Assembly: GCA_963762145.1 (NCBI GenBank)
Contig: CAVXJS010000015.1
Span: forward strand, 336,256 to 400,255
DNA from: an uncultured Candidatus Rokubacteria bacterium
Lineage (GTDB): Bacteria > Methylomirabilota > Methylomirabilia > Rokubacteriales > CSP1-6
Reading direction: 5' to 3'
DNA length: 64,000 bases
Shown here: in pieces, positions 1 to 64,000 of the stretch
How positions within the stretch are numbered: the stretch's first letter is position 1
How the letters are laid out: every line of letters begins with the position of its first letter
Notes under the pieces: model-generated
Told to the model about the DNA's origin: nothing
The model's database searches: none
Seen by the model: only the letters and a program-made list of their open reading frames with translations
Program-made: the position numbers and the translations under genes

Positions 1-423
1 GGCCAGGGAGGAGGCGCCGTCGTAGATCGAGGCGTTGGCCACGTCCATGCCGGTCAGCTCCGCCATCATGGTCTGGTACTCGAAGATCGAGCGGAGCGTG
101 CCCTGGCTGGCCTCCGGCTGGTACGGGGTGTAGGCGGTGAAGAACTCGCCGCGCGAGATCAGGTGGTTGATCGGGCTCGGGATCGCGTGATCGTAGGAGC
201 CGGCCCCGAGGAAGCAGGCGTGGTCGTCCGCGCCCGCGTTGAGCGCGGCGATGCGCTGAAGATGCCGGATCAGGTCGGTCTCGGCCATCGCGCTCGGCAG
301 GTTGAGGGGCCGCGACAGCCGCGCCTTGGTCGGGATGCGGACCAGCAGATCCTCGATCGAGCCGGCGCCGATGACGCCCAGCATCTCCTTCTGCTGGGCC
401 GCCGTGTTGGAGATGTAGCGCAT
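1..423 (-). CDS. gcvPA: Glycine dehydrogenase (glycine cleavage P protein) subunit 1, N-terminal part; runs off the window edge
   Basis: Manual translation from ATG at 423: MRYISNT...FLGAGSYDH...RGEFFTAYTPYQPEASQGTLRSIFEYQTMMAELTGMDVANASIYDG; directly follows gcvH. Confidence 0.95.
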   Translation of the reverse strand, partial: MRYISNTAAQQKEMLGVIGAGSIEDLLVRIPTKARLSRPLNLPSAMAETDLIRHLQRIAALNAGADDHACFLGAGSYDHAIPSPINHLISRGEFFTAYTPYQPEASQGTLRSIFEYQTMMAELTGMDVANASIYDGASSLA

Positions 424-424
424 G

Positions 425-817
425 CTAGTGCCCACCGCCCGCGGTGAGCTTCTCGTAGTCCGCGGCGCTCATGAGGCCGTCCACGTCCTTGGGATTGGCC
501 ATCCGGATGATGAGCATCCAGCCCTTCCCGTAGGGGTCGGTGTTCACGAGCTCGGGCTGCTTCGGCAGCTCCCCGTTGACCTCCACCACCTCGCCCGAGA
601 CCGGCGCGAAGAGATCGGAGACCGCCTTGACGGACTCGACCACTCCGAACGTCTTCATGGCCGTGACCTTCGCGCCCACCTTGGGCAGCTCGACGAAGAC
701 CACGTCGCCGAGCTGCTCCTGGGCGAAGGCGGTGATGCCGATGCGGGCGCGGTCACCCTCCACCTTGGCCCATTCGTGCTCGCGGGTGTACCTGAGCTCA
801 GCGGGAACGTTCGCCAT
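425..817 (-). CDS. gcvH: Glycine cleavage system H protein
   Basis: [26 protein letters not shown], lipoyl-lysine motif [16 protein letters not shown]. Confidence 0.97.
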
Positions 818-829
818 CGACGCTCTCTC

Positions 830-1952
830 CTAGGTCTTCTTGGTGTGCGAGGGATGGAAGGGGGTCTTGACCACGCGGGCGGCGTGCTCCGCCCCCCGGA
901 TCTCCACCGCCAGCTCGCTGCCGACCGCGGACATCGCCGAGGGGACGTAGCCGATCCCGATCGAGCGCTCCACCGACGGGCCGAACGAGCCCGAGGTGAC
1001 CACGCCCACCGGCGCGCCGCCCGACATGAGCCGGTAGCCGTGCCGGGGTACCGCCCGCTCCGCCATCTCGAAGCCGACCAGCTTGCGGGCGACCCCGCGC
1101 GCGCGGAGCGCCTCGATGGCCTCGCGGCCGATGAACTCGCCCTTGGCGGGCTTGACCACCCAGCCGAGCCCCGCCTCGAGCGGGTTCGTGGTCTGGTCGA
1201 TGTCGTTGCCGTAGAGCGCGTACTTCATCTCGAGGCGCAGCGTGTCGCGGGCCCCCAGCCCGATCGGCTGGATGCCGTCCGCACGGCCCCCCTCGATCAG
1301 GGCGGCCCAGAGACGCTCGGCCCCGCCCGCGGCGACGTAGAGCTCGAAGCCGTCCTCGCCGGTGTAGCCGGTGCGGGAGATGATCGCGGGCACGCCCGCC
1401 ACCGCCCCGCGGACGAAGTGGTAGTACGCGACGCCGGTCACGTCGCGATCGGCCAGGCGGCCCACCAGCGCCTCCGCCTTCGGACCCTGCACCGCGAGCA
1501 GCGCGGTCTCGTCGCTCACGTTCTTCCACTCGGCGCGGCCGACGCTGTGCGAGGTGACCCACGACCAGTCCTTGTCGATGTTGGAGGCGTTGACCACGAG
1601 CATGTAGTGGTCGTCGGCCAGCCGATACACCGTCAGGTCGTCCACGATGCCGCCTTCCGGGTAGCAGAGGGCCGCGTACTGGACCTGGCCGAGCTCGAGG
1701 GTCCGCGCGTCGTTGGTGCACAGGCGCTGGATCGCCGCGAGCGCGTCGGGACCGCGCACCTCGAACTCGCCCATGTGGCTGATGTCGAAGAGGCCGACTC
1801 GCGCGGCGTACCGCGCGGTGCTCCTCGATGATCCCGCTGTACTGCACCGGCATGTCCCAGCCGCCGAAGGGAACCATCTTCGCGCCCGCCTTGACGTGAA
1901 CGTCGCGGAGCGGGGTGCGCTTGAGCGGGGAAGACGCGGTGGTGTCCGTCAT
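830..1952 (-). CDS. gcvT: Glycine cleavage system T protein (aminomethyltransferase); frameshift near 1795-1810
   Basis: N-terminus LKRTPL...[20 protein letters not shown] joins frame with HMGEFEV...[12 protein letters not shown]...[11 protein letters not shown]. Confidence 0.95.
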
Positions 1953-1976
1953 CTGGCTGCCCGGGGCGCCCTCATC

Positions 1977-2408
1977 TTAATGGATGGCCTCCGGCGTGGC
2001 AACGATCCGGTAGCCGCGGCTCTCCATGCAGGCGATCCACGCACGCTCGAAGGGGGAGCTCCCGCGGGCGCTCAGCGCGAGGCCGCCGATTCCCCCCGCG
2101 CCTGCGCCCGCGATGAGACCATCGCTCGCCGTCGAGGCGGTGGTGGCGGGCAACCCCGTGATCAGCCCGCCGACCGCGGCGCCCGCCGCGCCGAGCGTGA
2201 AGACGCGGCGCAGGGTATTGGCCAGCGGCGAGTCTTCGCCGTTGTAGTCGAGGCGGTAGCCCACCTCGGCCTTGCAGTCGGCGACGTCGAGGCGGTGCTG
2301 TGTCGGAGTCTGCTCCCGGGTCGCGGCCACCTCCGGCATCCGGGTCACCGCGCAGCCGGCGACCAGGACCGCGGCGGTCAGCGCGAGGGCGGCGCGGCCG
2401 GTCGTCAT
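1977..2408 (-). CDS. Putative glycine-zipper lipoprotein, 143 aa
   Basis: ATG at 2408 overlaps the pxpA stop (ATGA); lipobox VAGC; GxxxG zippers GAAGAAVGG and GAGAGGIGG; Cys pair DC...CMESRGY. Confidence 0.7.
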   Translation of the reverse strand: MTTGRAALALTAAVLVAGCAVTRMPEVAATREQTPTQHRLDVADCKAEVGYRLDYNGEDSPLANTLRRVFTLGAAGAAVGGLITGLPATTASTASDGLIAGAGAGGIGGLALSARGSSPFERAWIACMESRGYRIVATPEAIH

Positions 2409-3229
2409 CGGGCGGGCAGCCAGTCGCGCAGCGGCTTCACCTGGCAGCCCGCCTTCTCCAGCGCTTCCCGCACCGTGCGCACGATGCGCTCCGCCCCCGG
2501 GGTATCGCCGTGGCAGCAGATGGTCTGGACCGAGATGTCGATCTCCACCCCGTCCATGGTGCGGACCTTGCCCCGCATCGCCATCTCCACCGCCTGCGCG
2601 GCGGCCTTGACCGGGTCGGTGATCAGCGAGCCCGCGATCTTGCGGGAGACGAGCGTGCCGTCCACGTTGTAGGCGCGGTCCGCGAAGCCCTCCGAGGCCA
2701 CGCGCGCGCCCATCTTGCGACAGGTGGCGTCGTAGCGTCCGGACGCGAGCGTCATCAGGATCAGGCCCGAGTCCATCGCGGACTGCCCGGCCGCGGTGGC
2801 GAGCGCCTCGTCGGCCTCCATCATGTTGTAGAGGATGCCGTGAGGCTTCATGTGCTGCAGCTCGGATCCCGCCGCCCGCGCGATCTCGCGCAGCGCGCCG
2901 GTCTGGTAGCAGAGGTAGTCCTGCAGCTCGCGCTGGTCCACGTCCATCTTCCGCCGCCCGAAGCCCATGAGATCGGGCAGCGAGGGGTGTGCGCCGAGGG
3001 CGACCCGGTTCGCCAGCGCCAGCTCCACCGTGCGGCGCATGATGTGCGGGTCGCCCCCGTGGAAGCCGCACGCCACGTTGGCGGAGCTGATGAACGGCAT
3101 GATGGCCTCGTCGGCGCCGAGCGTCCAGCGCCCGTACGACTCGCCCATGTCGCAGTTGAGGTCGATGGTCTTGCGAGCCGCAGCCGAAGGCGAGGCGAGC
3201 GCATTTGAAAGAGGGGCGACGGTGGTCAT
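2405..3229 (-). CDS. pxpA: 5-oxoprolinase subunit A (LamB/YcsF family)
   Basis: IDLNCDMGESYG, SANVACGFHGGDP, GAHPSLPDL.GFGRR, HMKPHG.LYN, EGFADRAY, TICCHGDTPGA. Confidence 0.93.
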   Translation of the reverse strand: MTTVAPLSNALASPSAAARKTIDLNCDMGESYGRWTLGADEAIMPFISSANVACGFHGGDPHIMRRTVELALANRVALGAHPSLPDLMGFGRRKMDVDQRELQDYLCYQTGALREIARAAGSELQHMKPHGILYNMMEADEALATAAGQSAMDSGLILMTLASGRYDATCRKMGARVASEGFADRAYNVDGTLVSRKIAGSLITDPVKAAAQAVEMAMRGKVRTMDGVEIDISVQTICCHGDTPGAERIVRTVREALEKAGCQVKPLRDWLPAR

Positions 3230-3233
3230 GGCG

Positions 3234-4554
3234 CTACTCGAGCACCCGGCCCAAGGTTTCGACGAAGCGGTCCACGTCGGCGTCGGTCATGGCCAGCGAG
3301 CAGGCGCCGAGCCCGCGTTGCGAGAGCAGGACGCCCTCGTTGACCAGGCCCAGGAACGTGCGCGCCGACGCCTTGGGATCCTCGGGACGGGCGGAGCGAT
3401 AGTCGCTGAGCTTCTTCTTGGTGTGGTGGAGCCAGAAGAGCGAGCCGGTGCCGGTGATCTGGCCCGCGTAGCCCTTCTTGCGCAGCACGCGCCGCACCCC
3501 GTCGCGCAGCCGGTCTCCGAGTGCCTCGAGACGCGCATACGCGTCGGGCGTGAGCTGCTCCATGGTCGCGATGCCGCCCGCCATCGTGAGCGGGTTGGCG
3601 TTGAAGGTGCCGCCGTGGTTGATCCGCCCCTTGCCGTCGCGCGGGTCGTAGTAGTTCATGACGTCGGCGCGGCCGCCGAAGGCGCCGACCGCGAGGCCGC
3701 CGCCGATGATCTTGCCGAGGGTCGTGAGGTCCGGCCGGATGTTGAAGCGCTCCTGGGCGCCGCCCGCGGCCGATGCGGAACGAGATGACCTCGTCGAAGA
3801 TCAGGAGGATGTCCAGGCGCTGGGTGACCTCGCGCAGCTTCTCGAGGAATCCCTCGCGCGCCGGGATCATGCCCGCGTTGGCGAGCAGCGGATCGATGAT
3901 CAGCGCCGCGACGTCGCTCCCCTGCTTCTCGAGGATCTTCTCGCAGGCGTCCGCGTCGTTCCACGGCAGCGTGACCACGTGCTTCAGCACCATCGGGGGC
4001 ACGCCCGAGGACCACGCGACCGACTTCGGCCGCTTGCGCGAGCCCGCGGTAGCCGGATCCGGCGCCACGCTCACCAGCACCCAGTCGTGGGTGCCGTGGT
4101 AGGCGCCTTCGAACTTGGCGATCTTGGACTTGCCGGTGAAGGCGCGCGCGACGCGCACCGCGTGCATGGTGGCCTCGGTGCCCGAGTTGGCGAATCGCAC
4201 GACCTCCATGCCTGGGATGCGCGTGGTGAGGATCTCGGCGAGCCGGATCTCGTGCTCGCTCGGGCCCGGGAACGACATGCCGTGCACCGCCGCGTCCTGG
4301 ATCGCCTTCACCACCTGCGGGTTGGCGTGGCCCAGGATCAGGCTGGTGTAGTTGCCGTTGAAGTCGAGCCGCTCGTGCCCGTCGGCGTCCCAGATCCGCG
4401 CGCCCTCGCCGCGGGTGATGTAGAACGGGTACGGGTCGAAGAAGGTGGTCGTCCGGCTGTTGCCGCCCGGCATCACCCGCAGGGCTTCCTCGAAGAGCTG
4501 GCGGGAGCGGGGGGTCTTGGCCTGGTAGTCGGTGACGGCGCGCTCGAGAGACAT
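3234..4554 (-). CDS. Class III PLP aminotransferase (glutamate-1-semialdehyde aminomutase-like); frameshift near 3770
   Basis: MPGGNSR, ANSGTEATM, KFEGAYHG, LIFDEVISFR, LGKIIGGG, HGGTFNANP across two frames. Confidence 0.88.
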
Positions 4555-4578
4555 GGCGTTCCTCCCTGGATCCGGTGA

Positions 4579-5510
4579 CTATTCGATTGCGGTGTCCAGC
4601 GCCCGCAGGCTCTGCCGCAGCATCGCATGAGCCTCGGCCACTGTCACGCGGCGGAAATGGAGCCGCCCGCCCGGGCTTGACCTGGGCGATCCGGCCGATG
4701 TGGAAGGAGCAGATCGTGCCGATCTTCGTGTATCCCCCGGTGGATTGCCGGTCGGCCAGCAGCACGATGGGCTGGCCGTCGCCGATCACCTGGATGCCGC
4801 CCAGCGCCACGCCGTCGGAGATGATGTCGTGGCCGCGGGTGTGCTCGATGATCGCGCCCCGCAGCCGTGCGCCCATGCGGTCGTTCTGGGGCAGCATCTC
4901 GTAGGGCGCCTCGAAGAGGGCGGCGACGCCCTTCGGCGTGAAGCGGTCGTCCTGCGGACCCAGCACCACCGCCAGCTCGGGGTCGGCGCCCGTAGGCGGG
5001 GACGCGGTCCGGATGCAGCCGGTGCGGCCGCGCCGCGCCCGCGGGGCCCAGCGGCAGCCGGTCGGCCTTGCGCAGCGCGCGGCCCTCGAGACCGCCCAGC
5101 CGGCCGCGCACGTAGGTCGAGCGCGAGCCCAGCACCGGCGGCGTCTGGATGCCGCCCGCGATGGCCACGTAGGCGCGCACGCCGCTGCGCGCGGGGCCGA
5201 GCTTCAGCACGTCGCCCGCGTGCACGCGCAGCCCCTGCCAGGCGGGCACCGGGGCCCCGTTGACGGTGGGCGCCATGTCGGCGCCGGTGATCGCGACCAG
5301 GCGGTCGTCGGTGAACTCCACCCGCGGGCCGATCAGCGTGCACTCGAGCCCGGCCGCGGTGTCCGGATTGGCGATCAGGCGGTTGGCGAGGAGGAAGGCC
5401 TCGCGGTCCATCGGCCCCGAGGCCGGGATGCCCACGCGGAGATGGCCGGGCCGGCCCAGATCCTGGATGGTGGTGAGCGGGCCCGCGTCCTGGACGAGCA
5501 GGTCGCTCAT
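4579..5510 (-). CDS. pxpC: 5-oxoprolinase subunit C (carboxyltransferase-like); frameshifts near 4990 and 4670
   Basis: TTIQDLGRPG, G.P.SGPMD, GSRSTY, GPQDDRF, DRMGARL, GQPIVLLADRQSTGGY. Confidence 0.9.
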
Positions 5511-6254
5511 GACGTCGGTGGAGGGCCGGGATCCGGGGCACGTAGCGGCCGGCGTCCACCAGCGGCCGCGATCGCGTCGTACTCGGCGCGGTCGACCGGG
5601 CGGAAGCGCACGTGGTCGCCCGCGCGGAGCAGGATCGGATCCGGCGCGGTCGGATCGTAGATGCGGCACCGGCGTGCGGCCGAGCACCCAGAAGCCGCCC
5701 GGGCTCTCCACCGAGTAGATGCAGCACTGCACGCCGCCGATGCTCACGCTGCCGGGAGGCGTCTTCACGCGCGGGTTCGTCAGGCGCGGGATCGTCAGGC
5801 GCTCGGGCATGCCGGTCATGTACGGGAGCCCGGGGGTGAAGCCGACGAAGTAGACGTAGTAGTCGGCCTCCGCGTGCAGGCGTGCCATCTCGTCGGGGGC
5901 GAGCCCGAGCTTGGCCGCGGCCGCCTCCAGCTCGAAGCCCAGCTCGCCGCCGTAGCAGCACGGCAGCTCCACGGTGCGGACCGGCGGCAGCACCTCGGGA
6001 CGCGCCTCGGCCAGCGAGCGCGCGCAGCGTGGCGGTCAGCTCCTCGTAGCCGACCACCAGCGGGTCGTAGTAGACGAGCAGGGCGCGGTAGCTGGGAACC
6101 GTCTCGCCGACACCCGGGCACGCGCTTCTGCTGCGAGCAGGTACTCGAGCGCCAGGATGCGGGCGTTGATGTCCCGGGTGATCTCGTCGCCCAGCTCGAC
6201 CGAGAGGGCGCGATCCCCGCAGGCGAGGAACCGCGGCTCGGACCAGATCGTCAC
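5507..6254 (-). CDS. pxpB: 5-oxoprolinase subunit B (KipI family); several frameshifts
   Basis: GDRALSVELG, VPSYRALLVYYDP, VYFVGFTPGLPY, PRVKTPPGSVSIGG, SPGGFWVLGRTP. Confidence 0.88.
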
Positions 6255-6267
6255 CGGGCGGGAGGGA

Positions 6268-7057
6268 TCAGATTGCGGCGAGCGTGTGGTTCGGCAGATC
6301 GGTGATGAACATGTGCCCCGGGCTGTGGGTGATCATGAACGCGGGCTTCGAGGCCAGCGCCACCGCCTGCGGCGTCACCCCGCAGGCCCAGAACACCGGC
6401 ACCTCGCCCGCGCGAACGCCCACCGAGTCGCCCCAGTCGGGCTTGTCGACGTCGGCGATGCCGAGGGCCGCCGGGTCGCCGATGTGCACGGGGGCGCCGT
6501 GGGCGCCGGGGAAGCGCGCCGAGGCGGTCACCGCCTTCGAGACGAGCCCGGTCGGGATCGGCCGCATCGAGACGACCATGGGCCCGTGGAACTGGCCGGC
6601 GGGCCGGCACGCCACGGAGGTCTTCCACATCGCCACGTTCTTGCCCTCGTCGATGTGGCGCATCGGGATGCCGGCGTCGAGCAGCGCCCACTCGAAGGTG
6701 AACGAGCAGCCGAGCAGGAAGGCGACCGAGGTCGTCGCGCCAGAACGGGGTCACGTCGGTGACCTCGTCGGCGAGCACGCCGTCCTTGTAGATGCGGTAC
6801 CGGGGAATGTCCGTGCGCAGGTCGGCCCCCGGGGCCACCCCCACCGGCTCGGGCGAGCCCACGTCGGTCACCTCGATCAGGGGGCAGGGCCGCGGGTTGC
6901 GCTGGCAGAAGAGCAGGAAGTCGTACGCCTGCTCCTTCGGCAGCACCGCGAGGTTGGCCTGCACGAAGCCGGGCGCGAGCCCGGCGGTCACGCTCCTGAG
7001 CCGCCCGGCCCGGATGTCGGCCCGGATCTCCTTCGGATGGCGCGCGTCGATCGGCAT
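6268..7057 (-). CDS. Putative hydro-lyase / D-glutamate cyclase family (DUF1445, YcsI-like); frameshift near 6730
   Basis: [77 protein letters not shown]. Confidence 0.9.
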
Positions 7058-7081
7058 CGGTGGTGTCTCCCGTCGTCCAGT

Positions 7082-8062
7082 CTACTTGAGGTGCGCGAGC
7101 CGGGGCCAGAGATCGGCGTTGGCGAGCACGTGCGGCTTCTCCCCGCGCAGCACGCGGAGCATCTCGGCGGTCACCTGCAGCGCCATCCCGCGCATCGTCT
7201 CCCGCGTCACTCCCGCGATGTGGGGCGAGACGATCACGTTCTCGAGCTGGAAGAGCCGGTTGTCGGAGGACGCGGGCTCCTCCTCGAAGACGTCGATGCC
7301 CGCCGCGCGGATCTTGCCGCTCTCGAGCCCGGCGACGAGCGCGTCCTCGTCCTGGGTCTTGCCCCGGGAGGTATTCACGAAGATCACGCCGTCCTTCATC
7401 TGGGCCACCGCGGCGGCGTCGATCATGTGATGCGATTCCTTGGTGTGCGGCGTGTGGCACGTCACCACGTCGGCCTGGCGCAGCACCGAGGCCATGTCGG
7501 GCATCGGCTCGACCCCGCGGTTGCGCACCTCGTCCGCGGGCACGTACTTGTCGTAGCCGATCACCCGCATGCCGAGGGCGGCCGCGGTCCGGGCCACCCG
7601 CCGGCCGATGTTGCCGACGCCGATGATGCCGAGCGTCTTGCCGTTCATCTCGAGCATGCCTTCCCAGCGGGCCTTGCCCCAGTCGGCCTTCCGCGTGCGC
7701 TGGTCCACCACCACCGCCTGCTTGGCGCACGCCAGCATGAGCATGATCGCGTGCTCGGCCACCGAGTTCGAGTTGGAGCCGGGCGCGTGCACCACCGCGA
7801 CCCCGAGGTCGGTGGCGGCGGGCAGGTCCACGATGTCGAGGCCGACGCCGTGGCGTCCGACCACCTTCAGCTTCGGGCAGGCAGCCATCAAGCTCCGGGT
7901 GCAATCCGGCTTGAGCCGGAACAGGATGCCCTCGGCCTCCTTGGCCGCCTCGATCATGCCGGCCTCGGTCTCGGCGTTGGTGACGACGACCCGGGCTTCC
8001 GCCTCCAGTTGCTTCATCCCATCCGCGTGGATGGGCCCACCGAGCACCACGAGCGGTTTCAT
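7082..8062 (-). CDS. D-isomer-specific 2-hydroxyacid dehydrogenase (SerA-like, no ACT domain)
   Basis: GRHGVGLD, SVAEHA, Rossmann GIIGVGNIG, VNTSRG, DVFEEEP, SPHIAG. Confidence 0.9.
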   Translation of the reverse strand: MKPLVVLGGPIHADGMKQLEAEARVVVTNAETEAGMIEAAKEAEGILFRLKPDCTRSLMAACPKLKVVGRHGVGLDIVDLPAATDLGVAVVHAPGSNSNSVAEHAIMLMLACAKQAVVVDQRTRKADWGKARWEGMLEMNGKTLGIIGVGNIGRRVARTAAALGMRVIGYDKYVPADEVRNRGVEPMPDMASVLRQADVVTCHTPHTKESHHMIDAAAVAQMKDGVIFVNTSRGKTQDEDALVAGLESGKIRAAGIDVFEEEPASSDNRLFQLENVIVSPHIAGVTRETMRGMALQVTAEMLRVLRGEKPHVLANADLWPRLAHLK

Positions 8063-8069
8063 GGCGCGC

Positions 8070-8075
8070 ATTATA
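8070..8075 (-). promoter_or_regulatory. Perfect -10 box TATAAT 7 nt before the dehydrogenase ATG (likely leaderless transcript)
   Basis: Minus strand reads TATAAT-gcgcgcc-ATG; no SD sequence. Confidence 0.55.
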
Positions 8076-8078
8076 ACC

Positions 8079-8094
8079 TGGCACGGACGTTGCC
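8079..8094 (+). promoter_or_regulatory. Sigma-54 (-24/-12) promoter upstream of udgX
   Basis: TGGCACGGACGTTGCC matches TGGCAC-N5-TTGC with exact GG-N10-GC spacing. Confidence 0.75.
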
Positions 8095-8119
8095 GGGGAT
8101 CATGAGCCGGAGCCCATTC

Positions 8120-8770
8120 ATGGACCCGAAGCGCCTCGCGCCGACGCTCGACGCCTTGCGCCGCCGTGCCGCCGATTGCACGGCGTGCGACCTCTACAAG
8201 CGCGCCACCCAGACCGTCTTCGGCGAGGGACCGGCACGCGCGCCCATCGTGATCGTGGGTGAGCAGCCCGGGAACGAGGAAGACCTCGCGGGCCGGCCGT
8301 TCGTGGGACCGGCCGGGCGTCTCCTCGACCAGGCCCTGGCCGAGGCCGAGCTCGACCGCCGGCGGGTCTACGTCACGAACGCGGTCAAGCACTTCAAGTG
8401 GAAGGCGACGTCCGGTGGCAAGCGCCGCATTCACGAGCGCCCGCGCCCGGAGGAGGTGGAGGCGTGCCACCCGTGGTTCGAGCAGGAGCTCTGGCTGATC
8501 CGGCCGGCGGTCCTGATCTGTCTGGGCGTGACCGCCGCCCAGGCCGTGCTCCGGCGTCGCGTCACCATCCGGGACGCGCGCGGGCACGCTCTCGTGTCAC
8601 CGCAGGGCATCCCCACCTTCGTCACCATCCATCCCTCGGCGATCCTGCGGGTCCCGGACCGTGACTCACGCGAGGCCGAGCTTCACCGGCTGGCGAGTGA
8701 TCTGCGACGCGCCGCCGCCCGCGCCCGGAACCGACGCGTTTTGCGCGCCGTGGAAGAAACGACCCGGTAG
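8120..8770 (+). CDS. udgX: UdgX-type family-4 uracil-DNA glycosylase / uracil-DNA binding protein with 4Fe-4S cluster
   Basis: CxxC (CTAC), VGEQPG, TNAVKHFK, R-loop GKRRIH, HPSAILR; GGAG SD before ATG 8120. Confidence 0.88.
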   Translation: MDPKRLAPTLDALRRRAADCTACDLYKRATQTVFGEGPARAPIVIVGEQPGNEEDLAGRPFVGPAGRLLDQALAEAELDRRRVYVTNAVKHFKWKATSGGKRRIHERPRPEEVEACHPWFEQELWLIRPAVLICLGVTAAQAVLRRRVTIRDARGHALVSPQGIPTFVTIHPSAILRVPDRDSREAELHRLASDLRRAAARARNRRVLRAVEETTR

Positions 8771-8863
8771 AAGTTCCTGTCGGCTCCGGCGCCCGCGAGG
8801 GCGCGGCGGCACCCGAGGCGGCGAAACATTGAGGTTCACGCGCGGCCCCGCCCGTCCTCCCGC

Positions 8864-8879
8864 TGGCACGTCGCTTGAA
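8864..8879 (+). promoter_or_regulatory. Probable sigma-54 promoter upstream of the nucleotidyltransferase
   Basis: TGGCACGTCGCTTGAA: perfect -24 element, -12 variant TTGA, correct spacing. Confidence 0.6.
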
Positions 8880-8950
8880 CTCTCGGCGCGGCCACGCATT
8901 CAACGAGCCACTCGAAAACGACCGAGCCCGAGCGGGCCGGAGGAGCCGGC

Positions 8951-9940
8951 ATGAAGGAAGAGACGGCACTGGCAGATGGGCAGGAGGACGGACAGGTATC
9001 CCCGCGGCCGGAAGCACAGCACTGCTGGGCGGTGATCCTGGCCGGAGGCGAAGGCATGCGCCTTCGCCCGCTGGTCCGCCAGGTATGCGGCGCCGATCGG
9101 CCGAAGCAGTACGTGCGCCTCCTCGGCCCACGCACCCTGCTCGGCCAGACCCTGGACCGGGTCTCGCTCGCCTTACCGGAGGAGCGGACCCTGGTCGTCA
9201 CCGTGCGGCGACATGCCGGTTACATCGCCGAGGAGTTCTCCAACGGCTCTCGCCCTCGCATCCTGGCTCAGCCGCTCGATCGGGGTACCGCCGCCGGCGT
9301 GCTCTACCCCGCGCACTGGATTGCGTGGCGGAACCCGGAGGCGACGGTGGCCATCTTCCCGTCCGATCACTTCTTGCTCGGCGACGCGGCCTTCATGGCC
9401 CACGTTGCGGAAGTGACCGGCTGGGTCGAGAAGAATCCGGAGCGGCTCGTCCTGCTCGGCGCGCAGCCGACGTCGCCCGAAGTGGAGTATGGGTGGATCG
9501 AGCCCGACGGGGTGCTGGGGGATCTGTCCACCGGCGCGGTCCGGGGCGTCCGGCAGTTCTGGGAGAAGCCGTCGGTCGCGCGCGCCCGCGCGTGCCTGGC
9601 GGCCGGACACCTGTGGAACACGTCGGTCCTGGTCGGCAAGGTGGCCACATTGCTGCAGATCGGCTGGCAGGCGCTTCCCGAGCTGAGCGATCGGCTCGCC
9701 CACATCGAGCCGTTCGTGGGCACGAGCGACGAGGCCGAAGCGGTCCGTCAAGCCTACGAGCTGATGCCCCGAGCCAACTTCTCGAAGAACGTCCTGGAAG
9801 TGTGCCCGGATGCCCTCGCGGTGTCGCGACTACCGCGCGTCGTGTGGTCCGATCTGGGCAGTCCCCACCGGGTCATGGAGGCGGTCACCCGGATGCGGAT
9901 TCGCCCGGAGTGGGCCGAAACCCTGGCGCCGTCGGCCTGA
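8951..9940 (+). CDS. Mannose-1-phosphate guanylyltransferase-like sugar-phosphate nucleotidyltransferase (no cupin/PMI domain)
   Basis: ILAGGEGMRL, PKQY, FPSDH, EYGWI, FWEKP, WSDLGS; SD AGGAG. Confidence 0.85.
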   Translation: MKEETALADGQEDGQVSPRPEAQHCWAVILAGGEGMRLRPLVRQVCGADRPKQYVRLLGPRTLLGQTLDRVSLALPEERTLVVTVRRHAGYIAEEFSNGSRPRILAQPLDRGTAAGVLYPAHWIAWRNPEATVAIFPSDHFLLGDAAFMAHVAEVTGWVEKNPERLVLLGAQPTSPEVEYGWIEPDGVLGDLSTGAVRGVRQFWEKPSVARARACLAAGHLWNTSVLVGKVATLLQIGWQALPELSDRLAHIEPFVGTSDEAEAVRQAYELMPRANFSKNVLEVCPDALAVSRLPRVVWSDLGSPHRVMEAVTRMRIRPEWAETLAPSA

Positions 9941-9946
9941 GCCGTG

Positions 9947-9978
9947 CGTCGCCTCGGCCGATTCAGGCCGAGGCGACG
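9947..9978. terminator. 13-bp perfect inverted repeat at a convergent gene junction
   Basis: CGTCGCCTCGGCC-gattca-GGCCGAGGCGACG; no U-tract; right arm lies inside the next gene's 3' end. Confidence 0.5.
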
Positions 9979-10235
9979 ACCCGGGGCACCGGGCGGAGCG
10001 GCGGGGACGTCGTCAGCGTGATGTGAAGCTCGCAGTAGTCCTGGAGCAGCTCGGGACTCTGCTCCCGGATCTCGGCCAGCACCGACTCCGCGCCCTTGCC
10101 GGTGCGAAGCTGTGTCGCAGCGCGGGCCAGGATCTGCTGGCGACGCGCCAGCTCATGCTGGGTCTCCGAGATCTCGGCCATGCGCCGGGTGACCTCCGTC
10201 AGGAGCGACTCGTCAAGCTCTCGCCGAAGCGCCAT
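9963..10235 (-). CDS. Small hypothetical helical/coiled-coil protein, 90 aa
   Basis: SD GAGGAG then ATG 10235 (MALRRELDESLLTEVTRRMAEISETQHELARRQQ...); has its own sigma-54 promoter. Confidence 0.7.
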   Translation of the reverse strand: MALRRELDESLLTEVTRRMAEISETQHELARRQQILARAATQLRTGKGAESVLAEIREQSPELLQDYCELHITLTTSPPLRPVPRVVASA

Positions 10236-10282
10236 CGTCGTGGTGTCTCCTCTCGTAGATGCGCAGCACTCGTGGCAGTCAA

Positions 10283-10298
10283 AGCAACTCGGTTGCCA
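10283..10298 (-). promoter_or_regulatory. Sigma-54 promoter of the small protein gene
   Basis: Minus strand TGGCAACCGAGTTGCT, GG-N10-GC. Confidence 0.7.
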
Positions 10299-10504
10299 CC
10301 TCGGTAAACACTGCCACGACCCTATTTGCGATCCGGGCCGAGCCGGCCTGCGCCAGAAGTGTCCAAGGGTTACCGGGTAGGAACTTCCGGGCATGACGGG
10401 CCGAGGAAGAAGAGCGGGTCGTTCTTACCGCGCCACGATGCCGTCAGCCCTCTGTCGCGGCCGGGACTCTCATACAAATCCCACACATCGAGCTCCGGAA
10501 GTCC

Positions 10505-10520
10505 GGGCACGGCAATTGCT
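10505..10520 (+). promoter_or_regulatory. Sigma-54 promoter upstream of the NtrC-type regulator (possible autoregulation)
   Basis: GGGCACGGCAATTGCT, GG-N10-GC. Confidence 0.7.
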
Positions 10521-10540
10521 CCCAAAGTCGGCATGAGCGA

Positions 10541-11947
10541 TTGGCGATGGCGGTGAAACCTCAGATCCTGATCGTCGACGACGAGGAAGATTCGCGCGCC
10601 GCGCTCGAGACCCTGCTCGGCACGTGGGGCTACGCGACGGACGTCGCGTCCCAGGGACGGGAAGCGCTCGACAAAGCGCCGAACATGCGCCCCTCGCTCG
10701 TCATCACCGATCTCATGATGCCGGACATGGACGGCCTGACCCTCCTGAGCGCGCTGCAGCAGGAGATGCCGAGGGTGCCGGTCATCATCCTCACCGGGCG
10801 GGCGACGGTCGATACAGCGGTGGGCGCGATGCGACAGGGCGCCTACGACTACCTGACGAAGCCGGTGGATCTGGACCGGCTCCGGCTGCTGATCGAGAAG
10901 GCCCTCGACCGGGCCAGAACCCTGGACGAGATCACGATCCTGCGGCGACGCGTGAAGGACGTCTGGGGCATGGGTCGGCTGATCGGCCGCAGCGGGCCCA
11001 TGCAGGATGTCCACCGCCTGATCGAGCAGGCCGCGGCCACCGCCGCGCCGGTGCTGATCCACGGGGAGACCGGCACCGGCAAGGAACTGGTGGCCCGCAC
11101 GCTGCACGAGCTGTCGGGGCGCGCGGCCGGTCCCTTCGTGGCGGTCAACTGCGCGGCCATGCCGGAGACGCTGCTCGAGAGCGAGATCTTCGGCCACGAG
11201 CGGGGCGCCTTCACGGACGCGCGCGATCGGCGCGAGGGCTGTTTCGAGCTGGCCCACGGCGGCACCCTCCTGCTCGACGAGGTCGCCGAGATGGCCCCCG
11301 GGACCCAGGCCAAGTTCCTCCGCGTGCTCGAGGAGGGCTCGTTCCGGCGCCTCGGAGGCAAGAGCGAGATCAAGGTGGACGTGCGGGTGATCGCCGCCAC
11401 CAACAAGGACCCGATCGCGGCCATGAAGGACGGGGCGTTCCGCGAGGACCTGTACTACCGCCTGAACGTCTTCACTCTCGCGGTGCCTCCGCTGCGCCAG
11501 CGGATCGAGGATATTCCCTTGATCGTGACCGGCTTCATCGAGGAGTTCAACGGCAAGTACGACAAGCGGATCACCGGCGCCGACGACGGCACGCTCAAGA
11601 TCCTGATGGCGCACGCCTGGCCCGGCAATGTCCGCGAGCTGCGCAACGTGGTGGAGCGAGCCTTCATCGCCTGCGAGGGCGACGTGCTCACCCCCCGTTA
11701 CCTGCCGAACACCTCGCCGGTCGCGGCCACCACCGCGTGGAGCGGCGATCCCGACGCCCTCACCGTCCCGATCGGGCTGCCCCTGCGAGAGGTCGAGAAG
11801 CAGTTCGTGCTGCGCACCCTGGCCGCCGAGAACAACAACAAGACCCGGGCCGCCGAGCGCCTCGCGATCAGCACCAAGACGCTCCACAACATGCTGCAGC
11901 GCTGGGGGCTGCTGGGCCGCACGGCCGCCTCGCGGGCAGGGTCGTGA
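10541..11947 (+). CDS. Sigma-54-dependent response regulator (REC-AAA+-Fis HTH, NtrC/AtoC family)
   Basis: REC (VDDE, DLMMP, KP), Walker A GETGTGKE, ESEIFGHERGAFTDA, LLLDEV, FREDLYYRLNV, WPGNVREL, C-terminal HTH. Confidence 0.95.
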   Translation: MAMAVKPQILIVDDEEDSRAALETLLGTWGYATDVASQGREALDKAPNMRPSLVITDLMMPDMDGLTLLSALQQEMPRVPVIILTGRATVDTAVGAMRQGAYDYLTKPVDLDRLRLLIEKALDRARTLDEITILRRRVKDVWGMGRLIGRSGPMQDVHRLIEQAAATAAPVLIHGETGTGKELVARTLHELSGRAAGPFVAVNCAAMPETLLESEIFGHERGAFTDARDRREGCFELAHGGTLLLDEVAEMAPGTQAKFLRVLEEGSFRRLGGKSEIKVDVRVIAATNKDPIAAMKDGAFREDLYYRLNVFTLAVPPLRQRIEDIPLIVTGFIEEFNGKYDKRITGADDGTLKILMAHAWPGNVRELRNVVERAFIACEGDVLTPRYLPNTSPVAATTAWSGDPDALTVPIGLPLREVEKQFVLRTLAAENNNKTRAAERLAISTKTLHNMLQRWGLLGRTAASRAGS

Positions 11948-12306
11948 TCCGCGTGGAGGACCGAGCCCCCGAGGCCCATGCGAGCCCGATCCAGAAGCTT
12001 GCCGAGCTCGAGGAGGCGATCGGACGGCTTCCCGACCTGTCCGACGAGACCCGCGCGGCCCTGACGAGCCGGGTGACGGCGCTGCAGGCGTCTCTCGAGA
12101 CGGAGCACCGCGCGGATCGGGAGCAGCGGCACCAGATGAGCCACGACCTCCGGACCCCCCTCAACGCGATCGCGGGCTGGACTCACATTCTCCGGCTCGA
12201 CGCGACGACCTCCGGGACCGTCCTGCGCGCGGCGGAGGTGTTCGACCGGAACGTGAGGATCCTGACGCGACTGATCGATACCTACACGGACGACGCGGGC
12301 CGCTAG
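11944..12306 (+). CDS. Stand-alone HisKA/DHp phosphoacceptor protein, 120 aa, no ATPase domain
   Basis: GTG overlaps the regulator stop (GTGA); helical N-terminus then H-box MSHDLRTPLNAIAGWTHIL; stops at 12306. Confidence 0.75.
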   Translation: MIRVEDRAPEAHASPIQKLAELEEAIGRLPDLSDETRAALTSRVTALQASLETEHRADREQRHQMSHDLRTPLNAIAGWTHILRLDATTSGTVLRAAEVFDRNVRILTRLIDTYTDDAGR

Positions 12307-14201
12307 CGCGGCACCGCGGCGTCGATCACCTCCGCCAGGCGCGCCGGATCCACCGGCTTCACGAGGTGCGTGTCGAACCCCGCTTCCCGTGACCGCCGGT
12401 AGTCGTCCGGCAGGCCGTAGCCGGTGAGGGCCACCAGCCGCACCGGCCGGCCATGCTCGTCCGCCCGCACGCGCCGGGCTACCTCGTAGCCGTCGAGGCC
12501 CGGTAGCCCCACGTCGATCAGGGCGATGTCCGGTCGGACCCGGAGGATCGCCTCGACCCCGGCCGGCCCGTCCGCGGCTTCGTGCACCTCGTGCCCGGCG
12601 CGCTCGAGGAGGTACCGGAGCATGTCGCGGCTGTCCCGGGTGTCCTCGACGATGAGGATTCGCCGCGACCTCGCGTGGGGCGCGGCCGCCATCTCCGAGA
12701 CCTTGGCCGGCTCGGGGACCTGGGGCAGCTCCACGACGACCGTGCTGCCGAGCCCCGGCCCCGGGCTTCGCATCTCGACTCGACCCCCGTGCTGCTCGGC
12801 GAGGCGCCGCACCAGGGTCAACCCGATGCCGAGGCCGCCTTCCGCCCGGTCGAGGGTCCGCTCGCCCTGGAAGAAGAGGTCGAAGGCCCGCTCGATCATG
12901 TGCGGCGTCATGCCGGCGCCGGTGTCCGCCACCGTGAGCCGTCCCATGGATCCGTCGCCGCGCACCGTGACCTCGATGCGCCCGCCTCTCGGCGTGTACT
13001 TGACCGCGTTCGAGAGCAGGTTCATGACGATCTGCTCCACCCGCGACTGATCGGCCAGGACCCAGGTGGGCTCGGCCCGCACCGTGACCGCGTGATGGGG
13101 CGCCTCGCCGGGAGGCATGAGGCCCGCGACGCATCGCTCCGCGGTCTCGGCGAGGTCCACCGGCACGCGGACCAGGTTGATCTTGCCGGTGCTGACGCGG
13201 CCCACGTCGAGCAAATCGTCCACCAGCCGGCCGAGCTGGCGGACCTGCCGGGCGATGACCTCCTGCGCCTTCAGCGCGGGCTGGTCCCGGGTCCCCTGCA
13301 CGTCGAGCACGCGCACCGCGCTGCCGATCACGTCGAGCGGATTGCGCAGCTCGTGGCCGAGCATCGCAAGGAACTCGTCCTTGGCCCGGTTGGTCGCCTC
13401 CGCTTCCTCTCGCGCCTCCTGCTCGCGCGCGAAGAGGGCGGCGCGGACCTGGGCGGCCTGGCGCTCGATGGTGATGTCGCTGACGATGCACACGAGACCG
13501 GTCACCGCGTCGCCGTCGAGCACCGGATCCACGAGCAGTCGGAACCAGCCCTGGTCCCGCTGCACGTCGAGGGTCTGCCGCCGCCGGCTCTGCTCCACCC
13601 GCGTGGTGAGGGACGGCTCGTCGCCGCCGCCCAGCTGCTGCCAGATGTCGGCCCAGGGCCGGCCCACCAGATCGGCGGGCGCGACACCGACGAGCGCCCC
13701 GAACGCGCCGTTGCACCGCACGATCGCGCCGCCGGCGTTCAGGAGGCAGATGCCGTCGCCGATGGCGTCGAAGGTGGCCTGCCACTCGCGGTTGGCCGCC
13801 CGCAGCCCTTCCTCGGCGCGACGGAGCCGCAGCAGCGAGTGAATGGTTGCGAGCAGGACGGCGGGCTCGACCGGGTCGGTGAGGTAGCTGTCCGCGCCGC
13901 CCGCGTAGGCAAGATCCTGGGCCTTGTCGCTGACGAACGTCGCGGAGATGTGCACGATCGGCACCGTGAGGGTCTCGGGATGTGCCCGGAGCCGCCGGCA
14001 GACCTCGAACCCGTCGATGTCGGGCAGGTTCACATCCAGCAGGATCAAGACCGGCCGGCTCTCCGCCGCGATCCGGAGCGCCTCCGCGCCGGTACCCGCC
14101 TGCAAGACCTCGAACCCCGCGCGCTTCAGCATCTCGGTGCGCGCATATTGCGATGCTTCGTAGTCGTCCACGTTGAGGATGAGACCGCGTGACTCGGTCA
14201 C
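12303..14201 (-). CDS. Cytoplasmic hybrid histidine kinase REC-PAS-HisKA-HATPase-REC
   Basis: N-terminal REC (NVDD, LDVNLPD), PAS (ATFDAIGDGI), H-box GHELRNPL, N/G boxes, C-terminal REC. Confidence 0.93.
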   Translation of the reverse strand: MTESRGLILNVDDYEASQYARTEMLKRAGFEVLQAGTGAEALRIAAESRPVLILLDVNLPDIDGFEVCRRLRAHPETLTVPIVHISATFVSDKAQDLAYAGGADSYLTDPVEPAVLLATIHSLLRLRRAEEGLRAANREWQATFDAIGDGICLLNAGGAIVRCNGAFGALVGVAPADLVGRPWADIWQQLGGGDEPSLTTRVEQSRRRQTLDVQRDQGWFRLLVDPVLDGDAVTGLVCIVSDITIERQAAQVRAALFAREQEAREEAEATNRAKDEFLAMLGHELRNPLDVIGSAVRVLDVQGTRDQPALKAQEVIARQVRQLGRLVDDLLDVGRVSTGKINLVRVPVDLAETAERCVAGLMPPGEAPHHAVTVRAEPTWVLADQSRVEQIVMNLLSNAVKYTPRGGRIEVTVRGDGSMGRLTVADTGAGMTPHMIERAFDLFFQGERTLDRAEGGLGIGLTLVRRLAEQHGGRVEMRSPGPGLGSTVVVELPQVPEPAKVSEMAAAPHARSRRILIVEDTRDSRDMLRYLLERAGHEVHEAADGPAGVEAILRVRPDIALIDVGLPGLDGYEVARRVRADEHGRPVRLVALTGYGLPDDYRRSREAGFDTHLVKPVDPARLAEVIDAAVPR

Positions 14202-16350
14202 CGAGCGGCCTCCCCGGCGGGCGGGGCCGACAGGGCGGCCCGAAGGTCGTCGGCCGAGTCGCCGGTCGCCAGCGCCTGCTTGGAGAGGATCCGGAGCGCG
14301 TGGGGAGCCAGCCGCCGCCGGTCCTCATCGCTGAGGGTCTTCGAGGTCAGGACCACCACCGGGATGTCCATCGTGGCCGGATCCTCCTTCAGCCGCTCTA
14401 GCACGTCGAATCCGGACATCTCGGGCATCACGAGGTCGAGCACGATGGCGTCGGGACGCTCCGCCCGGGCGTCGCGCAGGCCTTCCACCGGGCCGGCCGC
14501 TTCCCGGACGTCGAAGGTGGTTCCGGCCAGATGGGTCCGGACGAGATAGCGGGAGATCTCGTCGTCGTCGATCACGAGGACGCGGCGGCCGCCGGGCTCC
14601 CGGTCGAGCAGACGGTTCAGGGTGCCGAGCAGCCAGGCCGGGTGTACCGGCTTGATCGCGTAGGCGCTGGCTCCCAGGGTCAGGCCCTTGGCGTGATCGT
14701 CGATGCTGGACACCACCACGATCGGCATGGTGCGGGTGTCGTCGCGGCGCCGCACCTCGCTGATGAACGCCCAGGCGTCCTCGCCCTGGAGACGGATGTC
14801 GAGCACCATCGCGACCGGACGCAGATGGTCGATCAGGCGCCGAGCGTCCGGGAGGGTGCGGGCCGCCACCGCCTGGAAGGACGAGCCGCGGAAGTAGTGC
14901 TCGTAGAGCAGGAGATCCTGGGCGCTGTCTTCCACGACCAGCACCGGCACGCGTCCCGCTTCGATCGGCTCGACGGGCCGGATGGTGCCGGCCTCGGCCT
15001 CGACCGCGTAGCACGCCGGGATCCGTGGCGGTGAACGTGGATCCGACCCCCACGGCGCTCTCGAGGGTGATGCGGCCGCCGAGCAGCGCGGCCAGCCGCC
15101 GGACCAGCGGCAGGCCGAGCCCGGTTCCCCTCACGCGGCGCTGGACCGGGTTCTCGATCTGGCGCGAACTCCTCGAAGATGCGCTGCTGGTCCTCGGCCG
15201 CGATGCCGATGCCGGTGTCGGCCACCGAGAAGTCGACCATGCCGTCTTGCAACCGTCCGCGCGCTCACCCGGATCTCGCCGCGCTCGGTGAACTTGAGCG
15301 CGTTGGAGAGCAGGTTGCGCAGGATCTGCGAGACCTTCCCCTCGTCGGTGTGCAAGAGCGGGCAGGCCGTCCGGCTCCTCGAAGACGAGGGTGACCGACT
15401 CGTTCAGGAGCAGGGGCCGCAGCATGCCGCGCAGCGCGGCGAAGAGGTCCCGGACGTCGAACTCGGCGGGACGGATCACGATCTTGCCCGCCTCGACCTT
15501 GGCGAGGTCGAGCAGGTCGTTCACCAGCTCGGTGAGATCCTCGGCGGCCTGGCGGATGTAGCCGACCTGGCGCCGCTGCTCGGCGGTGAGCGGGCGCTCC
15601 GCGTCCTCGAGGAGCAAGCGCGAGAGGGCCAGCATCGAGTTGAGCGGCGTCCGGAACTCGTGGCTCATGTTCGAGAGGAACCGCGACTTCATCTCGTCGG
15701 CGCGCCGGAGGGTGTCCGCCTTCTCGTCCAGCTCCGCGTAGAGGGCGAGCACGCCCCGGTTGGTGTCGTGCAGCTCGGCGTTCAGGCGGGAGAGATCCTG
15801 CCTGGCGCTGCCCGAGCTCGTCGAGCGTGCGCAGCAGCTCCTGGTTCTGCTGCCGGATCTCCTCCAGCGGACTCTGGGGCGCTTCGCCCGCGAGCGCGGT
15901 CGCGAGGCGCCGCGAGCCCGGCGGCGGCGATCTCGGGCGCTCGGCGCGGGAACAGCTTGCCGAGCGTGACGGTGGCCCCCGCCCCGGGCCGACTCTCCAC
16001 GTCGAAGTGATCGACCAGGCGGCGGCGCCCCGAGCATGCCGATGCCCATGCCGGTCGAGGAGCGGTACCGGCCCGCGAGGACGGCGTCGAGATCCCGCGA
16101 TGCCGGGGCCGCGGTCGCTCACGCGCATCACCAGGAGCTGGGGCGCGCGTGGGCCCTCGACCGTGAACTCGACCTTGCCTCCGCCCGCGTACATGAACGC
16201 GTTGCGCGCGATCTCGGAGATCGCGGTCGCGATCCGCGTCTGGTCCTGGCCCTCGAAGCCGAGGCGGGCGGCGATCTCCCGGGCCCGCTGGCGAACCGCG
16301 ACCACGTCCTGCTCGTGACGAACGAAGAGCGAGGTGAGGAGCACGCTCAT
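14198..16350 (-). CDS. Hybrid histidine kinase with N-terminal RsbT-like ATPase, HisKA-HATPase and two REC domains; several frameshifts
   Basis: DVVAVRQRAR...TRIATAISEIARNA; LHDTNRGVLALYAELD; SHEFRTPLN; NLLSNALKFT; two receiver domains in 14198-14950. Confidence 0.85.
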
Positions 16351-16357
16351 GGCCGGA

Positions 16358-17372
16358 TCACGAGGGGGGCGCCGGACCGCCACGACCGTGACGTCGTCGC
16401 GGCCCCGGCTCCAGTCCCGGTAGAGGATGCCCGCGACCACGGAGGGATGGCGGCTGGGCAGGCCCGGGATAGCTCCCGATCTGCCAGCGGCTGCCGAGGC
16501 CGTCGGAATGCATGACGAGGAGCGCGTCGTCGGACCAGGGATACGCGAACTCGTTGATGCGGCCGGCGCTATGCCCGGCGGTGCCGTTGCCGGAGACGAG
16601 GTGCCGGGTGACGCGCGCCCGCGACGATCGCCCCCGCGATGTTGCCGATGCCCGCGAGTAGGCGAGCTGGCCCCGGGCGGGGTCGATGCGCGCCACCGCC
16701 ACCGCGGCGCCCCGGGTCCCGCGGAGCGCGTCGTGGATCGCCGCGACCTGGGCGGCGGGCGAGAGGTCCGGGGCCGACTCGAAGGCGGCCACCGCCAGCC
16801 GCGCGGCGTCCGCGGCGCCGAGCCCGTGCCCGAGCCCGTCGACGACGACCACAGGCGGACACGCGCGGGCAGCGGCCACCGCGAAGGCGTCCCCGCAGAC
16901 CTCCTCGCCCGCCTTCGGCACGGTCACGCCCCCGACCTGCACCGACGGCACACGCGCGTCGTGCCGACCGGACGCGTCGACCCGCGCCATGATCGCGGTG
17001 CCGCCCGGGCCGTGTCGAGTACACGTCCACGAGCGAGGCGAGGCGCTCGCACCGCGCCCAGGCCGGTGCCCGGGCTGCCCGCGGTCGAGTACCCGTCGCG
17101 GAAGCACTCGGCGATGCTCGCCATCCCCGCGCCCCTGTCCAGCGCGAGCAGCTCGATCGCGGCGGGCAGCTCGAGCACGCGAACGAGCAGCTCCCCGCCG
17201 CCCGCGTGCTTGATCAGGTTGCCTCCGAGCTCGTTGACCACGAGCGCCAGCTTGCCCTGCTGGCCCGCGTCGAGCCCCACCCGCCCGGCGAGCTCCAGGA
17301 TCGGCGACGCGCCTCGCCCACCTGGCTCGATCGGTGATCACGAACGGGCTCGACGTGCGGCGCCGCGATCAT
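16358..17372 (-). CDS. Anti-sigma-type ATPase fused to a SpoIIE/PP2C phosphatase (RsbX-like); frameshifted
   Basis: LVVNELGGNLIKHAGGG, DGYSTAGSPGTGLGA, EEVCGD, VVDGLGHG, MHSDGL, RGRDDVTV. Confidence 0.82.
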
Positions 17373-17776
17373 ATCCATCTCGTGATGGACACGCGTGTGC
17401 CCTGGCCCGGCGCGGAGACGATGTCGAACTCGCTCGACAGCCGCCTGGCCCCGCCCAGACCCAGGCCGAGGCCGGAGCCGGTGGTGTGGCCGTCGCGCAG
17501 CGCCTGCGGCACGTCCGGCGATGCCGGGCCCCTTGTCCTCGAAGGTGAGACGCAGCCCCCGGCGTGAGCCCTCCAGCAGCTCCTCGATCCGGGTGGAGCC
17601 GCCGCCCCCGTGGATCAACGTGTTGCGCGCCAGCTCGCTCGCCGCGGTCACGATCTTGGTCTGGTCGACCAGGCTGAACGTCGAGGGCTCACCGCCCACC
17701 GGCGCGTGACCTGCCGCACGCGCACGACGTCCTCGTCGGAGTGGACGTCCAGCGTCTCGTCACGGACCGTGGGCAT
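17369..17776 (-). CDS. rsbT: Stressosome serine kinase RsbT; frameshifted
   Basis: [60 protein letters not shown]. Confidence 0.88.
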
Positions 17777-18168
17777 CGCGCTCCTCGCCCCGACCGAGGC
17801 GCCGGCGGATCAGCGTCCATGCCCTTCTCCGCGTTCAACGCGGTGCGGACCCCGTCGAGGCTCAGCCCCAGCTCGACCAGGGTGATGGCGACCGCGGGAC
17901 GCATGCCCACCACCACGGTCTCCGCGTCCAGGATCCGCGCCATGTTCGCGATGTTGCCGAGCGCGCGACCGATGAACGAGTCGACGATCTCGAGGGCCGA
18001 GATGTCGATCAGCACGCCGCGGGCCCGGTGCCGGACGATCTACTGGGTCAGCTCGTCCTGCAGCGTCATCACCAGGCGGTCGTGCATCTCCACCTGGATG
18101 GTGACGAGCAGGAACTCCCCCATCTTCAGGATGGGGATGCGCTCGTCGGGCGGCTTGCCGTCAACCAC
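17760..18168 (-). CDS. rsbS: Stressosome STAS protein RsbS; in-frame TAG at 18040-18042 and a 3' frameshift
   Basis: [56 protein letters not shown]. Confidence 0.85.
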
Positions 18169-19022
18169 GGGGCGCGGTTCTCGTCACGCTGGCGCCCACC
18201 CGCCCCATCGCGAGCACGAGCGCGTCGGCGAGGGTGGCCTTGGTGGCGACGTTGCCGAGGTCGACGCCCAGATGGACGATGGTCTGGGCGATCTGCGGCC
18301 GGATGCCGCTGATGATGCACTCCGCGCCCATGAGCCGCGCCGCGCCGACCGTCTTGAGCAGGTGCTGGGCCACGAGGGTGTCCACGGTGGGCACACCGGT
18401 GATGTCGATGATCGCGATCGAGGCGCCGGTGTCGACGATGCGCTCGCAGGAGATTCTCCATCACCACCTGCGTCCGGTCGCTGTCGAGCGTCCCGATCAG
18501 GGGCACCGCGAGGATCCCCTCCCACAGGGAGACCACCGGAGTCGACAGCTCGAGCATCTCGTGCTGCTGGCGTACGATGAGCTCCTCGCGACTCTTCATG
18601 AAGAACTCGGTGGTCAAGAGCCCGAGCCGGTCGAGCATGAGCGTGACGGTCCACAGCTCGCGGGCGAGCCCCTCGGCGTCGCCGCGATATGCCTCCTGCA
18701 GGCGAGAGAATAGCGGCTGCTTGAGCGAGAAGACGAACGTGGCGGTCTCGCTCGGCGTGAAGCCCTGCCGGGCGCGCGAAGCGGAAAGGCCGCGCAGCAG
18801 GTCCCGGACCTTCGCCCACGCCGGTCCGTCGATCCCCGCGTTTCCGTCGGCCTGCACCGCGTCGGCGAGGAGCCGCACGAGGGAGCGCGCCTGCGTTTCC
18901 ACCTCGCCTCGGTCCATGGCGCCCGCGGTACCGCCCTTCGTGACGAGGTCGATCCAATCCGCCAGGATCTTCGGCTCGTGCTCACGCACGATCGCCGCGA
19001 GCTTGCTTCTGTGATCAGCCAT
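18161..19022 (-). CDS. rsbR: Stressosome sensor RsbR (N-terminal helical domain plus STAS); frameshift near 18445
   Basis: QGFTPSETATFVFSLK, ELSTPVV, PLIGTLDSDRTQ, DITGVPTVDTLVAQHL, ISGIRPQIAQTIVHLG. Confidence 0.9.
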
Positions 19023-19070
19023 GTTGCGCGCTCCTGTTCGACGAAAGGATGGGGAACGTCTCGCCAGGAT

Positions 19071-19099
19071 ATTAAACGCGTCACGTACCGGGCTTTCAA
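19071..19099 (-). promoter_or_regulatory. Sigma-70-type promoter of the stressosome operon
   Basis: Minus strand TTGAAA-N17-TTTAAT; SD AGGAG before rsbR ATG. Confidence 0.6.
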
Positions 19100-19211
19100 G
19101 TAGCGCGTGGTTCGCGCCGGCCGTTCTGCGAGGTCCGAGCAGAGAGGCCGGTAAAAAATTCCCCCGAGCGGCTGGTGGCCTGGCGGGCCGCGCGCCGGGC
19201 GCCGGCCCCCA

Positions 19212-19239
19212 TTGACAAGGCCCGTGTTTTGACGATAAT
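19212..19239 (+). promoter_or_regulatory. Sigma-70-type promoter of the peptide ABC operon
   Basis: TTGACA-N16-GATAAT. Confidence 0.6.
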
Positions 19240-19417
19240 CACCGCACCCGCAGAGCCCGATTCGGGTTCAGTCCAACTTCACGAGCGCTCCGACCCTTCG
19301 TCTCATGGAGGAGACGGCGGTGATTCGACTCCAGCGCAGGTGTCCGGCAGGTCGCTCCGGCGGCGTTGCCCGCTGCGCTCTCGCTCTGTCCCCTCGTCCT
19401 TCCTGGAGATCGTCCCG

Positions 19418-20971
19418 ATGAGATCCGGCCGCGCGCTCGTCGCCCTGACCGCTGCACTCGTCCTGTCCGGCCTCGTCCCCGGGGCCCGGCCCGCCCTGGC
19501 CGCCGGGCCCGAGGGCCAGGTCACGTGGGCCGTTCACGTCTCCCTGGCCCCGACCTGGTTCGATCCGGCCGAGACCGCCGGCATCATCACGCCCTTCATG
19601 GTGCTGTACGCCCTGCACGACGCCCTCGTGAAGCCGATGCCCGGCAAGGCGATGGCGCCCTCGCTCGCCGAGTCGTGGACCCAGTCGAAGGACGGCCTCG
19701 TCTACGAGTTCGTGCTGCGCAAGAACGTCCGTTTCCACAACGGCGACGTGATGACGGCCGAGGACGTGAAGTTCTCCTTCGAGCGCTACCGCGGGGCGAG
19801 CGCGGCCCTCCTCAAGGGCAAGGTCGCCAAGGTCGAGGCGGTCGACCCCCACCGCGTCCGCTTCACCCTGAAGCAGGCGTGGCCCGACTTCCTGGCCTTC
19901 TACGCGACCCCGGCGACCGGCGCCGCCTGGATCGTGCCGCGGAAGTACGTCGAGCAGGTGGGCGACGAGGGCTTCAAGAAGGCCCCGGTGGGCGCGGGGC
20001 CGTACAAGTTCGTCTCGTTCAAGCCGGGGGTCGAGCTGACCCTGGAGGCCCACGAGCAGTACTGGCGGAAGGCCCCGATGGTGAAGACGCTCGTGTTCCG
20101 GCACATCCCGGACGAGTCGACCCGTCTGGCCGCCCTGAAGCGGGGCGAGGTGGACGTGGCCTACTCGATCACCGGGCCGCTCGCCGAGGAGGTGAAGCGC
20201 TCGCCCGGGCTCGCGCTCGTGCCGACCTACTTCACCTTCACCACCTGGCTGGTCTTCCCCGACCAGTGGGACGCGAAGTCCCCCTGGCAGGACCGGCGCG
20301 TCCGGCTGGCCGCGAACCTCGCGATCGACCGCGCGGGCATCAACAGCGCGGTCTACCTGGGCCTGTCCAAGGTCTCGCACTCCTTCATCCCTCAGGGCAT
20401 GGAGTACTTCTGGACCCCTCCGCCCTACGCCTTCGACGCGAAGGCCGCCAAGCAGCTCCTGGTGGAGGCGGGCTACCCGAACGGCTTCGACGCGGGCGAC
20501 CTCACCGGCGACACGATCTACGGCGTGGCCATCGGCGAGCCGGTCGCCAACTACCTGCAGCAGGTCGGGATCCGGGTTCGCCTCCGGCCCATGGAGCGGG
20601 TCGCCTTCTTCAAGGAGTACGGCGAGAAGAAGCTCCGCGGGGTGATCTTCAGCGGCAGCGGCGCCCCCGGCAATGCCCCCACCCGCCTCGAGCAGTACGC
20701 GGTGACCGGGGGCCGCTACACCTACGGCTCCTATCCCGACGTGGACGGCCTCTACACCGAGCAGGTCAACGAGATGAACCCGCGGGTGCGCCAGCAGATC
20801 CTCCACAAGATCCAGCAGCTCATCTACGAGAAGGTCATGTTCGGACCGGTGATCGAGCCCGCCTTCCTCAACGGGGTGGGCCCGCGGCTCGAGGTCCACG
20901 GGCTGGGCCTCGTGGCCAATCACGCGTACTCGGCGCCGTACGAAGAGCTGCGCCTGAAGAAGAAGAGGTGA
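19418..20971 (+). CDS. Peptide/nickel ABC transporter substrate-binding protein (family 5)
   Basis: Signal peptide ending ALA; PSLAESW, FHNGD.MTAEDVKFSF, PVGAGPYKF, RVRLAANLAIDR. Confidence 0.93.
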   Translation: MRSGRALVALTAALVLSGLVPGARPALAAGPEGQVTWAVHVSLAPTWFDPAETAGIITPFMVLYALHDALVKPMPGKAMAPSLAESWTQSKDGLVYEFVLRKNVRFHNGDVMTAEDVKFSFERYRGASAALLKGKVAKVEAVDPHRVRFTLKQAWPDFLAFYATPATGAAWIVPRKYVEQVGDEGFKKAPVGAGPYKFVSFKPGVELTLEAHEQYWRKAPMVKTLVFRHIPDESTRLAALKRGEVDVAYSITGPLAEEVKRSPGLALVPTYFTFTTWLVFPDQWDAKSPWQDRRVRLAANLAIDRAGINSAVYLGLSKVSHSFIPQGMEYFWTPPPYAFDAKAAKQLLVEAGYPNGFDAGDLTGDTIYGVAIGEPVANYLQQVGIRVRLRPMERVAFFKEYGEKKLRGVIFSGSGAPGNAPTRLEQYAVTGGRYTYGSYPDVDGLYTEQVNEMNPRVRQQILHKIQQLIYEKVMFGPVIEPAFLNGVGPRLEVHGLGLVANHAYSAPYEELRLKKKR

Positions 20972-20972
20972 G

Positions 20973-21893
20973 ATGAAGCGCTACATCGCCAAGCGGGTCG
21001 GTTTCGCCGCGATCTCGCTCGTGCTCCTGTCGCTCACGATCTTCCTGCTCGTGCGGCTGACCGGCGATCCGACCGTGCTCCTGGTCGAGCCGGGAGCCAG
21101 CCAGGCCGACATGGAGGCGATCCGCAAGCAGTTCGGCCTCGACCGCCCGATCTGGGTGCAGTACGGCCACTTCGTCTCGAGCCTGGTGCGCGGCGATCTC
21201 GGCCATTCCTTCTACTACCGCACCCCGGTCCTCGAGCTCTATCTCTCCCGGCTGCCCAGCTCGCTCCTGCTCGCGAGCGCGGCCATGGCCTTCTCGCTCG
21301 TGATCGGCATCCCCACCGGGATCATCGCGGCGGTGCGCGTCAACCAGTGGTGGGACAGCGCGGGCAAGGTGTTCGCCCTCCTCGGGCTATCGCTGCCGTC
21401 GTTCTGGGTGGGCCTCCTCCTGATCCTCTTCTTCTCGGTCTACCTGGGGTGGCTCCCTTCGTCCGGGTCCGGCACGACGGCCCACCTGCTGATGCCCGCC
21501 TTCGCGCTCGGGTGGTACTTCGCGGCCGCCCACATGCGGCTCACCCGGTCCTCCATGCTGGACGTGCTGGGCTCCGAGTACGTGAAGCTGGCGCGGCTCA
21601 AGGGGCTTCCGGAAGCGCTCGTGATCGGCAAGCACGCGTTCAAGAACGCCCTCATCCCGGTGCTCACCCTGGCCGGCATCAACCTGGTGATCATGGTCAA
21701 CGTCGCGGTGGTGGTGGAGACGGTCTTCGCGTGGCCCGGCATCGGGCGGCTGCTCTACGAGGGCATCGCCTTCCGGGACTTCCCGGTCGTGCAGGCGACG
21801 GTCATCCTGAACGGGGCCATGGTGGTGGTGGTGAGCCTCCTCGTCGACATCCTCTACGCGGTGATCGACCCGCGCATCCGGCTCGCGCGATGA
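20973..21893 (+). CDS. Peptide ABC permease (DppB-like)
   Basis: GDP, GDLG.SF, EAA-like EYVKLARLKGL, RDFPVVQ, DPRIR. Confidence 0.93.
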   Translation: MKRYIAKRVGFAAISLVLLSLTIFLLVRLTGDPTVLLVEPGASQADMEAIRKQFGLDRPIWVQYGHFVSSLVRGDLGHSFYYRTPVLELYLSRLPSSLLLASAAMAFSLVIGIPTGIIAAVRVNQWWDSAGKVFALLGLSLPSFWVGLLLILFFSVYLGWLPSSGSGTTAHLLMPAFALGWYFAAAHMRLTRSSMLDVLGSEYVKLARLKGLPEALVIGKHAFKNALIPVLTLAGINLVIMVNVAVVVETVFAWPGIGRLLYEGIAFRDFPVVQATVILNGAMVVVVSLLVDILYAVIDPRIRLAR

Positions 21894-22770
21894 ACGGCAG
21901 CCGCGCCGCCACGCTCCCCGTTGCCGGGCGCCTCGCCGCGTTCCGGAGCGACGGCTTCCCGGTGATTCCGCTGTCCATCCTGGGCCTGTTGCTCTTCGTG
22001 GCCATCTTCGCCAACGTGCTCGCCCCGCACGATCCCGAGGTCGGCAGCCTCGGGGAGCGCTTCCGCCCTCCGTTCTGGCAGCAGGGCGGGAGCGAGAAGT
22101 TCCTGCTCGGCAGCGACCACCTGGGGCGCGACGTGCTCTCCCGGCTGATCTTCGGGGCCCGCGTCTCCATCGTGGTGGGGTTCACCGCGGTGCTGGTGGC
22201 CGGCGTCCTGGGCACCGGCCTCGGCATCCTGTCCGGCTACCTGGGCGGCTGGGTGGATCAGGTCATCATGCGGATCACCGACACCTGGCTCGCCCTGCCC
22301 GCGCTGACCTTCGCGATCTTCCTGGCCGCGGTGGTGGGGCCCAGCGAGATGAACATCGTGATCATCCTGGGCGCGGTGTACTGGACCCGCTACGCGCGGG
22401 TGATCCGCGGCGAGGTGCTCTCGCTCAAGGAGCGCGACTTCGTCCGCCTCGCCATCGTGGCGGGCTGCTCCAAGCGCACCATCATGAAGCGGCACATCCT
22501 GCCCAACGTGCTGAACTCCGCGATCGTGCTGGGCACGCTCATGCTCGGCGTGGTGGTGGTGACCGAGGCGGCCCTGTCCTTCCTCGGCGTCGGGGTGCCG
22601 CCCCCCAAGCCGGCGTGGGGGCTCATGCTCGCCGACGGCAAGAAGGGCATGATGGCGGGCTACTGGTGGCTCACCGTGCTGCCCGGCTGCTGCATCATGT
22701 TCATGGTGCTCTCCGCCAACCTCCTGGGTGACTGGCTCCGCGTGAAGCTCGACCCCCAGCTCCGTCAGCT

Positions 22771-22774
<4 letters not shown>
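21890..22774 (+). CDS. Peptide ABC permease (DppC-like)
   Basis: LGSDHLGRD..SRLIFGAR, HILPN, EAALSFLG.G, NLLGDWLR..LDP; ATGA overlap. Confidence 0.93.
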
Positions 22775-23771
<997 letters not shown>

Positions 23772-23775
<4 letters not shown>

Positions 23776-24752
23776 GCGTCCAGACGCCCATCCTCGAGGC
23801 GCGCAATCTCACCAAGCACTTCCCGGTGAAGCGCGGCGTGTTCGCCAAGACCCTGGGGGTGGTGCGGGCGGTCGATGGCGTCAACTTCTCGGTCCTCCCG
23901 GGCAAGACCCTCGGCCTGGTCGGGGAATCGGGCTGTGGCAAGACCACGACCGCCAAGCTGGTGCTGAAGCTGGAGGACCCCACCGGCGGCGCCCTGCGCT
24001 TCGAGGGGCGCGAGATCGGCGGCCTCGGGGGCAACGACGTCAAGCAGTACCGGCGCGCGGTGCAGGCGGTGTTTCAGGACCCGTTCGCGTCGCTCAATCC
24101 GCGCATGCGGGTGGACGCCATCATCGCCGAGCCCCTGATCACCCACGAGCGGCTGCCCGCCGCCGAGGTGGCCAAGCGAGTGCGGAACGTGATCGACCTG
24201 GTGGGGCTGCCGGAGCGGTCGGCGAACCTGTTCCCCCACGAGTTCTCCGGCGGCCAGCGTCAGCGCATCGCGATCGCGCGATCCCTGACGCTCTCGCCCA
24301 AGCTGGTCGTGCTCGACGAGCCGGTCTCCGCGCTCGACGTATCCATCCGGGCCCAGATCCTGAACCTGCTGCGCGACCTGCAGGCCCGGCTCGGGCTGTC
24401 CTATCTCTTCATCGCCCACGACCTGGCCGCGGTGGCGCACATGAGCCACACCATCGCGGTGATGTACCTCGGGCAGATCGTGGAGATCGGAGACGCGGCG
24501 ACCGTCGCGACCCGGCCGCGGCATCCCTACACCCAGGCCCTGTTCGCGGCGGCCCTACCCTCGCATCCCTCCGAGCAGCGCGACGAGCTGGTGCTGGCCG
24601 GTGAGGTGCCGAGCCCGCTCAACCCGCCCGCCGCCTGCCGGTTCCATCCGCGCTGCCCGCACGTGATGCCCCGCTGCTCGAGCGAGGAGCCGGCGCTGGG
24701 CGAGCACGATGGGCGGCGGGTGGCCTGTCACCTCTATACCGCGCCGGCATAG
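23772..24752 (+). CDS. Peptide ABC ATP-binding protein (DppF-like)
   Basis: [41 protein letters not shown]. Confidence 0.95.
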
Positions 24753-25048
24753 CTCTCCGGCAGGCCGCGCTCGCGGGCTTCCGCGAGCACGCGCGCGTTG
24801 ACCTCCGCGACGTCGGTCGCGGCGACCACCCGCGCGAAGCCGGACACGTCGCCGGGCGCGTACTCCCGCGGCCACCAGGAGAGGCGGCCCTCGCGCGCCA
24901 CCTCGAGGAGCGCGGGCGCGAGCCAGGGACTGACCACCGTGACGCGGGTGCCGGCCTCCAGCAGCGACGCGACGGCCCGAACGGCGACGATTCCACCGCC
25001 GACCACCAAGCAGGACTGGACGCGCTCGCTCACGTGGCTGGGCTCCAT
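24734..25048 (-). CDS. Short precorrin-2 dehydrogenase (CysG/SirC N-terminal NAD-binding)-like protein, apparently truncated
   Basis: [30 protein letters not shown]; only ~104 aa. Confidence 0.65.
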
Positions 25049-25203
25049 CGGCGAGAGCAACCGCCGTGCCACGGGCGAGCCCGCGCGGAACCGCGACAAA
25101 TCGGGCCCGGCGCCGCGCGCGGCCGCGGCGCGGTGATCACCCGGCAGGCAGTCGCTGCCGCGAATTCGGTCACGGAGCGGGCAGAGGCTACAATGGTCGG
25201 AGC

Positions 25204-25858
25204 ATGGATCTCCTGTGGCTGCTCGTCGACATCGTGCTCCATCTGGACCGGCATCTCAGCGAGATCATCCAGCAGTACGGGGTCTGGACCTACCTGATCC
25301 TGTTCCTGATCGTCTTCTGCGAGACGGGTCTGGTGGTGACGCCCTTCCTGCCCGGCGACTCGCTCCTCTTCGCGGTCGGCACCTTCGCGGCCCTCGGGGC
25401 GCCTCGACCTGGGGCTGGTCATCGTTCTGCTGAGCGTCGCCGCGATCCTGGGGGACAGCGTCAACTACGCGATCGGGGCGAGGCTCGGCCCGCGCGTGTT
25501 CCGGCAGGAGGGGGTGCGGTTCCTGAACCGCCGGCACCTCGACCGCACCCACGAGTTCTACGAGCGCTACGGGGCCAAGACCATCGTCATCGCGCGGTTC
25601 GTGCCGATCGTGCGCACGTTCGCCCCCTTCGTGGCCGGCATCGGGCGGATGCAGTACGGGCACTTCCTGTTCTACAACGTGGCGGGGGCGCTCGTGTGGA
25701 TCCTCAGCCTCGTGCTGGGCGGCTACCTCTTCGGGAACATCCCGGTGGTCCGGCGCAACTTCTCGCTCGTGATCTTCGCGATCATCATCCTGTCCATCCT
25801 GCCCGCGATCATCGAGGTGTGGCGCCAGCGGGGCCGCGCCGGAACCGCAGCCCGGTGA
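25204..25858 (+). CDS. dedA: DedA family membrane protein; frameshift near 25400
   Basis: [42 protein letters not shown]. Confidence 0.92.
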
Positions 25859-26396
25859 CGCCCTCCTCCGTCTTCCGGTCCTCGACCTGGGCCCGGGTGG
25901 CGAGCAGGCGCAGCATCCGGTAGTTGTCGGCCTGCACGTAGGCGCGGAAGCGCCGGATCCCCCGCGCCTCGGCCGCCTCCAGCACCGCGTCGAGCAGGAT
26001 GCCTCCCAGGCCGCGCCCCTGCCAGCCGTCCTCCACGACGAACGCCACCTCGACGGTCTCCGGCTCCTCCGCGGGCTCGTAGCGGCCGACGCCGAGGAGC
26101 TGGACCCCCGCGACCGTCTCGCGCTCGGCCACCAGGGCCATGCGGCGCACGTAGTCCACGTTGGCGAAGAAGTGGTACCAGTCGGGCGGCAGCCGCCGCA
26201 GCACCGTGAAGAACCGCCGGTAGGCGCTATGCTGGCTCAGGCGTTCGTAGAGGTCCACGAGCCGCGGCTCGTCGTCGGGTCGGATCGGACGGATCCGCAC
26301 GGAGAACCCGTCCCGGAGCGTGACCGTCCGCACCAGCTCGCGCGGGTACGCTGCCGCCTCCGGCACCACCTCGCCCATCGGAGCCTCCATCTCCAC
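25809..26396 (-). CDS. GNAT N-acetyltransferase (acyl-CoA synthetase-associated type)
   Basis: [27 protein letters not shown]...[21 protein letters not shown]. Confidence 0.88.
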
Positions 26397-26511
26397 GATC
26401 GCCTCGCCATTGAGCTGGAGATTGGCGCGAGAAGGATGCGACCCGCGGGGCGGACGCCGGCAAGTCGGACCAGGAGGCGGCCCCCTGGCGGCTACGGGCG
26501 GTTTCTTGCGG

Positions 26512-27358
26512 TTACTTGATGGCGCCGGCGGTGAGGCCGGAGACGTAGTAATCGAGGAAGAACACGTACAGGATCACGATGGGCACCGAGCCCAGCACCG
26601 CGCCCGCCATCAGCGAGCCCCAGAAGTAGATGTCGCCGCGGATCAGCTCGGTGGTGACGCCCACGCTCGCGGTGATCTGCTCCGACGAGGACGTGAACGT
26701 GAGCGCGTAGATGAACTCGTTCCACGAGAGCGTGAAGGCGAACAGCGCCGCGCACACGAGCCCGGGCACCGCGATGGGCAGGACGATGCGCCAGAGCGCC
26801 TGGATGCGCGTGGCCCCGTCCACCATCGCGCACTCCTCGATCTCCTTGGGGACGGTGCGGAAGTAGCCGATGAGGAGCCACGTGCAGAACGGGACCAGGA
26901 AGGTCGGGTACGTCAGCACGAGCGCCCACTTCGAATCGCCCATCCCGATCCAGTTGATGATCTGGGCCAGCGGCAGGAACAGGAGCGAGGTGGGCACGAG
27001 GTAGGTGACGAAGATGCCGGTACCGAAGGCGGCGACCCCCGCGAACTTCAGCCGGGCGAGCGCGTAGGCCGCGATGGTGCCGATGACCACCGATACCACG
27101 GTGGACAGGCCGGTCACGAGCAGGCTGTTCTTGGTCCAGGTGAGGAACTCGGTGTCCCAGAGGAGCTTGGTGTAGTGCTCGAGGGTGGGTCCCTGCGTGA
27201 TGATGAGGGGCACCGCGAAGCGGTCGTAGAGCTCGCGGTCCTGCTTCAGCGACGTGAGCGTCATGTGATAGAAGGGGAACAGCGCGAAGAGCAGGAACGG
27301 CAGCCAGCAGCAGGTGCTTCCCGACCTTCCCCAGGAACGGCCGGCGCGCGACGGTCAT
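26512..27358 (-). CDS. Carbohydrate ABC permease; 5' frameshift
   Basis: EAA loop EIEECAMVDGATR, FTLSWNEFIYA. Confidence 0.92.
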
Positions 27359-27359
27359 C

Positions 27360-28301
27360 TCAGAAGGTCTGCTTCCGCACGAAACGGAGCTGGGCCCAGA
27401 CCACGAAGACGAGCAGCGGGAAGAGGTAGAGCGAGATCGCCGCGCCCTCGCCGATCCGGCCGGTGTCGATCCCGATCATGCGCGACAGCGTGGCGAAGAG
27501 GTGGGTGGAGTTGATCGGCCCGCCGTGGGTGAGCACGTAGACGATGTTGAAGTCGCTGAAGGTGAAGATCGTGGAGAACAGCACCACCACCGCCAGCACC
27601 GGCTTGAGCAGCGGCAGCGTGATGTGCCAGAAGCGCGCGTTGGCCCCCGCCCCGTCGGCCTCGGCCGCCTCGTAGAGCTCCTTGGGGATGGCCACCAGCC
27701 CGGCGAGGATGGTGATGGCGAAGAACGGCAGCCCCCGCCAGATGTTGACGGTGATCACCGCCGCCATCGCGTAGTACTTCTGGCCGAGCCAGTTCGGGCC
27801 CGGGCGGATCCATGAGCCCGATGGCGATGCCGGTCCAGTTCACCACGCTGTAGAGCGAGTTGAACATCCACCACCAGCCGAGCGTGCTGAGCGCGGTCGG
27901 GATCACCCACGGCAGCAGCACCACGCCGCGGATCATGCGCTTGAACCAGAGCTGCTCGTTGAGGAGCAGCGCCAGGATGATCCCCAGCACCACCTTGAAG
28001 ACCACCGCGATCCCGGTGAAGACGAACGCGTTCTGGAAGGTCTGGCGGAAGGCGTCGCTGTCCCAGAGCTTCACGAAGTTCGGAGGCCGATGAACTCGCT
28101 CGGCCGCCCGATGAAGGCGTTGGACATCGAGAAGTAGAGCGCCATCACGAACGGATAGGCCACGAGCAGCAGCAGGAGGAGCAGGGCCGGGGTGACGAAG
28201 ACCGGCCCCAGGATCTCCTCGCGGTCGAGCAATCCCCGCACCCGGGCCACCAACCCCGGGCGCCCGCGTGGGACCGGAATCTCCTGCGCTCTGACCGCCA
28301 T
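27360..28301 (-). CDS. Carbohydrate ABC permease; frameshifts near 28080 and 27800
   Basis: LLPWVIP, WRGLPF, ELYEAAEADGA, HITLPLLKP, GGP.NST. Confidence 0.9.
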
Positions 28302-28319
28302 GGTCTCGTCTCGCGCGAA

Positions 28320-29601
28320 CTAGCCCGCGAGGATCTTCTTCATCTCGTTCTCGGCCCAGGCGATGGCGTCCTTGGTCGAGGTGCCGGTGACCGCCTTGGC
28401 GATCATGTTCGGCAGGAGATAGGAGTTGGTGATGAGCTGCACCTTGTCCGACGGCGGCGCCGGCCAGCCGTAGGTGTGGTACTGCACGCCCTCGCCCTTG
28501 AGCGCGGCGTACTTCGGATCGGTCTTGAAGCACCGGGTGGTCCTGGAGGTTCTCGTAGACCGGCAGGTTGAAGGCGTCCCCGGACATGATGTACTCGTCG
28601 TAGACCTCGCGCTTGCCGATCAGGTAGCGGATCCATTCCTTGGACGGCCTCGATGTTCTTCGAGAACTTCCAGATCCCGATGTGACCGCGGCACGTCGGT
28701 CTCGTGGCGCCCCTGGGGCCCGCGCGAGGCTCCGGTGGTGGTTGATACCGTCGGCGGTGACCAGCTTGCGCTTCTTGGCCACGATGTAGGCCGACACCGG
28801 ATTGTGGATCCAGCCCGCCTTGCCCTGCTGGATGGACTCGTTGTTGCTCGCGTCCGACCACGACAGGACCTCGGGCTCCATGCAGTCGCGGTACATCTTC
28901 TGGTACCACTCGATGGTCTGCACGGTGGCCGGCGAGTTGATGCGGACCGTCTTGCCGTCCTTGTCCACCTCCATGCCGCCGAAGGACCACAGCACCGGCC
29001 CCGCGGTCGAGATCGAGTCGTAGTTCTGCGAGATGGGGATCCCGACCGGGTTCCCCATCTTCTTGAGCTCCTTGCCGACCGTGTAGAGGTCCTCCCAGGT
29101 GTCGGGGACCTTGAGGCCGGCCTTCTTGAACAGGTCCTCGCGATAGGTCGCGACGAACATGCCGTGGTACTGAGGCACCGCGCGCCAGACGCCCTTGACG
29201 TGCGCGCCCTCGTAGGCGGAGGAGAGCGCCTTGCCGTGCTTCTTCTCGAGCTCGGCCACCACGTCCGAGACGTCCACGAGCTGCGGCTCGTAGAGCCACG
29301 GGAAGTGCATGCGCATCTCGACCAGGTCGTGGCCGGCCTGCGTCTGGATCTCGGATGCGTACTTGGCCTGCTGCGGGCCCATGTGGGAGATGTGGTCGAT
29401 CTTGAGCTTGATCCCGGTGTCCTTGGTGAAGCGCTGGCCGATCTCGGCCATCTTCTTGTCGGACGCGGGCGCGAAGTTGTTCCAGCAGAGATATGAGATC
29501 TCGCGCTGCTGGCCCCGGGCCGGCGGCACGCGGGTGGCGAGGATGCCGGCGAGGCCGGCTCCGGTTGTCGTCAGGAACTGGCGGCGGGTGACGGATCCCA
29601 T
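28320..29601 (-). CDS. Carbohydrate-type ABC substrate-binding protein with Tat signal; 3' frameshifts
   Basis: TRRQFL twin-arginine motif; YREDLFKKAG..PDTWED; SWSDASNN. Confidence 0.88.
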
Positions 29602-29659
29602 AGGCTCCTCCTCACTGAGGGGACGGGTCGGGGCATAGATCCGGAAAAGGTGTGTGCGG

Positions 29660-29689
29660 ACTGTATGCTGCGCGCCCGGCTCCTGTCAA
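29660..29689 (-). promoter_or_regulatory. Sigma-70-type promoter of the sugar ABC operon
   Basis: Minus strand TTGACA-N18-TACAGT. Confidence 0.5.
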
Positions 29690-29797
29690 GCAATCCCGCG
29701 GATAGGTTCACGCGTAGACGCGGAGAATGCCGTAGAGCACCGTGCCGACGAGCAGGGCTCCGGCGATGAGGGTCAGCGCGACCTCGCGCGGCCCGCG

Positions 29798-31772
29798 TCA
29801 CGACGGGCTCACCGGGTGCACGACCATGGCCACCGGCGGCCGGAGCTTGCTGCAGCCCGAGGCCGAGCACGAGCAGGCCCAGGCCGATCAGGTCGGTGAT
29901 CAGCGCCGGGTCGATCAGGCAGAAGGCGGCCGCGATGAAAATCGCCGCGCTCGGGCCGGGCGACTCCGGATGAAGTAGCCCTCGAGCCCGGCTGCGAGCG
30001 CGATCACCCCGATCGTGCCGGTCAGCACGGCCACGGCCGATGTCCGTCCACGGCCCTGAGAACAGCAGTGCCGGATAGTAGACGAAGAAGAACGGCACGA
30101 TGAAGCCGGCGGCCGCGAACTTCACCGCCTGCCAGCCCGCCGCCCAGAGCCCGAGCGACTGATCGACGCGGCGGCATACACCGCCAGGGCACTCCGGCGG
30201 GGTGACCGCGGAGAGGCAGCGAAGTAGAACGCGAACATGTGCGCGGCCATCGGGGCGGCACGCCGAGCTTGATGAGCGCCGGGATCAGCAGCGCGGCCAG
30301 CATGATGTACGCGGCGTGGTCGGCAGCGCCATGCCCAGGATGATCGCCGCGACCATGGTGATGAACAGCGCGAGCAGCAGGCTGCTGCCCGAGATGCTCC
30401 ACCAGGAAGCTCGTGAAGCGGATGGCCAGGCCGGTCTGGAGCATGACGCCGATGATGATGCCGGCGGCGGCGGTGGCCATCGCCACCGGCACCGTCTGCT
30501 CGCGCCGTCCCGAGCGCGGCCGGCCCGTCCCGGAGACGAGTGCATCCGCCCCCGTCCGCGAGACCGCGACAGCTCGCATGGCCGCCGGTTCCGCGAGCCC
30601 GGTCGATCACCAGAGCGGCTCTACCGCGACGGATCCCAGACCGGACCGAGCACGATCACGGACGCCGCGTCGAGATGATCGCGGCGTAGGTGGCGGTGAA
30701 GCCCTGCAGGAGCAGAAAGAAGATGATGAGCAGGGGGATGAAGAGGTGCCCCTGCCGCAGCATGATGTGGCCGAGGATCGGCAGCTCGTCCCGGGGGATA
30801 CCGCGCAGGCCGCTCCGGATCGCGTTGAAGTGGATGGCCGCGAAGAGGGCGCCGTAGTAGAACAGCGCCGGGATAGGGCGGCGAGCATGATGGAGCCGTA
30901 GGAGACGCCGAGGAACTCGGCCATCACGAACGCGGCCGCGCCCATGATCGGCGGCATGATCTGCCCGCCGGTGGAGGCCACCGCCTCGATCGCGGCCGCC
31001 GCTTCCGGCTTGAAGCCGGTCCGCTTCATCATCGGGATGGTCAGCCAGCCGTCCACCATCACGTTGGCCACCGCGGAGCCCGAGATGGTCCCGAACAGGC
31101 TCGAGGACACCACCGCGACCTTGCCGGGGCCACCGCGCGCCCCACCCGCGATGGCGTTGGCGAAGTTCATGAAGAATTGGCCCGCGCCAGACTTCTCGAG
31201 GAACGCTCCGAAGATGATGAAGAGGATGACGTAGGAGCCGGCGACACCGAGCGGGATCCCGAAGATGCCCTCGCTGGTGAAGTACGTCTGGTCGAGCAGG
31301 ATCTCGAGGTCAGGCCCGGTGGTGGAAGATCCCCGGGAGCCAGGGCCCCGCGAGGGCGTAGAGGATGAAGCTCGCCGCCAGCGATGGGCAGGGCGGCGCC
31401 GATGGTGCGCCGCGTCGCGTCGAGAACCAGGACCACCGCGAGTGCCGCCATCGCGATGTCCAGCGCGCTGAGGGGGTCGGCGGTGGGGAAGCGGCTGTTG
31501 ACGTACTCGTACCGGACGAACAGGTAGCCGGTGCACGACGAGCGAGAGGGCGGCCCGACGCCAGATCGGTCCACGGGATCGCGATCCGACGGGCCGCCCT
31601 TGCGCGCGGGGAAGAGCAGGAACGCGAGCACCAGGCTGAACGCGAGGGTGATGATCCGCAGCGCCAGGCTGTCCGGCGGCGCGGGCGTGAGCCGGGCGTA
31701 GACGTGGTAGAGGGACATGCACACCGCCACCACGCCGATGACCAGGCCGGCGTAACCGGCGAGCTTGCGCAC
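29798..31772 (-). CDS. TRAP transporter 4TM/12TM fused permease (TAXI type); heavily frameshifted
   Basis: EGIFGIPLGV, GGPGKVAVVSSSLFGTISGSAVANV, EAVASTGGQIMPPIMGAAAFVMAEF, LGMALPTT, AHMFAFYFA. Confidence 0.85.
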
Positions 31773-31780
31773 CGGAGCGG

Positions 31781-32761
31781 TTACTTCAGGAGGCCGGCTT
31801 CTCGGTAGTAACTCTCCGCCCCGGGATGCCGGGGCATGCCGAACGACTCGGCGAAGTGCTGCGGAGTGGTGCCCTTCATGACCGAGCTCACGTGGCCGAA
31901 CGCGTCCCGCCCCTCAACGATCGCCTTGGTGACCTTGTAGATCGCGTCGGCGGGCGCCTTGGACGAGGCGATGAGGATGGTCGGGGCCTGGATGGTCACC
32001 ACGTCCTCCTCGATCCCGTAGGCGCCATACGTGCCCTTGGGGACCACGTGGCGGATGAATCCGGCGTTGAGGGCCTGCATCTTCTTGATTGTGTCGTCGC
32101 TCAGACCCACCATCCGCAGCTTCCGCGAAGAGCCCACGTCCAGCACGAACGAGGCCGGGACGACGGTGTACCACCCCATCGCCACCGCCTGCCGGTTCTT
32201 GATCAGCTCGCCGTTCTCGGTGATCGAGCCGTAGCTCTTGGTCCCGAGGTCGTCGAGCTTCAGGCCGACGACCTTGAGCAGGAGCTCCCAGCCCTCGGCG
32301 AGGCTGGTGTTGCCGCGCGGCGGCAGCGCCACCGCCTTGCCCTTCAGATCCTCGAGCTTCCGGACGTCGCTGTCCGCGGGCACGATAAGCTGCCAGACGT
32401 TCGGGTAATAGTTGGCGACGAACAGGGGCTTGTCGGTCTGCTTGCCCTTCCAGGTGTTCACGCCTGCGCGCGCGTCAGCGAGGACGGTGGTCATCGACCA
32501 GCCGATGTCGGCCTTGTCGTTGCGGATCTTCTCCATGTTGACGAGGGCGGCGCCCGGCTCGACCTGCACGTCCAGCTCGGGGAACTTCTTCTTGATCACG
32601 TCGGCGGTCGCTGCGGCCATGGGCGTCCAGGTTCCGCCGGTCGGGCCGGCCGAGAAGATCGAGACCGACCTTGTCCTGGGCGTGGCTGGGCGCGGCGAGG
32701 GCCAGAGTGACGAGCAGCGCGGCGGCCAGATGGAACGACCCGTCAGGGTCATCACGATCAT
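31781..32761 (-). CDS. TAXI family TRAP solute-binding protein; start uncertain
   Basis: AGPTGGTW, GAALVN, DLKGK, VYKVTKA-like IYKVTKA, HPGAESYYREAG. Confidence 0.88.
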   Translation of the reverse strand: MIVMTLTGRSIWPPRCSSLWPSPRPATPRTRSVSIFSAGPTGGTWTPMAAATADVIKKKFPELDVQVEPGAALVNMEKIRNDKADIGWSMTTVLADARAGVNTWKGKQTDKPLFVANYYPNVWQLIVPADSDVRKLEDLKGKAVALPPRGNTSLAEGWELLLKVVGLKLDDLGTKSYGSITENGELIKNRQAVAMGWYTVVPASFVLDVGSSRKLRMVGLSDDTIKKMQALNAGFIRHVVPKGTYGAYGIEEDVVTIQAPTILIASSKAPADAIYKVTKAIVEGRDAFGHVSSVMKGTTPQHFAESFGMPRHPGAESYYREAGLLK

Positions 32762-32801
32762 CGGTGGAACCTCGCCTGTTCCTCGAGGATGCGAGCAGCG
32801 G

Positions 32802-34070
32802 TTAGTGAGCGAGCAGCGGTTCGATCCGGCCCGCCGCGTCGAAGCCGAGGGGGTGGCCCTCGCCGACCACGGTCAGGTCGGGACGTTTGGCGATCTCCGG
32901 CAGCAGCGCCTCCGAGCACTCGATCTCGCCCAGCACCAGCGTGCTCCGGATCCGGATCACGCGGGCACGCTCGGGCGGGGTGAGGCCGATGCAGTTCAGC
33001 GCGTTCTCGACCGCCTCGCGGTCGCTCTCGAACACGAGCGGCAGCTTGGCCCCGTTGGGGGCGCAGGCGGTGAGGGTGTTGATGGCGGTCGGCTTCCAGT
33101 CGATCTTCTCGGCCAGCCGGCGCGTGGTGAAGTCGGCGTTGCCGATCCCGGTGGCGTTGCCGTGGCTCTCCTCGGTCAGGTCGAGGGCCACGATCCACAG
33201 GATCTTCGGGTCGGCCGGGAAGGGCTCGTGCGGGTTCGACGGGCGGCCGATCACGTTGGTGTCCATGCCGGAGCCGGAGATGTTCTTGCCGATCTCCTCG
33301 ACCACCAGCACGTCGATGGGGGAGAAGGGCAGCCGCGCCATCCAGTCGCGCGCGTCCTTGAGCATCCGCCGCTCGCCCGCCTCGAGATCGGCGGCGTTGA
33401 ACGCCTCCACCCTCGCGGTCTCGTCGTACCCGTTTTCGACGATCCCGAGCCCGAACCCGATCCGGGCCTTGGCCAGCATCTCGCGTCCCACCGCGGTGAT
33501 CACCGTCTCGTAGCCGTGATTGACGTTGGCCCGGTGGTATTGGGTGGCCCCGTGGTACTTGCCGAGCCCGATCGTCATCATCTTGAAGAGGCCGGACTCG
33601 ATCGAGCCCTTGAAGTCGGTGTGGGGCTTGATCCGATTGACCACCCCGATCCAGTCGGCCTCGGAGGCGATCCGGTCGAGCCAGATCGGCAGCCCCAGGG
33701 CCTCCCCCACCTGGACCACGTCCATGGAGGCCCGGACCTCGCAGCCCATGGTGGCCTCGGTGATGCCGTAGTGCTCCAGCACCGAGCGCTGCCCGTCGGC
33801 GGTGGCTCCGCCATGGCTGCCCATGGCCGGGAAGACGAAGGGCCGGGCCCCCTGGGCCTTGAGCCAGTCCACCGTGGCCCGGACGATGACCGCGATGTTG
33901 GCGATCCCTCGGCTCCCGGCTCCCACCGCCACCCTGTCCCCCCGCTTGATGGGCAGGGCGGCGCCGGCCAGGGCCGTCCGGACCCCTCCCGGGATGTCCT
34001 CCAGGCGGGTGCGCGGAAAGGCCTGCCGCACACGGTGCATCGTGGGGAGCGCCACCGATCCCAGCGGCAT
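32802..34070 (-). CDS. Lactate racemase (LarA) N-terminal domain / DUF362-like protein
   Basis: VAVGAGSRGIAN, PAMGSHGGATADGQ, NRIKPHTDF, ESGLFKM..IGLGK, GKNISGSGMDTNVIGR, SHGNATGIG.AD. Confidence 0.8.
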   Translation of the reverse strand: MPLGSVALPTMHRVRQAFPRTRLEDIPGGVRTALAGAALPIKRGDRVAVGAGSRGIANIAVIVRATVDWLKAQGARPFVFPAMGSHGGATADGQRSVLEHYGITEATMGCEVRASMDVVQVGEALGLPIWLDRIASEADWIGVVNRIKPHTDFKGSIESGLFKMMTIGLGKYHGATQYHRANVNHGYETVITAVGREMLAKARIGFGLGIVENGYDETARVEAFNAADLEAGERRMLKDARDWMARLPFSPIDVLVVEEIGKNISGSGMDTNVIGRPSNPHEPFPADPKILWIVALDLTEESHGNATGIGNADFTTRRLAEKIDWKPTAINTLTACAPNGAKLPLVFESDREAVENALNCIGLTPPERARVIRIRSTLVLGEIECSEALLPEIAKRPDLTVVGEGHPLGFDAAGRIEPLLAH

Positions 34071-34154
34071 GGCGGGATCATAATGTACTTGCCCCGGGGC
34101 CTGTCAATGTCCTTGACTTTCCAGACTTCCGCCCTTACAACTGGGGGCCAATCA

Positions 34155-34946
34155 ATGGCCAACCGCTGGCCGATGCATATCAAATTCCTCCTGGTTCCCG
34201 CGACGCTGTTGAGTCTGCTCCTGCTCGTGAGCGGGTGCACGACCCTTGCGGACTTCTTCCGCCAGCGCCCGCAGGCGCTACCGCCTGCCTCCGAGCTGTA
34301 TGCGGAAGGCGAGACTCAGCTCGGCAAGGGCCGGTACGACGAGGCGCGCATGGCGTTCCGCAAGGTCGCGGAGCGGCACCCACAGTCGACCTATGCGCCG
34401 CGCGCCCGCTTCCTGATCGGCGAGGCGTTCTTCCGCGAGGGAATGTTCGACAAGGCGATCAAGGAGTTCGAAGGCTTCCTGGCCTTCTACCCGCGCCACG
34501 AGATCGCCGATCTGGTGCAGTACCGGCTCGCGATGAGCTACTACGACCAGATGAAGCCGGTCGAGCAGGATCAGGAGATCACCCGCAAGGCGATGGAGGC
34601 ATTCAAGGTGCTCGTCCGCGAGTACCCGGAGAGCCGCTACGCCGCGGACGCGCTCGCCAAGGTCGACGTCTGCCGGGGTCGCCTGGCCCAGAAGGAGCTG
34701 TGGATCGCCGCCTACTACATCAATCAAGGCAATCCCGCGGCGGCCCGCCTACGGCTGGAGAAGGTGGTCAAGGAATACCCCCGCACCCTCGTGATCCCGG
34801 AGGCGCTCTTCCGGCTGGGTGAGGTATATTCCGGCGACGGACGGGCCGAGGACTCCCAGCGTTTGTACCGGCAGCTGGCGGATGAGTACCCTTACACGGA
34901 GTGGGGCAGGCGCGCGGCGCAGCGTCTCCAGGCCGCAACGAGGTAA
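34155..34946 (+). CDS. bamD: Outer membrane protein assembly factor BamD
   Basis: Lipobox VSGC, TPR repeats, EQDQ..TRKA..F..LVREYPESRYA, ELWIAAYY. Confidence 0.88.
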   Translation: MANRWPMHIKFLLVPATLLSLLLLVSGCTTLADFFRQRPQALPPASELYAEGETQLGKGRYDEARMAFRKVAERHPQSTYAPRARFLIGEAFFREGMFDKAIKEFEGFLAFYPRHEIADLVQYRLAMSYYDQMKPVEQDQEITRKAMEAFKVLVREYPESRYAADALAKVDVCRGRLAQKELWIAAYYINQGNPAAARLRLEKVVKEYPRTLVIPEALFRLGEVYSGDGRAEDSQRLYRQLADEYPYTEWGRRAAQRLQAATR

Positions 34947-34949
34947 GTC

Positions 34950-35987
34950 ATGCACGACGTCGTCGATCTCCGATCCGATACTCTCACCCTCCCGACCCAG
35001 GCGATGCGCGATGCCATGGCGCGCGCCGAGGTGGGCGACGACGTCTGGGAAGAGGACCCGACCGTCCGGCGCCTCGAGGACACCGCGGCCCGGCGCACCG
35101 GCAAGGAGGCGGCCCTGTTCGTCTCCTCGGGCACGCAGGGCAACCTGGTCTCGGTGCTCGCCCAGACGCGCGCCGGGCAGGAAGTGGTGCTCGACGCCGA
35201 CTCCCACATCTTCAATTACGAGGGCGCGGGCGCGGCCGTCTTCGGCGGCGTGCAGACCCTGCCGGTCAAGACCGCGCGCGGCTTCCTGACGCCCGAGCAG
35301 GTGCGCGAGCACATCCGCCCGAACAACATCCACATCCCGATGACCGGGCTGGTCGCGGTCGAGAACACGCACAACCGTCACGGCGGCACCTGCTGCACGC
35401 CCGACGAGATCGAGGCGGTGGCCGCCGCGGCCCACGCGGCCGGCGTACCGGTGCACCTCGACGGCGCGCGGCTCTTCAACGCGGCGGTGGCGCTCGGGCG
35501 GCCGGTGGCCGACTTCGCGCGCCCGGTGGACTCGCTCACCTTCTGCCTGTCCAAGGGCCTCGGCGCCCCGGTGGGCTCGCTGGTGTGCGGCTCGCGCGAG
35601 CTCGTCGCCCGGGCCCGGCGGGTGCGGAAGATGCTGGGCGGCGGCATGCGTCAGGTGGGCGTGCTGGCCGCGGCCGGCCTCGTCGCGCTCGACTCCATGG
35701 TGGACCGGCTCGCGGAGGATCACGCCAACTGCCGCCGCCTCGCGGAGGGCGTGAGCCGGCTGCCCCGCGTGAAGCTGGACCTGGCCACCGTGCAGACCAA
35801 CATCGTCATCTTCCGGGTGGAGCGGGACGGGGGAGCCGCGGAGCTGGTCACCGGCTGCCTCGCCCGCAAGGTCAAGATCCACCAGACCGGTCCCGGCACC
35901 ATTCGCTGCGTGACCCACAAGGACGTCGACGGCGACGACATCGAGCGGGCCCTCGAGGCCTTCCGCGAGATCACGGCGGCCTGGTAG
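34950..35987 (+). CDS. ltaE: Low-specificity L-threonine aldolase
   Basis: DLRSDT.T.P, VGDDVW.EDPT, SGTQGN, ENTHN, HLDGARLFNA, CLSKGLGAPVGS, GGGMRQ. Confidence 0.95.
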   Translation: MHDVVDLRSDTLTLPTQAMRDAMARAEVGDDVWEEDPTVRRLEDTAARRTGKEAALFVSSGTQGNLVSVLAQTRAGQEVVLDADSHIFNYEGAGAAVFGGVQTLPVKTARGFLTPEQVREHIRPNNIHIPMTGLVAVENTHNRHGGTCCTPDEIEAVAAAAHAAGVPVHLDGARLFNAAVALGRPVADFARPVDSLTFCLSKGLGAPVGSLVCGSRELVARARRVRKMLGGGMRQVGVLAAAGLVALDSMVDRLAEDHANCRRLAEGVSRLPRVKLDLATVQTNIVIFRVERDGGAAELVTGCLARKVKIHQTGPGTIRCVTHKDVDGDDIERALEAFREITAAW

Positions 35988-36017
35988 CCGCCCGCACCCC
36001 AGAGGAGGCCGCACCCT

Positions 36018-36995
<978 letters not shown>

Positions 36996-37004
36996 AGGGC
37001 AGCC

Positions 37005-37979
<975 letters not shown>

Positions 37980-37982
37980 TTT

Positions 37983-38084
37983 CCCCTCTCCCCTCTGGGG
38001 AGAGGGCAGGGTGAGGGGCTCGATGGTGAGGGGCTCGATCGTGAGGGGCTCGATGGCGAGAGTTCGACGGTGAGAGGCGCGAGG
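37983..38084. repeat. REP-like palindrome followed by a 15-bp tandem repeat
   Basis: CCCTCTCCCC-tct-GGGGAGAGGG then GTGAGGGGCTCGAT(G/C) x3 (38011-38055) plus two degenerate copies. Confidence 0.8.
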
Positions 38085-38095
38085 CGACTTCGATC

Positions 38096-38992
38096 ATGAT
38101 CAAGTGGTCCGGCATCTTTCACATCCTCGCCACCCCGTTCCGCGAGGACGGCGCGCTCGACGTCGCGGGCCTCCCCCGCCTGATCGAGTCCGCGCTCGCC
38201 ACCGGGGTCAACGGCCTCACCATCCTCGGCATCGCGGGCGAGGCGCACCGCCTCACCGACGAGGAGCGCCGCCGCGTGGTGGAGACGGTGGTCAAGGAGA
38301 CGCGCGGCCGCGTGCCCGTCGCGGTGGGCGTCTCGGCCTCCGGCACGCACCTGGCCACTGCGTTCGCCCGCATGGCGCGCGAGCACGGCGCGGACGCGCT
38401 GATGGTCGCACCGCCCGCGGGCCTCAAGAACCTGGATTTGGTGGCGGAGTGCTTCCGCATAGTCGCGGCGGCCACCGGCCTGCCGATCGTGCTGCAGGAC
38501 GAGCCGGTCACCACCCAGGTGAACATGCCGGCGCCCTTCATCGCCCAGCTCTGCGCCGAGATCGCGCAGATCCAGGCGGTCAAGCTGGAGGAGCCACCGA
38601 CCCTGCCCAAGATCACGCGGCTGCGCGCCCTCTTCGGCAACCGGGTGGCGATCTTCGGCGGCCTCGGCGGCGTGTACTTCTTCGAGGAGCTCTCCCGCGG
38701 GGCCGACGGGGCCATGACCGGCTTCCCCTACCCCGAGGCCCTGCGCGGCATTCGCGACCACTTCGTGGCCGGCCGCCGCGACGAGGCCCGCGCCCTCTTC
38801 TACCGGTGGCTCCCCCTGATCCGGTACGAGACCCAGCCGGGCGCCACCCCCGGCACCGCGGTGGGCATCCGCAAGGAGATCCTGCGCCGCCGCGGCTTCA
38901 TCGCCTGCGCGCTCGTGCGGCCGCCCGCGCCGGTGCTCGACGCGGCCACGCAGACCGAGCTGGACGAGCTCCTCGCCGCCATCCTTCCCTGA
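38096..38992 (+). CDS. DapA/N-acetylneuraminate-lyase superfamily protein (not a canonical DHDPS)
   Basis: TPF..DG.LD, GIAGE, GADALMV.PP, Schiff-base Lys in AVKLE; lacks GTTGE and YN motifs. Confidence 0.85.
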   Translation: MIKWSGIFHILATPFREDGALDVAGLPRLIESALATGVNGLTILGIAGEAHRLTDEERRRVVETVVKETRGRVPVAVGVSASGTHLATAFARMAREHGADALMVAPPAGLKNLDLVAECFRIVAAATGLPIVLQDEPVTTQVNMPAPFIAQLCAEIAQIQAVKLEEPPTLPKITRLRALFGNRVAIFGGLGGVYFFEELSRGADGAMTGFPYPEALRGIRDHFVAGRRDEARALFYRWLPLIRYETQPGATPGTAVGIRKEILRRRGFIACALVRPPAPVLDAATQTELDELLAAILP

Positions 38993-38997
38993 GCGTC

Positions 38998-39810
38998 GTG
39001 CCCCACGCCCAGGCCAACGGCGTCCGCGTCTTCTACCAGGAGACCGGCGCGCCCGACGCGCCCCCGCTCGTGCTCATCATGGGGTGGGGCGGGGACCACA
39101 CCGCGTGGGCGCTGCAGGCGCCCGCCTTCGCAGCCGAGCATCGCGTGATCGCGCTCGACAACCGCGGCGCCGGCCAGAGCGATGCGCCGTCCACGCCCTA
39201 CACCATCGCCGGCATGGCCGCCGACGTGGCGGGCCTGCTGGACGCGCTCGGGATCCGCCGCGCCCACGTCTGCGGCGCCTCGATGGGCGGGATGATCGCC
39301 CAGGAGCTGGCCCTGCGCTACCCGGACCGGGTTCGCACGCTCGGCCTGCACTGCACGGCCGCCGCCATCGACGCCTACGGCCGCTTCCTGATCGACACCC
39401 TCATCGCGGTGAAGGCGCGGGGCGACCGCGAGGAGTACGTGCGGGCGGTGATGCCCTGGGTGCTCTGCCGCAAGACCATGGTGGAGCGGCCCGAGTTCAT
39501 CCGCTTCTGGATCGAGCGAGCGCTCGCCTACCCCTACCCGATCGGGCTCGAGGGCCTCTCCCGCCAGGCCGACGCGATCCGCGGCCACGACACCGCCGCG
39601 CGCCTCGGGGAGATCCGTGTGCCGACCCTGATCACCACCGGCACCGAGGACATCCTGGTTCCGCCGGTCTCCTCCCGCGACCTGCACGCGCGGATCCCCG
39701 GCTCGGAGCTCGTCGCGATGGAGGACGCGGGCCACCTGCACTTCATCGAGCAAGCAGAGCGGTTCACCGCGACCAGCCTGGAGTTCCTCGAGAAGCACCG
39801 CGGGGCCTGA
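38998..39810 (+). CDS. Alpha/beta fold hydrolase
   Basis: DNRGAGQS, nucleophile GASMGG, GTEDILVP, GH. Confidence 0.9.
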   Translation: MPHAQANGVRVFYQETGAPDAPPLVLIMGWGGDHTAWALQAPAFAAEHRVIALDNRGAGQSDAPSTPYTIAGMAADVAGLLDALGIRRAHVCGASMGGMIAQELALRYPDRVRTLGLHCTAAAIDAYGRFLIDTLIAVKARGDREEYVRAVMPWVLCRKTMVERPEFIRFWIERALAYPYPIGLEGLSRQADAIRGHDTAARLGEIRVPTLITTGTEDILVPPVSSRDLHARIPGSELVAMEDAGHLHFIEQAERFTATSLEFLEKHRGA

Positions 39811-39827
39811 CGGCCCGCGGCCCGCCC

Positions 39828-40733
39828 TCAGCGGGCGGATCGGGCGATGGCCGGTGCCGACTCCTCCCAGATATAGCTGTGGGGGTTCACCGGCTGGCTC
39901 TTGACCTGGATCTCGTAGTGCAGGTGGGGGCCGGAGGATCGGCCCGTGTTCCCCGTCGTCGCCACCGTGTCGCCCCGCTTGATGACCTGGTCCATGGCCA
40001 CGTTCACCCGGGACAGGTGACCGTAGAGGGAGCGGGTCTCGTTGCCGTGATCGATGATGAGGGTGACACCGTACTCGGCGTGCGTCCCCGCGAAGATCAC
40101 CACGCCCGGAGCCGGCGCCCGCACCGCTGTCCCGATCGGGGCTCCGATGTCGATGCCGCTGTGGAACTCCGAGTTGGGCGCCCACGGCGAGCGCCGCTGA
40201 CCGAAGTCGGAGTTCACCGGCCCGCGCACCGGCCACCGCGATGGCAGCGAGGCGAGGACGCGGCTGGCCCGGCCCAGGAAGCGCTCGAGGGTCCGGATGG
40301 ACTCGCCCTCCTCTCGGACGATGCCGAGCAGGCGGTCGACCTCCTCCTTGACCGGCCCACGGTCTGGCTCCGCCGCGGTCTTCCCGCCGATGCCGGTTCC
40401 CCGCTTGACCGGGGCGGCCTCGGGGCCAAAGGGCTCCCAGATCTTGGCGTGCAGATCCCGCCAGCTATCGATCTCCCCCCGGATCTCGCGAAGCCGCGAC
40501 TGGGAAGCGTCGAGCAGCCCTTGCTGGATGTGCAGGCGCTCGCTCAGCGCCGCGAACGTGCCGCGCTGGTGGCGGAGGTTGACGTAGTCGGGATAGATGA
40601 ACGCCAGCCCGAGGATCGTGACCGCGAGCCCACTGACGACGACGCCCACGGCCCAGCCGGGGACCGATAGCCGCAGGACGCGGCTTCCATCGTCCCGGAC
40701 CATCAGCAGGTTGAACTGTTTGGGCTTGGACAT
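39828..40733 (-). CDS. Membrane-anchored M23 metallopeptidase with coiled coil
   Basis: TM helix, coiled coil, HSGID, YGHL, GNTGRSSGPHLHYE. Confidence 0.93.
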   Translation of the reverse strand: MSKPKQFNLLMVRDDGSRVLRLSVPGWAVGVVVSGLAVTILGLAFIYPDYVNLRHQRGTFAALSERLHIQQGLLDASQSRLREIRGEIDSWRDLHAKIWEPFGPEAAPVKRGTGIGGKTAAEPDRGPVKEEVDRLLGIVREEGESIRTLERFLGRASRVLASLPSRWPVRGPVNSDFGQRRSPWAPNSEFHSGIDIGAPIGTAVRAPAPGVVIFAGTHAEYGVTLIIDHGNETRSLYGHLSRVNVAMDQVIKRGDTVATTGNTGRSSGPHLHYEIQVKSQPVNPHSYIWEESAPAIARSAR

Positions 40734-40743
40734 CGCGGGCGGG

Positions 40744-41169
40744 TCAGCGCTTGAGCGGGACCACTGAGAGATCCCGCCCTGGGGTCATGTCCCGGAGCGG
40801 GGCCTCGGCCAGCGGGCTGGGTTTGGCCATCCGACAGTGCCCGTCGAACAGGACTCCCTCCTCGATCACGACCACGGGAGCCTCCACGTCGCCGGAGACC
40901 CGGGCCGTCCGCTTCAGCTCGATGCGCTCCAGGGCGCTCAGGTTGCCGGTCACCTGCCCGTTCACCACCAGGCGCCCGGCCCGGACATCGGCATGGAGGA
41001 CGGCGCGCTCCCCGATGATGAGGGTGTCGTTGGAGCTGATCTCGCCCTTGAACTTGCCGTTGAGCATGACGGTGCCCCGGAACGTGTAGCGGCCTTCGAT
41101 CTCGGATCCTTCGTCGATGAAGGCGGTCAGCTCGCTTCGCCGCGGCGCCTCTGCCCTACGCCTGAACAT
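40744..41169 (-). CDS. Bactofilin (polymer-forming cytoskeletal protein)
   Basis: [39 protein letters not shown]. Confidence 0.92.
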
Positions 41170-41385
41170 AAGACTCGTCCCCCGCTCGCTGGACTGCGTC
41201 GTCCTACCGGGTCCTGGCGGCCCCTCGGGGCCTTCGACTCCACTGACTACGGAACGCGTTGGAAGGGTGGGTGCTGGTTACAGTCTCGCCCGGTAGGATT
41301 TTCTAGCACGCCCATTCTAGGGGTGTCAACCCCCCGCCCGAGCCCTGGGGGCACCGCCGAGGTGCGTGCTATCTCCGCGCCTTTG

Positions 41386-41415
41386 TTGACACTCCTGAGT
41401 ACGCCACAGTATGAT
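41386..41415 (+). promoter_or_regulatory. Sigma-70-type promoter of the alaC-hom operon
   Basis: TTGACA-N18-TATGAT. Confidence 0.6.
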
Positions 41416-41451
41416 CGAACTCCTGATCGAAGTCCTCCCGGGAGAAGATCT

Positions 41452-42624
41452 ATGGACGAGTTCTACCGGATCAAGCGGCTGCCCCCGTACGTCTTCGCGA
41501 TCGTCAACGACCTGAAGTCCAAGGCTCGAGCTCGTGGCGAGGACATCATCGATCTCGGCATGGGCAACCCGGACCAGGAGACCCCCAAGCACATCGTCGA
41601 CAAGCTGGTGGAGGCGGCGCGGAATCCCCGGAACCACCGTTACTCGGCCTCCAAGGGGATCACCCGGCTGCGGAAGGCGGTCACGACGTGGTACCGGACC
41701 CGCCACGGGGTGGAGCTCGATCCGGAGACCGAGGCCATCGCCACCATCGGAGCCAAGGAGGGCATGGCCCACCTGGCCCTTGCGGTGCTCCAGCCCGGCG
41801 ACGGGGTCCTGGTGCCGAACCCCACCTACCCGATCCACTCCTACTCGGTGGTCATCGCGGACGGCGACCTGCGCTCGGTCCCGCTGGTCCCGGGGGAGGA
41901 CTTCTTTGCCCGCCTCCAGGAGACGGCCCGGCTGGCCTGGCCCAAGGCGAAGCTCCTGATCCTGTCCTTCCCGCACAACCCGACCACCGCCTGCGTGGAC
42001 CGGGACTTCTTCGTGAAGGTGGTGGACTTCGCGCGGGAGCACCACATGATGGTGGTGCACGACTTCGCCTACGCCGACTTCACCTTCGACGGCTACAAGG
42101 CCCCCTCGTTCCTGGAGATCCCGGGAGCCAAGGAGGTGGGCGTGGAGATCTTCTCGCTGTCGAAGTCGTACAACATGCCGGGCTGGCGGGTGGGCTTCGT
42201 GTGCGGCAACTCGAGGATGATCCACGCCCTGGCCCGCATCAAGTCCTACCTCGACTACGGCGCCTTCCAGCCCATCCAGATCGCCGCGATCATCGCGCTG
42301 GAGGGCGAGCAGGGCTGCGTGGCCGACATCGTGGAGCTGCATCGCAAGCGCCGCGACGTCCTGGTCAACGGCCTCAACAAGATCGGCTGGAAGGTGGAGA
42401 AGCCCCGGGGGACCATGTTCGTCTGGGCGCCCATCCCGGACGAGTTCCGGAGCATGGGCTCGCTCGAGTTCTCCAAGCTGCTCATCCAGGAGTGCAAGGT
42501 GGCGGTCTCCCCGGGGATCGGGTTCGGCGAGTACGGTGACGGCCACGTCCGGTTCGCCCTGGTCGAGAACGAGCAGCGCATCCGGCAGGCCCTGCGTGGC
42601 CTCAAGACCCTGAGCGGCCGCTAG
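41452..42624 (+). CDS. alaC: Class I PLP aminotransferase, AlaC/YfdZ (or DapL-like) type
   Basis: [49 protein letters not shown]; located before hom. Confidence 0.8.
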
Positions 42625-42641
42625 CGCCCCGTGAGAACCCC

Positions 42642-43940
42642 CTGAACGAGATCAAGATCGCCCTGCTGGGCCTGGGCACCGTCGGCTGCGGCGTGGTCAA
42701 GGTGCTCCAGAGCCACGGCGCCGAGATGGCCGAGCGCGCGGGGTGCCGGCTCGCCCTCGGGCGGGTCGTGGACGCCGACCTCACGCGCCCGCGCGACGGC
42801 ATCGACCTGGCCCGCCTGCCCCTGGGCGGCGACGTCAACCAGGCCATCGACGACCCCTCGGTGCAGATCGTCATCGAGCTGATCGGCGGGCTCGAGCCCG
42901 CGCGCACCTTCATCCTCCGCGCCCTCGCCGCCGGCAAGCACGTGGTCACCGCCAACAAGGCGCTGCTCGCCCATCACGGCACCGAGCTCTTCGAGGAGGC
43001 GCGGCGTCGCGGGGTGATGCTCGGCTTCGAGGCCGCGGTGGCGGGCGGCATCCCGCTCATCCGGGCCGTCAAGGACGGGCTCCCCGCGAACCGGATCCTG
43101 TCCACCTTCGGCATCGTCAACGGCACGTGCAACTACATCCTGTCCAAGATGACCGACGAGGGGCGGGACTTCGGCGAGGTCCTGAAGGAAGCGCAGGCCC
43201 ACGGCTACGCCGAGTCCGATCCGACCCTCGACATCGAGGGCATGGACTCGGCCCACAAGCTGCAGATCCTGGCGACCCTGGCCTTCCGCACCGCGGTGGA
43301 TCTCAAGGACATCTACACCGAGGGCATCACCGCGGTGACCCAGCAGGACGTGGTCAACGCCACCGAGCTGGGCTACCGCATCAAGCTGCTCGCGATCGCC
43401 AAGGCGTCGGACGGCGGGCTGGAGGCGCGCGTGCACCCCACGATGATTCCGGCGGGGTCCCCGATGGCCGCGGTCTCCGGGGTCTTCAACGCGGTGTTCA
43501 TGACCGGCGACAACGTGGGCAACCTCATGTTCTACGGCCGCGGCGCCGGGCAGCTCCCGACCGCCTCCGCGGTCTGGTCGGACGCGCTCGAGATCGCGCG
43601 GCGGGTCGCCCACGGCATCCCGGCGCTGGACATCGATCTCCCGTCCGTCGGCCGGAACCCGCTGCCGCTGCGGCCCATGGACGACATCCGCTCGGCCTAC
43701 TACCTGCGCGTGATGGCCCTGGACCAGCCGGGTGTGCTCGCCCAGGTGGCGGGCATCCTCGGGCGGCACGACATCTCCCTGGTCTCCGTGCTCCAGAAGG
43801 AGCGCGCGCGCACCGAGGCGGTGCCGGTGGTCATGATGACGCACGAGGCGCGCGAGCGGGACATGCGCGCCGCGCTCGCCGCCATCGACAAGCTGCCGGT
43901 GGTGGCCGGGCGCACCACGATGATCCGGGTGGAGGCATGA
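42642..43940 (+). CDS. hom: Homoserine dehydrogenase with ACT domain; start codon unclear
   Basis: IALLGLGTVG, VVTANK, FEAAVAGGIP, GIVNGT.NYIL, GYAE.DP, GRGAG..PTASAV. Confidence 0.95.
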   Translation: MNEIKIALLGLGTVGCGVVKVLQSHGAEMAERAGCRLALGRVVDADLTRPRDGIDLARLPLGGDVNQAIDDPSVQIVIELIGGLEPARTFILRALAAGKHVVTANKALLAHHGTELFEEARRRGVMLGFEAAVAGGIPLIRAVKDGLPANRILSTFGIVNGTCNYILSKMTDEGRDFGEVLKEAQAHGYAESDPTLDIEGMDSAHKLQILATLAFRTAVDLKDIYTEGITAVTQQDVVNATELGYRIKLLAIAKASDGGLEARVHPTMIPAGSPMAAVSGVFNAVFMTGDNVGNLMFYGRGAGQLPTASAVWSDALEIARRVAHGIPALDIDLPSVGRNPLPLRPMDDIRSAYYLRVMALDQPGVLAQVAGILGRHDISLVSVLQKERARTEAVPVVMMTHEARERDMRAALAAIDKLPVVAGRTTMIRVEA

Positions 43941-43974
43941 CCGCGGGCGCGCGGGGGATCTGAGCCGCCCCTAC

Positions 43975-44970
43975 ATGCCGTCGTCCCGACGGCTGGCGCA
44001 GATCCTCCTGGGCCTGGCGGTGAGCGCGGGCCTTCTCGTCTACTGCTTCTGGGACGTGGATCTGGCCATCATCGCGGCGCGCCTGCGCGAGACCCTCTGG
44101 ACCTTCCTCGCGCTCAGCATCGTGCTCGCCTTCGGCTCCCTCTGGGCCCGGGCCTGGCGCTGGGGCTACCTCTTCCCTCCGGGCCCCCGCCCGCCCCATC
44201 TCTTCCGGGCGCTCCTCATCGGCTACATGGGCAACAACCTGCTGCCGCTCCGCGCCGGGGAAGTGGTGCGGATCTACGTGGCCTCCCGGCACGGTCCGCG
44301 ATTCTGGACCACCCTGGCCACCGTGGTGGTCGAGCGCGTCCTGGATGGCCTGGCGCTCGGGTTGATCGTGGCCGGCCTCCTGCTGCTGGTGCCGGTCCCG
44401 GCCGAGATGCGCTGGTCGATCGCGATCTTCCTGGCCGTGGACCTGGCCGCCATCCTGGTGCTCGCGATGATTGCCCTCGCGCCCGGCGTATGCCGCGCGC
44501 TGATCGAGACGGTCTTCCACCGGGTCGGGTGGCTCGAGCGTCGGCTGATCGGGTTCCTCGGGACGATGACCGAGGGCCTTCGCGGTCTCCGGGCGCCCCG
44601 CCACGCGTTCCCGGTATTCCTGGGCTCGCTGGCGATCTGGCTCCTGCTCGCCCTGTCGGTGTGGACCGCGATGCACGCGGCCCACCTGGATCTGCCGCTG
44701 GTGGCATCCTGGGTCGTGCTGGCCTTCCTCGGGCTCGGGGTGAGCCTGCCGTCGAGCCCCGGCTTCGTCGGCGTGATCCAGGCCGCGACGGTGCTGGCGC
44801 TGGCGCTGTTCGCGGTGCCGCGCGCGGAGGCCCTGTCCTTCTCGCTACTGTTTCACGCCTCGCAGTTCTTCCCGATCACCGCGGCCGGACTGGTGTGCCT
44901 GCTGCTGGAGCAGGTCAGCCTGACCGACGCGGCGCGCGCGGCCTCTCAGGGCGTCTCGTCGGAGGGGTAG
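43975..44970 (+). CDS. Lysylphosphatidylglycerol synthase TM-domain / flippase-like protein (UPF0104)
   Basis: RAWRW, GYMGNNLLPLRAGE, ERVLD, PSSPGFVG; multiple TM helices. Confidence 0.85.
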   Translation: MPSSRRLAQILLGLAVSAGLLVYCFWDVDLAIIAARLRETLWTFLALSIVLAFGSLWARAWRWGYLFPPGPRPPHLFRALLIGYMGNNLLPLRAGEVVRIYVASRHGPRFWTTLATVVVERVLDGLALGLIVAGLLLLVPVPAEMRWSIAIFLAVDLAAILVLAMIALAPGVCRALIETVFHRVGWLERRLIGFLGTMTEGLRGLRAPRHAFPVFLGSLAIWLLLALSVWTAMHAAHLDLPLVASWVVLAFLGLGVSLPSSPGFVGVIQAATVLALALFAVPRAEALSFSLLFHASQFFPITAAGLVCLLLEQVSLTDAARAASQGVSSEG

Positions 44971-45179
44971 CGATCGAGGCGGAGCCGGGCGAGCCGGCCC
45001 CATCGGCGCCGCTCGACCCATTCGGTGAACCGGTCGCTGAGGTCGATGAGCAGGACCGCGCCCACCGCCACCACGACCAGCCAGCCGAGGCCGCGCAGGG
45101 TCGCCGTCGCGCCCGCGACGAGCATCGCGGGGACCGCGGCGGCCACGAGCAGCGCCAGGACACCGATGCCGAGTCGCAT
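44946..45179 (-). CDS. Small hypothetical two-TM membrane protein
   Basis: 77-aa ORF with two hydrophobic segments and a basic tail; no family recognised. Confidence 0.45.
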   Translation of the reverse strand: MRLGIGVLALLVAAAVPAMLVAGATATLRGLGWLVVVAVGAVLLIDLSDRFTEWVERRRWGRLARLRLDRYPSDETP

Positions 45180-45251
45180 ATCCAGAGCCTAGAGTTGGAC
45201 CCCGGGGATCGCCAAGACAATTGCGCGACGCGGCGTTCGCTCGGTCGGAGC

Positions 45252-45280
45252 GTAAACGGATGGGCGTGCCTCCGCGTCTC
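45252..45280 (+). promoter_or_regulatory. Candidate ECF sigma promoter
   Basis: GTAAAC-N17-CGTCTC, fitting the ECF AAC/CGT pattern, upstream of the repeat-protein/ECF cassette. Confidence 0.5.
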
Positions 45281-45346
45281 ATCCGGTGAAGGCGGGGCTC
45301 CGCGGATCGTCTCGTAAAATATCTTTGAAACCAGGAGGATAGACCA

Positions 45347-45801
45347 ATGATTGCACGGTCTCGGCGGATGGGACGGGTCCTGGCGGCCACGGGCCTGACG
45401 ATCGGGCTGCTCGGCACGGCGGCGTCGGCGCAGGAGATCCGGAGCGACGTCTCCGAGCTGCGCCGGGACCGGCGGGAGATTCGCCAGGACAACCGGGAGA
45501 TCCGCGATGATCGGCGCGAGCTGCGCGGCGATACCCGCGAGATCCACCGGGATCGCCGCGAGCTGCGCGGCGATCGCGGGAGCTGCGCGACGCGTACGGA
45601 TCGGGCGACCCGCAGGCGGTGCGACAGGCCCGGCAGGACCTGCGGGACGACCGGCGCGATCTCCGCCACGACGTCGGCGAACGGCGACAGGATCGACACG
45701 AGCTCCGCGAGGACCGGCGGGAGCGGCGTCACGACGTGCGCGAGCTGCGCGGCGATCGGCGCGAGCTGCGGCGCGACGTCGCGGTCCGGCGCGGGCGGTA
45801 G
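45347..45801 (+). CDS. Secreted charged heptad-repeat protein, ~150 aa; one frameshift near 45578
   Basis: SD AGGAGG; signal peptide ending ASA; about 15 (E/D)(L/I)RxDRR heptads. Confidence 0.8.
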
Positions 45802-45884
45802 CCGAGGGGGACGCCCCCGACGCGGCGGCGCGGCGAATTGGTGTCGCGTGCACGCGTGTGGGAAGATCGGGGCCAGAGGCGCCC

Positions 45885-46463
45885 GTGGAGTCGAGCGATG
45901 AACAGCTGTGCCGTGCGATCGCTACGCAGGAACCGGGAGCCTTCGATCTCCTGGTCGAGCGCTACCAGGAGCGGGCCTACCGGATCGCCTGGTCCGTGCT
46001 GCGCGATCGTGAGGACGCCCGGGATTGCTCGCAGGAGGCGTTCATCCGCCTCCACGAATCGGCCGGCTCGTTCGCGGGGCAGTCGAAGTTCTCGACGTGG
46101 TTCTACCGGATCCTGGTCAACTGCTGCGTGGACCTGCAGCGACGCCGGCGCGGGTGGCGCCGGCTCGTCGGCTGGCGGGACCAGCGTGCGGAGGCGCCCG
46201 ACGAGCCGGATCCGGTGGAGCAGGCGCCCGCGCCCTTCACGGATCCGGTCGAGGGCATGGACGCGGAGCGGCGGATGACGAAGGTCTGGGAGGTGGTGGC
46301 CGATCTCTCGCCCCAGCAGCGCGCGGCGGTGACGCTGTCGTGCCGTGAGGGGCTGGCGACGAAGGACATCGCCGCCGTGCTGAACGTGTCGGAAGCCACC
46401 GTGCGGGTCCACCTGCACCGCGCGCTCTCCACGCTCAGGCAGCGGCTCGGAGACGAGGGATGA
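45885..46463 (+). CDS. ECF RNA polymerase sigma factor
   Basis: AFDLLVERY, DARDCSQEAF, KFSTWFYRILVN, region 4 DIAAVLNVSEATVRVHLHRA. Confidence 0.93.
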   Translation: MESSDEQLCRAIATQEPGAFDLLVERYQERAYRIAWSVLRDREDARDCSQEAFIRLHESAGSFAGQSKFSTWFYRILVNCCVDLQRRRRGWRRLVGWRDQRAEAPDEPDPVEQAPAPFTDPVEGMDAERRMTKVWEVVADLSPQQRAAVTLSCREGLATKDIAAVLNVSEATVRVHLHRALSTLRQRLGDEG

Positions 46464-46960
46464 ACGACGCACACGTCGAGGAATGGCTGATCGATCACGT
46501 TCGCGGCGAGCTCGATCCGGCGGACCGGGTCCGGGTGGACGCCCACCTGGCCGCGTGCGACGCCTGCCGCGCGTCGCGCGAGCGGTTCGGCGCGCTGATG
46601 ACCGAGCTGGCCCGGACCGCTCCCGCGCCGCCCCCGATCCACTGGGGCGCGTATCGCGCGCAGCTGCGAGACCGGCTCGAGCGCCGGATCTCGGGGCGCA
46701 GCGGGGAGCGCGCCGGCCTGTGGGCGTGGGTCGCGCGGCCCCTCCCCGCCCTGGTGGCCGCGGGCCTCGTGGCGCTGCTGGTGATGACCGGGATGCCGGG
46801 CGGCGTGCGCCCGCCGGATCCCCTCGCGCTCGACAACACCATCCTGGCGAGCCAGCTCGACATGATCGCGCGGCTCGACGTGGTGCAGCAGCTCGACCTG
46901 CTCGAGGACTTCAACGTCATCGGCGATCTGGACGAGCTGCCGGAGCCCCAGAAGAGCTGA
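46460..46960 (+). CDS. Zinc-finger (HxxxCxxC) transmembrane anti-sigma factor
   Basis: HLAACDAC, one TM helix, Leu/Asp-rich C-terminus. Confidence 0.9.
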   Translation: MNDAHVEEWLIDHVRGELDPADRVRVDAHLAACDACRASRERFGALMTELARTAPAPPPIHWGAYRAQLRDRLERRISGRSGERAGLWAWVARPLPALVAAGLVALLVMTGMPGGVRPPDPLALDNTILASQLDMIARLDVVQQLDLLEDFNVIGDLDELPEPQKS

Positions 46961-46963
46961 GCG

Positions 46964-47257
46964 GTGACCCCATGGATCTGGCCCGTCGGCCTCGCGGCGC
47001 TGGCGCTGGCGGGCGTGAGCGAGGCGACGGCGGCCGAGCCCGGCGGGCGCGCGGGCTCGCCGGAGGCGGTGGACGCGGAGATGCTGAGAGACCTCGACCT
47101 GCTGAGCAGTCCCGACTACGCGCGCGACCGCGAGGTGGCGCGGCGCATGGGCTTGTTCGAGCGGCTGCGCATGCTCGAGATCCAGCGCGCGCAGGACGCG
47201 GCGGGGGCGGCCGAATCCGCGTCGTCCCCCGCTCCGCCCGTCCGGAGCGTGAAGTGA
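46964..47257 (+). CDS. Small exported hypothetical protein
   Basis: Hydrophobic N-terminus; EMLRDLDLL motif; stop overlaps the next ATG. Confidence 0.7.
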   Translation: MTPWIWPVGLAALALAGVSEATAAEPGGRAGSPEAVDAEMLRDLDLLSSPDYARDREVARRMGLFERLRMLEIQRAQDAAGAAESASSPAPPVRSVK

Positions 47258-47868
47258 TGCGTCTCCTCGCGCTCGTGGTGGCCGCGGTCCTCGGGCTCGC
47301 CGCCCCCGCCACCGCCCAGGCGCCGCCTCCGCCGCCCGCGGACGCGCCGGTCCAGGGCCTCGAGCGGCTGTCGCCGGAAGAGCGCGCGGTGGCCGAGCGC
47401 AACCTCGAGCGCTGGCGCGGCATGACGCCCGAGCAGCGGCAGCACGCGCTCGAGAACTACCGCCACTGGAAGAGCCTCTCCCCCGAGGAGCGGCGGAACG
47501 CACGCCAGAATCTCCAGCGCTTCCGCCAGATGCCGCCGAGCGAGCGCGCGCGGATCATGGAGGACTTCCAGCGCTGGAACCAGCTCCCCGACGACCGCAA
47601 GCGCGAGCTCGAGCGCGCCTACGAGCGCTACCAGCAGCTCCCGCCGGAGCGCCGGCAGCAGATCCAGCAGCGCTACGAGCGGTACCAGTCGCTCACCCCG
47701 GAGCAGCGCCAGCGGCTGGACCGAAACCTCGAGCGGTGGCGCAGCATGACGCCCGAGCAGCGCGAGCAGGCCCGGGAGCAAATCCAGCAGCGCCGCCCGC
47801 AGTCGGCGCCGCGCGAGGTCCGGCCGCCGCGCGACGACGGCAGCGGCCCCGGCCGTCGCCCGCGCTGA
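47257..47868 (+). CDS. DUF3106-like exported helical repeat protein
   Basis: Signal peptide; ~18-aa repeats (W/F/Y)xx(L/M)(S/T/P)PE(E/Q)R. Confidence 0.8.
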   Translation: MRLLALVVAAVLGLAAPATAQAPPPPPADAPVQGLERLSPEERAVAERNLERWRGMTPEQRQHALENYRHWKSLSPEERRNARQNLQRFRQMPPSERARIMEDFQRWNQLPDDRKRELERAYERYQQLPPERRQQIQQRYERYQSLTPEQRQRLDRNLERWRSMTPEQREQAREQIQQRRPQSAPREVRPPRDDGSGPGRRPR

Positions 47869-47920
47869 CCGCGGCCGCGGCTTTACACCTCGCGCGGGCC
47901 TCGTGTAGGATGGCCCCCTC

Positions 47921-49150
47921 ATGGGCCTGCTGATCGTCCAGAAGTACGGTGGCTCCTCCGTCGCCGACGCCGAGAAGATCAAGAACGTCGCCCGGCGCGT
48001 GGCGGAGTCCGCGCGTCTCGGACACCGTGTGGTCGTCGTGGTCTCCGCGATGGGCAAGACCACCGACGGCCTCCTCGCGCTCGCGGCCGCGATCACCGCC
48101 ACCCCGGATCCCCGCGAGATGGACATGATCCTCTCCACCGGCGAGCAGGTCACGATCGGGCTCCTCGCGCTGGCGCTGCAGTCGCTCGGCCATCCCGCCA
48201 CCTCGTTCACCGGCCCCCAGATCGGCATGGTGACCGACGCGGGGCACACCCGCGCCCGCATCAAGCGCATCACCGCCGAGCGCATCCACGCCGCGCTCGA
48301 CGCGGGTCGCGTCGCGGTGATCGCGGGATTCCAGGGCACCACCGAGGGCGGCGACATCACCACCCTCGGTCGCGGCGGCTCCGACCTCACCGGGGTCGCG
48401 CTCGCCGCCGCGCTCAAGGCGGACGTGTGCGAGATCTTCACCGACGTGGACGGCGTCTACACCGCCGATCCCAACGTGGTGCCCGACGCGCGCAAGCTGC
48501 CGCGCATCTCCTACGACGAGATGCTCGAGATGGCCGCGCTCGGGGCCAAGGTGCTCCAGTCTCGCTCGGTCGAGTTCGCCAAGAAGTACAACGTCCCGGT
48601 TCACGTGCGCTCCACCTTCAAGCCAGACCCGGGCACGCTCGTGACCAGGGAGGATCACAGCATGGAAGACGTGGTGGTGACCGGCATCACCCACGATCGG
48701 GGACAGGCCAAGGTCTCGATCCTGCGAGTGCCCGACCGGCCGGGCATCGCCTCGCGCGTGTTCGGCGGCCTCGGAGCCCAGAACATCGTGGTGGACATGA
48801 TCGTGCAGAACATCAGCCGCGACGGGCTGACCGACATCTCCTTCACCCTGCCCCGCGCCGACCGCGCCCGCGCGGAGACGGTGCTGGGCGCGCTGGCCCG
48901 GGAGATCGGCGCGGAGGGGGTCACCGCGGACGACCGGGTCGCCAAGGTGTCGGTGGTGGGGGTGGGCATGCGCAGCCACGCGGGCGTCGCGGGCCGCATG
49001 TTCGAGACCCTGTCCGCGGAGGGCATCAACATCCAGATGATCTCCACCTCCGAGATCGCGGTCTCCTGCGTCATCGAGGACAAGTACACCGAGCTGGCGG
49101 TGCGCGCGCTCCACGACGTCTTCGCGCTCGGCGCCGAGCGGCGGGCCTGA
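47921..49150 (+). CDS. lysC: Aspartate kinase
   Basis: [37 protein letters not shown], two ACT domains, ISTSEI. Confidence 0.97.
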
Positions 49151-49152
49151 CC

Positions 49153-50268
49153 GTGGCCGCCACCGCGCGCGCCGCCGTCTTCTTCGGGCCCGGCAAGCCC
49201 TTCGAGATCAAGTCCGTCCCGATTCCCGAGGTCGAGCCGGAAGGCGTGCTGATCCGGGTGTCGCACGCCAACATCTGCGGCTCCGACCTCCACTTCTGGC
49301 GCGGCGACGCCCCGCTGAGGCTGCCCGACGACGGCTGGCTCTTCGGCCACGAGATGACCGGGCGCGTGGCGCGGCTCGGGTCGAAGATCAAGACCGACTC
49401 GCTCGGCCGTCCGCTCAAAGAGGGTGACCGGGTGGCGTACACCTACTTCTACCCGTGCGGGCGCTGCTACGCGTGCATCCACCAGGAGCCCGCCGCCTGC
49501 CCCAACAAGATCGAGCGGCCGGTGGGGCCCAGCGTGTTCCCGCACCTGCACGGCGCCTTCGCCGACCACTACTACCTGCGCCCCGGCGGCCAGCTCTTCC
49601 TGGTGCCGGACTCGCTGGCCGACTCGGCGGTGGCGGGCGTGAACTGCGCCCTCTCCCAGGTCCTCTACGGCCTGCACGTGGCGGGCCTCCGGCAGGGCGA
49701 CGCGGTGGTGATCCAGGGCGCGGGCGGCCTCGGCATCCAGGCCGCCGCGGTGGCCAAGGACATGGGCGCGCAGAGCGTGATCGTGGTGGACCAGATCCCG
49801 GGGCGCCTCGAGCTGGCGCGGGCCTTCGGGGCCGACCACACGATCAACGTCAAGGACGTGCCCGACCGGCGCGAGCGGGTGAAGCTGGTGCGGCAGTGGA
49901 CGGGCGGGGTCGGCGCGGACGTGGCGTGTGATCTGGTGGGCTTCCCGGCCGTGATCCCCGAGGGGATCGAGATGCTCCGCTCGGGCGGGACGTATCTCGA
50001 GATCGGCACGATCAGCCGCGGGGCCAAGGTGGAGCTCGAGCCCTCGCTCCTCGTGTGGGGATCCAAGAAGATCGTGGGCGTGATCCAGTACGACCCGTGG
50101 GTGATCCCGCGCGCGCTCGACTTCCTCGTGCGCACGCGCGAGAGCCGGCCGTGGGGCCGCATCCTCTCGCACACCTATCCGCTCGAGCAGATCAACGAGG
50201 CCTTCGCGGCCTCGGAGTGGCACAACCGCGAGACCACGACGATCACCCGCGCCGCCCTCACGCCGTGA
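49153..50268 (+). CDS. Zinc-binding medium-chain alcohol dehydrogenase
   Basis: ICGSDLH, GHE, CGRCYAC...C, QGAGGLG. Confidence 0.92.
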   Translation: MAATARAAVFFGPGKPFEIKSVPIPEVEPEGVLIRVSHANICGSDLHFWRGDAPLRLPDDGWLFGHEMTGRVARLGSKIKTDSLGRPLKEGDRVAYTYFYPCGRCYACIHQEPAACPNKIERPVGPSVFPHLHGAFADHYYLRPGGQLFLVPDSLADSAVAGVNCALSQVLYGLHVAGLRQGDAVVIQGAGGLGIQAAAVAKDMGAQSVIVVDQIPGRLELARAFGADHTINVKDVPDRRERVKLVRQWTGGVGADVACDLVGFPAVIPEGIEMLRSGGTYLEIGTISRGAKVELEPSLLVWGSKKIVGVIQYDPWVIPRALDFLVRTRESRPWGRILSHTYPLEQINEAFAASEWHNRETTTITRAALTP

Positions 50269-51100
50269 GCCGGACCATCGCGGATCTGATCGAGGAGCGC
50301 TTCGGGCTGCCGACCGAGGCGGGGCGGGCGCGTCCCGCCGAGGGCCCCCTCGCCCTGCTGCTCTCGCACCGGACGCAGCGCCGCTACAAGCCCGACCCGA
50401 TCCCGGCGGACGTGCTCGAGATGGCCCTGGCCGGCGCGCTCTCCGCGCCGTCGAAGTCCGACCTCCAGCAGGTCGGCATCGTGCTCGTGCGCGACCGCGA
50501 CAAGCAGGCCACCATCGGCGGATTGATCCCCGACATGCCGTGGATCGCGCAGGCCCCGCTCTTCATGGTGTTCTGCGGCGACCACCGCCGCATCCGCCGG
50601 GTGAGCGAGCTGCGCGGGCGCCCGTTCCCCAACGACACGCTCGACATGTTCATGAACGCGGCGGTCGACGCGGGGCTGGTCCTGCAGGCCTTCATCACCG
50701 CGGCGGAGGCGCTCGGCCTCGGGTGCTGCCCGATCAGCGTGGTGCGCAACCACGTCGAGAAGGTCGCCGCGCTGCTCGAGCTCCCCCCGGAGTCTTCCCG
50801 GTGGCCGGCCTCTGCGTGGGCTATCCGCGGGAGCCGGGGTGGACCAGCATGCGGCTCCCGCCCGCGGTGACGGTGCACACCGACCGCTACGACGACGCCG
50901 ATCTCCCCGCGCAGCTCGCGGCCTACGACGTCCGGCGCGAGGGCCGGCACGCCACCCCGAGGGAGAACCAGCGCTTCGTGGAGCGCTTCGGGTACTCGGA
51001 GCCCTACGGCTGGTCGGAGGACAAGGCGCGGCAGTACTCGGTGCCGGAGCGCCACAACTTCGGACCGTTCATCCGGGCCCACGGCTTCGGACTGATCTGA
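50265..51100 (+). CDS. NfsA/Frp-type nitroreductase; frameshift near 50790
   Basis: HRTQRRY, SAPSKSDLQ, AAVDAG, GLGCCPIS.VRN, RLP...VH. Confidence 0.88.
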
Positions 51101-51133
51101 CGCTCCGCGGGGCGCGGGCGCCGGAGTGATGCG

Positions 51134-51463
51134 CTAGGGCCCGGGATCGAAGCAGACGCCGACGCGCCCACGCTCGCAGGCGCACTCGAGCTTGGTCCCG
51201 CCCGGGCCCGCCATGATCACGAAGCGCCCCACGCAGGACGGGCGCCGGCTGAGCTGGATCGCGGCGATCCCGGCCATCAGGGCGACCACCACGCAGACCG
51301 CGATCGCGAACGTCCGCCGCTCCAGTCGCCGGTTGTCCTGGATTCCCGCTTCCCGCCGCCAGGGCGCCCGCCGCTGCCGGCGCTGCAGGCGAAAGAACAG
51401 GAAGAGCGAGCCGCCGGCGAGCAGGCCCGCCATGGTCAGCAGGATGACGAGATTTTCTAGCAC
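51134..51463 (-). CDS. Small two-TM protein with a Cys-rich C-terminus
   Basis: GTG at 51463; TM - basic loop - TM, then C..CAC..C tail; no family recognised. Confidence 0.5.
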   Translation of the reverse strand: MLENLVILLTMAGLLAGGSLFLFFRLQRRQRRAPWRREAGIQDNRRLERRTFAIAVCVVVALMAGIAAIQLSRRPSCVGRFVIMAGPGGTKLECACERGRVGVCFDPGP

Positions 51464-51605
51464 GTGAGCTCGACGATTCGCTGAGGAGGCTGCGCCACCC
51501 TCGAAGCGCACCGAAGTGTAGCACGACCGGTCGGGGCCGTCCCTCGCGGGGCGTATCCCGATCGGCACTCTAGCCGCGCCCGGATCCTCGTGGGACGGTG
51601 GGGCC

Positions 51606-52041
51606 GTGCTCTACTCCCTGCCGCAGATCCGGCTCCTGATCCTGCTCGCCCTCGCGCTGCTCGTCGGCCTGGGCGTTCGCGAGTGGCGGGCCGGCTTCCC
51701 CGATGCGGCGCTCCGACTGGAGCGATTCGATCGCGACGAACCGCCGACGCCGCTCGTGGGCGAGGCGCCCGGGACGCCGGCGCCCCCCACGGCCCCCCGG
51801 GCAACTCCGCCCGCGCCGGCCCCGCCCGCGCCGACGCCGATCAAGCCCCTCGACGTCAACCGCGCCGCCGCGGCGAGAGCTCGCCGCCTTGCCCGGGGTG
51901 GGGCCCGGGCTCGCGCAGCGCATCGTCGAGGAGCGCGAGCGGCGGGGGCGCTTCGACTCGCCCGAGGCCCTGCGCTACGTCCTGGGCATGGGGCCGAAGA
52001 AGCTCGCGGCCATCCGCCGCTTCATCACCGTGAGTGAGTGA
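51606..52041 (+). CDS. comEA: ComEA-like helix-hairpin-helix DNA receptor; frameshift near 51870
   Basis: N-terminal TM, Pro linker, LDVNRA...ELAALPGVGPGLAQRIVEERE..GRF, V.GMGPKK. Confidence 0.88.
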
Positions 52042-54430
52042 GCGGGGGCTCGAGCGCGCGCCGCTCCTGCCGCCCGCCGCCGCGTTCACCGCGGGCATCG
52101 CCGCCGCCGGGTGGCTGTCGCTCCCCGCGCCGCGAGTGCTGGCCGCCGCGGCCGCGCTCCTCCTGATCGCCCTGCTCGCGAGCCGCCGGCATCCGCGGGC
52201 GGCGCTGGCGCTGGTCCTGGCCGGCGTGACCCTGCTGGGTGCGCTGCGCGCGGCCGGGTCGCCCCTGCCCGCCGATCACCTGGCCCGGCGCGTGCTCGTC
52301 GGGACGCAGACCCTCGAGGGGCGACTCGCCGAGGAGCCGGTCCGCTGGACGCCCGATCGTACGCGGATCCTGCTCGACGTGGACGCGCTGCACGCGGGCC
52401 CGGAACGACTGCCCGCCGCGGGCCGCGTCCAGCTCACCGTCTACGGCGAGCTCGGTCTCCCGCTCGGCGCGGACCAGCGGGTGCTCGCGGACGCCCGGCT
52501 GCATCGGCCGGTCGGCTTCCGGAATCCCGGCGGCTTCGACTATCCGGCCCATCTGCGGCGCGAGGGCGTTCTCCTGGTCGGCCACGCGCGGGCGGACCGG
52601 ATCGTCGCGTTGACGCCGGACACCCCGCCGTGGCCGGTGGCGGTGAAGCGATGGGCGGTCGGCGTGATCGCCGCGCGGCTGCCCGAGACGTCGGCCCCGC
52701 TGCTGGCGGGCCTGCTGCTCGGTGAGCGCTCGGCGCTGCCGCGTGAGATCGACGCGGGCTTCCGGCGGGCCGGCGTCTACCACATCCTCGCGGTGTCGGG
52801 CTTCAACGTGGCGCTCCTGGCGGGCGCGGTGTTCGGCGCGCTGGGCCTGTGCGGCGTCCCGCGCCGCGGCGCCGCCGGGGTGGCCGCGGGCGTGCTGGTC
52901 GGGTTCGCGCTGGTCGTGGGCGGCCAGCCGTCCGTGCTGCGCGCCACCGTGATGGGATTGCTCCTGCTCGGGGCCCTGTTGCTCGACCGCGAATCCCAGC
53001 TTCCAAACGCCCTGGCCCTGGCCGGCCTCGGGCTCTTGCTCTGGCGGCCCGGCGATCTCTGGGAGCCCGGCTTCCAGCTCTCGTTCGCGGCCACCGCCGG
53101 CATCGTCCATCTCGGGCCGGCTGTCACCGCGGGCCTCGTCGCCCGCGGCGCGCCGGGCTGGCTCGCGGGGGCGGTGGCGGTGAGCCTGGGCGCGCAGGCC
53201 GCGGTCACGCCGCTCATGCTCGCGCACTTCAATCAACTCTCGCTGATCGGCGTGGTCGCCAACCTGCTCGTGGTGCCGCTCGCCGCGGTGGCGACGACCC
53301 TCGGGATGCTCGCGCTGCTGGTGGAGCTGGCCTCGAGCACGCTCGCCGCGCTGCTCTTCCACGCGCTCTGGATCGTCCTGATCGCGCTGCGCGCGGCCGT
53401 CTCGCTGGCCGCCGCCCTGCCCGCCGCGATGGTCCACCTGCCGTCCCCGTCGGCGACGATCGCGGTCGCCTGGTACGGCGCGCTCCTGCTCGCGCCCGGG
53501 ATCGCGGCGTCCCGTCGCGTCCGGCTCGTCGTGGGTGTCCTGGTGACCCTGGTCGCCGCGCTCTCGATCTGGCCGTGGCTCCGTCCGACCGAGTCCATGC
53601 TGCGCGTCACGTTCCTCGACGTCGGCCAGGGCGACGCGACGCTCATCGAGCTGCCGGAGGGGCCGCGGCTGCTCGTGGACGGCGGGCCCGGCGGCGCCCG
53701 CCACTTCGACGTGGGCGAGCGCGTGCTGGCGCCATTCCTCTGGAACCGGCCGCTGGCTCGGCTCGACGCGGTCGCGCTCACGCACTGGGATGCCGATCAC
53801 TCGGGCGGGCTGGCCGCCGTCCTCACCCATTTCCACGTCGGCGAGTTCTGGGAGAGCGGCCGCCCGCCCGGCGGCGCGCCGGAGACGGTCGCCGCGCTCG
53901 TGCGGTCGCGCGCGCCCCGCCGGGCGCTGGCCGCCGGCCAGCGTCTGTGGCTCGGGCCTGCGCTGATCACGGTGCTGGGGCCGGGACCGGATCCGGCCCA
54001 GAGCGCCAACGACCAGTCCCTGGTGCTGCGGCTCGACTGGCGGGGCGTCTCACTCCTGCTCGCGGGCGACCTGGGGGCGCGCGGCGAGACGGCGCTGCTC
54101 GAGCGCGCGGGCCCGGTGGCGGCGCTCGCGCTCAAGGTCGCCCATCACGGCAGCCGGTTCTCGTCCACCGCGCCGTTCCTCGAGCGGGCCCGCCCGCGGC
54201 TCGCGGTGATCTCGGTGGGCGCGCGCAATCCCTTCCGCCATCCGAGCGTGGAGGCGCTCGCCCGGCTGGAGGCGGTGGGCGCGCGCGTCTACCGCACCGA
54301 CCGCGACGGCGCGGTCATCCTGGAGACCGACGGGCGCGTCCTGCGGGTGACCGCGTGGGCCCGCGGCGTCCGCGAGACCTGGGAGCTCGACCCCGAACGG
54401 ACCCCGGAAGCACCACGGCCCCCGGGATGA
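52034..54430 (+). CDS. comEC: DNA internalisation competence protein ComEC/Rec2
   Basis: NPGGFDY, HILAVSGFNV, PSVLRA, GFQLSF, DVGQGD, THWDADHSGG, KVAHHGS, YRTDRDGAV. Confidence 0.95.
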   Translation: MSERGLERAPLLPPAAAFTAGIAAAGWLSLPAPRVLAAAAALLLIALLASRRHPRAALALVLAGVTLLGALRAAGSPLPADHLARRVLVGTQTLEGRLAEEPVRWTPDRTRILLDVDALHAGPERLPAAGRVQLTVYGELGLPLGADQRVLADARLHRPVGFRNPGGFDYPAHLRREGVLLVGHARADRIVALTPDTPPWPVAVKRWAVGVIAARLPETSAPLLAGLLLGERSALPREIDAGFRRAGVYHILAVSGFNVALLAGAVFGALGLCGVPRRGAAGVAAGVLVGFALVVGGQPSVLRATVMGLLLLGALLLDRESQLPNALALAGLGLLLWRPGDLWEPGFQLSFAATAGIVHLGPAVTAGLVARGAPGWLAGAVAVSLGAQAAVTPLMLAHFNQLSLIGVVANLLVVPLAAVATTLGMLALLVELASSTLAALLFHALWIVLIALRAAVSLAAALPAAMVHLPSPSATIAVAWYGALLLAPGIAASRRVRLVVGVLVTLVAALSIWPWLRPTESMLRVTFLDVGQGDATLIELPEGPRLLVDGGPGGARHFDVGERVLAPFLWNRPLARLDAVALTHWDADHSGGLAAVLTHFHVGEFWESGRPPGGAPETVAALVRSRAPRRALAAGQRLWLGPALITVLGPGPDPAQSANDQSLVLRLDWRGVSLLLAGDLGARGETALLERAGPVAALALKVAHHGSRFSSTAPFLERARPRLAVISVGARNPFRHPSVEALARLEAVGARVYRTDRDGAVILETDGRVLRVTAWARGVRETWELDPERTPEAPRPPG

Positions 54431-54470
54431 GCCGGAGGCCGTGGCGGACGCGCGGGAAGCGGGAGGCGGT

Positions 54471-55470
54471 CTAGGTCTCGAAGGCGCGCTCGTAGTGCGC
54501 GCGCAGCCGCTCCAGCTCTTCGGGATCGAGACGCATGCCGAGGGAGAGCCCCATCTCGCCCAGGATGGTCTTGATCTCGTTCAACGACTTCTTGCCGAAA
54601 TTCTTGGTCTTCAGCAGCTCCGACTCGGTCTTCTGCACGAGGTCCGCGATGGTGCGGATGTTCGCGGTCTTGAGGCAGTTGGACGCGCGCACCGACAGCT
54701 CGAGCTCGTCCACGTTGCGGAAGAGGTGCTCGTTGACCTCGCTCCGCGGCGCCGGCTCGCCCGCGACCGCCTCGGTCCCCTCGGCCTGCACCGGCGGCGT
54801 GGACGGGAAGTCGATCAGCAGCGCGAACTGGTCGTCGAGGATCCGCGAGGCGTCGGCCACCGCGGTCTCCGGCGTCACCGTCCCGTTGGTCCACACCTCC
54901 ATGATGAGCCGCTCCTGCCCGCCCTTCGGCTCCACGTGGAAGTTCACGCGCTTCACCGGCGAGAAGTCCGCGTCCATCATCATCGCGTTGATGGGCAGCG
55001 CCTCGGGCTCGCGCTTCTCCGCCGCCTGGTAGCCCCGCCCGCGCTCCACGCACACCTCCATCTCGAGGCTGCCGTCCTTGTCGAGCGTGGCCAGCGCCAC
55101 CTCCGGCGTCAGGATCTCCACGTCCGGATCGGGCTCGAAGTCCCGGGCGGTCACCGTCGCGGACCCCCTGGGCCTTCAGGCGGAGCAGCTTGGGGCGGTT
55201 GACGTGCAGCGTGAACACGAGCTTGCGCAGGTTCAGGATGATGTCGAGGGTGTCCTCGCGCATCCCGACCAGGTGCGAGAACTCGTGCAGCACCCCCTCG
55301 ATCTTGACCCAGGTGGGCGCGGCCCCCGTGATGGAGGACAGCAGCACCCGGCGATAGGCATTGCCCGCCGTCAGGGCGAACCCAGGCTCGAAGGGCTCGA
55401 TCGCGATCTTCCCGTAGGCGCGCTCCCGGGCGAGCCATTCGTGACGGACTGGAAGCACCAGCTCCTGCAT
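54471..55470 (-). CDS. rpoA: RNA polymerase alpha subunit homologue, divergent and stand-alone; one frameshift at the C5 run 55164-55168
   Basis: [37 protein letters not shown], alpha-[16 protein letters not shown]...[10 protein letters not shown]. Confidence 0.92.
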
Positions 55471-55516
55471 GGGTTTCCCTCCTCGGAATTCTGGGGCGGG
55501 TCGCCCCAGGCCGGTC

Positions 55517-55525
55517 ATTATACCA
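55517..55525 (-). promoter_or_regulatory. Extended -10 promoter of the rpoA homologue
   Basis: Minus strand TGGTATAAT (TGn-TATAAT), then an 8-bp leader hairpin (55491-55509) and a purine-rich SD. Confidence 0.65.
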
Positions 55526-55604
55526 GCAACTTCCGGGACCGCCACCCTTCCCCACCCCTCCGGTTTGACTGAGAATCCCAGTCCGGCCAGAATGAAGGCT
55601 CACC

Positions 55605-56671
55605 ATGATGGAACGTCCCCGATCGCTTCCGACATGGGGGGTTGGGCCCGGACGCCCCGGGCCGACCTGGCGGGCCGCCGTCGGCTTCGTGGTGGTCGTG
55701 GCCCTCCTCGCCCTGCTCCTCGAAGGCTGGTGGATCCTCAGCGTCCCGGCCCCGCTACGCGCCTCGGCCCGGGTCGTCGAGCTCCCCGCCCACAAGGGCG
55801 TCATCGAAGTGGCCGAGATCCTGGACGAAGCGGGCGTGATCCGGAGCCGGGTCGGCTTCATCATCCTGGCCCTGGCCCGGGGGAGCTTCCGAAGCCTCAA
55901 GGCCGGGGAGTACCAGATCCCCGCGGGCTCCAACACGGTGCGGGTGCTCGAGCAGATCGCGGGTGGCCAGGTCCTCCAGCACATGGTGATCTTCCGCGGA
56001 GGGCAGCACCCTGGGCGAGCTGGCGCGGCTGCTGCAGACCGAGCGGCTGGTGCCGGCCGAAGAGATCCTCCGGGTCGGCAAGGACCCCGTCTTCCTGAAG
56101 AACCTGGACATCCAGGCCGACTCGGTGGAAGGCTACCTCTTCCCGGACACCTACCAGTTCGTGAAGGGCATGACCCCGGAAGAGATCCTGGCCCGCATGG
56201 TGGCGCGGATGCGCGAGAAGATCTCGCCCGAGCTTCTTGCGGAAGCGCGCAGCCGCGACCTGAGCCTGCACCAGGTGCTGACGCTCGCCTCCATCATCGA
56301 GAAGGAGGCCGTCGAAACGAGCGAGATGCCGCTCATCTCCGCGGTGTTCTGGAATCGCATCCGGAAGAGACATGCCGCTGCAGGCGGATCCCACCGTGCA
56401 GTACGCCGTCGGCAAGGACCGCAAGCGGCTCACCCGCGAGGATCTCCAGGTGGACTCGCCGTACAACACGTACCGGCGCCAGGGTCTCCCGCCGGGCCCC
56501 ATCGCGAGCCCGGGCCGCGCGGCCATCACGGCGGCGGTGCGGCCGGCGCGCGTCGCCTACCTCTACTTCGTGTCGCTGGACGAGCGGTTCCACACGTTCT
56601 CCACCACCCTGGCCGATCACAACGCGGCGGTCGCCCGGTACCGCCTCGCGCGCGCTCGCCCGCCCACGTAG
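55605..56671 (+). CDS. mltG: Endolytic transglycosylase MltG; two frameshifts
   Basis: LKAGEY, EGYLFPDTY, TLASIIEKE, LQADPTV.Y, SPYNTY..GLPPGPI.SPG, YLYFV; upstream TTGACT-N17-CAGAAT. Confidence 0.92.
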
Positions 56672-56774
56672 CCGGCATTCGTAGCCGGTATTCAGCGGCC
56701 GGCGGGGTCGAGGGCGCCCTCCCTTCCGGGTGCGGTTGTCAGCGTGGGGGGTGGGTGCTATAAACGAGCGAGTC

Positions 56775-57525
56775 ATGGCCTCCGGCGAAGACTCCTCCAC
56801 CCTGTCCGTGCTACGCCCCGGCGCGTCCGCGGCGTCGCGCCGCGTGCTCGTGGAGGCGTTTCCCCCGGTTTATCGTGCGTCCCGCGCGCGTGGCGGGATG
56901 GCTGCTGCACGGGCTGTTCGATCTGCGGGTCGCGGGAGCGGAGCGGCTGCCCTCGTCCGGGCCGTTCATCCTGGCCGCCAACCACCACAACTATCTGGAC
57001 GGCGTCGTGCTGGGCGTGGCGGTGCCGCGGCCGATCTCGTTCGTCGTGATGCCGCGCGTGTTCCGGGCGACGCCGCTGCACCCGCCGTTTCACCGGCGCA
57101 TCGGCTCGATCCCGATGACGCTCGAGCGGCCGGATCCCGGCGCCATCAAGCGCGTGCTGCAGGTGCTCGAGGCGGGCCGCGTGGTGGGCATCTTCCCGGA
57201 GGGCCCGTTCAGCCAGGAAGGCCGGCTCGTGGGCGGGCCGGCCCGGGGCGGCGATGGTCGCGCTCCGCGCCGGCGTCCCGGTGGTGCCCGCGGCGATCGA
57301 GGGCACCTACGAGGCGCTCCGCGGGCGGCGCTTCTACCTGCCGCGGCGCCGGCCGCTCGCGGTGCGGTTCGGACGAGCCGATCCATTTCGGCCGGGCGCG
57401 CCTCGGGCCCATCGCGCGGATGGAGCGGGACGACGCCACCCGTCGCATCATGTCGCGAGATCGCCGCGCTCCTGCGCGTGCCGCCCGCCCCCGCGGCGGC
57501 CGCCGGCCGCGCGGGCGCCTCGTGA
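56775..57525 (+). CDS. Lysophospholipid acyltransferase (PlsC-like); frameshifted
   Basis: AANHHNYLD (NHxxxxD), GIFPEG, VPVVPAAI.GT. Confidence 0.82.
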
Positions 57526-58935
57526 CCGCCGCCGGCACGCCCCCGGGCAAGGCCTGGTCCGGGCGCTTCGCCGCAGGGGCCGATCCGGCCGCCGAGGCCT
57601 TCACCGCCTCCCTGTCCTTCGACCGCCGGCTCTGGCCCTACGATCTGGCGGGCAGCGCGGCGTGGGCGCGCGCGCTCGCGCGGGCCAAGCTGATCACCGA
57701 GGCGGAGCTCGAGAGCCTGCTCGCCGGGCCTCGACGGCGTCCGCGCGCGAGCTCGAGGGCGGCACCTTCCCGTTCCGGCGCGGAGCTCGAGGACATCCAC
57801 ATGAACGTGGAGCGGCGGCTCATCGAGGTGGCGGGGCCGGTCGGCGGCAAGCTGCACACCGGCCGCTCCCGGAACGATCAGATCGCCCTCGACGAGCGGC
57901 TCTATCTCCGCGACATCCTCGACCACGTGGACGCGGGACTGGTCGAGGTGGAGCGCGCGCTCGTGGCCCAGGCCGAGCGGCATCCCGAGGCGCCGATGCC
58001 CGGCTACACGCACCTGCAGCGCGCCCAGCCGGTGCTGCTCGCCCATCACCTGCTCGCCTACGTCTTGATGCTCGAGCGCGATCGCGCGCGCTTCCGCGAC
58101 GGCCGCGCGCGGGTCAACGTGATGCCGCTCGGCGCCGCCGCCCTCGCGGGCGCCGCCTTCGCCATCGACCGCGAGGCGCTCGCGCGCGATCTCGGGTTCA
58201 GCGCGCCCAGCCCCAACAGCATGGACGCGGTGGCCGATCGCGACTTCGTGCTGGAGTTCCTCGCCGCACGCCGCGATCCTCGGCATGCACTGCTCGCGGC
58301 TCGCCGCGGATCTCACCCTGTGGGCGACGTCCGAGTTCGGCTTCGTGGAGTTCTCGGACGCCTTCGCGACCGGCTCGTCCATCATGCCGCAGAAGAAGAA
58401 CCCCGACGTGGCCGAGCTGATCCGGGGCAAGACCGGCCGGCTCTACGGCAACCTCACCGCCGGGCTCACCGTCATGAAGGGGCTCCCCCTCACCTACAAC
58501 TCGGACATGCAGGAGGACAAGGAGCCGCTCTTCGACACGGTCGACACGCTCGAGGCGATCTTTCGCGTCCTGCCCCCGATGCTCGGCGCCGTGACCTTCC
58601 GGATCGACCGCATGCGGGACGCGGCGGGGGCGCACTACTCCACCGCCACCGACCTGGCGGACTATCTCGTCCGCCAGGGCCTGCCCTTCCGCGACGCGCA
58701 CGAGGTCGTCGGCCGCGCGGTGCGCCACGCCATCACGCGCGGCGTGGAGCTGGGCGACCTGCCGCTCGAGGAGCTGCGCGGGTTCTCACCGCTGATCGGG
58801 CGCGACGTCTACCCCGCGCTGACGGTGGAGGCCTCGCTGCGCGCGCGCGCGGTCATAGGCGGCACCGCGCCGGACGCGGTCCGGCGACAGCTCGAGCAGG
58901 TCCGGGCGCTGCTCGCGGGCGGGCCGGGCGCATGA
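57522..58935 (+). CDS. argH: Argininosuccinate lyase; frameshifted
   Basis: WSGRF, EDIHMNVE, KLHTGRSRNDQ, MPGYTHLQRAQP, TGSSIMPQKKNPD, PFRDAH. Confidence 0.95.
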
Positions 58936-60011
58936 GGGCGGGGGCGCGGGGCGCGCTGCTGCTCCTCCTGGCCGCGAGCGCGCTGGTCGCCTGCGGCAAG
59001 AAGGGGCCGCCGGTGGCGCCCGAGTACCGCGTGCCGCTGGGCCCCAGCGGCCTGCACGGCGCGGTGGACGAGCAGAGCGTGGTGGTGAGCTGGACCGGCC
59101 CCGACACCCGGGTAGACGGCACGCGCCTGCGCGCGATCGCGCTCTACAAGCTCTACCGGCGGGAAGAGGCCAACGGCGGAGAGCCCAAGTCGGCGATGCT
59201 CTCGTCCGGACGCGTCGTCGGCTACGACGAGATCGCGACGATCCGGACCGACGACCCCGCGCCCGCGACCGTGCAGGGCACCTCGGTCACGTGGGTGGAC
59301 CGGCGCGCGCTGGCGGTCGGCCGCCGCTACATCTACGTGGTCACCGCCGAGGACACCCTCGGGCGGAGCAGCGCGCCCTCCGAGCGCCTGGTGGTCCCGT
59401 ACCTGGCGGCCCCGAAGGCGCCCCGCGCGCTGAGCGCGGCGCCGGGCGACCGCCGCATCGGGCTGACCTGGCAGCCGCCCGCCGAGATGATGGACGGCTC
59501 CCCCGCGCCGGGCGATCTCCGCTACCTGGTGCTGCGGGGCGCGGGCGCGGAGGGCGCGCTCGCCGCGATCACGCCGAAGCCGCTCGAGGCCACCTCGTTC
59601 ACCGACGAGGGCCTGGAGAACGACACCGACTACCGTTACGCGGTACGCGCGGTGCGGGTGGATCCGGCGGTGACCGCCACCGGCGAGACCTCGGTCGCCG
59701 GTGGTCGTCGCGGCGGCGGACACCACGCCGCCCGTCGCGCCCGCCAACCTGCTCGCGGTGCCGTCCCCGGGCGCGGTGCGGCTGGCCTGGAACCCGAGCG
59801 GCTCACCGGACGTGGCGCTCTACGCGATCTATCGCGCGGGCGAGACCGGCGATTTCATGCGCATCGCGACGACGATGGCGATCGCGACCGTCTACCTGGA
59901 CCGCGACGTGCGGCCCGGCGCGACCTACCGCTACGCGGTCACCGCGATCGACCGGGCGCGCCGCCCGAACGAGAGCGCGCGCTCGAACGAGATCTCCGTC
60001 CGTCTCCCTAG
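58932..60011 (+). CDS. Lipoprotein with about three fibronectin type III domains; frameshift near 59700, 3' end uncertain
   Basis: Lipobox ACGKKGPP; repeated W..P, Y.(L/I)YR and Y.Y.V.A motifs. Confidence 0.8.
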
Positions 60012-60147
60012 GCTCGGAGGGGGGCTGCCCCTGCCGACGGTCGTCGCGCGCCTGCGGCGCACTCCTCCCTGCCTCCCCCACCACAGATTGCGCGGGCGGA
60101 GCCCGCGCTCGAAGCGGCCCGTCTCAGCGCGGACGCCCGATTGGCCC
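60012..60147. repeat. Structured intergenic element between convergent genes
   Basis: GGAGGGGGG...CCTCCC/CCTCCCCC pairing, GCGC-ctgcg-GCGC and GCGCGGGC-gga-GCCCGCGC hairpins. Confidence 0.5.
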
Positions 60148-61409
60148 TCAGGCCTCGTTCTGCCAGACTTGTTCGGGGGCCTGACGGCGGCGCAGGAGGC
60201 GTGAGCGAGCCGTCGCGGCCGAGCATGACCTCGGGCGCCTGCGGATAGGAGTTGTAGTTGATCGTGGCCATCCCCGCGCAGTAGGCGCCCGCGCCGCCGA
60301 TCACCACCAGGTCCCCGATCGCGCGGCGCGGCCACCCAGCGGGGCGCCAGCGCCTCCGGATCGCCGGGGGCCGGCGTGAGGATGTCCCCCGACTCGCAGC
60401 ACGGCCCCACGAAGACCACCGCCTTCTGCTCGCGCCCGGCCGCGAGCACGTCGATCGGATGCTGGGCGCCGTACAGCGAGGGCCGCGTGATCTCGGGCAT
60501 GCCCGCGTCGAGCTTGGCGAAGCAGTAGCCCTCCGCGCCGGTATCCACCACGTCCACGCAGGAGGCCACGATCACCCCCGCGTTGGCGACGAGGAACGTG
60601 CCGGGCTCGATCTCGAGGTGGAAGCTCCGGCCCGAGCGGTCGTGGAATCCCTCGATCTCGCGGCGCACGTGCGCGCCCACGTCGGCCATGTCCACCGACG
60701 GCTCCTCCGGCATGCGGCCGACCTTGAAGCCGCCCCCCAGGTTGATGCTCGCCACCTCGGGCAGCTGGGCGGCCAGGTCGAGGGTCATCCGCGCGCAGCG
60801 CTTCCACACCTCCGGATCGGTGCCGGAGCCGACGTGCGAGTGCAGCCGCCGGATGCGGAGGTCGTAGCGCTTGGCGATCGCCTGGACCTCGCCCAGCGCC
60901 TCGTGCCAGATCCCGAAGCTCGAGGCGGGCCCGCCGGTGTTGGTGCGCTTGGTGGAGCCGGTGCCGAGCCCCGGATTCACCCGCACCGAGAGCTCGCGGC
61001 CGGGCGCGAGCCGCCCGAACTCCTCGAGCTGGTGCAGCGAGCACGCGTTGAAGAGCACCCCGCGCTCGACGTGCCGCGCGAGCGCGCGCGACGGCATCTG
61101 CGAGGTGAGCTGGATGCGCTCGGCCGCGAAGCCCGCCCGCAGCGCCCGCTCCACCTCGAAGTCGCTCGACGCGTCCACGTGCAGGCCCAGCTCGCGGAAG
61201 AGCGCGAGGATGCCGCGGCTGGGGTTGGCCTTCATCGCGTAGCGCACGGTGAGGCCGAACGGAGCCGGGAACGCGAGCGCCTGCCGCGCCGCCGTCTCGA
61301 GCGCGGCGTGGTCGTAGACGTAGCAGGGCGTGCCGAAGCGCTCGCGCACCAGGGCGGCGACATCGGCGGTGACGTGAGCGGTGCGGCCGTCGGCGCGGGG
61401 GCTTTCCAT
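60148..61409 (-). CDS. lysA: Diaminopimelate decarboxylase; 3' frameshifts
   Basis: [57 protein letters not shown]. Confidence 0.92.
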
Positions 61410-61519
61410 CCGCTGGAGTCTACCGCATCACGGCTGCCGCTTGAAGTGCTTCCGGCTCTGGTGTTAGAGTCAAGAAACTCTGCGTCCCACATCGCAGTGA
61501 GCAACGGAGGGACTCAACC

Positions 61520-62414
61520 ATGCGCGCGACATTCCAGGGATCGATCGTCGCCCTCGTGACCCCGTTCCGCGGCGGCAAGGTGGATGAGGCCAAGCTCCGG
61601 GAGCTGGTCGAGTGGCACGTGGCCAGCGGCACCGACGGCATCGTGCCCTGCGGCACCACCGGGGAGTCGCCCACCCTGAGCCACGACGAGCACAAGCGCG
61701 TGGTGGAGCTGGTCATCGAGACCGCGCGGGGGCGGGTGGCGGTCATCGCGGGGACCGGCTCCAACTCCACCTCGGAGGCGATCGACCTCACCACCCACGC
61801 CAAGAAGGCGGGGGCGACCGGCGCGCTGGTGGTCAATCCCTACTACAACAAGCCCACCCAGGAAGGGCTCTACCGGCATTTCCGGGCGGTGGCGGACGCG
61901 GTCGACATCCCGATCCTCGTCTACAACATCGCGGGCCGCACCGCGGTCAACGTGGAGACGGACACCCTGGCCCGCATCGTCGCGCGACTGCCCGAACGTG
62001 GTCGGCGTCAAGGAGGCCTCGGGCTCGCTCGACCAGATGACCCAGGTGATCCTGGCGTGCGGCCCCGACTTCTCGGTCCTCTCCGGCGACGACAACATCA
62101 CCCTGCCGCTCATGTCGGTCGGGGGCCGCGGCGTGATCTCGGTCATCGCCAACCTGGTGCCGCGCGAGACCGCCGAGATGACGCACGCCGCGCTGGCGGG
62201 CGACTGGAAGCAGGCCCGCGAGCTGCACCTCAAGCTCTTCCCGCTGTCGCGCGCGATGTTCATCGAGACCAATCCGATCCCGGTCAAGGAAGCGCTCGCC
62301 ATGATGGGCAAGCTGGCCGAGCCGGAGTTCCGGCTGCCGATGTGCCGGATGGGCGAGGCGAACCGGCCGCGGCTCCGCGCGGTCCTGGCCTCGCTCGGCC
62401 TCGTCAAGGGCTGA
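61520..62414 (+). CDS. dapA: 4-hydroxy-tetrahydrodipicolinate synthase; frameshift near 61985
   Basis: [55 protein letters not shown]. Confidence 0.96.
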
Positions 62415-62427
62415 TCCTCCGCCCGTC

Positions 62428-63230
<803 letters not shown>

Positions 63231-63234
<4 letters not shown>

Positions 63235-64000
63235 GGATCGTGCGCTTCCGGGCCGGCGGCAAGATCCGCTACGGCGTGCTCGAGGGCCAGCACATCGTGG
63301 AGTACGCGGGGACGCCCTACGGCAGCTTCAAGAAGGCGCGGAAGAAGTACCTGCTGAGCCAGGCGGTGCTGCTGGCCCCGGTGGTGCCCACGAAGATCGT
63401 GGGGGTGGGCCTCAACTACCGCGAGCACGCCGAGGAGATGAACGTGCAGGTCCCGGCGGAGCCCCAGTTCTTCTTCAAGCCGATCTCGGCCCTGTGCGGG
63501 CCCGACGATCCCATCGTCTTCCCGCCCCAGTCGCGGCGCCTCGACTACGAGGGCGAGCTCGCCATCGTCATCAAGAAGCGCTGCCACCACGTCCCGGCCG
63601 AGCGGGCCCGCGAGTTCGTGCTCGGCTACACGTGCCTCAACGACGTCACCGCCCGCGACCTCAACGTGCGCGACGGCCAGCCGACCCGCGCCAAGGCCTT
63701 CGACAGCTTCTGCCCGGTCGGGCCCCTGCATCGCCACCGACATCGATCCCAACGGCGTGGACCTCGAGACCTGGGTCAACGGCGAGCGGCGGCAGGCGTC
63801 CAACACCAAGCACCTGATCTGCCCGGTCGAGGACCTGGTGGCGCGCGTCGCCGCGATCATGACCCTCCTGCCCGGCGACGTCATCGCCACCGGCACCCCG
63901 TGCGGCGTCGGGCCCCTGCGGGCCGGCGACAAGGTCGAGGTACGCATCGAGGGCATCGGCGGTCTGAAGAACCCCGTCATCCGAATCCAGGAGAACCACG
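63231..64000 (+). CDS. Fumarylacetoacetate hydrolase family protein; frameshift near 63725, runs to the window end
   Basis: KIVGVGLNY..HA, FFKP, DYEGEL, GYTCLNDVTARD, KAFD, TLLPGDVIATGTP. Confidence 0.92.

Follow-up and report, generated by a model that had tools for sequence, protein, structure and literature searches.

Textbooks present the two alpha subunits of bacterial RNA polymerase as a homodimer; the exception that has been studied is Francisella. The two Francisella alphas (alpha-1, alpha-2) were reportedly treated by Charity et al. in 2007. Duplications of rpoA are known from Francisella, Chloroflexus and Streptomyces avermitilis, according to the available part of the study of Mukhamedyarov et al. 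(PMC3294249). The same part of that study gives the footprints of the two large subunits on E. coli alpha: beta protects residues 30-55 and 65-75, and beta-prime protects residues 175-185 and 195-210. A review describes the bacterial module as a homodimer in its available part, and the name Francisella has no occurrence in its text (PMC13374769).

The window analyzed here, that is, the whole stretch of 64,000 nucleotides, contains a stand-alone rpoA gene in the interval between comEC and mltG, outside the usual, non-defining rpsK-rpsD-rpoA-rplQ operon. In the following, this stand-alone gene is named A2, the rpoA gene of the ribosomal protein operon is named A1, and the single rpoA genes of the sister orders are named S. 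The source genome belongs to an order which we take to be Rokubacteriales. The sources of the A2 orthologues use the names Candidatus Rokubacteria, Rokuibacteriota or Methylomirabilota, and they always name the product plain "subunit alpha". The features of the locus are listed in Table 1.

Table 1. Positions of the features at the A2 locus, in window coordinates.
Feature	Position	Strand	Basis or remark
rpoA2 (A2), gene of the alpha subunit (332 codons and a stop)	54471..55470	-	ORF and domain/equivalog profiles, read-through of the frame break
A2 start codon ATG	55470-55468	-	
A2 stop codon	54473-54471	-	
Alpha CTD (PF03118)	54558..54740	-	Near-invariant across A2 orthologues
C-terminal tail after the CTD, 18 residues	54474..54527	-	Conserved; similar tail aligned in the best solved relative, 7ye1_A
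VLHEFS segment	55276..55293	-	About E. coli 64-69, inside beta-protected 65-75; kept in A2, lost in A1
Shortened loop PKGGQE	54912..54929	-	Hypervariable across A2 orthologues; about E. coli 189-199, R191 position included
Extra base causing the frame break, in CCGCGAC	55157..55160	-	Approximate place; DNA alignment to the nearest relative (G013) and protein alignment
Shine-Dalgarno motif GAGGAGGG	55477..55484	-	
Leader hairpin, 8-bp GC stem, 3-nt loop	55491..55509	-	Folding versus shuffles
Extended -10 box TGGTATAAT	55517..55525	-	Sequence inspection
comEC, convergent neighbor	52034..54430	+	Competence, DUF4131 and Lactamase_B domains
mltG (YceG family), divergent neighbor	55605..56671	+	Three frames via two single-base insertions in the assembly

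An earlier note on this DNA had claimed a full rpoA homologue between comEC and mltG, and the domains, the equivalog scores and the neighboring genes confirm this. In profile searches, the A2 read-through product matched PF01193 with 65.1 bits, PF01000 with 93.6 bits, and the CTD profile PF03118 with 95.2 and 91.9 bits (cut-off 23.8). It also exceeded the cut-offs of three rpoA equivalog models, namely NF003513 (368.4 bits, cut-off 302), NF003519 (325.3 bits, cut-off 277) and TIGR02027 (312.2 bits, cut-off 227.8). Every motif string that had been quoted for A2 was found in the read-through translation, of which about three residues at the break are unlike those of the relatives. The solved structures closest to A2 are ordinary alphas, i.e., 7ye1_A with an E value of 1.6e-82 and 10ma_G of E. 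coli with 1.6e-65; by a hand count, 7ye1_A is about 49% identical to A2 across the first 102 columns. A2 has the same three domains as the canonical RpoA homodimer of E. coli or Thermus. It differs from canonical RpoA by its place outside the operon, by the form GFALT[AV]G of the GFGxTLG motif, by a short and variable loop at 189-199, by arginines at the K86 and K200 positions (25 of 25 A2 rows for both), and by the presence of a paralogue.

The CTD had been described as very conserved, and its columns are indeed near-invariant across the A2 orthologues: the window entropies are 0.00-0.29, with long runs of invariant columns, and a conserved tail follows. The residues that we equate with E. 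coli R265, N268, N294, G296, K298 and S299 are all present. The gene order comEC, rpoA2, mltG and an acyltransferase gene was found at 17 of 17 loci with sufficient flanking sequence, which came from two families. None of rpsK, rpsD and rplQ was found near A2, and the ribosomal operon lies on another contig (C21).

In the assembly of the window, the reading frame of A2 is broken by a single extra base. It had been assigned to the C5 run at 55164-55168, but the alignment to the nearest relative of the window copy (G013, 97% protein identity) puts it at the place given in Table 1, where the relatives read QGVRTVTARDF. Full-length and intact orthologues with 90-97% identity were present in 16 of 20 genomes of the same genus; in the other four, one of them 63% complete and three of them 90-91% complete, no A2 orthologue was found. 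Between the window and G013, 22 single-base indels were counted in about 10.4 kb of aligned sequence. The mltG gene, broken in the window assembly, forms a single frame in G013, and a plsC-like frame and the argH frame near A2 are likewise broken in the window assembly. The genes of the operon region on the other contig are intact; about 7 kb of that region show six single-base indels. Because the neighboring genes are broken in the same way and the 16 same-genus copies are intact, the frame break of A2 is probably an error of the assembly or the consensus. As the extra base stands in the assembly as given, the window copy might also be read as a true pseudogene of the source strain with a biological frameshift. 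This is very unlikely, considering that both parts of the frame are free of further stop codons, that similar single-base indels in at least three neighboring genes are jointly implausible in a living cell, and that the dN/dS value versus G013 is 0.11 (dN 0.0116, dS 0.102; 8.5 non-synonymous and 23.5 synonymous differences). The decay that the earlier note had named as the mark of a real frameshift is thus not seen in dN/dS. Fourteen soil DNA sequencing runs contained half or more of the sampled words; in six metatranscriptome runs, the share was 0.24-0.33, and these unmapped shares are not evidence of expression.

The three upstream signals that had been reported for A2, an extended -10 promoter of its own, a leader hairpin and a Shine-Dalgarno motif, were all located, and the -10 box is conserved in relatives. 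By eye, a TATAAT- or TATACT-like box was seen 45-91 nt 5' of the ATG at all 20 A2 loci; the upstream regions contain the form TGnTAnnnT in 14 cases and GCTATAAT or ACTATAAT in six cases. A consensus promoter scan left the -10 box uncalled, for want of a -35 match. The leader hairpin is moderately better than its shuffled versions (z -1.9), 9 of 200 of which fold equally well, and a GGGG-loop-CCCC hairpin 3' of the box was recognized by eye in about 10 of 20 relatives. A search of the leader against Rfam gave no matches.

The source genome contains a second rpoA gene, A1, in the cluster secY-adk-map-rpsM-rpsK-rpsD-rpoA-rplQ on contig C21. A1 and A2 of this genome are 38% identical, and both score above the rpoA equivalog cut-offs. 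The earlier note had taken the stand-alone gene for a second, separately regulated alpha, while allowing that it might prove to be the only rpoA of its relatives; in fact, the operon gene co-occurs with it, and the pair has been retained order-wide. In a survey of 150 other genomes of the phylum, each at least 85% complete, at least two PF01000 matches were found in 92 of the 109 genomes of the window's own order, one match in 15, and none in two. In the sister orders of the class, two matches were found in 2 of 41 genomes, one match in 38, and none in one. When five unpublished genomes are left out, the tallies are 91 of 106 for the own order and 2 of 39 for the sister orders. The own-order genomes with one match or none (15 and two, respectively) are incomplete MAGs, and real loss may also be involved. 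The search for genes of the large subunits yielded one rpoB and one rpoC match in the source genome, which is 88% complete.

A1 lies between rpsD and rplQ at 9 of 9 own-order loci and in four further cases, and S has the same position in the sister orders. The CTD of A1 has diverged but is conserved in two families, f1, which includes the source genome, and f5. In two other families, A1 lacks the CTD: this holds for 12 of 12 f4 genomes, which represent several genera, and for the one f3 genome. These shortened proteins, 236-255 residues in length, consist of the NTD with an acidic linker behind it, and rplQ follows directly. Of family f2, one genome was seen, 73% complete; its one alpha copy is of the A1 type by tree position, yet has ancestral features. 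One genome of f4 (G033) was set aside, as the sole alpha seen in it is S-like and lies on a contig of 2.6 kb, which is probably contamination.

The earlier note had presented the stand-alone copy as the divergent one. This turned out to be the wrong way round, because A2 is the less diverged paralogue: it scores 368.4 bits with NF003513, versus 314.2 bits for A1, and it is 49-54% identical to the S alphas, versus 41-44% for A1. Among the PF01000 matches that were listed and could be assigned, A2-type proteins reach about 93-111 bits, A1-type proteins about 84-88 bits, and single copies 112-134 bits. By these scores and by the stem lengths given below, both paralogues evolve faster than single-copy alphas.

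For the phylogenetic analysis, a tree of 70 rows (12 A2, 13 A1, 10 S and 35 representatives) was calculated with the model LG+C20+F+G4; near-identical rows, the window read-through and a truncated copy (G026) were left out. A quick tree with LG+G4 was dropped, as its free search was poorer than the constrained one (p-AU 0.655). In the LG+C20 tree, A1 and A2 each form a clan (support 100/99 and 100/100, respectively), and both stand together on one side of a branch with a support of 99/95. The stem lengths are 0.47 for A2 and 0.35 for A1. Long-branch attraction is a caveat on the grouping of A1 with A2. A constraint that places A2 with S was 22.3 log-likelihood units worse, with a p-AU of 0.119, and hence was unrejected. 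In helix 1, GFG is changed to G[FY]A in both A1 and A2. Because this change is common to both and the order of the families is mirrored in both clans, we favor the view that a single duplication, at the root of the window's order, gave rise to A1 and A2. A horizontal origin of A2 was considered as well and rejected: with three A2 queries, the best non-A2 representatives were at most 49% identical, versus 49-54% for the sister-order alphas, and the sequence comparison gives no sign of a foreign donor.

Both copies are under purifying selection. In ten pairs within the genus, the dN/dS values were 0.10-0.19 for A2 and 0.08-0.18 for A1. These values bear on the view that A2 is the only working alpha, i.e., a relocated homodimer, and that A1 is a relic retained for translation coupling or a role outside the polymerase. 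The higher rpoA model score of A2 and its greater closeness to the sister-order alphas would agree with it, as would the loss of VLHEFS from A1 and, in two families, also of the CTD. Yet the selection on A1 equals that on A2, 54 columns of A1 are invariant, helix 1 and the RLG..DYE loop among them, and rpsD and rplQ flank A1 at all the loci counted above. Moreover, a hypervariable loop would be unexpected if A2 had to bind beta-prime too. We therefore consider it quite improbable that A1 is such a relic.

The distribution of conserved and relaxed segments was analyzed by column entropy, using 23 A2, 24 A1 and 11 S rows, and each pair of values below refers to two adjacent windows of nine columns. 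The E. coli numbering is our own mapping from the residues named in the available part of PMC3294249, made without an aligned E. coli sequence. In the region of about 59-76, which includes VLHEFS, the entropies were 0.48/0.83 for A2, 1.61/1.29 for A1 and 0.77/0.39 for S. At about 188-201, the loop, they were 1.23/1.20 for A2, 0.30/0.53 for A1 and 0.05/0.41 for S.

The loop of A2 in the source genome is five residues shorter than that of A1, that of the sister-order alphas and that of the solved alpha 7xya_A, which has 333 residues. The deletion of five residues that had been claimed is therefore real for the window gene, but it is not a fixed trait: length and sequence vary among the genera, with forms such as PKGGQE, GQADGHE, PLPAAAADGPTME and PAKRKPGAE. 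The loop is thus altered throughout the relatives, though variably, and this variability points to relaxed constraint. The reported absence of an R191 equivalent holds for the A2 loops, which, apart from some basic residues, have no arginine of the R191 type. The relaxed loop of A2 at 189-199 overlaps the quoted beta-prime footprint of 195-210 only partly.

The R45 equivalent, which had been described as kept, is an arginine in all 62 rows, including 25 of 25 for A1 and 25 of 25 for A2; with this residue in both, either copy could still bind beta. At two dimer-interface positions named in the available part of PMC3294249, the paralogues differ in a fixed manner: a tyrosine is found at position 35 in 25 of 25 A1 rows, and a tyrosine or phenylalanine at position 43 in 25 of 25 A2 rows. 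A candidate for a compensatory pair at the interface, A39 in A2 (at the genus level) versus I50 in A1 (at the family level), was discarded for lack of clean co-variation.

On balance, we think it somewhat more probable than the alternatives taken together that A2 is a working second alpha from an old, order-level duplication and that it forms an oriented heterodimer with A1, in which A2 would face beta and A1 would face beta-prime. Such a heterodimer is suggested because a homodimer needs both surfaces in one sequence, yet each of the two paralogues has relaxed one of them. Both the formation of the heterodimer and the position of each copy are what we infer from these sequence patterns. A1 and A2 would assemble upon a single pair of beta and beta-prime, A2 occupying the alpha-I position and A1 the alpha-II position. 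A2 would supply the main CTD for binding of DNA and activators, and in families f3 and f4 it would supply the sole one; an enzyme with a single CTD does not apply to family f1, which includes the source genome. Among the three roles for A2 that the earlier note had offered, a single position in a heterodimer is the best fit to the evidence as a whole.

The same data can be confronted with a model with two homodimeric polymerases, (A1)2 and (A2)2, which use one and the same beta/beta-prime pair and differ in the promoter sets or growth states that they serve, A1 being co-expressed with the ribosomal proteins and A2 being transcribed from its own promoter. The separate promoters and genomic contexts of the two genes are in line with this model. 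So is the fact that A1 and A2 alike retain the R45 equivalent along with most residues of helix 1, and so is the weak activity of the alpha-1 homodimer in Francisella, which is given in the available part of Mukhamedyarov et al. (PMC3294249). However, of the two segments with a footprint, each paralogue has one that is no longer constrained, an (A1)2 enzyme in f3 and f4 would be wholly devoid of CTDs, and the one-chain proteins described below favor a pairing of unlike NTDs. Two separate homodimers are thus unlikely. Even less can be said for the idea that A2 works chiefly apart from the polymerase, titrating activators or UP elements in the form of a free CTD protein. The high conservation of the CTD and of the tail behind it would suit such a protein, but conservation is strong in the NTD of A2 as well, where helix 1, the R45 equivalent and VLHEFS are all kept and the mean column identity is 77%. 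This is the pattern of an assembled subunit, unlike that of a decoy, and we find a decoy function hardly credible.

Support for the pairing of A1 with A2 was also sought in complex prediction. Two A1 NTDs together with two A2 NTDs obtained a score of 0.48, and the best of three controls obtained 0.00. The contacts agreed by at least 69% between the runs, and the pLDDT of the partners was at least 79. Of 157 solved complexes, 116 attain the mark used for such scores, and of 215 mismatched pairs, 2 do so; scores that pass the mark at 0.60 or below come from 18 of the 157 solved complexes and from both mismatches. The prediction gives weak support to the pairing of A1 and A2, without distinguishing a heterodimer from homodimers, and its score may mirror the likeness to solved alpha dimers.

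A parallel to the A1/A2 pair, independent of it, was found in two genomes of the Margulisbacteria type. In Candidatus Termititenax persephonae (L081), the rpoA gene of the operon encodes, as one continuous ORF, a protein of 526 amino acids (P0128) with two insert domains and one CTD. Its counterpart in an uncultured bacterium (L132) is 52% identical and is likewise encoded by one ORF in the operon, with the order NTD-NTD-CTD. In both one-chain alphas, HEFS is missing from the first NTD, the RVG..DYD loop is retained there, and the RR pair of this NTD is altered, by R44Q in one chain and to KK in the other. RR and HEFS are kept in the second NTD, to which the CTD is attached and whose loop is shortened and degenerate. 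A related MAG of the Margulisiibacteriota has an ordinary alpha of 325 residues. Another long protein of 569 amino acids (P0124) was rejected as a likely artefact, as it contains an exact internal repeat. The one-chain alpha shows the A1/A2 pattern in covalent form, and it speaks for a pairing between unlike NTDs as well as for the viability of a single CTD.

A full-text literature search, with subscription journals outside its coverage, yielded no paper on rpoA in Rokubacteria or Methylomirabilota. With the same coverage, titles and the starts of abstracts yielded no paper on the alpha of Termititenax or on natural fused or tandem alpha NTDs. The order-wide A1/A2 pair and the one-chain alpha are apparently unreported within this full-text search. 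The gene rpoA is used as a single-copy marker. Both A1 and A2 are annotated as plain rpoA; therefore, the duplicate can distort contamination estimates based on single-copy markers as well as marker trees of the order. If the heterodimer is real, Rokubacteria would offer a second natural system, old and order-wide, for the question of how the two alpha positions differ. The pair would also make it possible to ask whether one CTD is sufficient and how asymmetric alpha-like pairs arise.

The closest described system is that of Francisella. As far as it is described in the available part of Mukhamedyarov et al. 2011 (PMC3294249), both lineages share two non-identical rpoA genes, one in the operon and one elsewhere, that are present lineage-wide. 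In both lineages, the two copies evolve faster than single-copy alphas, and a lineage-specific duplication is favored. The determinants for beta and beta-prime are lost in a complementary manner in Francisella, and here A1 is relaxed at about 59-76 and A2 at about 188-201, with the R45 equivalent in both copies, unlike in Francisella alpha-2. The Rokubacteria pair differs from that of Francisella by its apparently independent origin in another phylum and by its depth at the level of an order. Furthermore, in Francisella, it is the operon-encoded alpha-1 that keeps R45, whereas in Rokubacteria the stand-alone A2 is the conservative copy and seemingly the one on the beta side. Unlike in Francisella, the operon copy of Rokubacteria lacks the entire CTD in two families, and the pair is known here from sequence alone. 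Chloroflexus and S. avermitilis resemble Rokubacteria in having the second rpoA outside the operon; according to the same part of PMC3294249, their paralogues are without drastic changes in dimerization or in the contacts to beta and beta-prime, whereas A1 and A2 each have a relaxed or lost segment.

A broader proposal, which we put forward tentatively and with less confidence than the pairing of A1 with A2 itself, is that the polymerase of the entire order, whose members are abundant in soil, could be built on an obligate oriented alpha heterodimer, with a single CTD in two families, and that the same division of roles, with an NTD specialized for beta, another for beta-prime, and one CTD, arose independently in the one-chain alpha of Margulisbacteria. 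In that case, a shift toward an asymmetry of the Rpb3/Rpb11 type would have occurred repeatedly among bacteria. In the archaeal pair Rpo3/Rpo11 and the eukaryotic pairs Rpb3/Rpb11 and AC40/AC19, the two positions are filled by different products, one of which is reduced, according to the available part of the review (PMC13374769). A1 and A2 of Rokubacteria are bacterial proteins with the full alpha architecture, and their likeness to pairs of the Rpb3/Rpb11 type would be no more than a functional analogy.

The consensus sequence of the window was compared with G013, the closest relative of the window genome, and 22 single-base indels were found over about 10.4 kb around rpoA2 (49465-60008). 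In the window assembly, mltG, a plsC-like gene, and argH were each split among several frames, and therefore the consensus was judged to be locally poor in this region.

The promoter-like element upstream of mltG (see the table) points away from the rpoA2 promoter, i.e., the two are divergent. In one genus of family f4, a conserved CTGTCAATTTC motif was observed about 85-100 nt upstream of the start of the stand-alone alpha gene (L021-L025), and in 5/5 loci it was situated about 45-50 nt upstream of the GCTATAAT box. This motif could be a regulator site or a piece of the divergent mltG promoter.

Features located in the window and in the alpha loci of other genomes
Feature	Position	Strand	Remarks
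Promoter-like TTGACT-17-CAGAAT	window 55565-55593	+	immediately upstream of mltG start (55605)
Alpha like that of the sister orders	L076 (G033:C358)		2.6-kb contig of f4 genome; 48% identity to the single sister-order alpha
Two alpha genes of G135	L049:4049-5101 and 8018-9025		sister order
Sole alpha found in G025	L026:997-1977		family f2; in operon; genome 73% complete
One-ORF operon rpoA, NTD-NTD-CTD	L081:3001-4578 (BGZO01000033.1)		Candidatus Termititenax persephonae; 526 aa
One-ORF operon rpoA, NTD-NTD-CTD	L132:1455-3023 (CAYUXF010000042.1)		uncultured bacterium

The alpha of G025 was a basal member of the clade of operon alphas (A1), and it retained the HEFS segment as well as a canonical CTD. 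Either the degeneration of A1 postdates the split of f2, or this family has one alpha only. In the f4 genome G033, the sister-order-like alpha was accompanied by a distant rplQ, and this locus is probably a bin contamination.

In G135, the second alpha is divergent and follows the operon copy on its downstream side at a distance of about 3 kb, with an rpsK-like gene preceding it. It grouped with the representative protein P0136 within the sister-order clan (support 100/99), and the G135 pair is therefore a duplication event of its own.

Two NTDs were also found within single chains. For L132, the match comprised about 523 aa within an open frame of 542 aa, and the alpha of a related MAG (L082) was normal, with 325 aa. 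The low-GC representative protein P0239 (664 aa) contained two complete alpha-like units in a predicted single chain, each with a CTD-like end. In both one-chain operon alphas, the first NTD lacked the HEFS segment and retained the RVG..DYD loop, while the second NTD showed the reverse, i.e., HEFS was kept, the loop was not, and it was this NTD that carried the CTD.
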